Below the pieces are notes generated by a model that saw nothing but the letters and a program-made list of their open reading frames with translations, had not been told where the DNA came from and did no database searches. Below, one piece after another: positions 1 through 64,000 of a stretch of 64,000 bases of DNA. Every line of letters starts with the position of its first letter. Within the stretch, counting starts at the first letter, position 1. This DNA comes from Eledone cirrhosa (taxonomy: Eukaryota). Both the position numbers and the translations under genes were made by a program. The stretch covers positions 12,958,001 to 13,022,000 of the forward strand of contig OZ024742.1 of assembly GCA_964016885.1 (NCBI GenBank), read 5' to 3'.

Positions 1-1090
1 AGAGGATGAATTAAAAGGAATCCCTCTTGAGACTATATTCCAAGCCGTCGAATATCTAACGTTATCTAGCTTAAGTTGCCAGAGTACGCCTGATAGTGCC
101 GTTGAAGATTTTTTACTTGGATCTGTGAAATAATTCTTGTGGTTATTATAGCGAAGTTTAAATTCCGTCGATGTGGAACCGACGTAGTTAAAAGAATTAG
201 AGTCAGTATTAACATTACAATTGTATACTATATTTTTAACTAAGCAGTTGTTATTTAACGGACATTTAGATCTATCTCTACAGTTACATTTGTTAACTTG
301 TATATTATTTATGCTATTATCAGTAGGTTTTAAGTTCCTATTATTTATTCTATTAATATTTTGTGCTAAATTTTTGGTGGATGAGTAGGTTAATTTAATT
401 GTATGCCTATTGAAAATTGAGTGATACCTATGTGTTCTAGGGAAGCGATTATCAAGAGCTTTGAAAAATAATTTAGCGATGTGGGTTTTAATGTTTAGTG
501 AGAAAGGGGGGCAAACCAAATTATGTTCCTAGTTCTATTTCTTTTTTGTCCTTTGGAATTATTGTAATGCTTTCTATTATAGTTGTTAATGTTGTTGCCG
601 TAATTAAAAAAGTTGTTACTTTGTTTAGTTTGTCTATCATTATCTATGTACACAATCTTATCAGCATATCCTGCCCTAGCTAGTGCTTCATTATAGTATT
701 GGGCCTTTTCGTCGAAAATCTTTCTATTCGACGAGATCCTAGAGATACGTTTTTGAACTGAGTTTACTATAGTGTTTTTGCCAGATCTGGGGTGGTTAGA
801 GTTAAAGTTGACATAGTTTAAGTTTTCATTCAACTTGTGAAAAGGATAGTGGAGACATGTGTTGAGATTTAATGTTATATCTAGGAAATTGACTATTCTA
901 TGGTTGTTCTCAATTTCTATTTTAAGGTTAAAGTAATTAAAAATTTTTGTAATTTGTTTACATTTTCTATTTAGTTCAGGGTTATTATTATTAATAAGTA
1001 AAAGCATGTCATCCCTATATAAACCTCCGGTAGTACCAGGTATTTTCCTATGTAGCGAATTGATTAAAAATAAGCCCACAAGGTCAGTTA
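1..1090 (-). pseudogene. Penelope-like element fragment (YRDD-type RT C-terminus plus GIY-YIG endonuclease), frameshifted, runs off window start
   Basis: ORF 495..1079 has GGLYRDD, VNFLDITLNL and SNHP. Downstream minus-strand frames give CNCRDRSKCPLNNNC and VYNC...YVGSTSTEFKLRYNNH. Confidence 0.9.
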
Positions 1091-1357
1091 CCTCTCTCTC
1101 TATATATATATATATCTTTCTGTTTCTTTACATGAAGTTCTTCGCTTTATCTATCTTTCCATCTCTCTATTTTGTTCCATGCATTTCCTCTTTCTCTTCT
1201 TTTTCTTCCTTTTCTTCGTTTTCTGTCTTTCTTTCTGGTTTCTCTCTTTCTTTCTCTCTGTGTAAAATTTTTTCGCTGCCAGCTTAAACCTCTTCAAATG
1301 AAGTCGGTGTTATAACGGTATGTCGAATCTATTTATCTATAAAACTGTTTATATTGT

Positions 1358-1421
1358 ATTTTGTCTGATGAAGGCATAGCATATTGTTAATATGATATCC
1401 CCGAAATATATATAATGAAAT
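1358..1421 (+). ncRNA. Type-I hammerhead ribozyme in a solo pLTR fragment (about 1290-1465)
   Basis: attttgt-CTGATGA(1365)...cGAAA-tatata-TA-atgaaat; same family as 22403-22810. Confidence 0.65.
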
Positions 1422-1460
1422 AAATATGGTTTTATAAATATAGTTTTCCATTTATTTAAT

Positions 1461-1516
<56 letters not shown>

Positions 1517-1666
1517 AACATAAATTATCGAGATTCGCATTTCGGTCCACGAAATAACGAAAAACAACCTCCGAGATGTGTGGCAAGTGCTCAATGATTA
1601 GGATGAACCAGAGCTATAACAAACCTTAAAGGCCAAACACACTGAGACGATGGTTAAACAATCATT

Positions 1667-1722
<56 letters not shown>

Positions 1723-1781
1723 TATACATATATATACATATATATATATACATATATACATATACATATATATATATATAT

Positions 1782-2150
<369 letters not shown>

Positions 2151-2195
2151 GCGAAACATAATAAGTCAATTGCATGAACTCATAATCCTTTATTT

Positions 2196-2257
2196 ACTGC
2201 TATATATATATATATTTCGATGATAGTCATTGAATGGCTATGACCTCATCAGGCAGT
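2196..2257 (-). ncRNA. Type-I hammerhead ribozyme
   Basis: Reverse complement: actgc-CTGATGA-ggtcatagccattcaatgactatcatc-GAAA-(ta)n-TA-gcagt; related to the pLTR at 22966/26665. Confidence 0.8.
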
Positions 2258-2320
2258 TAGTCAGTTCTTAGATATGTCACCTCTGTGTTTATAGTGTTGA
2301 TGGTATCAGCGCTTTGGGAC

Positions 2321-2394
<74 letters not shown>

Positions 2395-2530
2395 AGTGTA
2401 ATTTTCTACACAAAACGAAGGTTATAGCGAAAATTGAGGTTGGTAATGGCACATGGAATATATAAGAGACAGAATACTTTTTTGTGAAAAACATATAATT
2501 TTATAAGGTAAGGAAATAATAAAGGGTATA

Positions 2531-2580
2531 AAAAATGACCGGTTTCGATGGGTCTGCAAAAGCCATCTTTTCAAATGTTG
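2531..2580 (-). ncRNA. Hammerhead ribozyme, U3-A8 core variant (3' pLTR copy)
   Basis: Reverse complement of 7042-7090. Confidence 0.7.
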
Positions 2581-2941
2581 ATTAATATTAAGAAAAATTA
2601 ATAATAAGAAGAGTTAAAATTTGAGATTTGAAAATTCAAGTATAAAATTCATTGTGGGATTTCATAGTTGTTTTCATCTTGGTAGCAGCAAGTTGACTTC
2701 TGTGTGACTTTCTGGTAGTGAATGAGGAGTTATTTGGGGGTGTGGGTTATTTTATAAAGGTCAGATTTAGCAATGGCCAGATGGCCAGCTGCTGGTCAGT
2801 GAGGGGGTGGAAGCAATATACATACATATATCTCCCTGTGGTCGGTAGGAGAGGGGAGAGTGATAGAAAGGGATTTAGTGCACTTACACCTATATATACA
2901 CACATACCTTCATCCACACATACATACATATACATATACAT

Positions 2942-2982
<41 letters not shown>

Positions 2983-2983
<1 letters not shown>

Positions 2984-3389
2984 GGTGACTGCCAACTCGT
3001 TCTCGAGTACGGCCACTACTTTATATCCATGTAGGAGAACCCCTACCGATGCACTGAACAAGTGTGACTTTTTAGTCCAGCCAGCGACTTGAAAACTCTG
3101 GTACAAACACTACACTTGTGACAATTATTGACACAGTGCTGGGCCCATGGTACCATGTGACGACAAGTGCAGAGAGATCTCCAGATATAAAGCAATGCCT
3201 GTGCCGTGAAGCTTTTATAGTGAGCAAAGGCACTGCACAAAGCCAGTCCCACTCTCTTAACCAAGATGATATTTACCAAAAAGAAGAACAAGTCAACATC
3301 ATTGGATACCATCAGGGTTGCGGGTGTTATATCAGAGTTTTCCTTCTCCTAGAATTCTGCCTTGACAAAGGCTAAGGGGTCATCTCTCC

Positions 3390-3392
<3 letters not shown>
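2983..3392 (-). mobile_element. 5'-truncated copy of the ~608-bp RTE-derived non-autonomous element
   Basis: Near-identical to the 3' part of 42985-43592; absent from the mirrored PLE arm. Confidence 0.85.
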
Positions 3393-3425
<33 letters not shown>

Positions 3426-3508
3426 TCTCCCGGATATATATATATACATACATATACACACATACACATATACACATATATATATACACATACATACATA
3501 TAGATATA

Positions 3509-3610
3509 TGGAGGCACATGGCTTAGTGGTTAGAGCATTGTCCTTACAATCGAAAAGTGAGTTCAATTCTCAGACCGGGTGATGTGCTGTTTCCCTGAGC
3601 AAGACACCCT
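3509..3610 (+). mobile_element. tRNA-derived SINE head
   Basis: A box TGGCTTAGTGG, B box-like GAGTTCAATTC, then CCCTGAGCAAGACAC; related to 27324 and 40184. Confidence 0.7.
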
Positions 3611-3748
3611 ACATATACATATACACACATACATACACACATACATATACATACACACATACACACACACATATATACACATACACACACATATATATAT
3701 ACACACACATATATATACATACACATACATCCAGATACACACATGCAT

Positions 3749-3780
<32 letters not shown>

Positions 3781-4461
3781 GTGTACATACACATATATAC
3801 ACACATATATCCATACACATATATATATATATACACACACACCCACACATACATACACACACACACATATATATACATACACACATACAAACACACACAC
3901 ACACACATATATATATACACATACACACACATATATACACACACACACACATATATGTACACATACGCATACATCCAGATACACACATACATACACACAC
4001 ACACACACACACGCACACACAATACATACATCCACATGCACACACATACACACACACACGCACACATATACATACATACACCCACACACATAGAGAAATG
4101 GCCTCCAAATATATATATATACATACATACACATATTTTTTCCATAATATAAGAAGTTAGGACAGTGAAATTAAAATACAAGTCATTCTGATCACATTGA
4201 GTTCTTCATGTAGATTGGGCTCCGCAACCGACAGTGGTGAATTCTGTGTGCGCATATATATATATAGATATATGTGTATGCACGTGCAGGGTTTAACATG
4301 GATGTGTTGGTCACACAAAGGCATGGTCTGTCAACGAATAAACCTGATTCTACAGAATTGGTCTCTGGTCTTTAATAGTAGTGATAATTATATACATGCA
4401 CACATACAAACACATATATCTGTCACTCCGTGCGTATATGAGTTTATATTTTATGACAATT

Positions 4462-6216
4462 CTATTGGGGTGATAACCCGTTTAGTTTTGGTTTAAATTT
4501 GTTAAGGAATAGATTTTCTTTGTTTATTCTTTGTTGCTGTGTGAACGAATATGAGCACTTGTAGAAGGGGAAGATTTTAAAGTTGGGTAGTGTCATTCCT
4601 GCGCAGTTCGCAATATGGCTGCTCAAGGGGATTTTTCTTGTGTTAGCGTCCCGGATTTGTTGGAGGTGGATGGTCATTCTTTTGCGTAATGTGGAGCCCG
4701 TCTGTCCTATGTAGTTGTGTTTGCACCCACTGCAAGTTATTGCGTAAATCAAGTTCTCCGAGTTGCAGGTGAAATTGTTTTTTACTGTAAATGTTTGGCC
4801 ATCTTTAAATGTAAATTTTTGTCCTTCAGTGAGGTAGAGACACGTTCCACAGTTTGTTCTACCACATTTGGTAACTGTAGGGTTGAGGATTGGTTTGGGT
4901 ATATTTGGTCCAGTGAGAATGCGTTTTAGTGATTTGGGTTGTCTTTTACTTTGAAGGATCTTGTGTGTTTCAAGAATAGACTTCATTTTTACATCTTTAA
5001 GTAGGATGGGGAGATTTTTGTGTAGGTGATCAAACATTTCGGTATTTCTGGGGTTGAAAGTGGATACATATGGCAGGGTGTTGAGTGTGGTTTTCTGTTT
5101 TTGATTGTTAAGTTGATGGGGATTTAGGTGTTTTGCCCTGTATATTCCATTGTTGATTATTTCAAGTGGAAAGGCTCTTAAGATAAGGGTGTCTCTTAGT
5201 TCCTTTAGTCTTTGCTCCCGTTTAGGTGGATCTGATACTATGGTACATATACGTTTGGCCAAATTGTAAGGAATGTTAAGTTTTGTATGTTTTGGGTGAC
5301 TTGATGTGAAAAAGAGGTATTGCTTGGAATCTGTGGGTTTATAGAATATATTTGTATCTAATTTCCCGTCTATTACAGAGATGAGAATATCCAAGAAGGC
5401 TAATTCCTTGGGATTGGATTCCATTGTGAATTGTATGTTATTATCTATGTTGTTTATCATGTTTTTAAACATAGTAAGTGAGTTCATGTCTTCTTGCCAT
5501 AGGATAAAGCAGTCGTCTAGATATCTTTTCCAATTGGCTTTGAGGTGTGTGTGAAAAGAGTCTCCAAATAAGAGAAGGGACTGACTGTATATTTGTTGTT
5601 CATGGAATCCCATGACTAGGTTGGCATATGTGGGTGCTACTTTCGTGCCCATTGCCGTACCTGATACTTGTCTGTATGTTGAACCATTGAATGTGAAGTA
5701 GTTATTTTGTAGGATAAAGCGGAGTCCGTCAGTGATAAAATCTTTCTTGATGCGTGTCGATATTTCTGATGGGTGTGTGTTAAGCCAGTATTGGACTGCT
5801 GTTATTCCATAGTTGTGGGGTATGTTTGTGTAGAGGTTTATTACGTCAAAGGAGACAAGAATTGTATTTGCACTTACCGTTTTAGGGAGGTGTTTCAGCA
5901 TGTCAAGGTCATCTCGTATGTAGCTCTGTATATGTTGTAGAAAGGGTTTCAGTAGGATGTCCAGAAAGTTGCTAAGTCTGTGGGTTTCACATGTAGGGCC
6001 TGCTATAATTGGCCTGAGTTTTAGGTCTTCTGGTGGTGTTAGTTCAATGTAATTGTTGGTTGAGGTGTCACATGCATTGCTTATGGGTTTACATTTGTGG
6101 AGTTTCGGTAAGCCGTAAAAAGAGCTTGTATTGCATTTGAAGTGGCTTATATAGTTAAACTCTTTTGTGGTTAAGCTGTTGCGGTATTTATTCAGTAAGG
6201 TCAAAAGGTTCCCCAT
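4462..6216 (-). CDS. PLE reverse transcriptase plus GIY-YIG endonuclease (584 aa, N-terminally truncated)
   Basis: FYGLPKLHK, LRPII, VSFDVINLYTNIP, GTAMGTKVAPTYANL, RYLDD, LAFLDI, SSHP, CGRTNCGTC, NLIYAITCSGC..YIGQT...RMTIH. Confidence 0.93.
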   Translation of the reverse strand: MGNLLTLLNKYRNSLTTKEFNYISHFKCNTSSFYGLPKLHKCKPISNACDTSTNNYIELTPPEDLKLRPIIAGPTCETHRLSNFLDILLKPFLQHIQSYIRDDLDMLKHLPKTVSANTILVSFDVINLYTNIPHNYGITAVQYWLNTHPSEISTRIKKDFITDGLRFILQNNYFTFNGSTYRQVSGTAMGTKVAPTYANLVMGFHEQQIYSQSLLLFGDSFHTHLKANWKRYLDDCFILWQEDMNSLTMFKNMINNIDNNIQFTMESNPKELAFLDILISVIDGKLDTNIFYKPTDSKQYLFFTSSHPKHTKLNIPYNLAKRICTIVSDPPKREQRLKELRDTLILRAFPLEIINNGIYRAKHLNPHQLNNQKQKTTLNTLPYVSTFNPRNTEMFDHLHKNLPILLKDVKMKSILETHKILQSKRQPKSLKRILTGPNIPKPILNPTVTKCGRTNCGTCLYLTEGQKFTFKDGQTFTVKNNFTCNSENLIYAITCSGCKHNYIGQTGSTLRKRMTIHLQQIRDANTRKIPLSSHIANCAGMTLPNFKIFPFYKCSYSFTQQQRINKENLFLNKFKPKLNGLSPQ

Positions 6217-6603
6217 TGTTTTGGTGTGTTTGTAGTTTCCTGTTTTTCATAGTATGTGTTGTTTTCTAAAATGTTAAGTGCGAGGGTCCTATAGTAGTCC
6301 GTATTCATAATGACAACAGTACCGGCTTCTTTGATAGTTATCTCAGGGTTGTTTCTAAGTGTGAATAATTCTTCCCATTCGTGTGTAGATAGGTTTGATT
6401 ATATGTGTATGTATATGTGTGTATATATGTGTATGTACACATATATATATATATATATGTGTGTGTTTGTGTGTGTGTGTATGTATGTGTATCTGGATGT
6501 ATGTGTATGTATATATATGTGTGTGTATATATATATGTGTGTGTATGTGTATATATGTGTGTGTGTATGTGTGTATGTATATGTATGTGTGTATGTATGT
6601 GTG

Positions 6604-6680
<77 letters not shown>

Positions 6681-7041
6681 ATGTATATGTATATGTATGT
6701 AGGTGTGGATGAAGGTATGTGTGTATATATAGGTGTAAGGGCACTAAATCCCTTTCTATCACTCTCCCCTCTCCTACCAACCACAGGGAGATATATGTAT
6801 GTATATTGCTTCCACCCCCTCACTGACCAGCAGCTGGCCATCTGGCCATTGCTAAATCTGACCTTTATAAAATAACCCACACCCCCAAATAACTCCTCAT
6901 TCACTACCAGAAAGTCACACAGCAGTCAACTTGCTGCTACCAAGATGAAAAGTACTATGAAATCCCACAATGAATTTTATACTTGAATTTTCAAATCTCA
7001 AATTTTAACTCCTCTTATTATTAATTTTTCTTAATATTAAT

Positions 7042-7090
7042 CAACATTTGAAAAGATGGCTTTTGCAGACCCATCGAAACCGGTCATTTT
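7042..7090 (+). ncRNA. Hammerhead ribozyme, U3-A8 core variant (inverted pLTR copy)
   Basis: caacat-TTGAAAA(7048)-gatgg..ccatc-GAAA-ccgg-TC-atttt. Confidence 0.7.
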
Positions 7091-7251
7091 TTATACCCTT
7101 TATTATTTCCTTACCTTATAAAATTATATGTTTTTTCACAAAAAAGTATTCTGTCTCTTATATATTCCATGTGCCATTACCAACCTCAATTTTCTCTCTA
7201 TATATATATATACATATATATATATATACATATATATATACATATACATAT

Positions 7252-7285
<34 letters not shown>

Positions 7286-7307
7286 ATATATATATACATA
7301 TATATAC

Positions 7308-7432
<125 letters not shown>

Positions 7433-7477
7433 CATATATGTTTATATATATATCTATATATATATATATATATATAT

Positions 7478-7603
7478 ATTCGGCTAATTATTACCACGCT
7501 AAAAATTCTAATTTAGTCAAGAAGTAGCCGTCGAAACTACGTTACATATTGAGTACTCTGGTGCGTTATGGTCCATCTAATTCCTTACCACACCTCCTTC
7601 GTC

Positions 7604-7604
<1 letters not shown>
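7478..7604 (+). mobile_element. Deleted family A copy
   Basis: tagccgtcgaaac joined to attgagtactctggtgcgttatggtcc. Confidence 0.75.
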
Positions 7605-7688
<84 letters not shown>

Positions 7689-7758
7689 CATTTTATTACA
7701 GCTAAATACTGAGTTTGTTACTCTGGGGTTTCGCCTGTTTACCAAAGGGTCATCACAC

Positions 7759-7839
<81 letters not shown>

Positions 7840-8125
7840 TGTGCAGATTCTCGAGTTGTATTATTATACAGAGAGAAATGATTTCTACAAGACTAGCACT
7901 GTTTCATTCGTATGAAATCAACAGGCAATCCGTTGATTACCACGACATATGTTCCAGTTGATAAGAACAACGGAACACCCTGCTCGTAAAATTGACCTGC
8001 CAGTGGCTAAGCATTCCACAGACACGCGTACCCTTTGAGTAGTTCTCAGGGAGATGTAGTGCGACAAGGCAGGTTAAACATGTTTGTCAGTTGAATGGAC
8101 TGGAACAACGTAAGATAAAGTGTCT

Positions 8126-8773
<648 letters not shown>

Positions 8774-8779
<6 letters not shown>

Positions 8780-8950
8780 TTGGGGAGGGTGATATTGTTG
8801 TAATAATATTGCCAGAATTAATAACACAAAGAGTGAGTGTGTTCTGTTATTAATTCTGGCAATATTATTACAACAATATGACCCTCCCCAAGTATAACAA
8901 TATTTGTTTCGACACACGATTTCATATCAAAAACGTCGCAAAACAAATAT
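8774..8950. repeat. Fold-back (about 50-bp arms) with one-sided tail, in (TA)n
   Basis: acttggggagggt..ttaataaca / tgttattaa..accctccccaagt; terminus resembles the HHR element at 63628. Confidence 0.8.
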
Positions 8951-9474
8951 ATATATATATAAATATGGTGAAGTTGTGTCTGAAGACTGTACCCCCATGA
9001 CCCTCACAGGAATAACTGGACGAAAGAAGAAGAAAAATAATGATTTATCGAATATTCTTCGCCCAACAGGAACATAAAACCTTTCTCGTTCCTAAATTAT
9101 ACATATTTATATTTCTGTTCCATTAGCTACCCTACCCACCCTTATGTACGTATCAATATGATATACAACGGGCTTCCGTGCGTTTTCCTTTTAGCAAATT
9201 CCTCTCCTCGCTATGGTAGATGACAATCGCCGTACTTCTCCCAAAATATAATCCAGCTCGCTATTATGTAGTTGGGAAACTACCGCCTTAATCACACAGA
9301 TATTCCTATATGTATGGCATGGTAGGGGTGCCATATTGACATACGGCGTTTCTCGGGCAATTTTAGACCTGGTGGAACCCATCTCCCGTCCAAGTCTGAA
9401 TACAACAGATTTCTTCCAGCGAAGGATAGATAGAGAGTGCGATAATGATAGTGAGAAAGAGATATAGAGGAAGA

Positions 9475-9622
9475 ATCGACCCTAGTACTAAACTGGTACT
9501 TGAGCTTGCATGGATGAAAAGCAAAGTTGACCTCGGCGGGATTTGAACTGAGAGAGTAGAAAGCCGAATTAAACACCACAAAGCATTCTATCTGACATTC
9601 TATCTGACTCTGTCATCGCCTT
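9475..9622 (-). mobile_element. tRNA-derived SINE (Meta/MESC-like core), diverged
   Basis: Reverse complement: GTTCAAATCCCGCCGAGGTCAACTTTGCTTTTCATCC..AGTACCAG. Confidence 0.75.
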
Positions 9623-9854
9623 GGATTTACCTAAACAGTATTTTAATCATTCAACAAAGGCAGTTAATTGTATTGCGGATATAGAATATTAAATTTATAA
9701 ATTATTATGTTCTTTCTCCATCTATCAGCAGATTGCTAATGGTGTATTTTGGTGTGTCTCTTTCGTTGGTGAATACATGTAAACTACACACAGACACACA
9801 CGTACGCAACTGTATGTATGTTTAGATGCATGTATATATATATATATATATATA

Positions 9855-10197
9855 TTTGAAAAAAAGGAAAAGAATGACTTCACTTGTAGTGTTAAAAAAA
9901 ACCCACACACCACACCCCAGACACATCCAAATCTCTCTTATATATAGTTACACATTTCAACACGACCTGATCTCAGTTTGACTATCGCCACCGACGAATG
10001 CAAGAAAGTTCTCCAACCCAAGTTAACCAGGAATCTCTAAAATTCTTCCCACCGAAGTTAACAAAGAACTTACTAGATCTACCAACTCCTAATATTATAA
10101 TATAATATTAAATCAAACATTTTTTAACACTACAAGTGAAATCATTCTTTTCCTTTTTTTCAAATATACCCAACTGTACCAAGGGTGTCACACATTT

Positions 10198-10203
<6 letters not shown>
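9855..10203. repeat. Fold-back with ~45-bp arms, unique spacer and tail
   Basis: 9855-9900 inverts 10120-10166; (TA)n flanks. Confidence 0.7.
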
Positions 10204-10238
<35 letters not shown>

Positions 10239-10239
<1 letters not shown>

Positions 10240-10545
10240 GTGTGTATAATGGTAGCTATGGTTCTTCCATGGGCGGTATGGCAAAATTAGCACTCAATAT
10301 TCTTACAGAGCAGAGTGTGAATAGTATAAAAAAACGAAAAATCAGTGATGCATCTGGACTCAGTTTATTGCGTGTTACAATTGTTTCGCCGGCAGGTAGC
10401 TAGAGACATGATCACTGATCGCTGTTATCAGAATCAGCCAGATCCATACAGTGATCATGTCTCGAGCTACCTGCCGGCGAAACAATTGTAACACGCAATA
10501 AACTGAGTCCAGATGCATCACTGATTTTTCGTTTTTTTATACTAT
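10239..10545. mobile_element. Fold-back (about 97-bp arms) with HHR 3' half
   Basis: 10321-10417 inverts 10449-10545; GAAA-caattg-TA at 10479; about 80-nt tail on the left. Confidence 0.8.
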
Positions 10546-10757
10546 ATATATGTATATATATATATAATATTTTCCTGAAACAGTTTTCTCGTTGCTTTGG
10601 TGCCTGCGGCTGGCTTACCGGTCGCTATCTTCAATTTTCAAAGTTGTTTAAACGTAATGTTATTACTCTAAATACCTTATTGAGTTCTTAGTTGCACATT
10701 CCGATTGCATTCGTTAGCTTAGCTGCAGCCAGAGCTTCAATTATGCTGTACTTCCAT

Positions 10758-10817
<60 letters not shown>

Positions 10818-10822
<5 letters not shown>

Positions 10823-11377
10823 GATAGACATAGAATATTCGAAAATATTCTGTATGTTTATAATAAACATTTTGAAGACCTAATCGCTATAGAATAGAAT
10901 ACGTCACGTATTACAATTAGATTCTCGATAAAAGCAAGGGAAGTAACCTACGTGACGTATTCTATTCTATAGCGATTAGGTCTTCAAAATGTTTATTATA
11001 AACATACAGAATATTTTCGAATATTCTATGTCTATATTCACATATATATCGCTATTTCAGAGCATTTAATCCAATTTCTAATTTCTGCCGGACCGGCAAC
11101 CGCTCTTTCAAACCAGTTCCGTTACACAGCTAAGTATTCTATAAGTCTCTAGCTGTGTCATTCTCGATAAAAGCACTGGATATGTAATCCTGAAGATTTC
11201 TAATAAGAATGAAACGCGTAGGTTACTTCCCTTGCTTTTATCGAGAATCTAATTGTAATACGTGACGTATTCTATTCTATAGCGATTAGGTCTTCAAAAT
11301 GTTTATTATAAACATACAGAATATTTTCGAATATTCTATGTCTATCTTCACATATATATCGCTATTTCAGAGCATTT

Positions 11378-11385
<8 letters not shown>
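10818..11385. mobile_element. Retrozyme-like element: 310-nt tandem unit plus inverted arm
   Basis: tacgtgacgtattc at 10949 and 11259; 10818-10952 inverts 11217-11350. Confidence 0.85.
11186..11224 (+). ncRNA. Minimal type-I hammerhead ribozyme
   Basis: aatc-CTGAAGA(11190)-tttc..gaat-GAAA-cgcg-TA-ggtt. Confidence 0.8.
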
Positions 11386-11425
<40 letters not shown>

Positions 11426-11429
<4 letters not shown>

Positions 11430-14398
11430 GTTTGTATATGTATAATAAAGCCAAAACAATGCAGGTATGGACATAGAATAAAGAATGCAAAAGATATTGT
11501 TGACAATTAGTCTTTTACCTTAGATTTATTTAAATGTCCTTAATTTTCGAGATAATATCTCTTCTTCGGAGGGAAGTAAAGTTGTTAAACCAGTGTTCCA
11601 AATAGCTTGCCAAGTCATGCTGACAGGAAATAGTATAGGGTATCTGTTCTATCTCTAATGTCAAAGAGTTATGGTTAGGTGGATAAAGAGTAGTCTCCCT
11701 TTAAAAGGTTTGGTTTTTTTTTACATGCCTGTTTAAGTGCGTGGGAGAATGCGTGAATGTGTAAGTATGTGTGTATGTGTATGTGAGTGTGAGAAGATAT
11801 GTCTATACGTAAATGTGGGGGATAGATGTTCTCTCGTGTTAGAACTGCTCTTTGTGTGTGTATGTGTGTGTGTGAGAGAAAATAAGTGGAGGTGTAATCG
11901 TGTGTGTGTGTGTGTGCGTGTTTGTGGGAGGGGGAGGGGTGTAAATACGGGGCTAGATGCTCTATCAAGTTATAAATTGGATGTTGAGTTCTACTCTATT
12001 ATTGATTGGTGGTAGTGTTTTGTCTATAATTAGTGCTTCCTTAATTCTAAGATTGCCGAGGTTTCTTTCCTTAGTTTCTATCCTAACTGTTATGGTTTTT
12101 TCGGTGTTTTTGCATTTAACTAGGTGTTTCTTAAATGAGGAGGCGTTAGTATTGAAGTGTTCTTTTATTCTTATGTGGAGTGGTCTGGTGGTGCTACCTA
12201 CGTAGAAGTTTCTGCATTTGTCGCATTCTAGTCTGTATACAACGTAAGCCTGGTGGCATAGGTCTGTGTCGTTGATGGGACAGTTGGCTAGCCTGCAGCG
12301 GTTGTCATGTCTGGTGGAGTGTCTTTTGGTTAGCTGTCCGCGTAGAGAAGGACCTGAGTGGGCCAGTTGGATATCTAGTCCCTCTCTTTTGATAGCTCTG
12401 CGAATGGCTGTTGTTGTTTCGTCACTGAAGTGTGGGAGCTTCAGGAAGCAAGTGTTAGTGCCTCGGGTGTGGTGTCCTCTGTTCTTTCTGGCACGGTCTG
12501 TGGTGCATGTCGTGTATCCGTTCAGTTTGAGTACTTCCAGGAAATGTGTGGTGTGTGTGTCTCGGTCTCTAGCGTCGGTGCATTTGTTCCGGATACGTGT
12601 TAGTTCGTTCCTTATGTATCCGAACTTAGCGCCGACTGGGAGGGCCGATCTGAAATGTACGGACAGGTCCCTGCTGGCGGCTTTTTTTATAGAAGCACGT
12701 GGGGATGTTGCCTTCCTCTGTTACCCTGAGTTGGAAGTCCAGTAGGGATAGGGATCCGCAGTCATCGGGGTGTTCCATGCTGAACTTTATACTGGCGTCC
12801 ATGCTGGATAATGTTGTGTATATTTTATCCGCCTCCTCACGGGATGATGTAAGGATGAGTATGTCATCTACATATCGGGTGAAGAAGGTATGGGAATGGC
12901 AGGTATTGAGGGCTCGGCATACTAGCTAGTTCATATAGGTGATGGCCAGCAGGCCCGATAGGCTGGATCCATGGGTAATCCTGTTGTCTGTCTGTATGTG
13001 TGGTGGTGGAAGGTGAAGTATGTGTTGTCCACTGTGAAGGACAAAAGCTGGTGTATGTCCGTCGGATGGAGGCCGTAGCAGTGGATGTCCTCTGCGACCA
13101 TGCAGTCCGTCAATAAATCGACAGCTGGATGAGCGGGGACTGTAGTGTAGAGGGAGACCACGTCGAGGCTAAAGGCGTATCAATTTAGTTTAAGTTGTTC
13201 TGGCTGGAGTTGGTGTAGTCTACGTATGACTTCGTCGGAGCTACTGACATGCCCAGGGAAGGTGGAGAGTAGAGGCTTGAGGACCTGGGAGAGGAGCCAG
13301 GAGATTTTGTATAGGGGTCCTTCTATGCTAGAGACGATGGGTCTTATTTGTGTCTTAGTACTATTCTTGTGGGTCTTGATGTGGTGATAGAAAGTGGGCA
13401 GTCTGCTATTTCTAGTGGTGTAATTGAGCTTAACTTTATTTGGGAGTTGTCTTCTCCTACAGATGTCGAACCAGATGGAGTTGGTCTGTTTTTCGATCTG
13501 GGCTGCACTCATGTCCGGGATCTCTGTATATAATATACATTGTCGCTTAGGTGTTCAAAGGCTAGGTTGTTGTATGTGGTTTGAGAAATGACGCAACACT
13601 CTTTACTTTTGTCGGATGGTAAGTATATAAGTTCCCTATTCCGTAGGTTCTTCAGGGCGAGTTGTTGTGTCCTGGAGAGGTTTGGGGCTATCTTCTTCTG
13701 TTTCCGTAAGATGTTAAATACAGAATGTTTTAGCCTCGAGAGTTTTTCTTCAAGCTCGCGGTTGGCAGGCGGTGGACAGAATGGGCGATCCAGTTGGTAT
13801 ATCGGGAATCTCGGTTTGTTAGGTTCCGTGGTGTTGTTGCCGAGAGTCGATATCCATTTTAGTTGGTAGGCAGCCCGACAGAAATTCGTTTCTATGTCGA
13901 GCCATAATTTGTCGTCCAGTCTCTGTTTCAATATGAACTTGGGACCCAGGCTGAGGAGGTCTAATTCCTCTCGGGAGAGGGATCCTGTCAAGTCTGTGAC
14001 GTGTGTTGTTGGTCGGGGCGCCGCTAGGTTCGGTGTTGGTACCGTCTTGTTCGCCTCTGTTGGTGCTTAGAGTTGGGATGTTGTTAAGACGGTTAGCCGT
14101 GCTGAGTTTGAGAAATTTTTGCGTGAGGCGTATTTTCTCGTAGTCTCGGTAATGGTGGTATGAGCTGTCTATAGTGGCGGAGATAACTCTGGACAGAGGT
14201 TCTGGGGTTTCAGCGAGTTGTGGTACAAGGCTGGAAATAGTCCGTATGTGTTGTTGTAGCGTGCGGTGTAGGTGTTGTATGAGTTTTCTTAGGCAGAATT
14301 TTTGTATGTAGTTAAGTGATCGTTTGAGGGCTGGTGATTTGAAGCATGTTGGTAGGTGCAAGTTTTTGATATTTTGGGGATGATGTTGTTATTATGGG

Positions 14399-14404
<6 letters not shown>
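11426..14404 (-). pseudogene. Penelope/Poseidon-like element (YVDD RT plus GIY-YIG), disrupted; candidate HHR at 11538-11573
   Basis: LSLGPKF, LPSDK, FYHHIKTHK..IRPIVS, FSLDVVSLYT, GLPM, RYVDD, VVYRLECDKCRNFYVGSTTRPLHIRIKEH. Reverse complement: cct-CCGAAGA-agagat..atctc-GAAA-at-TA-agg. Confidence 0.9.
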
Positions 14405-14459
<55 letters not shown>

Positions 14460-14465
<6 letters not shown>

Positions 14466-15490
14466 AGTTAATATACCCAAGGATACTAAGTACCCCTGGA
14501 AATATATAGGTTGTCTATGATTTAAGGTTGTTCTATGGTATTAATTTGACATACCAGAACTATAATATTAAGATAAGCAGAACAAGCAAAATTCAACCAA
14601 TTTTTTTAAATAAATTAAAAAATATAATTTAAATATTTACCTATTCTTTTGGCCCTGACCGATTGGTTTCGCTTTGTAAAACACCAGAAATCCAATGGAT
14701 TTCTAATGGAAAATCAAAGTTCATCAGAGAAGCATTTTCCTTTCCTAGGGCTAAAGACCCAGGAACGATAAAATATATTGTTGTCCGCCAGCTAGCACGG
14801 AACTAATAAGGTCGAAAAATGACCCGTACGTGAACTGCCCGAGGTAAGAGCGGGAAAAACATAGACGTGTTGTCTATCTCGTTACTAAAAATAGCAGCTA
14901 AATAGAAACAACAGATTTGTTCTCTACATAACGGAGAATATTTAAATTATATTTTTTTTTTTATTTTAAAAAATTGATTGAATTTTGCTTGTTCTGCTTA
15001 TCTTAATATTATAGTTCTGGTATGTCAAATTAATACCATAGAACAACCTTAAATCATAGACAACCTATATATTTCCAGGGGTACTTAGTATCCTTGGGTA
15101 TATTAACTTCTTTTAATATTCTCCGTTATGTAGAGAACAAATCTGTTGTTTCTATTTAGCTGCTATTTTTAGTAACGAGATAGACAACACGTCTATGTTT
15201 TTCCCGCTCTTACCTCGGGCAGTTCACGTACGGGTCATTTTTCAACCTTATTAGATCCGTGCTAGCTGGCGGACAACAATATATTTTATCGTTCCTGGGT
15301 CTTTAGCCCTAGGAAAGGAAAATGCTTCTCTGATGAACTTTGATTTTCCATTAGAAATCCATTGGATTTCTGGTGTTTTACAAAGCGAAACCAATCGGTC
15401 AGGGCCAAAAGAATAGGTAAATATTTAAATTATATTTTTTAATTTATTTTAAAAAATTGGTTGAATTTTGCTTGTTCTGCTTATCTTAAT
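14460..15490. mobile_element. Retrozyme-like element: ~480-nt monomer, inverted and circularly permuted; HHRs at 14653-14732 (-) and 15325-15404 (+)
   Basis: Left is rc(B-A), right is A-B-A'. cttct-CTGATGA(15330)-actttg..caaagc-GAAA-cc.aatc.gg-TC-aggg. Confidence 0.85.
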
Positions 15491-15507
15491 ATATATATAT
15501 ATATATA

Positions 15508-16058
15508 TGTAGATAAATCTACCAAGAGTTTACGGTAGTGTCCAATCCGTATGAAGAACTCAATGTAATCCGGATATCATGGAAAGAAGAGATGCAATGA
15601 AAAATCACTTTCGGTGAAAGATAAACGGAATACAGAGTCAAGATAAGATATTAAAAAAATAATGAATAAAACAATGAAACAGTTCCTTATATTAAACAAA
15701 AAAAGTTCATTATTTAACGATCGTTTCTGGGATATATATGTGTTAGAATTGGCATGTATATTTAACAGATCTATGTACAAAATTATACAAAATTATACAA
15801 ACTATCAAAATTAAATATACATACCAACTCATATATATGCCGTCTTCAGAAATAATTCTGAAGACGGCATATATATGAGTTGGTATGTATATTTAATTTT
15901 GATAGTTTGTATAATTTGTATAATTTTGTACATAGATCTGTTAAATATACATGCCAATTCTAACACATATATATCCCAGAAACGATCGTTGAATAATGAA
16001 CTTTTTTTGTTTAATATAAGGAACTGTTTCATTATTTTATTCATTATTTTTTTAATAT

Positions 16059-16063
<5 letters not shown>
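15508..16063. mobile_element. Fold-back (about 208-bp arms) with a long-stem-II HHR in each arm
   Basis: 15643-15851 inverts 15856-16063; CTGAAGA(15858)...GAAA(15979)-cgatcg-TT; about 135-nt tail on the left. Confidence 0.8.
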
Positions 16064-16123
<60 letters not shown>

Positions 16124-16131
16124 ACATATAC

Positions 16132-16164
<33 letters not shown>

Positions 16165-16194
16165 TGTATGTATATATACACACGCACTGATATA

Positions 16195-16882
16195 TCTGTA
16201 TATTTATAAAATTAAGTATGTGTGTGTGTCTGTGTGTCTGTGTATTACCTATAGGGGCCTACATCTTACGACAGATTTTCATGAAACTTTACAGGCTCAT
16301 AGATTAGTCATCGGGGAGTGTTTTCTGTATATCAGCGTATCGTCTTAAAGTGGCTTTACATTTTGGATCTTTTGTTCAGGAACGGCGTGGCAGCCGCTTA
16401 AATATTCGAAAATACCACCTTTTCGCTCAAATTTCCGCCTTTTCGGCTCTAGCTCCCACATTTTTCAACGGATTTCGTTAAAATTCGAAACTTCGGCTCC
16501 ACCTCACACATAAATCAATTTATTTGGTTCAACTTTTATACTACGATAGAACCTATCATTGCACATCTTATAGATGGTCAAAGGCAAAATGATGGCCACT
16601 GACGTCGTCTGAGCTTTTAGTTGTGTATTTGAGAATTCATCTGTTTCCAATCAAGTAGCGTGAGGAAATTTGGCTTCGTATTAGCGGTCATTACCTCCCT
16701 TCCCCAGCATGCCCCTTCGTCAGTCACCCGCGTTTCTCAGTGATAGAGGTCATCACCACCCTCCCCCGCATGGCCTTGTGTGGCCATAGATGAGTCATCG
16801 AGAAGCAGTCGCTAAGATCAATACCTTTTCATCAAACCAGATATTATTTTACCTACCCAGGCAACGCTGGGTACTGCAGCTA

Positions 16883-16883
<1 letters not shown>
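16195..16883 (+). mobile_element. Non-autonomous Helitron
   Basis: 5' A|TC; 3' hairpin tacccag-gcaacg-ctgggta then CTAG|T; internal gattttcatgaaactt motif. Confidence 0.75.
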
Positions 16884-16969
<86 letters not shown>

Positions 16970-16972
<3 letters not shown>

Positions 16973-17157
16973 CGAAGGAAATGTGGTAAGGAACCAGGTG
17001 GACCATAACGCACCAAAGTACTCAATACTTAGGGTAGTAGAGTGGGTAATAGGAACAAGTAAGACCCCGACGGCTGAGCTCAAGCCGTTTCGACGGCTTA
17101 TTCTGGACAGAATTAGCCGTCGAAACGGCTTGCTCAGCCGTCGGGGTCTTACTTGTT

Positions 17158-17162
<5 letters not shown>
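16970..17162. mobile_element. Fold-back element, family A
   Basis: Arms about 17049-17105 and 17108-17162; about 78-nt tail; (TA)n flanks. Confidence 0.85.
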
Positions 17163-17238
<76 letters not shown>

Positions 17239-17372
17239 CAGTTAAACAAGATTCAATGAGTATATCAAAGAATGGGTTTTACAGTAGATTGGAAGCACTC
17301 TACGGAAAAAATAATTTTCCAGGGTTATTAATATTAAAATATATGAATAATATAGAATATGTAGATAATAAT

Positions 17373-17550
17373 TGTTTCTATTTTAGGCACAAGGCCAGCA
17401 ATTACCCAGTACATTACTGGTACTTTATTTTATCAACCCCGTAAGGATGAAAGGCAAACTTAACCTCGATGGGATTTGAACTCAGATCGAAAACGGACGT
17501 AACTATGCTGGAAAGCATGTCCGACCCTCTACCGATACTGCCAATTCACC
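17373..17550 (-). mobile_element. tRNA-derived SINE (Meta/MESC-like core) with 17-bp TSD
   Basis: TSD aatatgtagataataat at 17356 and 17551; A and B boxes on the - strand. Confidence 0.85.
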
Positions 17551-18395
17551 AATATGTAGATAATAATAATCCAAGTACTAATCTTGATAAAAATAATAAC
17601 ATATATAAGAGAAACTCTAATAATTATAATTCAAACACCCATACGCCAAATAAATCGAGGATAAGAACTAGAACTAAACCAGTCATATGGTTCGCCCCCC
17701 CCCCCCTGCTTCGGTCGCAATTAAAACACCAATTGCAAGATTTATTCTTTAACGCTTTGGACACCTCTTTCCCTACTCAACATAAATACCATTCCATTTT
17801 TAATAGACATACCATTAAATTCTCGCATTCTACAACTATGAACATGGCTCAAAACATTGCCAAATTAAACACTAAAATCCTAAAACAAAACCACCATAAT
17901 GATCTTAATAATAGAATTAACATAAATAATACTAAACCAAAATGTAATTGTAGAAATAAAACTGATTGCCCTTTGCAAAATAATTGTCTAGATAGTAATT
18001 TGGTTTATAAATGCACCGTAAAAACTGATCACAACACATACAACTACATAGGATCGACTTCTTCTACATTCAAAGCCAGATTTGCGAACCATAAATGCCC
18101 ATTCTCGAACTCCAAGAGGAAATCAACCACTTCTTTATCACGGCTCATATGGTCATTAAAAAAGAGGAATTTAAAATACTCCATTCTTTGGACAAAACTT
18201 CGGAACTGTGGAGTTTACTGCAACTCTAGTATATCAAATAACTGCACGCTCTGTACAATGGAGACCCTGTTGATTATTAATAACTATGAGACCATAACTA
18301 ACAAAAAAAGTGAATTATTCTCTAGTTGCCTTCATAAAGCTACGTCCACATTCTTAGCCTCCCACAAAACTAGAAAAAAGAGAGAGGAATACTAA
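17551..18395 (+). pseudogene. PLE C-terminal GIY-YIG region (5'-truncated); 3' UTR extends to about 20105
   Basis: VIWFAPP, IFNRHTIKFSHSTT, CNCRNKTDCPLQNNC, LVYKC..YIGSTSSTFKARFANH, CTLCTME, NKKSE. The annotated ORF start lies inside the SINE. Confidence 0.88.
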
Positions 18396-19191
18396 ACCAT
18401 TAAAAACTTGGTTGTCAACAGGGAAAAACATTAATGGCCTTTAATATTTCATTATCTTATAACTAATAGAAGAAATAACGCTAGAATGAAAGACACTTGT
18501 TCAATAACACGCCGGAACATTGATATACATAACATAATATTATTAACTTTGATCCATACCATTATTTCTTTATTTCTCTATCTTTATCATCCTATCTAAG
18601 TTTTAAATCCATCTCTATCTTTATCATCCTATCTAAGTTTAATATCCAACCCATACATTTTTACGGAACTTATTTCTAACTGTGAATCTTTCATGCATTG
18701 TTGATCTCTTATTTATAATATGTATGTAATTATATTTTGTAAGTTTTTAAATATACCTACCGCATTTTTATATCCATGATTCAAATATAGAGCAAATATC
18801 CAAACTATAAATTATTATAGACCTTATTTTGAACTCTGAATTATCCATGCATTTATTATTGTTTTTCTTATATATATCTATGTATTTAACTGTAACACGT
18901 CGAATTTTATTATATAAAATTATAACCGTTATCATTTACCTAAAGTATACTGTATCACTAATACCTAATATATATCCATATATACTTCCCTGTATCTTTC
19001 TATACATAATTTTTAGTTAACTTCTAAATTTCTTGATTATTATTTATTTTGAACTATGAATAATTAATGCATTTACACCCTGTTATATATAGGTATATAT
19101 TTAACTTTAGCATGCCTCAATCTATTATTTTATTTTTATTTTCGTTATCATTTACCTAAAATATACTGGTTCATTAATATATATCTATATA

Positions 19192-19375
19192 GGCGGTGGA
19201 TTGGCAGTATCGGTAGAGGATCGGACGCCATGCTTTCCAGCATAGTTACGTCCCTTTACAATCTGAGTTCAAATCCCGCCGAGGTTGACTTTGCCTTTCA
19301 TCCTTACGGGGTCGATAAAATAAAGTACCAGTAATGCACTGGGTAATTGCTGGCCTTGTGCCTAAAGTAGAAACA
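19192..19375 (+). mobile_element. tRNA-derived SINE (Meta/MESC-like core) with 19-bp TSD
   Basis: TGGCAGTATCGG A box, GAGTTCAAATCC B box, GACTTTGCCTTTCATCC..GGGGTCGATAAAA..GTACCAG; TSD attaatatatatctatata. Confidence 0.88.
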
Positions 19376-20026
19376 ATTAATATATATCTATATACATAAT
19401 CGTTATTTAAATATTTCTAACAATAAGTACTTCATAAGATACCATATATGTTGACAATGATTATCTTCGGTAAAGTTTACATTTAGGAAAATATTCAACA
19501 GTGTAAACTTTCCTTTCCGCTGGCCAACTAAATCCTTTAAATGTTATCCTCATAAAATTCAGAATTTTAGAAATGTTAACACACTTATAGAATTTACAAA
19601 ACTAATAAATATAAATAACCAGCAATTTTTTTTTAAAACCTAAAATCTTGATCCTTCACCCTAAAATAGCATAAATTAAATATTTTCAAACTTAACCGTT
19701 TAACTTTCGGAAAAAATCTCCTTCTGCATATATTACCACTTATCTTTCCCTCTCTGTATATCCTATTTCAGTGGCTCTCATTGACTGTTATAATTCATGA
19801 GATGTTTTCCTAGATAAACATAACTTGTAGTATCATACATTTTAAAATCTCTATAACTGTTACATTAAGCAACGTTTTTCTTATTCACACATTCTCTATT
19901 GAACTTATTACGTTTTCGCATTTTCTCATTATTAGGGTATAAATGTTAAATGTTCTCTTAGGTTAATCACTACCTTGATTAAATCTAAACCATTTAACAT
20001 CTCAGGGTATGTCATGTATCATTATA

Positions 20027-20077
20027 TTTTGTCTGATGAGGACGTACTGTTGTACATCCGAAATATGTATAATTAAA
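20027..20077 (+). ncRNA. Type-I hammerhead ribozyme at PLE 3' end
   Basis: ttttgt-CTGATGA(20033)-ggacgtac.tgtt.gtacatcc-GAAA-tatgta-TA. Confidence 0.75.
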
Positions 20078-20099
20078 TGTAATTGATCAAAAGAACATC

Positions 20100-20137
<38 letters not shown>

Positions 20138-20141
<4 letters not shown>

Positions 20142-20821
20142 AATAATAATAGATTTGAAGACTAAAATCCAAAGAGGGCTCGATAAGGTTAAATATATAT
20201 CAAATATATAAGAACCGTAGAGCAAAAATTTATTAAAATAACAGATTAAAGTTTAAGCAAAGAATCGCTGCTTTCACCCTTAACAGGATCTTCTGAAACT
20301 AACAAAGTCAATCTGTAAACGCAGAACTGGATATTTAAAAAAACGTTGCAACCGGAGGCAGACAGGAAGACGATACTTTGGTTCGTGGAAACGTTCCCTG
20401 GCAAAGAACGGGAAAAAACGAATATAATACGTCATTAATAGGAGCGGTGAAAAACAATTACGCGCAAAGACAGAACCACGTTTATGGTATAAAAGAAGTC
20501 GTAGACTAATGTTCTCTTAGGTGGTTCATAGAGATGTTCTCTGGCAATGAACGGAAAAAACGAAGATAATACGTCATATGTGGAGCGTGGAGAACAATTG
20601 CACGCAAAGACAAAACCACGTAAATGGTATAGCTGAAGTCGTAGACTAAAATTCTAATTAGGAAACCGAATGAATCTCCGCTTCAGAGTTAAGAATAAAG
20701 TAAATAAATACAATACAGAGGTAATAGAAATTAAATAAATACATACACGCATGCAAATACGTACATACACAAGCATACGCAAAAACGCTTGCCATAGGTA
20801 TAAAAAACCACGCACATATAA

Positions 20822-20889
<68 letters not shown>

Positions 20890-22328
20890 ATACAAATAAA
20901 TAAATAATTAAATAAACGTATATAAATAAATAAATACGTATAACAAGCGCACACACATACCTACATGTAAATACACAAATGTTCGGAGACGTAAGTCAAC
21001 CAAAACATGAAGTACACATATACACACACCCTATATACGTACGAACCTGCATACTCACACAGACGCAAAACACCCGTATACACATAACCAAACCATATGT
21101 ACCAGAATATATAAAAATTATACGCTATAACATATACAATCAAATATACGTACAAGAAAGTATACGTACCTTCACAAAACATACAGGTAATATATACTTG
21201 CCGATGCAAATAAGTAATGGTATAAACAAAACATATACTTAGCTACCACATCAAGACGTAAAATATCCACGTATAGATCGTACTATCGGTTAGGGTATAA
21301 CGTGGGGCTGTAATACAGGAAAGTTTTGTGCAATTTATGTTTACAAGCCGAAATTGCCTCAGATTTTTTGTTTAAGATGTGGTCTGTGGCGTAGAGTATT
21401 TCCAGGGCCTCAGCGGCGCAGAGGTCACATGGTCTTTTATTTCCGTTATACGATCTAGCCCTAGCTAGGATCTCCCAGTGTAACTTATATTGGGTGTGGT
21501 TGTCTTTTAGACTCCAGATATAAGCCGAAAGTGACGTCATATTCCTTCTTAGAGAGTAACGAAAAGAATGGGTATGCATGTAAAGACGCTGCTTAAATCT
21601 ATTGGCGGTTAACCCTATGTAGGCCCTAAGGGACGTGGGTGTTTCAACCTTACATTTGTAGACAGTGTTACTAGAGAGGCATTTCCCGGATAGGGGACAA
21701 TCAACCCGATTCCTACAATTACAGTTAGTACTAACTACAGGGTTGCACATGTTCCTACGGCTAGGTAGTTTAGCTAAATTTGAAGCTGTGATGTTATGTG
21801 CAAGGTTAGGAGTCGTAGAGTAAGACATTTTAATAGTATTTCTATTAAAAATTTTACTATATTTATGTGTAGGGGGAAAATGCTTCATAATAAGGGAAAG
21901 AAAAATCTTAGCTAATGGTGTGGCCACCTCCATATTATATGGTGGGTTATACCAACAAATGCGACGGGTTCTATTTCTTCTAGGTCTATTTTCGTACTCT
22001 GTATATGCTACCTTATCGACAAATCCACTCCGAGCAAGAGCTTCATTGTAATAAGTGGAATGGTCGTTCAACGACCATAAACGTGGTTCTGTCTTTGCGC
22101 GTAATTGTTTTTCACCGCTCCTATTAATGACATATTATATTCATTTTTTCCCGTTCTTTGCCAGGGAACGTTTCCACGAACCAAAGTATCGTCTTCCTGT
22201 CTTCCTCCGGTTGCAACGTTTTTTTAAATATCCACTTCTGCGTTTACAGATTGACTTTGTTAGTTTCAGAAGATCCCGTTAAGGGTGAAAGCAGCGATTC
22301 TTTGCTTAAACTTTAATCTGTTATTTTA

Positions 22329-22334
<6 letters not shown>
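20138..22334 (-). mobile_element. 5'-truncated PLE with inverted pLTR; HHRs at 20251-20299 (-) and 22263-22311 (+)
   Basis: 20228-20488 inverts 22074-22334; 90-nt tail on the left; (TA)n flanks. Confidence 0.9.
21283..22071 (-). pseudogene. PLE RT thumb end plus GIY-YIG endonuclease fragment
   Basis: YYNEALARSG, WYNPPY, SYSTTPN, CNCRNRVDCPLSGKC, VYKC..YIGLT..FKQR, CDLCAAE. Confidence 0.9.
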
Positions 22335-26893
<4,559 letters not shown>

Positions 26894-26896
<3 letters not shown>

Positions 26897-27050
26897 GAAG
26901 TTATATTTAATTTGTTGGGATTCCAACAAACTTAAAAGTTTATAACTGATATAGAGCACTCAACAGTTTACTGGACCAAATATTCAATATATTAATAAAT
27001 GGAAACTATATTTACTACATATATATAGTTTCCATTTATTAATATATTGT
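26894..27050. mobile_element. Short fold-back of the 22403 family
   Basis: caatatattaataaatggaaactata / tatagtttccatttattaatatattg plus a homologous tail of about 90 nt. Confidence 0.75.
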
Positions 27051-27074
27051 ATATATATATATATGTGTGTGTGT

Positions 27075-27253
<179 letters not shown>

Positions 27254-27323
27254 TATGTGTGTGTCTGTGTGTGTGTCTGTGTGTGTGAGTGTGTGTGTGA
27301 GTGTGTGTGTGAGTGTGTGTGTG

Positions 27324-27441
27324 AAGGTGTGTGGCTGATTGGTTAGGGAACTGGATTCGCACTCGTGAGGTGAACCGTTCGATTCCTGGACCGGGCGATA
27401 CGTTATGTCATTGAACAAGACACTTTATTATACGTTGCTCC
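27324..27441 (+). mobile_element. tRNA-derived SINE head
   Basis: TGGCTGATTGG, GTTCGATTCC, AACAAGACACTTTA..CGTTGCTCC. Confidence 0.7.
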
Positions 27442-27555
27442 TTCTACCTGGAGTTGCGACCGATAGATAGTTTTAGCAATTGGAGAGACCAACGGAAACA
27501 TTGTTTCCTCGGTCCTATTTGACGAAAGTCGATCGACAAATTTATATATATATTT

Positions 27556-27630
<75 letters not shown>

Positions 27631-27632
<2 letters not shown>

Positions 27633-27902
27633 TTATTAAAATAACAGATTAAAGTTTAAGCAAAGAATCGCTGCTTTCACCCTTAACGGGATCTTCTGAA
27701 ACTGTTGGTTAGTTTCAGAAGATTTAGAAGTTTCAGAAAAATTGGTTAGTTTCAGAAGATCCCGTTAAGGAAAGCAGCGATTCCTTGCATAAACTTTAAT
27801 CTGTTATTTTAATATATATTTGCTCTACGGTTCTTATATATTTGATATATATTTACCCTTATCGAGCCCTCTTTGGATTTTAGTCTTCAAATTTATTATT
27901 AT

Positions 27903-27906
<4 letters not shown>
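27631..27906. mobile_element. Solo fold-back of the 20138 PLE pLTR
   Basis: Both arms match 20138-20300 and contain the CAGAAGA HHR. Confidence 0.88.
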
Positions 27907-27948
<42 letters not shown>

Positions 27949-28749
27949 TAAATATAGTCCAAAATAACATTATTTCAAAAATATTCCATACATATACGTA
28001 TAAAAATATATACATATATATACATACATTTGTATACATACATATATAAATGTATGTGAAAGTGAGTGTATATATGTGTATGTGTGCGTGTGTATGTGTG
28101 TACGTATGTATGTGTAAAGCTTGGCCAGAGTATGAACGTGCATATTTTTCATATCTCTAAATTAGTGTTCAACTGAGTGTAACGAGACTATTTTCTGTTT
28201 AAAGATCGTGTCAAGTCGCTATTACACACATGAATCCATCCGTGCCCACTTCAAAGATGGTAAGTGGGACGAAGTAGATTGTATTTATATGTGCATTGCT
28301 GCAAAGGTGAGAGGAAAGATTAGGAAGGCTAGAAAATAATGACAGCTGGCGAGACTGGAAGTGTGAAATGGTGAGATTGCCTACAACTATGGCGGGAACC
28401 AAATATAGAACCTCATGTGTAAAGAAAAAATATATTATCAGCGAAAGAACGGAATTTATGTGTGTCGATATATATATATATATATATATGTACACGCCCC
28501 CCCCCCCCACACACACACATTTTATACTTATGTATATACAAATATATATATATATGTATGTATGCATGTATATGTGTATATACATGTATATATGTGTGTA
28601 TATATATATATATACACACATAAATACATGTATACACACATATATACATGTATATACACATATATTCGTGTATATACACATATACATGCATACATATATA
28701 TATATATTTGTATATACATACATAAAAAATATGTGGGGGGGTGTACATA

Positions 28750-28813
<64 letters not shown>

Positions 28814-28869
28814 CACATATACATGGTATATGTGGATAAATGTATGTATACATATATATATATGTGCGT

Positions 28870-28912
<43 letters not shown>

Positions 28913-29251
28913 TAACAAAGGAATTGTGGTAAGGAACTAGATGGACCATAACGCACCAGAGTACTCAATACTTCGGGTAGTAGAGTGGGAAATAGGAAAA
29001 AGTATGACCTCGACGGCAGAGCTCAAGCCGTTTCGACGGCTATTTCTGGACTAAATTAGAATTTTTAGCCTGGTGAATAAATAGCCGAACTTTTCAAGGG
29101 GGTACTTCTTTATATGGGGTACTTCCTTATAAGGAAGTACCCCCTTGAAAAGTTCGGGTATTTATTGACCAGGCTAAAAATTCTAATTTAGTCCAGAAAT
29201 AGCCGTCGAAACGGCTTGAGCTCTGCCGTCGGTGTCATACTTTTCCCTATA
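28913..29251. mobile_element. Longest family A fold-back; complete U3-A8 HHR at 29141-29234 (+) and its mirror
   Basis: cccc-TTGAAAA(29145)-..tattt...aaata..-GAAA(29208)-cggc..gccg-TC-gg(g)g. Confidence 0.85.
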
Positions 29252-29556
29252 TATATATATATATATATATGGTATATATGTAACCATATATATATATATA
29301 TATAAATGAAAGGTATAGAAAACACTGCAGCGAAAAGCGAACAGCATTCCATAATATATAAGTGACTATAGCGTCAAAATGGGAAAAATCGTTAACGTAA
29401 GATGTGGGAAAAATAATTTAAACTCATCTCAAAGAGAATCAGGATATAAATTCATCCACAGAATTTAGTGAAATCCAGGGAAAAATCAATAGAGCCTTAA
29501 TTCATGATAAAATAAAGTTCAAAATACTTATCCTTCAATTTGGAAAAACTTCAAAT

Positions 29557-29635
29557 GCTCTGTATAGTCTTAAAGACTATTTCATGAAAACTTTCAGTGG
29601 AGATGGTCACGGTTGGAATTCATCATCAGCAGAGC
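29557..29635 (-). ncRNA. Canonical type-I hammerhead ribozyme
   Basis: Reverse complement: gctctg-CTGATGA-tgaa..ttcat-GAAA-tagtc.tttaa.gacta-TA-cagagc. Confidence 0.88.
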
Positions 29636-30183
29636 TCAACTCGATAACCAGGATTCTCACAGATTTATATGCCAAAAAGCGAATTCTAAAGCTGGCCAGT
29701 TCAACATCATGCGTGATTATGAAAAACGCACATGACGAAATACATGGCTATTGACGTCAGAATGAGACGAATGTTTGTTTACAAGAAACAGCAGTCAAAA
29801 ACATTCCGAAAAAAACTCTACAGTAAGGAGTTCAGCAAAATGCAATATTATCGCAGTTTTTTATTAAAAAAACCGGGATTAGTCACAAATAATTTAAGCA
29901 CTCGAGGAAAAAATCCGAGTATAAATATATAAATGAAAGGTATAGAAAACACTGCAGCGAAAAGCGAACAGCATTCCATAATATATAAGTGACTATAGCG
30001 TCAAAATGGGAAAAATAGTTAACGTAAGATGTGGGAAAAATAATTTAAACTCATCTCAAAGAGAATCAGGATATAAATTCATCCACAGAAATTAGTGAAA
30101 TCCAGGGAAAAATCAATAGAGCCTTAACTCATGATAATATAAAGTTCAAAATACTTATCCTTCAATTTGGAAAAACTTCAAAT

Positions 30184-30262
30184 GCTCTGTATAGTCTCAA
30201 AGACTATTTCATGAAAACTTTCAGTGGGGATGGTCACGGTTGGAACTCATCATCAGCAGAGC
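30184..30262 (-). ncRNA. Canonical type-I hammerhead ribozyme (second copy)
   Basis: Same fold as 29557-29635. Confidence 0.88.
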
Positions 30263-30277
30263 TCAACTCGATAACCA

Positions 30278-30336
<59 letters not shown>

Positions 30337-30570
30337 TAAGAGGAATTCCAACTTTGTCTGATTTACTCGTTTTATTTACAATCCTTTAAAATATATAATG
30401 GTATTATAATGAAATAGTATGATAGAATATTAAATTCTAAGTGTTAATTGAACAAGTACTTTCATGCTTTCGCAATCTTCAGGTTCATAATATGTGATGA
30501 CAGTCGAGTTTGCAATTTTCAGCTGAGTTTGCAATATACACCCGTGTATATTTACCTATCTATATCTCTC

Positions 30571-30603
<33 letters not shown>

Positions 30604-30737
30604 GTTTTAAATATGTATATGTATATATATATATCTGCGTGTATGTGTGTGTTATGACATAAAGATGACGTAGATGATGTATATAAATAATATCAGAATA
30701 GTGTGGTGGGGATGTTAAGCAAAGGAAGACGTGTATA

Positions 30738-30821
<84 letters not shown>

Positions 30822-31129
30822 TACACACACACACACACACACACACATACATACACATACTAACCCACATACACACACAGGAGAGAGATATGAATTTATA
30901 GAGTTGATAAGAAGGAACATATTGTACAGTCGTTTGTGACGTATAGTAAATAATAGGGAGATGTGTAGAGACACACACATACATGTACACACACACACAC
31001 ACACACTCTCTGACTCACAGATACACACATGCGCTCACGCCCAGATACACACACTCTCTCTCACACACACACACACACACACTCTGACTCACATATATAC
31101 ACACTCTCTCACGTACAGATACACACACA

Positions 31130-31169
<40 letters not shown>

Positions 31170-31218
31170 TGCACACACTCTCTCTCTCACACACACACAC
31201 ACAGATACACACAAAGAT

Positions 31219-31249
<31 letters not shown>

Positions 31250-31460
31250 CGCGCTCTCACACGCACTCACATACAGACACATACAGATGCACACACACAC
31301 TCAGACACACCCAGACTCACAGATACTCATGCACACACTCTCTCACACACCTACATACACACTCACACACACACACCCACGCGCTCATATACACTCACAC
31401 ATACATACACATAAACATATTTCATATATATTGATTAACCTATATATCGAACATATCTTA

Positions 31461-31595
31461 CGAGGGTCGGCTGAAAAGTAAGAATAAATGCAGTTATTTA
31501 TAAAAAAAGTTAGATTAATGCATAGAAGATTTCACAGCTCTAGCATCACTCCTTTATTGTCACAGTCAGCCTATGAACTTTGCAGGTCACCCTTG
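31461..31595. mobile_element. Tc1/mariner-type MITE
   Basis: TA|CGAGGGTCGGCTGAAAAGT left TIR, degenerate right TIR; related to 58398-58611. Confidence 0.6.
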
Positions 31596-31721
31596 TGTGT
31601 ATATACAGGGTATACATACTGGGTATATATACAGGGTGTCCAAAAAATGAATGCAAACTTCCACAGCATTCTAATATATATGTGTATACATTCTTTGTGG
31701 ACCCCCACACACACACCCTTT

Positions 31722-31778
<57 letters not shown>

Positions 31779-31921
31779 GCATGTATAATCGCTTCAATAA
31801 TGCATATGTAGGTATATAAGTGACATTGTAACATTATATGTAAGTATATACATATATATCTATACCTATATATCTATCTATCTATCTATCTATCTGTACA
31901 CACACACACACACACACACAA

Positions 31922-31987
<66 letters not shown>

Positions 31988-32729
31988 GTGGGTCAGCAAC
32001 AAGTTCATAGTCTGACCAAGATACTCTCATGGAATGACCAAATGAGGTTTATTTTTCAACATAATCCCTGGAAAGAAACAATGCACTTATTAATATATGT
32101 ATTATATGTAACAAAATGGCGTTGAAATTGTATTTTATATGAGCTTTACAAATATTATTTAATAAGTATACATGATCTACCTTGGAGGATAGAAATAAAT
32201 AATATTACCTCAACTTACGTTAATAGCGTTCGTGTAACTCGAGTAACTACTAGGAAGAGATAGAAAATTGGAAGGTTAATATATTACGATCACTATGTTA
32301 CATATAATATATATTTAATACACACCTTGTCTATATTTAAATGCATTATTCTACTATATACTTACCATTCTCATATTCGTTAAATAGAGTTCGCTCGTAT
32401 ACATAACATTCTTGAAAATATACATACATATGCTGTTATTATATATCAGTTCAGTTTTATGTAGATCGCTATGGGAAGATTCTGGTATCGATTTTGGTTG
32501 TCTTGTTAACTCATTTTCGTAAAGGTAACATCATATGAACTATAACTATAACACTTAGTGTACTTGTGTAATCAGATCTCTACCATCACAGAAAATATTT
32601 CAAATTTATCGACATTAAATAATTTTCTAGTCTCTATTGTATTATTACATCAGTTCCTGCTGAACGTTCTAGAAACAATGAAACGCAATTGCTCCAAGAT
32701 ATTGTTTAGAATGTGTTTTGTCCTGAAGA

Positions 32730-32779
<50 letters not shown>

Positions 32780-32933
32780 ATATTATTTATAGTTATGTAT
32801 ATACAATGTATATACATGTATATACTATATACAACTATAAACAGGAAAGGTCAGTAATTTATTACTACCTTATTATCAGTAAGAAAAATAGCTCAATGCA
32901 AATACATCAGATGTTTTACAGAGACGGAATATA

Positions 32934-33713
32934 AATTACACAATAATCAAAGCTATGTTCAAATCATTTTATTGCTGACAATCGTTTCTTCCAAACGTTC
33001 GTTTGGAATCATCGAAGCACTAGCAATGTTTGTACATATAATTAACCTCCTATTCAACTGAACAATCATATAGATACATGGATATTAATGTTGTCAACAA
33101 CAGTTTCGTATTTACAGAGTAGAATGGATGCGACATAGATTTCAAGAGAATTGCACAATAATTAAAATTAAAAATTAAAAGTTAAAAATTAAAAATTAAA
33201 AGGCACAGAGTGGAATGCATGCGACAGAGATTAGTATAACAATTAGAGAGGCATTAAGGTAGAAAGTTACTCGTAAAACGAGGACACTAGCAGTACATAT
33301 GCAAGCGTATAGAGAGTGTAAATGCAATAGGCATATACAGGAAGGAAACAGGCAATGGTATTAGGCATATATAATTTCTGCAAGGCAAAGGTATCACATA
33401 AAACAACATATGTTTACAAGCATATCAGGCAGGCAAAGCTGTTTTTGTATTAAAATTATGGGTTTAAGGTGGATGTAGTGTGATGGTTGTTTCTGTAATG
33501 TTCAAATGTTTAAGTGCTGAGAGTATCAATGTTATTGCTATCTTTTCCATCACATTAGTTATGTTTTATTTTAGTGAATGTTTTTAATCAGTCACAGCCA
33601 TGGATTGTACACCGGTCCTAAGAAACGATTGTCAGCAATAAAATGATTTGAACATAGCTATCTTTGATTATTGTGTAATTTTTCATTTTGTAAAAAAAAC
33701 CTCACTTTCTAAT
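32934..33713. mobile_element. Asymmetric fold-back with degenerate HHR (32973-33019, -)
   Basis: 32934-32990 inverts 33620-33680. Reverse complement: tgct-TCGATGA-ttccaaac..gtttggaa-GAAA-cgattg-TC-agca. Confidence 0.75.
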
Positions 33714-34117
33714 ATATATATAATAAAATGAAGAATTAGCAATAGAAGCCAGGACTATCCATCATCAGTGGTCTACTAGCCATCATAGGTATTTCTTCGC
33801 ATTACAGCCTATATACCTCAAGCTAGGGCGATACAATAACTAAATTAAGTTATTGGGATAAAAAGAGTTGGGTGGAGAAAGAGAGACAGGTAAATAAACA
33901 CGAATGGTGAGGCAACGTAAAGAGAGGAAAAAGATGTTTTTTTACTGTGAACTTAGTGAAACAAGCCGGGAATATAACCCACCACACACACACACACACA
34001 CATACGATAAATGGCATAGTCCAGGTTTGCGTATCAAGGTGTTTATACACCCAACTTATTGTAGCAGTTTATTATAAGCTAACATATTTTCAAAGAATAA
34101 GAAGAGTTGAAATTAAT

Positions 34118-34305
34118 TGTTTCTAATTTTGGCACAAGGCCAGCAATTATTCAGTGCATTACTGGTACTTTATTTTATCGACCCCGTAAGGATGAAACGC
34201 AAAGTTAACCTCGGCGGGATTTGAACTCAGAATGGCAAGGATCGTAACTCTATGCGTCAAAGCATGGCGTCCGACCCTCTACCGATACTGCCAGTCCACC
34301 GCCTT
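34118..34305 (-). mobile_element. tRNA-derived SINE (Meta/MESC-like core) with ~19-bp TSD
   Basis: TSD aagaagagttgaaattaat at 34099 and 34309. Confidence 0.85.
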
Positions 34306-35178
34306 AGAAAGAAGAGTTGAAATTAATGCATGCAACATTTCACAGCTCTAGCATCTCTCCTTCATAGACTGACCAAGAAACTCTCATGAAATGACCAAAT
34401 GAGATTTATTTTTCAACATAGTCCCTGGAAAGAGACAATGCAGTTATTAATCATAGGAATTGAAATTACTGCATGCAAGATTTCACAGCTCTAACATCAC
34501 TCCTTCATGTGCTGACCAAGACAATTTCATGGAATGACCAAATGAGGTTTATTATTCAACATAGTCCCTGGAAAGAGACAATGCAATTATTAATAATAGT
34601 AATTGAAATTAATGCATGCAAGATTTCACAGTTCTAGCATCACTCCTTCATATTAAGCCTATAAAATGTTCAGCCGACCCTCTTATAAAGAATCTTTAAG
34701 CTGTGGCCCTCTCACCTTTTTTTTTGTTGCTTTTGAACATTATATGTTGCATAATTCTTCTTTTCAAAAATTATTTTGGGGTTTGAGGAAGATTCGGCGG
34801 CTATTTCTAGCACATGTGTGACCACGAAGACATTTCGTAATTTACACAGAGTTAGCTGTGTGAAATAACAGTGATATCAGATTGAACAGATGTATGGAAG
34901 GGCTAGGGGTTAATTAGGTGACACAAGGTGCAGTTGAATCAAAAGTAGATATAACACCTCTTGGGTGTTCTGCTCCCTACTTACATGTCCCTTAATACTT
35001 AGACACGAATATGACTTAGGTTGCAACATGTAGTATCTGCACTTTAACAAATTAAAGGAATTACTACAATGTAATGACCCCATTAATTATATTAATCTAA
35101 CGACCGAAATACTACATTTATAGAAACTGTTTTTTCTAATCGTGGCAAGATATAAAAACTTCTGGTATGGACATAGCA

Positions 35179-36835
35179 CAGTGGTGGCAAACCTTTTGAA
35201 ACTAGTGTTGAAATTTTAATTTTTCTAAATAATCTTGTTAGTTTTGTCTCAGTTACAGATCGTTTTCGCCTCTAGAGAAGTCCCCAATTTTTTTTATGTA
35301 TTTTATAAAACTTGGAAGTTTTATAGAAAATATGACCTGAAACTTAAATATGTAGTTATATTTATAAAACTTGGAATTTAAACAAAAACAGCAACTTTAA
35401 GTTTAATAGTTATTTATATTTATAAGATTTGGAATTTAAAAAACAACAACTTTAAAAAAACTTTGAATTTAAATATGTAGTTCTATTTATAAAAGTTGGA
35501 ATTTAAATATGTAGTTCTATTTATAAAAGTTGGAATTTAAATATGTAGTTCTATTTATAAAAGTTGGAATTTAAATATGTAGTTATCTATTTATTAATTT
35601 GAAGAACGTCAGTATTCCGTGTGTCATAATTCTTGATTATCATTGGTTCATAGGTTTCAAACGACTCCGCTCACCTCAACGACGTCAAACTGAAATTAAT
35701 ATGCATAATGCCAATGAGGGAGTGAGAGGGGAGAGTGTGAACGCTGTGTTCAATAACTATTAACATGTGTGCGTGTGTATGTACGTGCGCGTATGTTTAT
35801 GTGTGTGTGCGTGCGTGCAGCGTTCCACAGAAAGTAAAAACTATCAACATGTGTGAGTGTGTGCGTGTGTAAGTTTGCGTGCGTGCGCGCGATTCCATGT
35901 GTGTATGTGTGTGGCGTTCCACAATCGCCACGCAGTTTATTATTCTGTGTGCCTGTCTGTTAGTCTAACATACACAGAGTTGTGAAGGGAGTAAATAGGG
36001 ACCTTTCTTTACATTGACGGACATCTTTTATATTTATTATTGTGTCATTTTTTGACAATTGCTCGAAATGAATACTGATAATAAAAGCAATTCGACTTTA
36101 CCAAACAGTGAACTACAGCAGCGACGGCGTGCAGCCAGGAATGAAGAAAAACGGGCCGAACAGCGCCATCGGAACGCCGAACTTCAGAGGCGAAGACTTG
36201 CCGCCATGAATGTAGAGGAGCTGGCTGAACAACGCCAACGAAACACTGGAGCCAAGCAGCGACGGCGTGCTGCGATGGTTGAAGACGAACTGGCTGAGCA
36301 TCATCTTTTATATTAATTATCTATATCTACATATAATATAAAAGATTGGAACTTCCATCATCCTTTTGAGAAACGTGGAACAACTACGTCTATGTAATGA
36401 TACACGTTTTACAGTCAGGCAGAAGATGAACCATCTCCTAGAGGTCACTATTCTAGGTGGGAGCACCTAGAATTGTTCATATACTATGCACAAACGGTAC
36501 AACGAAGAATCTGGTATATCTGGAAGATTTCTTTTACTGTTTTTTGTATCACACAGACACCACGGACTCGCCTCATACTGTAACCAGACAAACATCCAAT
36601 ACAGTCATTTTCTCTTTTACCTGTCTTCTCTTATCATCTGTTTACCCGGGCGAAGCTGGGTACGTCAGCTAGTATTTATAAAAGTTGGAATTTAAATATG
36701 TAGTTCTAAATCTTGGATAATAAAATATAAAAAGCTTACCTTCACATTAATGACATGTTTTAATGTCCATCGTGTGTCACCTAATAACCCACAGCGTTTC
36801 TCCACTGACACGTGTATCAGTGATTCACGTCACTG
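35179..36835. mobile_element. Probable hAT-type MITE with internal ~31-bp tandem repeats
   Basis: CAGTGGTGGCAAACC ... GATTCACGTCACTG termini; repeat tttaaatatgtagttctatttataaaagttggaa; TSD not clean. Confidence 0.5.
35586..36672 (+). mobile_element. Non-autonomous Helitron with Rep/helicase remnants
   Basis: A|TC start; cccgg-gcgaag-ctggg hairpin plus CTAG|T; KIGTSIILLRN..LCNDTR and GTTKNLVY helicase-like remnants; R/E/Q-rich segment at 36059-36316. Confidence 0.85.
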
Positions 36836-37734
36836 ATGTACAATACATATAATAAATCAGAAATGTCATAGTTATTAACAATAAAAACGAAATATATTGA
36901 TCTCATGAGGTCTTAGATTTATGATTGATTTAGTGACATAGCAAGTGTATATATATACACGTAGACCATACTAACATATACACACATTAGAAACTCAGCA
37001 TACACACACATATGGGAGTGTAGATGTATGAGTGTGTATATGTGTGTATGTGTGTATATGTGTGTGTATATGTGTGTATGTGTGTATACATTATGTGTGT
37101 GTATATGTGTGTATGTGTGTATACATTATGTGTGTGTATATGTATGCCCGTATGAATGTATCTGTTGAGAGTCTATGTGAATGTGTGTGTTTATTTGTGA
37201 GCATACGTATGTGTGTGTGAGTGAATGTGTGTACACGACTATATATGCGTGTGTGTGAGATAGAGAGACAGTGTGTGTACGTGTTTGTTCATATGTAGGT
37301 TGATATGTGTGTAAAATCATTGTGAAATTTAAACTATACATATCTTTAGTTTTGTATATTATCGAATTAAACTGTAAAAATGTATGTAAAAGAAAGATTT
37401 TATTGCTTTTAAGATAGAGTTATTGTTGTTAATATTTAATATGTATGGACAGATAACTCCTGATGGAGTCGTTGGACACTTTAAAGATGGCGGAACCCAT
37501 CCCTGGTGGAATCACCAGGTTTGAACACAACTACTTTTTCCAGAGAAAGAGAAGGAAAGGAGGAGATAGAGAGGAAATGAGAAAGTGATATAGAGGAAGG
37601 AATAAGCCCAATACTTGACAGCTTTCAATACACCAATGTGCACACAAACTGTTGTTAATTTCTTCAGTTCTAGCCATACACTGTATATAATATATACACA
37701 TTATATACATATTATATAGCGCGGTGAATTGACA

Positions 37735-39372
37735 GTATCGGAACTCCATGCCAGGCTTTTTGAGTGGTTTATCCCCGCTATTATCTGTGTTTTAAGTCTC
37801 AGGTATCCATGCACCACTTTTTCTGTAAATTGGTCAATTTTTTCATCTTGTTTGAACATTGAATAGGATCTTCCGATTTCTCTGGGTGAGAGATTTATAT
37901 CAGGCTTTATTTCATATCTCTCCTCCAGATCAGTGGCTATTCTAATGATATATTTTTTCATACTCATAAACCTGGGCAAGATGGTTGCCAACCTTTTTCC
38001 TCTGTTGAGGGTGTTGCTTCAGTGTTACTACCCGGGTCTCATATGATGTTAATATGGATTTTAGACCCCGGTCACCTTCCCGGTCACCATTGATGTTAAA
38101 GTTCCCAGTAACACTGAGAAGTTTGCGAGTTCTAACATCCATCTCACTTAGTTCTTGCAATGACCAGTTCAGCAGGCCAAATGTTGGCGTTAGAATTGGC
38201 ACAGCATAGGTATTGTGGGCAATGTATTTGTTGTACGCTGACAGTTCTGATGACCATATTTTCTTTACTCTTCTGAGGTATTCAGTTCTGGTTCTCTCCT
38301 TATTTATGGATCCATCATATATGATATTCTCATCCTGTCCAAGATATCTGTAGTTGTCACCTGACTGTAGAGGTTGTATTGTCAGGCCGTTCATCTCTAG
38401 ATTTCTAGAGGAGGGCACAGCTCTTCCACGTTTTACTGCCAAATATGCACACTTGGACTCACCAAATTTCAGTTTGATGTCTGTTGAAAATTGTGTAATG
38501 AGGTCCAATTGTTTCTTGATGTCATTGATATTTGGCCCATACAACTTCAGGTCATCAACAAAGAATAGATGGGCGATACTTCTGGACCCACTTCTTTATC
38601 CACCTTGTTTCCTGAGTAGGTAAGATAGTGGATTTAGTGAGAGTACGAAGAGTAGCACTGACAAGCTATCACCCTGAAAGATGCCCTTCTGGTAATGTAT
38701 CTTATCCGTCTTAACTTGCTCCTTCTCACCTCTAAGGATCAAATTGGTGTACCAGTTCTTGGTCAGACGTTCAACAGCAGCTACCAGTGGTTGTGGGACT
38801 TTGGCTAACTGTAAAGCCTTAATAATCCACCCATGAGGTACACTATCAAATGCTTTTTGATAGTCCAGACACACCACAGTCATGTTTCTGCGATTCTTTG
38901 TTGTTTTTTCTTGAATCATTTTATTAGTTAGTAAGTGATCTATGCAACCCCACACCTCCCTCTTTCCACCAGCTTGCTCAGGTGTTATGATGTTGTTGGT
39001 AGCACAGTGATCATGTAAGAACAGGTTAAGGTACCCAGTATATAATTTATACATGATGTTTTGGCAGGCTATTGGGCGGTAATTTTTAGCAAGGGTCGTT
39101 TGGCTATTTTGGGGGAATGAAGAGAGTAGTGGCAGTTGATAACCAAACTGATTTAGGATCTCTGGCAAACAATCTATTTAGTACTTGTCGTTTATGTGCT
39201 GTTGACTTATATTTTAGTCTTTCTGTTGTAGCTGTGAGTTGTTGTTTCAACTGGTGTAATTTGGAGTTCAAAGTTTTAAATTTTGTATATCCAAATCGTC
39301 TCTCTAACTTTTTTTTTAGGTCTTCCTGGTGTCGTGTGAAGTTGCTCTCTGTGTTGCATTTCATAACGACTG
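37735..39372 (-). pseudogene. R4/Dong-like non-LTR retrotransposon RT fragment
   Basis: NYRPIAC, EQAGG, DYQKAFDSVPH, GIFQGDSLS, FVDD, YRYLG; near-identical to 41460-42870. Confidence 0.88.
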
Positions 39373-39488
39373 CGATGTGTGTATGTATGCGTGTATGTAT
39401 GAATGTATTTATGTATGCGTGTATTTATCTATGTATGTAAGAATGTATGTATGAATGTATGTATGTATGTATGTATGTATGTATGTAT

Positions 39489-40071
39489 GTCAGGTCACCA
39501 GTTTTGTGCTACTGGTAACATGTATCCCAGTACAACCTGTCTCATCGTCGGGTCGTTGGCGACTAAACTGGCAACCCCACCAAGCTTTCTTGGTGAGGAG
39601 GGTGACTTTGGAGATCCAAAGGGCAAAGGAGCTCTTCAGAGTCAATGGCCATCCAAAATCACCGGGAGAGATGACAACTTAGCCTTTGTCAAGGCAGAAT
39701 TCTAGGAGAAGGAAAACTCTGATATAACACCTGCAACCCTGATCGTATCCAATGATGTTGACTTGTTCTTCTTTTTGGTAAATATCATCTTGGTTAAGAG
39801 AGTGGGACTGGCTTTGTGCAGTGCCTTTGCTCACTATAAAAGCTTCACGGCACAGGCATTGCTTTATATCTGGAGACCTCTCTGCACTTGTCGTCACATG
39901 GTACCATGGGCCCAGCACTATGTGTCAATAATTGTCACAAGTGTAGTGTTTGTACCAGAGTTTTCAAGTCGCTGGCTGGACTAAAAAGTCACTCGTTATG
40001 CGCATCGGTAGGGGTTCTTCTACATGGATATAAAGTAGTGGCCGTACTCGAAAACGAGTTGGCAGCCACCA
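39489..40071 (+). mobile_element. RTE-derived non-autonomous element in (TATG)n
   Basis: gtcaggtcac...gagttggcagccacca, with a small internal deletion. Confidence 0.85.
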
Positions 40072-40183
40072 TGTATGTATGTGTGAATGTATGTATGTAT
40101 GTAAGAATGTATGTATGACTGTATGTATATATGTTTTAATGCATGTGTGTATGAATGTTTGTGTGTATGAATGTATGTATATG

Positions 40184-40456
40184 CACCTAGAAAGTTCCCC
40201 TCCGAGGCACAAGTCTCGGGGAGCAGTCGCCCATACATACCAGTCTCTCCACTCCTCGCCACCCATGTTGTCCAAGGGAAAGGCAATGGCCGACACAACT
40301 TGTGATGTAGGACTCATTTCTACAGCTGAGTAAACTGGAGCAACGTGAAATAAAGTGACTTGCTCAAGGACACAACACATCACCCGGTCCGGGAATCGAA
40401 CTCACAACCTCACGATTACAGGCACAACACCCTAACAACAAAGCCATTCACCTTCA
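40184..40456 (-). mobile_element. tRNA-derived SINE
   Basis: Reverse complement: GAGTTCGATTCCC B box, TGTGTCCTTGAGCAAGTCACTTTA..CTCCAGTTTACTCAGCTG. Confidence 0.78.
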
Positions 40457-40773
40457 CTGTGTATACATGTATATAAGTATGTACGTATTTATAAATGAAT
40501 GTATGTATGTGTATGTATGTATGTATGTATTTTTGTATGTATATAAGTGTATGTATGTGTGTATGTATGTAATTATGTATGTATGTATATATGTATGAGT
40601 GTATGTATGTAAGTATGTGTGTATGAAGTATGTATGTATCTATTTATGAGTGTATGTGTGTATATAAGTATGTATATATGCATGCATGTATGTTTTCTCT
40701 TTCTCTTAATTTCGAGTATATTTTTTTGACCGGCCACCTTCCTGGTGGCAAGGTTGTAAAAGAAAAGAAATTG

Positions 40774-42877
40774 TCATCCCTTGAATCGCAAGAATGTTTT
40801 GCAAATTTTGAAGGTGCCAGCTATCGCAGCCATTTGTAGACTATGAATTAGGGAGCTGCGCTTTTTGTCCGCAAATCCAAGTTCAGTCATACTTTGGTCC
40901 AAGCGGGTTGGTATATAACCCGTAGCACCAATAATGATGGGTATGAAGCTAAAGGTGTATCTTGGATACTGGATTTGTAAACTCCTCATCAATGGTCCGT
41001 AGATGTCCTCCTTCTCCTGTATTTTTCTGACAACGTTTACATCAAGTGGGCAGCTGATCTCCACAACAGAACACGTTTTCAATGTGTGGTCCCAAACTAC
41101 AATATCAGGCCGGTTGTGCTTTAATTTGGTGGCAGTTTTTATTTTCAGGTTCCACCAGTATTCCTTAGTGCCATCTGTCTCAATATATTCTTCCTCGTTT
41201 GTTGTTAATTTTGTTTTCCGAAGTGCGTTCCAGATGGTTCTAGCTATCCCATCGTGTCTCATGGGGAGGTAGTAGCGAGATGACATTCTTTCGCAGCTGG
41301 CAACAATGTGGCTTACATCCTCGATCTTTGTTTTACATAGCCTACATTTATTGTCAGCTGCTGGCCCTCCTCTTTTGTGCAGCAGATATTTGGCAGGGAG
41401 TTCTTGTTCTTGTATTGCATAGAGATATCCCTCAAGGTGTGATGTCATAAACTTGTCGGAACTCCATGCCAGGCTTTTTGAGTGGTTTATCCCCTCTATG
41501 GTCTGTGTTTTACGCCTCAAGTATCCATGCACAACTTTTTCTGTAAATTGGTCAATTTTTTTATCTTGTTTGAACATTGAATAGGATCTTCCGATTTCTC
41601 TGGGTGAGAGATTTATATCAGGCTTTATTCCATATCTCTCCTCCAGATCAGTCGCTATTCTAATGATATTTCTTTTTTTCATGGTCATAAACCTGGGCAA
41701 GATGGTTGCCAACCTTTTTCCTCTGTTGAAGGTGTTGCTTCAGTGTCACTATCCGGGTCTCATATGTTGTTAATATTGATTTTAGACCCCGGCCACCTTC
41801 CTTGTGTGAGAAGTATAGCCTATCCACATCACCATTGATGTTAAAGTTCCCAGTAACACTGAGAAGTTTTCGAGTTCTAACATCCATCTCACTTAGTTCT
41901 TGCAATGACCAGTTCAGTAGGCCAAATGTTGGCGTTAGAATTGGCACAGCATAAGTATTGTGGGCAATGTATTTGTTGTATGCTGACAGTTCTGATGACC
42001 ATATTTTCTTTACTCTTCTGAGGTATTCAGTTCTGGTTCTCTCCTTATTTATGGGTCCATCATATCTGACATTCTCATCCTGTCCAAGATATCTGTAGTT
42101 GTCACCTGACTGCAGAGGTTGTATTGTCAGGCCGTTCATCTCTAGATTTCTAGAGGAGGGCACAGCTCTTCCACGTTTTACTGCCAAATATGCACACTTG
42201 GACTCACCAAATTTCATTTTGATGTCGGTTGAAAATTGTGTAATGAGGTCCAATTGTTTCTTGATGTCATTGATATTTGGCCCATACAACTTCAGGTCAT
42301 CAACAAAGAAAAGATGGGAGATACTTCTGGTCCCACTTCTTTGTTCACCTTGTTTCCTGAGTAGGTAAGATAGTGGATTCAGTGAGAGATCGAAGAGTAG
42401 CACTGACAAGCTATCACCCTGAAAGATGCCCTTCTGGTAATGTATCTTATCAGTCTTAACCTGCTCCTTCTCACCTCCAAGGATCAAACTGGTGTACCAG
42501 TTCTTGGTCAGGCGTTCAACAGCAGCTACCAATGGTTGTGGGACTTTAGCTAACTGTAAAGCCTTAACAATCCACCCATGAGGTACACTATCAAATGCTT
42601 TTTGATAGTCCAGCCACACGACAGTCATGTTTCTGCGATTCTTTGTTGTTTTTTTCCTGAATCATTTTGTTAGTTAGTAGGTGATCTATGCAACCCCACA
42701 CCTCCCTCTTTCCACCAGCTTGCTCAGGTGTTATGATGTTGTTGGTAGCACAGTGATCCTGCAAGAACAGGTTAAGGCACCCAGTATATAATTTATACAT
42801 GATGTTTTGGCAGGCAATTGGGCGGTAATTTTTAGCAAGGGTGGTTTGGCTATTTTGGGGAATGAGGAGAGTAGAGG
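40774..42877 (-). pseudogene. R4/Dong-like LINE: RT, CCHC knuckle and restriction-like endonuclease, frameshifted
   Basis: FFVDD; CRLC..EDVSHIVASC; RHD; NRPDIVVWD..VVEISCP..KEDIY. Confidence 0.9.
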
Positions 42878-42984
42878 CAGTTTAGTCGCCAATGACCCGA
42901 CCATGAGACAGGTTGTACTGGGATACATATTACCAGTAGCACCAACTAGTGACCTGACATGTATGTATGTATGTATGTATGTAT

Positions 42985-43592
42985 GTCAGGTCACTAGTTG
43001 GTGCTACTGGTAACATGTATCCTAGAACAACCTGTCTCATGGTCGGGTCGTTGGCGACTAAACTGGCAACCCCACCATGGTTTCTTGGTGAGGAGGGTGA
43101 CTTTGGACATCCTGCAGGACTAACAACAAAACCTGTCAAAGGGCAAAGGAGCTCTTAAGAGTCAATGGCCATCCAAAATCATCGGGAGAGATGACCACTT
43201 AGCCTTTGTCAAGGCAGAATTCTAGGAGAAGGAAAACCCTGATATAAGACCTGCAACCCTGATGATATCCAATGATGTTGACTTGATCTTCTTTTTGGTA
43301 AATATCATCTTGGTTAAGAGAGTGGGACTGGCTTTTTGCAGTGCCTTTGCTCACTATAAAAGCTTCACGGCATAGGCATTGCTTTATATCTGGAGACCTC
43401 TCTGCACTTGTCGTCACATGGTACCATGGGCCCAGCACTATGTGTCAATAATTGTCACAAGTGTAGTGTTTGTACCAGAGTTTTCAAGTCGCTGGCTGGA
43501 CTAAAAGTCACACTCGTTCAGCGCATCGGTAGGGGTTCTCCTACATGGATATAAAGTAGTGGCCGTACTCGAAAACGAGTTGGCAGCCACCA
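42985..43592 (+). mobile_element. Full-length ~608-bp RTE-derived non-autonomous element in (TATG)n
   Basis: Same termini as the 39489 and 54172 copies; C2H2 remnant CSVCTRVFKSLAGLKSH; inverted copy of its 5' 80 nt at 42878-42958. Confidence 0.88.
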
Positions 43593-43698
43593 TGTATGTA
43601 TGTATGTATGTGTGAATGTATGTATGTATGTATGTATGTATGTATGTATGTATGTATGTATGTATGTATGTATGTATGTATGTATGTATGTATGTATG

Positions 43699-45676
43699 TA
43701 TGGTTTTCGTGCTGCACGCGGCACTATTGATATGATCTTCTCAGCTAGACAGCTCCAGGAGAAGTGCATGGAACAAGGTTTGGATCTGTATCGGGTTTTT
43801 GTCGATCTGACAAAAGCTTTCGATACTCTTAACAGAGATGCATTATGGAAGGTTCTCCAGAAACTTGGTTGCCCTGATAAGTTCCTTGCTTTAGTTAGGT
43901 CTTTCCATGACGACATGAAGGCTTGGGTTAATGTCGGAGGTAATATGTCGGAGCCTATCTCAGTAAAAAATGGAGTGAAACAGGGGGATATTCCAGCACC
44001 GACCCTGTTTGCCATATACTTTGCAATGGTTTTCTGTATTGCATTCAGGAATTGCGAGCATGGTGTTTACATCTGATATCGAAGCTCAGGCAGCATATTT
44101 AACATTAGGCGCTTTGCTGCAAAGACAAAAGTATGTACATCAATCATAAGAGACCTCTTGTATGCAGATGATTGCGATCTTGTAGCGCACACAGAGAGTG
44201 ATATGCAGCACATTTTGAATGCATTTTCTGACGCTTGCACTGCCCTAGGATTGACTGTCAGTCTCAAGAAAACCGTCGTCATGTACCAACCTGCCCCTGT
44301 TAAGCAGTACAGTGAACCAAATATCTATGTGTATGATAAACGACTTGGAGTGGTTGATCAGTTTGTCTACCTGGGAAGCACTGTTAATCGATACAGCAAC
44401 CTTGACAGTGAAATCTCACTTAGGATTAGAAAAGCAAGTGATGCTTTCGGAAAGCTAGAAAGGCGACTCTGGGGTCGGCGAGACATATGCAGGAGGACAA
44501 AGGTAAAGGTGTACAAGGCATGTGTGCTCTCTTGTCTTCTTTATGCCTGCGAGACCTGGGTCACATATCGACACCACCTTAAGCAATTGGAGCGTTTCCA
44601 TCAGATGTGTCTCAGACGGATCCACGGCGTTCACTGGAGGGACCACATCAGTGATGTTGAGATTTTGGAAAGCTCTATGTGTGACAGTATAGAAGCTCTT
44701 GTGCTTAAGCAACGACTCCGTTGGAGTGGTCACCTTGCCAGGATGAAGGATTCTAGAATACCAAAACAACTCTTTTATGGAGAGTTGGTTAAAGGAAAAC
44801 GACCGCCACATAAACCAAAAAAGAGGTATAAGGATTCCTTGAAAGCCTCTTTGAAAGACGCTAACATCTCTGCTGATACATGGGAGAATATTGCTGCTGA
44901 TCGTAATAAATGGAGAAAGACTGTATATGAGGGAAAAGTTGCCTTTGAGGCATCTCGAATCGCATACGAGAAAGTAAAGCGGGATGTGAGGAAGGACATT
45001 GCTGTTGCACTTCCAGACGGCGAGGGTCCTCCTATGGTGCTGACATGCAGCGTCTGTGCGAGACTCTGCCTAAGCAAAGCTGAACTCGAAAGTCATCTTC
45101 GCAGTCATAAAGTAAGACCAGTGGTTAACTACCAGGCTGCTGTTGGAGATGCTACTCATCATGCTTGCCAAACATATGGTAGAGAATGTAAATCAGCAGG
45201 AGGGCTCAAGCGACATGCAAAAGTACATGAACTCCAACCACAGCCGGCTATTCCCAGTGAATGTTTTGGTTGCCGACTCTGTGGAAGACATTTTAGATCA
45301 TTGGCTGGGCTAACAAGCCACATTCGATCGCAGCGCTGTTAGTTGCTATCGTGTGTGTGTATAGGTATGTTTATGTGTGTGCGTGTGTGTGTATATATAT
45401 ATATGTATATGTATATTATTATTGTTGCTGTTGTCGTTATTATTATTGTTGTTATTATTATTATTTTTATTATTGTTATTAATGTATATGTGTGTGTGTA
45501 TATATATATGTGTGTATATATGTATATGTATGTGTGTATATATATATATAGATAGATAGATAGATAGATATATATTTCTTTTTCTTATTTTATTTTATTT
45601 TTTATTTATTTATTAATATATAATTTTTTTTTTCCTCGTGCAATAGCCATACTCGATAACGAGGGGGCAGCCATCA
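43699..45676 (+). mobile_element. 5'-truncated RTE-clade LINE in (TATG)n
   Basis: YGFR..RGTIDMIF, FVDLTKAFD, GVKQG, LYADD, FVYLGS, LLYACETW, RLRWSGH..RM; in-frame stop at about 44074; ends ggcagccatca-(tgta)n. Confidence 0.92.
44158..45342 (+). CDS. RTE RT C-terminal half with three C2H2-like zinc fingers
   Basis: YADD; CSVC..H, CQTY..H..H, CRLC..H. Confidence 0.85.
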   Translation: MYADDCDLVAHTESDMQHILNAFSDACTALGLTVSLKKTVVMYQPAPVKQYSEPNIYVYDKRLGVVDQFVYLGSTVNRYSNLDSEISLRIRKASDAFGKLERRLWGRRDICRRTKVKVYKACVLSCLLYACETWVTYRHHLKQLERFHQMCLRRIHGVHWRDHISDVEILESSMCDSIEALVLKQRLRWSGHLARMKDSRIPKQLFYGELVKGKRPPHKPKKRYKDSLKASLKDANISADTWENIAADRNKWRKTVYEGKVAFEASRIAYEKVKRDVRKDIAVALPDGEGPPMVLTCSVCARLCLSKAELESHLRSHKVRPVVNYQAAVGDATHHACQTYGRECKSAGGLKRHAKVHELQPQPAIPSECFGCRLCGRHFRSLAGLTSHIRSQRC

Positions 45677-45721
45677 TGTATGTATGTATGTATGCATGTA
45701 TGTATGTATGTATGAATGTAA

Positions 45722-45760
<39 letters not shown>

Positions 45761-45789
45761 GAAATTTATATATGTAAGCCTATCATGTA

Positions 45790-45934
<145 letters not shown>

Positions 45935-46447
45935 TGTGTGTCGGTGTAAGCCTAGCATGTATTCAATATGTGTACGTTAGAGTTACTCTACACATGATAG
46001 TGTATAAAAGTTCTATGTAAACGTCAACTTAACTTTAGAGAATTTTGAGTAAATGAAAGAAACATTTTGGCCAGTCATTGGTGCGAAAACGGAACTGACC
46101 GGAGGTGAGGTGTTGTGACCTAACGTAAACGAAGTACATGTTAGATCCTTTGTGTGACTATAGAAGACGTTTCTATAGTGAAACAAATACTGGTTATTTG
46201 CTGGAAACTTTAGATCGAAGTATCAAAATCGATCAGCAAGTTGCTGACACTCTTCGTGTTTATACTTATACTGATTCCCTAAATAATTCGTTGATATGTT
46301 TCCTCCAATGTCTGCAGTGATATATGTTAATCCGAGCTGTTTATTTTATATATTTGACAGGGAGATCAGAGAGAAGATGGAGGTCTCTGGCTAGGAAGCT
46401 CGCTTTATAATCCCGTCTTATTGAGCTTTATCCCACTATATAAATAA

Positions 46448-46502
<55 letters not shown>

Positions 46503-46505
<3 letters not shown>

Positions 46506-46695
46506 CGAAGGAATTGTGGTAAGGAACCAGATGGACCATAACGCACCAGAGTACGCAATACTCAGGGTAGTAGAGTGGGTAATAGGAAAAAGTATGATAC
46601 AGACGGCAGAGCTCAAGACGTTTCGACGGCTATTTTGTGAGTCCAGAAATAGCCGTCGAAACGGCTTGAGCTCTGCCATGGGGGTCATACCTTTT

Positions 46696-46700
<5 letters not shown>
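46503..46700. mobile_element. Fold-back element, family A
   Basis: Same tail and arm end (ttttcctat) as the other copies. Confidence 0.85.
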
Positions 46701-46783
<83 letters not shown>

Positions 46784-46789
<6 letters not shown>

Positions 46790-47044
46790 CTGAGTTTTTC
46801 GAATATTAATAATTGTTTCTACTTTTGGCATAAGGCCACCAATTATCCCAGTACATTACTGGTACTTTATTTTATCAACCCCGTAAGGATGAAAGGCAAA
46901 GTTAACCTCGGCGCGATTGCCTTTCATCCTTACGGGGTCGATTCGATTCGTTTGCAATTATGCAAACGAATCGAATGTTATTATTAATATTCGAAAAACT
47001 CAGATTACATTTTTTTTATTCAGCCATGTAGAGCGAAAATTTTA
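46784..47044. repeat. Nested fold-back containing a SINE 3' fragment
   Basis: Outer arms 46784-46813 / 46979-47009; SINE core inverted internally; extra hairpin at 46942-46975. Confidence 0.75.
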
Positions 47045-47077
47045 TATATATAGAAATAAATCGTATATATATATATA

Positions 47078-47420
47078 TTAGTATATGTTGGTTGTATACC
47101 AAACCACACCTCAGTATGCAGATAGGAGCACTCGACGAAGTGCGCAGGTTGGTTTGGTTACTCCGGAGTAATGTAAAATAAAATAAAATAAATAAGTCAA
47201 ATGTTTAAAATGTGGCTTCGTTTATTACTGCAATATATATTTCGGTGACAGCCATCTTTGGCTGTGACCTCTTCAGGCAGTCCGAATTAGTGTGGTAGAG
47301 ACGAGTACACATGTTGTTGAGGTGTTTAACTTTCTCAATACTCTGATATGCCCAGTTCCTGGTTGGGCTGTTATTTCACTGAGGAACTGGAATCATATGA
47401 TTCCAGTTCCTCAGTGAAAC
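47078..47420 (-). mobile_element. Solo pLTR of the 22914 PLE with HHR (47227-47281) and terminal hairpin
   Basis: Matches 22914-23140 plus the tail; tttcactgaggaactggaatca-ta-tgattccagttcctcagtgaaa. Confidence 0.88.
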
Positions 47421-47447
47421 TATATATATATAGTTTTAATATAGATG

Positions 47448-47498
47448 AGATTCTACAGGAGTAGAACTGTTTCAATCTTTAGAAATCATCAGGAATCT
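47448..47498 (-). ncRNA. Canonical type-I hammerhead ribozyme
   Basis: Reverse complement: agattc-CTGATGA-tttctaaagatt-GAAA-cag..ctg-TA-gaatct; family of 60573, 58760 and 7880. Confidence 0.8.
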
Positions 47499-47763
47499 AG
47501 CTTTCCCAAATATATGTTTGGTATTTATATCTTTTCAGGTGGTAGGAGAGGGTGGGGAGTGGGATGGGTGGAGGTCATTGGTTGAAAGAAAAGGGAATTC
47601 ATTAAAAGCTAATTCTTTAAGGCTATAATTTATATTTAGAGTGACAATGGCAGAAATAATTCTATAAACAAGTTCAAATTGGGGTGGCACTCCTTATTTT
47701 TAAGTTTCTCTTAAATATATATGTATATATGTGTGTATATGTATATATATACATATATATATG

Positions 47764-47816
<53 letters not shown>

Positions 47817-47817
47817 A

Positions 47818-47858
<41 letters not shown>

Positions 47859-47944
47859 GTGTGTGTGTGTGTTTGTGTATGTGTATATATGTGTGTATAT
47901 GAGTGTATATATGTGTATATATATATGTATATATATATATATAA

Positions 47945-48146
47945 ATGTCTATATAGTGTATTTTACAATACACTCTATGCTTAATTAAAAGCATTTCGAA
48001 GACCTTACGCTATTGTTTTATAGTAGTGACAGTCGCACTTACTTTAATTTTCAGCAAACAGGGGAGATAAAGCTGACAGAGCTCTGCTTCGCACTTTAGC
48101 TTATATATTCATATATATATCGCTATTTCAGAGCACCAATTCCAAT

Positions 48147-48147
<1 letters not shown>
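47945..48147. mobile_element. Truncated member of the 310-nt retrozyme-like family
   Basis: Shares gaagacctt.cgctat, ggagataa..gctgaca and atcgctatttcagagca..ccaat with 8232 and 10818. Confidence 0.7.
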
Positions 48148-48183
<36 letters not shown>

Positions 48184-48207
48184 ATGTATATGTATGTATA
48201 ATGTGTA

Positions 48208-48273
<66 letters not shown>

Positions 48274-48384
48274 TAAAGTTAGTCCTTCATCAGTGATCTT
48301 CCAACCATCATTGGTATTTCATCGCTTTGAAGACTATATACCTCCGGTTGGTGCGAGCAACGGCTAAAAAAAATCTAGAGATAT

Positions 48385-48552
48385 AATTAAGGAGCCGTAT
48401 TTATATCTATAGATATAAATACGGCTCCTTAATTGTAGAGCTAACTCTGTTGAAAGGAATCGACTGCTGTTTCTAGTTGTCGAATTCACGCCACTGAGAC
48501 GAAGCTGCTGTTTCTAGTTGTCGAATTCACGCCACTAAGACGAAGCTGCTGT
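48385..48552. repeat. Perfect 50-bp palindrome (48385-48434) followed by a 41-bp tandem duplication (48464-48552)
   Basis: Read directly from the sequence. Confidence 0.85.
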
Positions 48553-48989
48553 GATGTGTAAACACAACACGTGGTAGCAGCCAGTTGCAGATTTGGACTC
48601 GTTGTGTAAGCATGGATTGCTGTAAATTTTTCTTCCTTGTTGATAATCCAAAAATATCCACTTCCGTGACTTACCATCCGATTAATTGGTGAACTATATT
48701 TCTTTAATGGAATATATACAGGGAAGATTAATCATATTAAAAGGTATCTATTTTTGAAGTTCTAGTCAACTTTATTTTGTTACCTACCTAGTTATGCGTG
48801 GTTACACGCTTGTAAAAATTATCTCCTGTGATTATTCATGTTTATATATATGTTAATCAATTTCTAGTTATTATAAAATGCTCGGACCTACTCGATAGAA
48901 TCTTTGAGCTTATTTTCCGGGCAATTTGGCGCACGCCTATGGCATGACACCCATAATTTGGATATGTATATATATATATATATATTTAT

Positions 48990-50224
<1,235 letters not shown>

Positions 50225-50433
50225 TATTTATATTTATATATTTATATATATCTATACGTATATATACGTGTACACATATGTATATAACTGGATTAAACTA
50301 GTAAGACCATTATTCAGCACAATACTCGATACTTGGGATAGTAGGGTGAGATTATATAAGAAATAGATGGGACCCCGACTCTTTCTAAACTATATGTGTG
50401 TATGTTTGTGTGTGTGTGGGGGTGTGTGTGTGT

Positions 50434-50532
<99 letters not shown>

Positions 50533-51891
50533 TGTATCGATAGATAAATAGATATGTAGATATAGATATAGATATATGTGTATATACACCTACGAATATA
50601 TATACATACATATAATGTTACAATGTCTCTTATATACCCACAGATGCAGCGATTATACATGCATATATGAATATGAAAATGAATGTATAAATATATGTGT
50701 TGGTGTGTGAGTGTGCGTCTGTGTGTCGAAAGAGATGGAGAGAGAAACAGACAGGTCGATGCATAAATACTTACATCAAATGAAGCTCGATATATTATGA
50801 TACATAGATCGATGGATAAATATATATAATTTTACAGACACGCGCACACACCCAGACACACACTCGCACACAGACGCTCATACACACATAGATACATACA
50901 TATATATACATGCATTTGATAGTAATGGTGACCCGCTTTTTGGAAAATCAGCGAGTGATATTGCCATAATAGTGAAACATTGTCTGGTATTTCAAGGAAT
51001 TTTACACTAAGATATAATTAAATAGAAGTAAATAAAATTAGAGATCATTCTGGAAGTTCACATAACAATAAAATAATTGTCTATTGTCTGCAGATAAAGT
51101 CTGACATGAAACCGAGATCAGACGAGAAAGAATAATGGCAGCCGTCAAGATAGCAACTAACAAACTGAATTGACTGGACACACGATAACTTGTAATTATT
51201 ATATCACGTTCAGAAAAGAAGAAAAATGAGAGAAAAATCTCTCTGAATTCGAACCCCTTGTTTTAAGTAAATTTTTAGAAAAGTTTAAGAATCCTCAATT
51301 TGTAAGTTATCTCTGCGTATATGGAAGGGATGTGATACACGTTTCAATGGATATTTCAGACTTTAGCGATTATTTTTAAACGGTTTCACTATTCAACGAA
51401 AGAGTATAACTAGTATGAGAAGCAACATTCGGTACTAAATAGGATATATTTGAAAGTAGAGAAATTTGTTTTAATGTGTTCTCTGTTATTACTTTCAATT
51501 TTTTTTTTCTCTCTTTTATTTTGGTGTTATCGACAAAGTTAGAAGAGATAATAGACTCACATTGTAAAAGTTCGGAACAACTTATGTGTTTATTAGTAAT
51601 ATAGTATTAAACATAGCGAGTAGTTTTAACTGCGAATGGTCCACCTTCATTTTAATGTCATTTTTATGACTACACATTTTCTCGGAAATCTTTTGTTTTC
51701 TCTCATTATATGACGGTTTGCTTTTTGTTTTATTGTTTGTCTATGTCTAGATATCACATGAAATGGCTTTCCTGCTATTTTCCACTGCTTTGAACCTATG
51801 TTATATCCGCTAGTCTCATCACTGAAAGCCATTATATTCGAAATTTTGAATATATATCACCGGGGATGTAAATATATATATATATATGTGT

Positions 51892-51923
<32 letters not shown>

Positions 51924-52544
51924 ACATACATGCATATATATATATATATAACATTATAATAGTTACTGTTATATCTTTATCTTTCTACCGCACTCATTGG
52001 AGGGTGGGAAGGTGTATATGTGATTACCTATATGTGTAAGTGATGACATTGAGTACGTATGTATATATATATATATATGTATGTGTCCGTGTGTGTGTAT
52101 AAATTTGTGTATGTATGAATTTATATGTTTGTATATGTATGTATAAATGTATTATGTGCGTGTATGTATGTATGCATGTATGTATGTATGTATGAGATTG
52201 TTATATGTCTACACTCGTATCTCTAAATGTGTATCTATATTTTATGTTATTCTGTATATATATATGGGTATATAACTATATTATAGCTTGTGAGGGTCAT
52301 TATATTCTACATATACACTCAACATCCATAAATACATAGATACACATACATACAAACATACATACAAACATACATATATACATACAGACAGACAGACATT
52401 CACACATACATAAATACATACATACATACATACATCATACATACATACATACATACATACATACATACATACATACATACATACATACATACATACATAC
52501 AGACATTCACACATACATAAATACATACATACATACACAAAAGA

Positions 52545-53290
52545 GATAGGGATGCAGGCAAAACACCTAAATGTGATAACAAGTACAGACTCTGCAGAAC
52601 TAACATCGAGGATATCACCCATGTCATCAGCAGCTGTCGAAAGATGTCATCGCGGTACTATCTACCTATGAAGCATGATGTAGTGGCCAAAACACTGTCC
52701 AATGCAGTCCAGAAAAAAGATAGCCCCGATAATAAACACATTAAAAGCTACAGCAATGTGGAAGACATCCATGCAGGCATAACAGACCAGATATTATGAT
52801 ATGGGACAGGGAGAAGAAAGCATGCACAGTAGTGGAAATCAGCTGCCCAGCAGATGCCAATATAATATCAAAGATTAGCGAAAAGGAGAATATTTATGCA
52901 GAACTGATGAGAAATCTGCAGATACTCCACCCTGATTACACCTTCAGATTTATGCATGTGATTATTGGGGCACTGGGATATGTTAGTAACTGCCTCAATA
53001 CAAATCTTGAGAATCTAGGCTTCACAGGAACAGAAAGAACACAACTAGTTAGGAAATTACAAGTACAATCCATTAATGGAACAGTAAAAATATGTAAAAC
53101 ATTCCAAAAGTTTTGCATCTAATCACTGCATATACACATGTAGAGATGCAAAGCATATACAGCTCAAAACATCCACATCCACACATACAATAACATCCAT
53201 ATCTACACATTCATGCATACATACATATCTACCTAGTTGATGTTGTGTAAATTCCAATTAGTGAGTCTTGTGTCTACGTTAGAAATCGAC
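52545..53290 (+). pseudogene. 3' fragment of a second RLE-type LINE (R4/Dong-like)
   Basis: RPDI.IWDREKKACTVVEISCP..KENIY, TVKICKTF. Confidence 0.82.
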
Positions 53291-53366
53291 TCTCTCTCTA
53301 TTGGTAAAACTTTGGGAAATTATAAAACCAGAAGAACATACATACATATACACATACATATATACA

Positions 53367-53472
53367 TGATGGCTGCCCCCTCGTTATCGAGGATGGCCGT
53401 TGCGCGAGGAGAAAAAAAATATATATATTAATAAATAAATAAATAAAAATAAAAATTAAAATAAAAAAAAAG

Positions 53473-53536
<64 letters not shown>

Positions 53537-54076
53537 TTACATATACATATATACACACATATATATACACATATACATTAATAACAATAATAATAATAAT
53601 AATAATAATAATGACAACAATAATAATAACGACAACAACAACAATAATAATATACATATACATATATATATACACACACACGCACACACATAAACATATC
53701 TATACACACACACACACACACGATAGCAACTAACAGCGCTGCGATCGAATGTGGCTTTTTAACCCAGCCAATGATCTAAAATGTCTTGCACAGAGTCGGG
53801 AACCAAAACATTCACTGGGAATAGCCGACTGTGGTTGGAGTTCATGTACTTTTGCATGTCGCTTGAGCCCTCCTGCTGATTTACATCTCTACCACATGTT
53901 TGGCAAGCATGATGAGTAGCATCTCCAACAGCAGCCTGGTAGTCAACCACTGGTCTTAATTTATGACTGCGAAGATGACTTTCGAGTCCAGCTTTGCTTA
54001 GGTAGAGTCTCGCACAGACGCTGCATGTCAGCACCATAGGAGGACCCTCGCCGTCTGGAAGTGCAACAGCAATGCC
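53367..54076 (-). mobile_element. 3' fragment of the RTE LINE at 43699
   Basis: Reverse complement of about 44995-45676; flanked by (CATA)n. Confidence 0.9.
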
Positions 54077-54107
54077 CTATATATGCATACATACATACAT
54101 ACATACA

Positions 54108-54141
<34 letters not shown>

Positions 54142-54171
54142 CATACATACATACATACATACATACATACA

Positions 54172-54780
54172 TGGTGGCTGCCAACTCGTTTTCGAGTACG
54201 GCCACTACTTTATATCCATGTAGGAGAACCCCTACCGATGCGCTGTACGAGTGTGACTTTTTAGTCCAGCCAGCGACTTGAAAACTCTGGTACAAACACT
54301 ACACTTGTGACAATTATTGACACATAGTGCTGGGCCCTTGGTACCATGTGATGACAAGTGCAGAGAGATATCCAGATATAAAGCAATGCCTGTGCCGTGA
54401 AGCTTTTATAGTGAGCAAAGGCACTGCACAAAGCCAGTCCCACTCTCTTAACCAAGATGATATTTACCAAAAAGAAGAACAAGTCAACATCATTGGATAC
54501 CATCAGGGTTGCAGGTGCTATATCAGAGTTTTCCTTCTCCTAGAATTCTGCCTTGACAAAGGCTAAGTGGTCATCTCTCCCGGTGATTTTGGATTGCCAT
54601 TGACTCTTAAGAGCTCCTTTGCCCTTTGACAGGCTTTGTTTTTAGTCCTGCAGGATGTCCAAAGTCACCCTCCTCACCAAGAAACCTTGTTGGGGTTGCC
54701 AGTTTAGTCGCCAACGACCCGACCATGGGACAGGTTGTACTGGGATACATGTTACCAGTAGCACCAATTGGTGACCTGAC
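54172..54780 (-). mobile_element. Full-length RTE-derived non-autonomous element in (CATA)n
   Basis: Reverse complement of 42985-43592. Confidence 0.88.
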
Positions 54781-54829
54781 ATACATACATACATACATAC
54801 ATACATACATACATACATACATACATACA

Positions 54830-54860
<31 letters not shown>

Positions 54861-55144
54861 GCACATACATATATAGATAAGCATAAATCTAACCCACAAT
54901 GAACTCAAACAAAAATGTCTCCCTAGCAACAGTCTAATTTGAGTTGTTTCCATTGTCACCAAACAACCATCGTCTGTCACGCAGAATCCAGTCAGGTCAT
55001 ATGCACTTCCGTTCTCACCGCAGCCATACACCATTTGAAATTCCAGTCGATGAAACGCACGTCCACGAATATGGTTTGCTAATTTGTTATGGAATTAACA
55101 CACACACTTTCTTTCACCCCCCCCCCTCTCTCTCTCTCTCTCTT

Positions 55145-55703
<559 letters not shown>

Positions 55704-55740
55704 GAAGAAGAAATTAAAAGATAGTTAAAAAATTTCCATA

Positions 55741-55810
55741 TATTTTATTATGCGCATTTCGAAAACAACATCATCCTGGGACAAAAATTGTGTTCTCATC
55801 AGATAAAATA
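55741..55810 (-). ncRNA. Type-I hammerhead ribozyme in a diverged relative of the 55252 family
   Basis: Reverse complement: tattttat-CTGATGA-gaaca..tgttttc-GAAA-tgcgca-TA-ataaaata. Confidence 0.82.
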
Positions 55811-56003
55811 AGGTAACATGATATGAGGCCTAAAAATAAATGCCATTGTTAAATAATAAATTAATCAACTAATACCTTAACACTTCACACAAAGTAAAAT
55901 ATTTCGTTTTAATCATTTTCTAACCCAGAAAAAAGAGAGAGAGAGAGACAAAAAAAGGAAAAAAAAATATTTTTCTTCCTCATAATCGTCTCTTTCTCCC
56001 TGT

Positions 56004-56061
<58 letters not shown>

Positions 56062-56063
<2 letters not shown>

Positions 56064-56360
56064 TGATTAATGTTCAGAGCCATCCTCAGCATTCTCGTGT
56101 AGCACCCATCCACCATCTGAGTGAGTTTCTTGGTCACTGTCCAAGTCTCAGACCCGTACAGCAGCACAGACTCCACTACAGCAATGAGGAGGTGGATTTT
56201 CAGGTCTTTACGAAGGTCCGATTTCCACACCGATCTCAAGGTGTGGCACGCCGCCCAGGCTTTGCTCTTCCTCTAAACCACGTCAACTACCGTATTCCCA
56301 ATCTTTGCTCCCAAATACAGGAAGTCCTCAACCAATTCTAGCGGCTTCCCGCCTACATCA
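56062..56360 (-). pseudogene. RTE-like LINE RT fragment
   Basis: VEDFLYLG, VESVLLYGSETWT, YTRMLRMALNI. Confidence 0.8.
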
Positions 56361-56518
56361 GTGATGCCCTCTGGCTTCTCAACATTCTCTAAGGACAGAC
56401 ACTGGTCTGTTGGAGACGCAGTACATGGCAGCGATAATGAGGGACAGAGACCGCTGGAGAGAACTCGTCCATGGATCTCGGGAATTTTACCCGCCCTAGA
56501 ACATATATATATGTATAC

Positions 56519-57610
<1,092 letters not shown>

Positions 57611-57660
57611 CATATTTTATTTTACAATATTAACAAAGGAGAGTTATTTTATATATCTCA

Positions 57661-57757
<97 letters not shown>

Positions 57758-57959
57758 TAAAAAGAAGGAAACAGTGATACTGAACAATTAATGTTATTAG
57801 GTCGACACTTAGATGTAAGGTGTGTATATATGTGACTAGAAAGAGTTGTATATGTGATGTGTCTATATATATATATATATGTGACTAGAAAGCGTTGTAT
57901 ATGTGATGTGTGTATATATATATATATGAGAAAATCACACGAAGACGCTTTAACGACAG

Positions 57960-58375
57960 AGTTCGTTATAGTCCTCAAAAGGTGAGATTTTCAATTGATA
58001 TAGTGCAGTATCTGGTTCAGTTTGCAATAAAGGTAAAAGTGTCGTTCTCAAGCTTGAATAACACATCTAGGAAGTTAATGCTGCTATAGTTTGTTTGAAT
58101 AGGGATCTTAAATCTTATGACTCTTAGAAATGTTATCTTCTCGTTTCGTACCGTGTCAGTGTCAAGATAAATAAAGACTGAGTGTGATAAGTCGACTGTC
58201 ACAATAGAGAGAGCCTCTGAAATAGAGGAACCTGTCATATCATACTTTAGACGGCGGGGAGAACAATCAGATATGTTACACCACCCGAGTCTGTTGTCCA
58301 CAAGCTAACGCCAAAAGGGAACTTTCTCGAACTTTTGATCCGAATTTATCAAAACAGTTTTTCTAGCGTAGATGT
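57960..58375 (-). pseudogene. Highly decayed PLE RT fragment
   Basis: INFLDV..KLENDT and RKTVL..FGV remnants. Confidence 0.45.
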
Positions 58376-58397
58376 CGATACCTTGGTCGCTTATATA

Positions 58398-58611
58398 CGA
58401 GTGTCGGCTGCACAGTTCATACATTGAAAAGTCCATAAGCTGACCAAGATACTCTCATGGAATGACCAAATAGTGTTTATTTTTTAACCTAGTCCCTGGA
58501 AAGAAACAATGCAGTTATTAATAAGAAGAGTTGAAATTAATGCAGGTAAAATTTCACAGCTCTAGCATCACTCCTTCATAGTCAGCCTATAAACGTTTCA
58601 CCCTACCCTCG
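58398..58611. mobile_element. Tc1/mariner-type MITE
   Basis: TA|CGAGTGTCGGCTG ... CA.CC.ACCCTCG degenerate TIRs. Confidence 0.65.
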
Positions 58612-58699
58612 ATTATATACAACCCGAAACTGCTTGGCAACGCGGTCGGGATTTTACATATCTCTCTTTATATATGTGTGAGTGAGTGTGTGTGTGTGT

Positions 58700-58849
58700 G
58701 TTGAGTAACCACAGTAGGTAAGGTACACAATACATAGCAGTGTATAAATTGTTAATATAGGAATGGCTTCTACAGGACTAGAACTGTTTCATTCGAAGAA
58801 AATCATCAAGCTTCGAATGAAACAGCTTTAGACCTGTTGAAGCCATTTT

Positions 58850-58856
<7 letters not shown>
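58700..58856. mobile_element. Fold-back of the 60493 family (HHR 3' half)
   Basis: ggcttctacagg..ctgtttcattcgaag / cttcgaatgaaacag..cctg..gaagcc. Confidence 0.75.
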
Positions 58857-58880
<24 letters not shown>

Positions 58881-59720
58881 TGAAAGGATAACAAGGACGA
58901 TTGATTACTCCTTCATTGCATTTATTGATAGGTGACGCGCGTTTCGCCACTAATCAGCTCAAGGTTCGATCTGTATCGATCCTACCTGACTCAATAACTG
59001 GCGGCTCGACGGACCCTTTTAAAATGCTATAAGAAAATGAAATACTTGTGGTAAAGTCAGAGTTTCAAGAATTTGACAAAATGAGTTGTTTTGATTGGTG
59101 AGAAGGATCAAAGGGATGTACTGGCCTGTGGTGTATATGAGGGTGGGTGTGATGGTGAGATGTTGGTGACGGTCGGTGGATGAGATGGGCTGTGGTGTGG
59201 TGGTGGTGGGTTGGCCTTGGCCTGTAGAGTATATGGGGGTGGATGTGATGATAAGATGGTGGTTATGGTCGCTTACTGAGATGGGCTGTGGTATGAGGTT
59301 AGTGGGTTGTCGGTAGACGGATTGTCGAGTGTGCGGGTGTGGTTGTGGTGTTGTTGTTTATTGTAGTGGCGTTTGTGGTGGTGTGGTGGATGTGTTGGTG
59401 GTGTCGTGTCCTTACGGAGATACATAGCAAGACGCTCTTCGTCTGACAAATGCTTTGTATATATGTATACACACACACATATGTATATATGCGCATATAT
59501 ATTGATGTATAAACACACACAACACATACGCACACCCTCGCCCACACATATCCACACACACACATATACAGCCATATGTATATATACACACATGTATGTG
59601 CATGCGCGCATGCGGACACATATAGGGAAAGTGGGGAAGTATCGGTGGGGATGGCGAAGGACAAAGATGGAGGGAAGGTGAAAGGCAATGGAGAAGGTGT
59701 TATACATATATACATACACA

Positions 59721-60025
59721 TGGTGGTGGCTGCCAACTCGTTTTCGAGTACGGCCACTACTTTATATCCATGTAGAACTCCTACCGATGCGCTGGATGAG
59801 TGTGACTTTTTAGTCCAGCCAGTGACTTGAAAACTCTGGTACAAACACTACACCTGTGACAATTACTGACACATAGTGCTGGGCCCATGGTACCATGTGA
59901 CGACAAGGGCAGAGAGATCTCCAGATATAAAGCAATGCCTGTGCCGTGAAGCTTTTATAGTGAGCAAAGGCACTGCACAAAGCCAGTCCCACTCTCTTAA
60001 CCAAGATGATATTTACCAAAAAGAA
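59721..60025 (-). mobile_element. 3' half of the RTE-derived non-autonomous element
   Basis: Matches 54172-54478. Confidence 0.85.
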
Positions 60026-60238
60026 TACCTACACTCATACACACATACGGATATGCGCACATACACGCACACACGCGTATACATAAACATACACACACAC
60101 ACACACGTATACACACACATTTATATACACACATATATACACACACATACACATACATACACATATACGCACACATATACACATACACACAGATTCACCT
60201 ATATACATATATATAGATATATATATATATATATAATT

Positions 60239-60472
60239 ATTGGTAAAAGGAAAAGAAAATGCTGACTAAGTGTTCCCAGTGAACAATAGTTTAATTAGTA
60301 ATAAGTATTGGTTAGTATTCAGTTTTACGAAAACTGAATACTAACCAGTACTTATTACTAATTTTTACTTATTCCTAATTAAACTATTTTTCACTGGGAA
60401 CACTTAGTCAGCATTTTCTTTTCCTTTTACCAATATATCATAACTCGTGTGTTACACCTCTATTCTTTTAAA
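60239..60472. mobile_element. Short fold-back of the 60748 family
   Basis: Axis at gtttt-acg-aaaac (about 60328); tail of about 34 nt on the right. Confidence 0.85.
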
Positions 60473-60492
60473 TATATATATATATATATATA

Positions 60493-60709
60493 TTTTTATT
60501 TTATAGAAGGAGCTTCTACAGGACTAGTACTGTTTCATTCAGATGAAATCTTCAGAACTTAATATGACACCCAGCTTCCTGAAGATTTCATCTGAATGAA
60601 ACAGTACTAGTCCTGTAGAAGCTCCTTCTATAAAATAAAAAAATTTTACTCTGCCATGTATTGAGTACCTTACTTACTGTGGTTATCCCCGACTCAACCC
60701 GGGACCTAC

Positions 60710-60710
<1 letters not shown>
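60493..60710. mobile_element. Fold-back with canonical HHR (60573-60623, +)
   Basis: agcttc-CTGAAGA(60579)-tttc.atct.gaat-GAAA-cag..ctg-TA-gaagct. Confidence 0.88.
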
Positions 60711-60747
<37 letters not shown>

Positions 60748-60752
<5 letters not shown>

Positions 60753-61499
60753 AAAGAATAGAGGTGTAACACACAAGTTATATATTGGTAAACGGAATAG
60801 AAAATGCTGACAAATTGTTCACAGTGAAAAATAGTTTAATTACGAATAAATGAGAATTAGTAATTGTATTGGTTAGTATTCAGTTTTGGTTTTAAGTTTT
60901 ACCGGTTGCGCATTTCTAAATGCTTTTCAAAAATAATTTGGAGATAGAGCGTCCGTGATGTTTGCTCTGATCTGATTAGTTTTGGGAATTCTACCTGTTT
61001 TTATGTTAAAAAAGTGGCTCTAGCGCTATTAAAATTGGTCTTTGCGCCAATACGTGTTGCAAAAATTCTTGTGGTCAAAACAATTTTGATTGGTCGGTAG
61101 AGGTCATGTGAATGTAAAAAATTGATTTTGCGCCAAGACTGAGAAATGACTCTTTCACAACAAATATATGTGTGTGTGTGTGTGTGTGTGTAGTAGTAGT
61201 AGTAAAGTGTTCGTTGTTGTGATAATGGTTAGCAGGGATGTGTGTGCGAACCGCAGCCTGTTGACAGTTCAAATGCCTATTAAGACAAGTGTGTGTGTGT
61301 GTGTGTGCGTGTGTGTGTGTGTGTATAGCAGAGTAATTCGTGGTAGAAGGATGGTCAGTAGGAATGTGTCTGTAAGTGAGTGGGGGATATTTTAACATGT
61401 TAAAAGATATTTTTCAGCTCTTGTCTTTTTACGGAGAAGTGTGTGTGTGTGTGTATAAGTCTCTTTGTATGTTAATGTACGCGTGTGTAAGTGTGTGTG

Positions 61500-61539
<40 letters not shown>

Positions 61540-61726
61540 TGAGAATGTGTGTGTGTGTGTGGGTGGACCAGTATTTTTTTCCCTGGTAAAATGGTGTACA
61601 TTATACGATATTTTCAGGGAAAAAAATACTGGTCCACCCACACAGACACACACACACATTCTCACACTCACACACACATATATACACACACACATACACA
61701 CGCGTACATTAACATACAAAGAGACT

Positions 61727-61761
<35 letters not shown>

Positions 61762-61868
61762 CTCCGTATAAGACAAGAGCTGAAAAATATCTTTTAACAT
61801 GTTAAAATATCCCCCACTCACTTACAGACACATTGCTACTGACCATCCCTCTACCACGAATTACTCTG

Positions 61869-61934
<66 letters not shown>

Positions 61935-62042
61935 CTCCGTATAAGACAAGAGCTGAAAAATATCTGTTGACATGTTAAAATATCCCCCACTGACTTACAG
62001 ACACATTTCTACTAAAGATCCCTCTACCACGAATTACTCTGC

Positions 62043-62085
<43 letters not shown>

Positions 62086-62572
62086 AATAGGCATTTGAAC
62101 TGTCAACAGGCTGCGGTTCGCACACACATCCCTGCTAACCTTATCACAACAACTAACACTTTACTACTACTACACACACACACACACATATTTGTTGTGA
62201 AAGAGTCATTTCTCAGTCTTGGCGCAAAATCAATTTTTTACATTCACATGACCTCTACCGACCAATCAAAATTGTTTTGACCACAAGAATTTTTGCAACA
62301 CGTATTGGCGCAAAAACCAATTTTAATAGCGCTGGAGTCACTTTTTTAACATAAAAACAGGTAGAATTCCCAAAACTAATCAGATCAGAGCAAACATCAC
62401 GGACGCTCTATCTCAAAATTATTTTTGAAAAGCATTAGAAATGCGCAACCGGTAAAACTTAAAACCAAAACTGAATACTAACCAATACAATTACTAATTC
62501 TCATTTATTCCTAATTAAACTATTTTTCACTGTGAACAATTTGTCAGCATTTTCTATTCCGTTTACCAATAT
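60748..62572. mobile_element. Giant fold-back (arms of about 810 and 960 bp); variant HHR at about 60897-60934 (-) and 62422-62457 (+)
   Basis: 60782-61591 inverts 61609-62572, with an internal duplication in the right arm; 34-nt tail on the left. Confidence 0.9.
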
Positions 62573-63552
62573 ATATATATATATATATATACATATATAT
62601 ATGTGCACACATATATGTATGCGTACACGCACGCATATTTATACGCCCGTATATGTAAAAATACTTACACACAGACACACACACTTGCGTTGGTCCGGGA
62701 GGGGAGGTATGTGTTGGCGGTGTTGATGAAGTATGGAGTTGTGTTTTGTGGTGGTGGTGGTGGAGTTGTAAGCGACAAAAATATACAGGATGGAATAGTG
62801 CGATGGGTTACAGGTTAGAAGGTGACATAGGGAACGCGGGGAGAAGAGTTTATGGATGTATGGCGATGTGTGTTGTGGTCATGGTGGTGGTTTTGGTGCT
62901 GGGGTGATATGTTCGACAAAATGATTACATGACCAGAAGTTACGGTGTGTCACAAACGCCACTACCATAAACAACAACACCACAACCACACCCCACACAC
63001 GACAACCCGTCTACCGAAAACCCACTAACCTCATACCACAGCCCATCCCAGAAAGCGACCATAACCACCATCTTATCATCACATCCACCCCCACATACAC
63101 TACAGGCCAAGGCCAACACGCCACCACCACACCACAGGCCATCTCATCCACCGACCGTCACCAACATCTCACCATCACACCCACCCTCATATACACCACA
63201 GGCCAGTACATCCACTTGATCCTTCCCACCAATCAAAACAACCCATTTTGTCAAACTCTTGAAACTCTGACTTTACCACAAGTATTTCATTTTCTTATAG
63301 CATTTTAAAAGGGTCCGTCGAGCCGCCGATTATTGAGTCGGGTAGGATCGATACAGATCGAACCTTGAGCTGATTAGTGGCGAAACGCGCGTCACCTATC
63401 AATAAATGCAATGAAGGAGTAATCAATCGTCCTTGTTATCCTTTCAATATATTACACTCTGTATAGCTCTACACCTCATCACAGAAGTGAACCTAAACAT
63501 CGAGTGCTCTCCCGGGTGAACCTGCAGTAACTCCAAGTTACACCTCCCTCCT

Positions 63553-63634
<82 letters not shown>

Positions 63635-63782
63635 ATACTTTGGGAGGGTCATGTTGCCAATAAGAAACACACGCACCAGTTGCTTTCACTTCAATTTATT
63701 ATAAATTAAATTTATAAATTAAGGAATTTATAAATTTCCGGTTGGTTGGTTGGTTCCACAACCAGACGATTGTTCATATATT

Positions 63783-63824
63783 GTCAAATTCTTTCGTCAC
63801 ACATTCTCTGACCTCTTCAGTGAC
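63783..63824 (-). ncRNA. Minimal type-I hammerhead ribozyme in a pLTR-like segment (63628-63985)
   Basis: Reverse complement: gtca-CTGAAGA-ggtca..tgac-GAAA-gaa-TT-tgac. Confidence 0.65.
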
Positions 63825-64000
63825 TGGGGATTCTTTTCTTTATTTTTGTGCCTCTCCTTTGTTCTGTCCTACGCCATCTTGTTTTTGTGTGTTGTGTGCT
63901 TAGTTTGCAACTCCAACAAAAATTAAATAGAAAACATGAATGGAACAGCAACATCACAACTTACAATTAAGGACAAAATGAAAACACACACACACATAGA

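Follow-up and report, generated by a model that had tools for sequence, protein, structure and literature searches.

Introduction

Animal non-LTR retrozymes are non-coding, low-GC repeat units of 150–450 bp with a type I hammerhead ribozyme, which show tandem joints, a strongly self-paired predicted circle, insertions longer than one unit and co-occurrence with Penelope-like elements (PLEs) (PMC7229834; bioRxiv 10.64898/2026.07.22.740005). Insertions of endonuclease-bearing PLEs are characterized by partial tandem copies, an adjacent inverted and 5′-truncated copy, an overlap at the inverted junction, a 30–40-bp tail on one side only, AT-rich or (TA)n targets, and a hammerhead near the 3′ end (PMC8557442, PMC3846280, PMC11167929). 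The tail has been tied to two start sites of reverse transcription (PMC11167929), and self-priming at palindromic junctions has been proposed for rotifer PLEs (PMC3846280). The in vivo role of hammerheads in PLEs and retrozymes has been called “a mystery” (PMC7761336). In R2, the self-cleavage site of the HDV-like ribozyme correlates with the type of genomic 5′ junction (PMC3774820), which is a precedent for the idea of a self-cleaved template. Within the sections of main text covered, no report was found of PLE or retrozyme arms mapping to a hammerhead cut. Were arm starts to pile up at the cut, the question of hammerhead function would be partly answered from genome sequence alone, and the repeat family described here has enough copies for such a count.

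The insertion at 10819–11385 of the window, i.e. the whole 64,000-nt stretch of Eledone cirrhosa DNA analysed, is built from a 310-nt unit and shares each of the retrozyme features listed above. Its helix III resembles that of HHR_Amex1, and its basal U-U in helix II that of HHR_Amex2 (PMC7229834). It differs from retrozymes in carrying one hammerhead in 1.41 units instead of two, and it is known from DNA sequence alone. Inverted arms and tails were not found among the retrozyme features described in the main-text sections of PMC7229834 and bioRxiv 10.64898/2026.07.22.740005, whereas the present unit has both, and mobilisation by PLE proteins is thereby supported directly at the sequence level. 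The features listed for endonuclease-bearing PLE insertions are likewise all present; unlike those elements, the locus has no ORF and consists of a non-coding 310-nt repeat. R2 differs in that its ribozyme is of another kind, lies at the element's 5′ end, is efficient as a monomer, and was studied with many junctions and cleavage assays (PMC3774820) versus one junction here. On the basis of sequence, tandem organisation and insertion signature, the locus would work like a retrozyme unit inserted by PLE machinery: a unit with the full PLE signature of fold-back arm, tail and TA target, which supports mobilisation by PLE proteins.

Structure of the insertion

The 567-base insert is flanked on both sides by pure (TA)n, so any target-site duplication would be hidden (Table 1). 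The inverted arm proved to be a perfect reverse complement of the sense sequence (134/134 bases). Its start is ambiguous over 11217–11221 because TACG fits both pieces; counted from the base that directly follows the predicted cut, it lies at −4 to 0, exactly that base being the latest possible start. The preliminary description, according to which the arm begins at the predicted GUA site and is joined through a TACG microhomology, is thereby confirmed. The direct piece starts at +38 to +42 from the predicted cut. Its first and last 127 bases (10949–11075 and 11259–11385), spaced by 310 nt, are identical at 126 of 127 positions, with the single mismatch at 11036 (A) versus 11346 (C), and the arm matches the second direct copy perfectly, including at this sole differing site. 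Such a repeat structure is far beyond chance. No ORF of at least 100 aa was found over 10819–11385. Two features of PLE-type insertions are present, i.e. a head-to-head inverted 5′-truncated copy, and a tail on one end only (35 nt, compared with 36 nt in sister copy B). By its sequence, the locus is best classified as a young copy of a small, high-copy, non-coding parasitic RNA element with a PLE-type insertion.

Table 1. Features of the 310-nt element and its sister copies; positions are those of the window.
Feature	Position	Strand	Remark
Left (TA)n flank	10762..10819		likely insertion target
Inverted, 5′-truncated arm, without tail	10819..10952	-	equals 11217-11350 in sense
TACG common to arm and direct piece, at the head-to-head junction	10949..10952
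Direct piece, 437 nt or 1.41 units of the 310-nt period	10949..11385	+	crosses one intact hammerhead
Predicted long hairpin extending stem I	11160..11248	+	11160 pairs with 11248, 11175 with 11233
Type I hammerhead motif	11184..11226	+	predicted cut after 11220
Small predicted hairpin with TACG (11259-62) and CGTA (11266-69)	11256..11270	+	direct piece begins here one period upstream
One-sided 3′ tail, 35 nt	11351..11385	+	direct piece only; 26 nt if the short end is set at 11359
Right (TA)n flank	11384..11426
Sister copy B	8231..8717	-	66-68% identical, period 313, same tail
Sister copy B2	47940..48146		arm 76% identical to B

Numbered according to the established hammerhead consensus, the motif comprises a 6-bp stem I (11184–11189/11221–11226), CUGAAGA (11190–11196), stem II (11197–11210), GAAA (11211–11214) and the GUA triplet (11218–11220). 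All defining parts of a hammerhead were found (the CUGANGA and GAAA core, an NUH triplet, stems I and II, and helix III), with a U-U at the base of stem II and a minimal helix III of a single A-U pair capped by a palindromic CGCG. The core is conserved in the family contigs except at the variable N position, CUGAUGA accounting for most of the summed depth and CUGAAGA being the form at this locus. Rfam returned no matches at gathering score across the whole window, so the hammerhead call is based on the core motif and its pairing.

Axolotl hammerheads with these features were cleaved to 6% and 22% in 1 h as monomers and far better as dimers, the poor monomer cleavage of 6% in 1 h belonging to the helix III type seen here (PMC7229834). 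Minimal PLE hammerheads show weak cutting in vitro (PMC4209133), and a reconstituted anole PLE was inserted without need for cleavage, with no RNA reads starting or ending at the cut (PMC11167929). By analogy with these data, partial self-cleavage of the hammerhead in Table 1 would be plausible.

The 310-nt family in contigs

The 310-nt unit, which has a GC percentage of 34, was matched by 534, 549 and 718 contigs in the three runs available for one sample. Head-to-tail joints, leading from 11374–11385 back to 11076–11083, were abundant in the family contigs (depth up to 4881), and a loose end behind 11359 continuing into (TA)n recurred in 12, 9 and 9 contigs of the three runs, respectively. 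The predicted circular fold reached −68.1 kcal/mol, versus −46.9 ± 4.7 kcal/mol in shuffled sequences, and none of the 100 shuffles was as low. The identification as a 310-nt retrozyme made in the preliminary description is thus upheld by the hammerhead motif, the period, the tandem joints and the strongly self-paired predicted circle. With its single hammerhead, the locus lies outside the definition of an “active” copy as two consecutive units that both carry a full hammerhead (Li et al. 2026). Pattern scans for family copies returned no loci in viral contigs and none in metagenome contigs. No RNA run was listed as carrying the unit; 17 rows with word shares of 0.29–0.36 were left out.

The joint table of these contigs contained no strand-change joint in the three runs of the one sample, and the junction of this very locus was also absent, so the contig test has no power to count arms. 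Among the 18 of 102 loose-end rows that were listed, 12 upstream loose ends were examined, and two of these, checked by script, are probable rather than proven fold-backs of the family, inferred from loose ends equal to the reverse complement of the unit. Their arms start at +87 to +95 and at +137 to +145, with eight shared bases each. By visual inspection, the remaining 10 were assigned to sense-strand variants, TA runs or other sequence, and two of them, at 11223, run on across the cut in sense.

The sole internal joint in the table leads from 11220 to 11266, skipping 45 nt, and was present in one contig each in two of the three runs (depth 2.65 and 5.37), its 21-base side at 80% likeness belonging to a class that is often spurious. 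One side of the joint lies exactly at the predicted cut. It connects two CGTA words and leads to the small hairpin that also holds the junction of the present locus, and alignments that treat it as a misplaced fold-back require many gaps.

PLE-type ORFs and proposed mechanism

When five ORFs of the window were scanned against Pfam, two returned matches, both of them PLE-type. One is an uninterrupted Penelope-like ORF of 594 aa at 4462–6246 (minus strand) with reverse transcriptase (RT) and GIY-YIG matches (domains at 4465–6246), and the other a broken Penelope-like ORF in several frames at 11965–14388 (minus strand), which adjoins the element and has its GIY-YIG match at 11968–12720. The RT plus GIY-YIG ORF of an autonomous PLE was thus found elsewhere in the window and not inside the element. 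No autonomous partner with a matching end was identified.

The locus probably represents the young insertion of a 310-nt retroelement that bears a hammerhead and is non-autonomous, copied and placed in trans by a PLE protein into (TA)n, with the end of its arm set by microhomology. The process would begin with RNA from tandem copies, whose joints are present in the DNA, either as a multimer or as a circle. A PLE endonuclease would cut the (TA)n target, and reverse transcription would yield one piece with tail and one without, the two ends being visible at the locus and their cause adopted from the literature. One cDNA spans 437 nt through the intact hammerhead, so its template was uncut or re-ligated at that point. 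The head-to-head junction would form by TACG/CGTA pairing in one of two ways: two cDNA 3′ ends would pair with each other, or the long cDNA would snap back, its 3′ end pairing at TACG within itself and being extended. Snap-back would yield exactly the observed sequence with the arm copied from DNA, and the perfect identity of the arm to the second direct copy makes it a compatible route. A microhomology in which the GUA triplet happens to be contained, and not run-off at a cut end, would determine the 5′ end of the arm.

Arm starts in sister copies and other families

In the sister copy B, a hammerhead-like motif has its GUC at 8396–8394. The arm of this copy (8614–8717) begins at +23 by alignment, exact matching giving +28 because of one mismatch, and its direct piece begins at +92. 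Sister copy B2 was recovered with an alignment score of 162, versus a maximum of 53 in 300 shuffles. Its arm (48095–47940, minus strand) begins at −21 and crosses the GUC, and a short direct piece with tail covers about 48096–48146. The arms of B and B2 also stop at the tail-less end, as does the arm at 10819–10952. All three sister arms (−21, −4 to 0, and +23) begin within 25 nt of the cut, with a 3–10% chance of this for the two unselected ones. In the family group, one of five arms starts at the cut (95% interval 0.5–72%), and that one is the case selected for it.

Among other window elements, the fold-back at 48963–50168 has its arm start at −128 and the partner piece at −44, and that at 60494–60685 has the arm at −39 with the partner further upstream. 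At 58706–58857 the arm starts at about −24 and the partner at −38, whereas both pieces start at −104 or further in 22493–22808 and at −107 or further in 55341–55679. Considering all window elements with a locatable hammerhead motif (n = 8, the three sisters included), one arm and none of the partner pieces begins at the cut, and in all eight at least one piece crosses the predicted cut intact. Together with the two contig cases, one of the 10 scorable arms starts at the cut (95% interval 0.3–45%), in a tally that is biased against a self-cleaved template across families, since an arm that starts at or after the cut loses the motif and cannot be scored. With uniform placement and a 5-base window in 310, at least one cut-site arm among 10 is expected in 15% of cases. 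The coincidence of arm start and cut is not beyond chance, and an obligate rule of arm starts at the cleavage nucleotide is excluded.

Two elements with unconfirmed hammerheads, 14454–15497 and 56736–57544, were left out of the tally; their arms start more than 200 nt upstream of a CUGA-like core, and they would have counted against a self-cleaved template. Also left out were the motif-free fold-backs among the 37 inverted-pair rows (e.g. 8775–8896, 10321–10545, 15643–16063, 27629–27819 and 28992–29250).

In two other hammerhead families (49405, 60555–60579 and 58808–58815), several breakpoints fall on the CUGA core or no more than about 15 nt away from it, and not at the cut, relative to which their positions are −44, −39, −38 and −24.

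Origin of the arm start

Run-off of reverse transcription on an RNA cleaved behind GUA would leave a cDNA whose last base is the complement of 11221, and in which TACG is missing. Pairing through TACG, conversely, requires that the cDNA had been extended at least 4 nt beyond the cut, on a template that was uncut or re-ligated. The start at the cut site and the TACG microhomology cannot, in consequence, both be mechanistic. The microhomology route also needs luck, as three of the 372 possible junctions with at least four shared bases cover the cut. A rough likelihood ratio of run-off to microhomology is 0.16–8 under the assumed rates, falling below 1 if cut-site arms make up 10% or less of all arms, and with this dependence on rates the junction alone does not decide.

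The preliminary description took the template to have been a self-cleaved RNA and the junction to be a genomic footprint of ribozyme activity. In that explanation, some templates would be hammerhead-cut RNAs, the reverse transcriptase running off the 5′-OH end at 11221 and the cDNA then being joined, or jumping, to the other cDNA; in a variant, a partly cut multimer beginning at the cut could supply the template for the arm (0 to +130) as well as for the direct piece (+38 to +474). The latest possible arm start at exactly the first base after GUA agrees with this, as do the intact motif, the canonical core in the family majority, and the precedent of R2, where ribozyme cuts set genomic 5′ junctions (PMC3774820). 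Sister copy B, with its starts at +23 and +92, is compatible with a template beginning at the cut, but the B2 arm crosses the cut by 21 nt, and cut-site arms number one of five in the family group and one of 10 overall. The weak direct joint in contigs ends exactly at 11220, yet its short side is of an often spurious class and it lies between two CGTA words. Run-off moreover requires an accidental match of four bases, which arises for one in 310 partner positions, and the anole PLE was recovered without reads at the cut (PMC11167929). We regard this origin of the junction as improbable, and the footprint claim is not borne out by the sister arms at +23 and −21, the overall count of cut-site arms and the TACG argument; the start of the arm at the cut is probably a coincidence. 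That a minority of family cDNAs end by run-off at the hammerhead cut, or jump there, is likewise doubtful. If it were true, in vivo cleavage would be recorded in the genome by the junction described here and by the contig joint at 11220, cut RNA would be a real template for Penelope-type insertion, and arm starts would offer a sequence-only readout of hammerhead activity.

Breakpoints could instead be loosely enriched in or just upstream of the hammerhead hairpin, through stalling of the RT or a start of the RNA just upstream of the core, and the arm would then mark the ribozyme fold or the RNA start and not the scissile bond. The sister arms at −21, −4 to 0 and +23, the breakpoints of other window families at or near the CUGA core, and the long predicted hairpin at 11160–11248 all fit, and the clustering of sister-arm and CUGA-core breakpoints speaks more for a loose effect of structure or RNA start than for the scissile bond. 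However, the data points are few, starts elsewhere are found at −104 or beyond and at +87 or beyond, and one family has its motif so close to the 3′ end that no other arms can be seen. Arm lengths of 100–155 nt may also be typical truncation lengths (10% chance). Such an enrichment is thus rather unlikely as the explanation of the arm. Formation of the arm after insertion or during assembly, by a fold-back duplication or chimera at the DNA level independent of retrotransposition, would account for the identity of the arm to the adjoining copy and for the absence of the junction from the contigs of three runs of one sample. Contigs of high-copy repeats drop rare junctions, however, and the sample may come from another individual. 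The arm ends at the recurrent tail-less end of the family, like those of B and B2, and the same layout recurs across the families in the window, which makes this origin highly improbable.

Other elements in the window

Another repeat family, whose tail is one-sided and measures about 80 nt in three copies, was present at 1877–2041, 16972–17159, 46505–46697, 28915–29247 and 7480–7602. In three of its four fold-backs the turn lies within a few bases of a common site, some 55 nt away from the short end, and no hammerhead core was seen. The turn site may be a breakpoint hotspot; alternatively, a palindrome already present may itself have been copied. Near-perfect fold-back palindromes are located at 10321–10545 and 15643–16063; neither a hammerhead motif nor a second copy in the window was found for them.

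The element at 14454–15497 is a fold-back with a 483-nt period and an inverted arm longer than one unit; its CUGAUGA core, at 15330, shows no clear hammerhead fold. The element at 48963–50168 has a 426-nt period, contains a TA-rich stretch internally and carries the hammerhead three times, twice direct and once inverted, which makes it the closest to a two-ribozyme retrozyme in the window. At 55333–55835, three hammerhead-bearing pieces lie around a TA run, in head-to-head and next in tail-to-tail order. Further type I hammerhead-like motifs were identified at 2252, 23015, 47276 (minus strand) and 30482 (minus strand), three of them in one family with a TA-rich helix III.

What the first reader, a model, noticed from the sequence alone, without database searches (positions are those of the whole stretch)
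29304..30280. Clean 627-nt retrozyme: two canonical hammerheads in direct repeats
Seen: near-identical 350-bp repeats, each with an HHR (6-bp stem I, 5-bp stem III, AUA site), exactly 627 nt apart on the - strand, with no ORF, inside (TA)n. Double cleavage would release a 627-nt monomer able to circularise, as known for retrozymes.
Basis: partly seen in the sequence, partly recalled or inferred. Interest (0 to 1): 0.75.

Follow-up and report, generated by a model that had tools for sequence, protein, structure and literature searches.

The report
Animal retrozyme with self-pairing hammerhead loop
This is a one-and-a-half-unit copy of a non-coding 627-base repeat found at thousands of places in an animal genome; it likely spreads with the enzymes of Penelope-type jumping genes, and its predicted self-cutting RNA motif carries a long conserved extra helix that may lock or tune cutting, which is untested.

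Summary
Observation confirmed: two 350-355-bp repeats (7 mismatches), each with a type I hammerhead (AUA site), cut sites exactly 627 nt apart, no ORF, in (TA)n. Two corrections. (1) The repeats are not LTRs: this is a 1.56-unit piece of a tandem 627-nt unit with thousands of copies (2,246 exact loop matches; 4,380 exact 3' ends). Copies share one 3' end in (TA)n, have scattered 5' ends, and range from 56-bp tails to 50-unit arrays: the Penelope-type insertion footprint of an animal non-LTR retrozyme. None of 207 loci continued into a PLE ORF; the helper was not found. (2) The hammerheads are not canonical: helix II is one base short at the core, and the 30-nt loop II pairs with the 5' flank over about 19 bp, with compensatory changes across subfamilies. 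This helix is either an activating pseudoknot or a self-pairing lock; a published study inferred that animal retrozymes lack such a lock. 5' ends do not pile up at the cut site, so the template is a circle or an uncut multimer. Cleavage, expression and circles are untested. The scan reported other retrozyme families in this genome; a sequence look-up for this one returned nothing.

The parts
29298..30279 (-). Whole insertion: 1.56 units of a 627-nt tandem non-coding retroelement; 5'-truncated at 30279, family-fixed 3' end at about 29298-29303
29653..30279 (-). Upstream full unit (q1-627 in this report)
29298..29652 (-). Terminal partial unit (q1-355); 7 mismatches to the upstream unit (2.1% over 340 compared sites)
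30184..30262 (-). Hammerhead 1, type I: helix I 30262-30257/30189-30184, core CUGAUGA 30256-30250, GAAA 30210-30207, helix III 30206-30192, predicted cut between 30190 and 30189. Lacks the distal strand of the extra helix because of the 5' truncation.
   Evidence: sequence
29557..29635 (-). Hammerhead 2, type I: core 29629-29623, helix II 29622-29619/29588-29585 with an unpaired U at 29584, GAAA 29583-29580, predicted cut between 29563 and 29562
   Evidence: sequence
29637..29662 (-). 5' strand of the extra helix H (distal part 29662-29655, proximal part 29650-29637)
   Evidence: covariation; duplex energy
29595..29615 (-). 3' strand of helix H, inside loop II of hammerhead 2 (30242-30222 in hammerhead 1)
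   Evidence: 22-nt pattern with 2,246 genome matches
29563..30189 (-). Predicted 627-nt cut-to-cut monomer (circular MFE -133.7 kcal/mol, z -3.3 against 30 dinucleotide shuffles)
   Evidence: existence as RNA untested
29917..29934 (-). Internal TA-rich site (UUUAUAUAUUUAUA) at which all terminal units end; inferred priming site that anneals to nicked (TA)n
   Evidence: sequence; 127 of 138 loci end here
29353..29362 (-). Second TA-rich site (q291-300; 29989-29980 in the upstream unit), about 59 nt from the 3' end; preferred 5' junction of short copies
   Evidence: 16 of 40 copies start at q292-295
29752..29759 (-). TGACGTCA (CRE-like, label recalled) at q521, upstream of hammerhead 2; candidate internal promoter element, inferred only
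30280..30333 (.). (TA)27 target tract, 5' side
29248..29304 (.). (TA)n target tract, 3' side

Best explanation
This is a 5'-truncated 1.56-unit copy of a high-copy non-coding 627-nt tandem repeat with one type I hammerhead motif per unit, likely a non-autonomous Penelope-type retroelement (animal non-LTR retrozyme) whose predicted self-cut RNA is likely circularised and copied into (TA)n tracts by a borrowed enzyme. Steps: (1, inferred) multi-unit copies are transcribed. (2, inferred from conservation, untested) the hammerhead cuts once per unit and host ligase closes the monomer. (3, inferred) a PLE endonuclease nicks (TA)n and the 3'-OH anneals to the unit's own TA-rich site 262 nt downstream of the cut. 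(4, shown as footprint) DNA synthesis starts at that one site, runs through the cut site without a stop and ends at variable points, often at a second TA-rich site 59 nt in. (5, shown) a few multi-unit copies later grew into about 50-unit satellites by DNA recombination. The loop II/5' flank helix is shown by covariation. Its role is inferred: the proximal 12 bp likely act as the helix I-II contact, and the full 19 bp likely hold the ribozyme off. This window copy could release a monomer only by read-through from outside, since it starts just upstream of hammerhead 1.
For: Fixed 3' end in 127 of 138 loci, 5' ends spread over all 50-nt bins, inverted pieces in 5 of 138. 4,380 exact 3'-end-plus-(TA)n matches. 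Arrays of about 51, 47 and 8 units have the same 3' end and higher-order repeats. No PBS, PPT or TG..CA at the repeat borders. Partial tandems, 5' truncation, inversions, short tails and (TA)n bias are described PLE features (PMC8557442). Ribozyme under selection: subfamily majorities differ at N7 (U, G, A) with the other core bases fixed. Compensatory pairs: helix I G-C 85 / A-U 24 and U-A 110 / A-U 4 of 115 loci; helix II ACGA/UCGU against AUGA/UCAU. Structure count on 49 rows: 91.8% of cells paired, 7 pairs with double changes, 0 of 500 shuffles reach the covariation score, slid controls 34-45% paired. No pile-up of 5' ends at the cut site (3 of 138 within q85-97; none of 40 near 262 nt), so a cut linear monomer is not the template. 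Units of one insertion behave like copies of one template: sisters in 21 of 48 pairs among 173 tips, no clade of upstream units only; 12 private variants shared by both units against about 0.08 expected. Intact, young PLE families exist in the genome.
Against: No autonomous partner found: two PLE families tested share no sequence with the unit and showed no family-wide hammerhead in the loci scanned. The single-template signs also fit an uncut transcript of a homogeneous array or gene conversion. Mean within-insertion divergence (0.034) is not below the nearest-other-copy distance (0.032), and it exceeds both neighbours in 23 of 48 loci. L008 carries a core change (G5C) in both hammerheads, which a self-cut circle should not transmit. 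Position q35 differs between terminal and upstream units in one direction in 7 loci against 0. The window-type hammerhead has an unpaired U before G12, of unknown effect. Covariation rests on few phylogenetic events in one genome. 1 of 9 Xenopus dimers cleaved.
Confidence: 0.8

Rival explanations
1. Same family and same PLE mobilisation, but the template is an uncut multi-unit transcript (from dimers or satellite arrays), not a circle; the hammerhead only trims host read-through RNA or is partly dormant.
For: Long arrays exist. Both hammerheads of L008 share G5C. q35 is directional, 7 against 0. The helix-II-short variant spread twice. Hammerhead helix I is predicted formed in only 3 of 36 circles.
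Against: Median insertion is about 57 bp and 0 of 40 hold two hammerheads, so length must be regenerated. The 51-unit array has helix III loop variants not seen in the dispersed copies of its subfamily that I aligned. Every subfamily-diagnostic change is present in both terminal and upstream units, and there is no upstream-only clade. Excluding q35, same- and opposite-direction differences are 89 against 75.
Confidence: 0.3
2. A plant-type LTR retrozyme: two 350-bp LTRs around a 277-bp core, mobilised by LTR-retrotransposon machinery.
For: Repeat length (350 bp) and monomer size (627 nt) fit the plant description (PMC6765202).
Against: Type I, not type III, hammerhead. No PBS, PPT or TG..CA. 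Unit number and 5' end vary freely while the 3' end is fixed.
Confidence: 0.02
3. The repeats are simply the pseudo-LTR debris of an autonomous PLE whose ORF was lost by 5' truncation.
For: PLE-type ends; PLE pLTRs carry type I hammerheads (PMC4209133); an earlier unchecked note reports large-loop hammerheads in autonomous PLEs of this genome (e1-8668821).
Against: Upstream of the hammerhead every long copy continues into the previous 627-nt unit, not into an ORF; 0 of 207 loci attached (HSP maps plus tblastn with 9 window PLE fragments). The unit evolved as a ladder of non-coding subfamilies over about 25% divergence.
Confidence: 0.05
4. Helix H is only a constitutive activating pseudoknot, as in many hammerheads, with no locking role.
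For: About 40% of hammerheads use a helix I-II pseudoknot (PMC3088659). H uses no base of helices I-III and covaries together with them. It would compensate for the weak helix II.
Against: The examples in the passages read are 4-6 bp; here covariation extends to a distal segment (U-A 97 / C-G 21; A-U 51 / U-U 69), giving about 19 bp that a 6-nt linker must span (geometric argument, not modelled). In pseudoknot-free folding H outcompetes helix I (15 against 3 of 36 circles above 0.5).
Confidence: 0.45

Closest known systems
Metazoan non-LTR retrozymes (coral, mussel, axolotl; Cervera and de la Pena 2020, PMC7229834, parts 2-4 of 6 read; Li, Clavereau and Pollet 2026, 10.64898/2026.07.22.740005, parts 1-3 of 5 read)
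   Same: Non-coding tandem unit, one type I hammerhead per unit, low GC (33%), no LTR/PBS/PPT, dimers to long arrays, co-existing PLEs; a U-U base of helix II as in axolotl HHR_Amex2 occurs in two subfamilies here.
   Different: Unit 619-637 nt (above the 150-450 bp of the 2020 paper, inside the 51-972 bp of the 2026 preprint); 30-nt loop II forming an about 19-bp covarying helix with the 5' flank; long helix III; AUA site; extra U before G12 in this subfamily; expression and circles not shown.
Penelope-like elements, EN+ (Neptune/Naiad-type (TA)n targeting) and their non-autonomous derivatives (Craig et al. 2021, PMC8557442, 12 passages read)
   Same: Partial tandems, fixed 3' end, heavy 5' truncation, occasional inverted arm, short tail, (TA)n targets.
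   Different: No ORF; no sequence link to the two PLE families tested; tail is 56-59 bp rather than 30-40 bp; two-armed insertions are rare.
Plant LTR retrozymes (PMC4918200, listing only; described from PMC6765202 passages and PMC7229834)
   Same: 350-bp direct repeats with a hammerhead each; 600-1000-nt circle size; ribozyme predicted blocked by a complementary strand.
   Different: Type III hammerhead, PBS, PPT, 4-bp TSD and fixed ends are all absent here (TSD not testable in (TA)n).
Pseudoknotted hammerheads (Perreault et al. 2011, PMC3088659, 12 passages read) and the satRPV hammerhead (Song et al. 1999; title seen in reference lists only, details recalled)
   Same: Watson-Crick contact between the helix I and helix II regions; weak or U-U-based helix II tolerated; an alternative structure competing with cleavage is named in the satRPV title.
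   Different: The contact here is three to four times longer than the examples read, lies between loop II and the 5' flank, and sits in an animal retroelement.

Membership tests
Metazoan non-LTR retrozyme | Tandem non-coding unit with a type I hammerhead in each unit | tested here: met
   longest frame 53 aa sense
Metazoan non-LTR retrozyme | [quoted passage not shown] | tested here: met
   window copy; 37 of 138 loci (sample biased to long copies); 0 of 40 in the 3'-end sample
Metazoan non-LTR retrozyme | No LTR, PBS or PPT | tested here: met
Metazoan non-LTR retrozyme | Self-cleavage of the transcript | not testable with these tools
   only conservation and covariation
Metazoan non-LTR retrozyme | Accumulates as circular and linear monomer RNA | not testable with these tools
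   no run on record as RNA was available
Canonical type I hammerhead | Core C3-A9, G12-A15.1, U16.1, H17 with helices I and III | tested here: met
Canonical type I hammerhead | 10.1-11.1 pair directly between A9 and G12 | tested here: not met
   one base short on the 5' strand; unpaired U before G12 or out-of-register U-U; Rfam no hit
Non-autonomous Penelope-like element | Fixed 3' end, variable 5' truncation, partial tandems, inversions | tested here: met
   127 of 138 fixed 3' ends; 5 of 138 with inverted pieces; L282 two-armed
Non-autonomous Penelope-like element | Microsatellite (TA)n target bias | tested here: met
Non-autonomous Penelope-like element | 3'-end or pLTR similarity to an autonomous PLE | tested here: inconclusive
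   none to 2 families tested; the genome holds many more families that were not tested
Plant LTR retrozyme | Type III hammerhead in LTRs | tested here: not met
   type I topology
Plant LTR retrozyme | PBS and PPT inside the LTRs; both ends fixed | tested here: not met
Plant LTR retrozyme | 4-bp target-site duplication | tested here: inconclusive
   both flanks are (TA)n
Autonomous PLE | RT plus GIY-YIG ORF between the repeats | tested here: not met
   0 of 207 loci attached to an ORF

The most novel reading that the evidence does not exclude
An animal retrozyme with a built-in RNA switch: an about 19-bp helix between loop II and the 5' flank, kept by compensatory changes through the family's history, locks the hammerhead off in the circle while its proximal half serves as the activating pseudoknot during transcription. 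This would be the self-pairing block that animal retrozyme circles were inferred to lack, and the circle is the template that a Penelope reverse transcriptase copies from one internal TA-rich priming site.
Probability: 0.3. Interest if true: 0.68.

Novelty: new variant of a known kind. Interest (0 to 1): 0.45.

Why it matters
The class is known, so the element as such is a new member. Two things add value. First, the published model leaves open how hammerheads in animal retrozyme circles avoid re-cutting, and concludes the block is 'other than self-pairing' (PMC7229834). This family offers a covarying long helix and a natural series of helix II variants, including a one-base loss that arose twice and was once repaired, which makes that question directly testable with a handful of constructs. 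Second, thousands of insertions record where the reverse transcriptase starts (one TA-rich site 262 nt past the cut) and that it does not stop at the cut site, which is genomic support for the proposed but unshown PLE-driven copying of retrozyme RNA.

Tried and rejected
Rfam: no hammerhead family listed (one search was swamped by microsatellite hits, 150 of 229 rows shown). Expression: no RNA holder listed; the three runs laid are contigs of one sample and say nothing on expression. Helper search: the window's Neptune-type family (30 loci; 14 scanned for hammerheads, all 30 by blastn) and a second PLE family (30 loci) share no terminal sequence with the unit; the oldest branch of the family (30 loci) is also non-coding. 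A-to-I editing scars (lead from e1-8803865): none, A>G 5.9 against T>C 7.6 per 1,000 sites, p 0.11, 116 of 166 loci analysed. A second fixed 3' end: pattern at q324 matched once; pattern at q292 matched 14 times, of which 6 end there and 1 is two-armed, against 4,380 at the main end; so two-armed insertion is not the rule here. Hypervariable junction idea: the bulge and linker of helix H vary most in the old subfamily but other windows vary as much; rejected as a ligation-site mark. One search used a misregistered structure string and is void; one search replaces it. Lunse et al. 2017 (PMC5785218) was not held, so its variants could not be compared. Literature searches for this architecture showed no cephalopod retrozyme paper and no 20-bp loop II helix; the library lacks most subscription papers, and I read no supplements (supplementary figures of PMC7229834, PMC3088659 and PMC4209133 show more hammerhead variants and may bear on novelty).

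Full report
Observation. On the minus strand 30279-29925 repeats as 29652-29298 at a spacing of 627 with 7 mismatches. Each repeat starts with a type I hammerhead motif: helix I GCUCUG/CAGAGC, core CUGAUGA, GAAA, a 6-bp helix III and an AUA triplet with H17 at 30190 and 29563. The cut-to-cut piece is 627 nt. There is no ORF (53 aa longest sense frame) and (TA)n lies on both sides. Rfam lists no hammerhead here, which the long loop II probably explains (inference).

The family. A DNA search of the own genome (G000, 3.0 Gb, animal-type; earlier unchecked notes call it cephalopod, which I did not test) gave 3,214 candidates, 29 scored. Exact patterns give whole counts: 2,246 for a 22-nt loop II motif, 244 and 137 for two core variants, 4,380 for the 3' end plus (TA)n; all controls were 0. 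In 138 non-redundant loci (duplicates and internal array windows dropped) the 3' end lies at q345-365 in 127, the 5' end falls in every 50-nt bin, and 5 have an inverted piece. This set is biased to hammerhead-bearing and long copies. In 40 copies picked only by their 3' end (from the first listed on contig 1), the median length is about 57 bp, 16 start at a second TA-rich site at q292-295, 7 reach a hammerhead and none holds two. Arrays of about 51, 47 and 8 units end at the same 3' point and show higher-order repeats, so they grew in place. The window's '350-bp repeats' are therefore the overlap of a 1.56-unit tandem, not LTRs; there is no PBS, PPT or TG..CA border. Partial tandems, 5' truncation, inversions, short tails and (TA)n bias are the described footprint of Penelope-like elements (PMC8557442, passages), and animal non-LTR retrozymes are proposed to be their non-autonomous derivatives (PMC7229834; 10.64898/2026.07.22.740005).

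No ORF-linked copy. HSP maps and tblastn with 9 PLE fragments from the window found PLE pieces in flanks but none continuous with the unit in 207 loci (flanks 1.5-3.5 kb). Two young PLE families with intact ORFs exist in the genome, but neither shares sequence with the unit. The helper is unidentified.

The ribozyme is selected but not canonical. Subfamilies diverge by up to about 25%, yet their majority cores differ only at N7. Helix I shows G-C/A-U (85/24) and U-A/A-U (110/4) swaps in 115 loci, and helix II runs ACGA/UCGU, UCGA/UCGU, UUGA/UCAU and AUGA/UCAU (this count required an intact core, so it is not itself a test of core conservation). A tree of 119 terminal units is a ladder in that order. 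The window type, one base short on the 5' strand of helix II, arose twice from the UUGA type, and the perfect AUGA type is nested inside one of these clades. So the window's hammerheads have an unpaired U before G12 or an out-of-register U-U. A U10.1-U11.1 base is known to be tolerated (PMC3088659; axolotl Amex2); the extra U at this place I did not find described. The variant kept spreading and later gained a compensatory pair in helix H, which suggests that it is tolerated (inference).

Helix H. Loop II (30 nt) is complementary to the 5' flank of helix I over about 19 bp: a proximal 12 bp and a distal 7-8 bp after a 4-nt bulge. On a 49-row alignment the proximal part plus helices I-III gives 91.8% paired cells, 7 pairs with changes on both sides, and a covariation score reached by 0 of 500 shuffles; slid controls pair 34-45% (related sequences inflate such scores). 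One proximal pair is G-C 89, G-U 16, A-U 5, A-C 0. One distal pair is U-A 97, C-G 21, others 6. The duplex is -15.9 kcal/mol against -8.8 +/- 2.7 for shuffles (27 of 2,000 as low). H uses no base of helices I-III, so it could be a pseudoknot, as in about 40% of hammerheads, where the examples read are 4-6 bp. Spanning all 19 bp with the 6-nt linker looks strained (my geometric estimate). In pseudoknot-free ensembles of 36 natural circles, H exceeds 0.5 in 15 and helix I in 3; in the window's own circle neither does (0.06 and 0.14). A lock is thus plausible but not shown. Cervera and de la Pena predicted freely folding hammerheads in most animal circles and inferred a block other than self-pairing.

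What is copied. Synthesis starts 262 nt downstream of the cut, at a TA-rich site in the unit. A cut linear monomer would give 5' ends at q91; only 3 of 138 start within q85-97 and none of 40 is near 262 nt. The template is therefore a circle or an uncut multimer. For one template per insertion: terminal and upstream units are sisters in 21 of 48 pairs among 173 tips, with no upstream-only clade; 12 private variants are shared by both units against about 0.08 expected; 48 shared against 522 unshared variants in 116 loci. Against: within-insertion divergence is not lower than the nearest-neighbour distance (0.034 against 0.032), L008 has G5C in both cores, and q35 is C in the terminal and T in the upstream unit in 7 loci against 0. 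Both common changes at q34-35 perfect a short inverted repeat, so a hairpin-correction hot spot may explain this (inference). I put the circle at about 0.6 and the uncut multimer at about 0.3. No editing scars were found.

This copy. Its two repeats differ by 2.1%, so it is not freshly inserted. It begins about 17 nt upstream of helix I and lacks the distal strand of H and any internal promoter ahead of hammerhead 1 (promoter position inferred from a CRE-like motif at q521). A monomer from this locus would need read-through transcription. In Xenopus only 1 of 9 such dimers cleaved.

Verdict. A real, well-supported new family of animal non-LTR retrozymes with a Penelope footprint and an unusual hammerhead periphery. 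The scan has reported several other retrozyme families in this genome; the look-up by sequence returned nothing for this one. Interest 0.45: the class is known, but the covarying helix and the natural helix II series make a stated open question testable.

Noticed in passing
window 4465-6246 (-): 594-aa stop-free PLE ORF fragment (RVT_1 plus GIY-YIG; CxxxxCxxC linker, Neptune-type label recalled); 74 scored genome copies at 96-100% identity, many in 777-aa open frames: a young, probably active family without a standard hammerhead in the 14 loci scanned.
   Followed up: partly
window 21286-22134 (-): Fragment of a second abundant PLE family; 137 scored copies at about 93%, open frames up to about 713 aa; no family-wide standard hammerhead in 30 loci.
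   Followed up: partly
window 28940-29246 (-): Directly beside the element: a 260-bp palindrome from another repeat family that holds a GAAAC-helix III-GUC half hammerhead without the usual upstream core; further copies at 1904-2044, 7479-7577, 16999-17162 and 46530-46700. May be the scrambled-order hammerhead family of earlier notes; not tested.
   Followed up: no
window 47454-47492 (-), 60579-60617 (+), 2201-2252 (-): Three other small type I hammerhead motifs of unrelated families; the one at 60.6 kb lies in a short inverted duplication.
   Followed up: no
window 56793-56862 (-) and 57418-57487 (+): Head-to-head pair of another hammerhead family with a long (49-nt) helix II region, UU cut site and one arm ending in (TA)n.
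   Followed up: no
L121-L124 (G000:C3:161.51-161.54 Mb), L125-L128 (G000:C2:378.11-378.14 Mb), L129: Satellite arrays of about 51, 47 and 8 units of this element with higher-order repeats and accumulating core mutations.
   Followed up: partly
   Followed up: partly
q34-35 of the unit (window 30246-30245, 29619-29618): Linker bases differ between units of one insertion more often than other sites, in one direction 7 against 0; unexplained.
   Followed up: partly
window 37942-45342: Several non-LTR RT fragments on both strands (RVT_1 hits at 41663-42661 and 44077-45339, the latter with C2H2 fingers).
   Followed up: no
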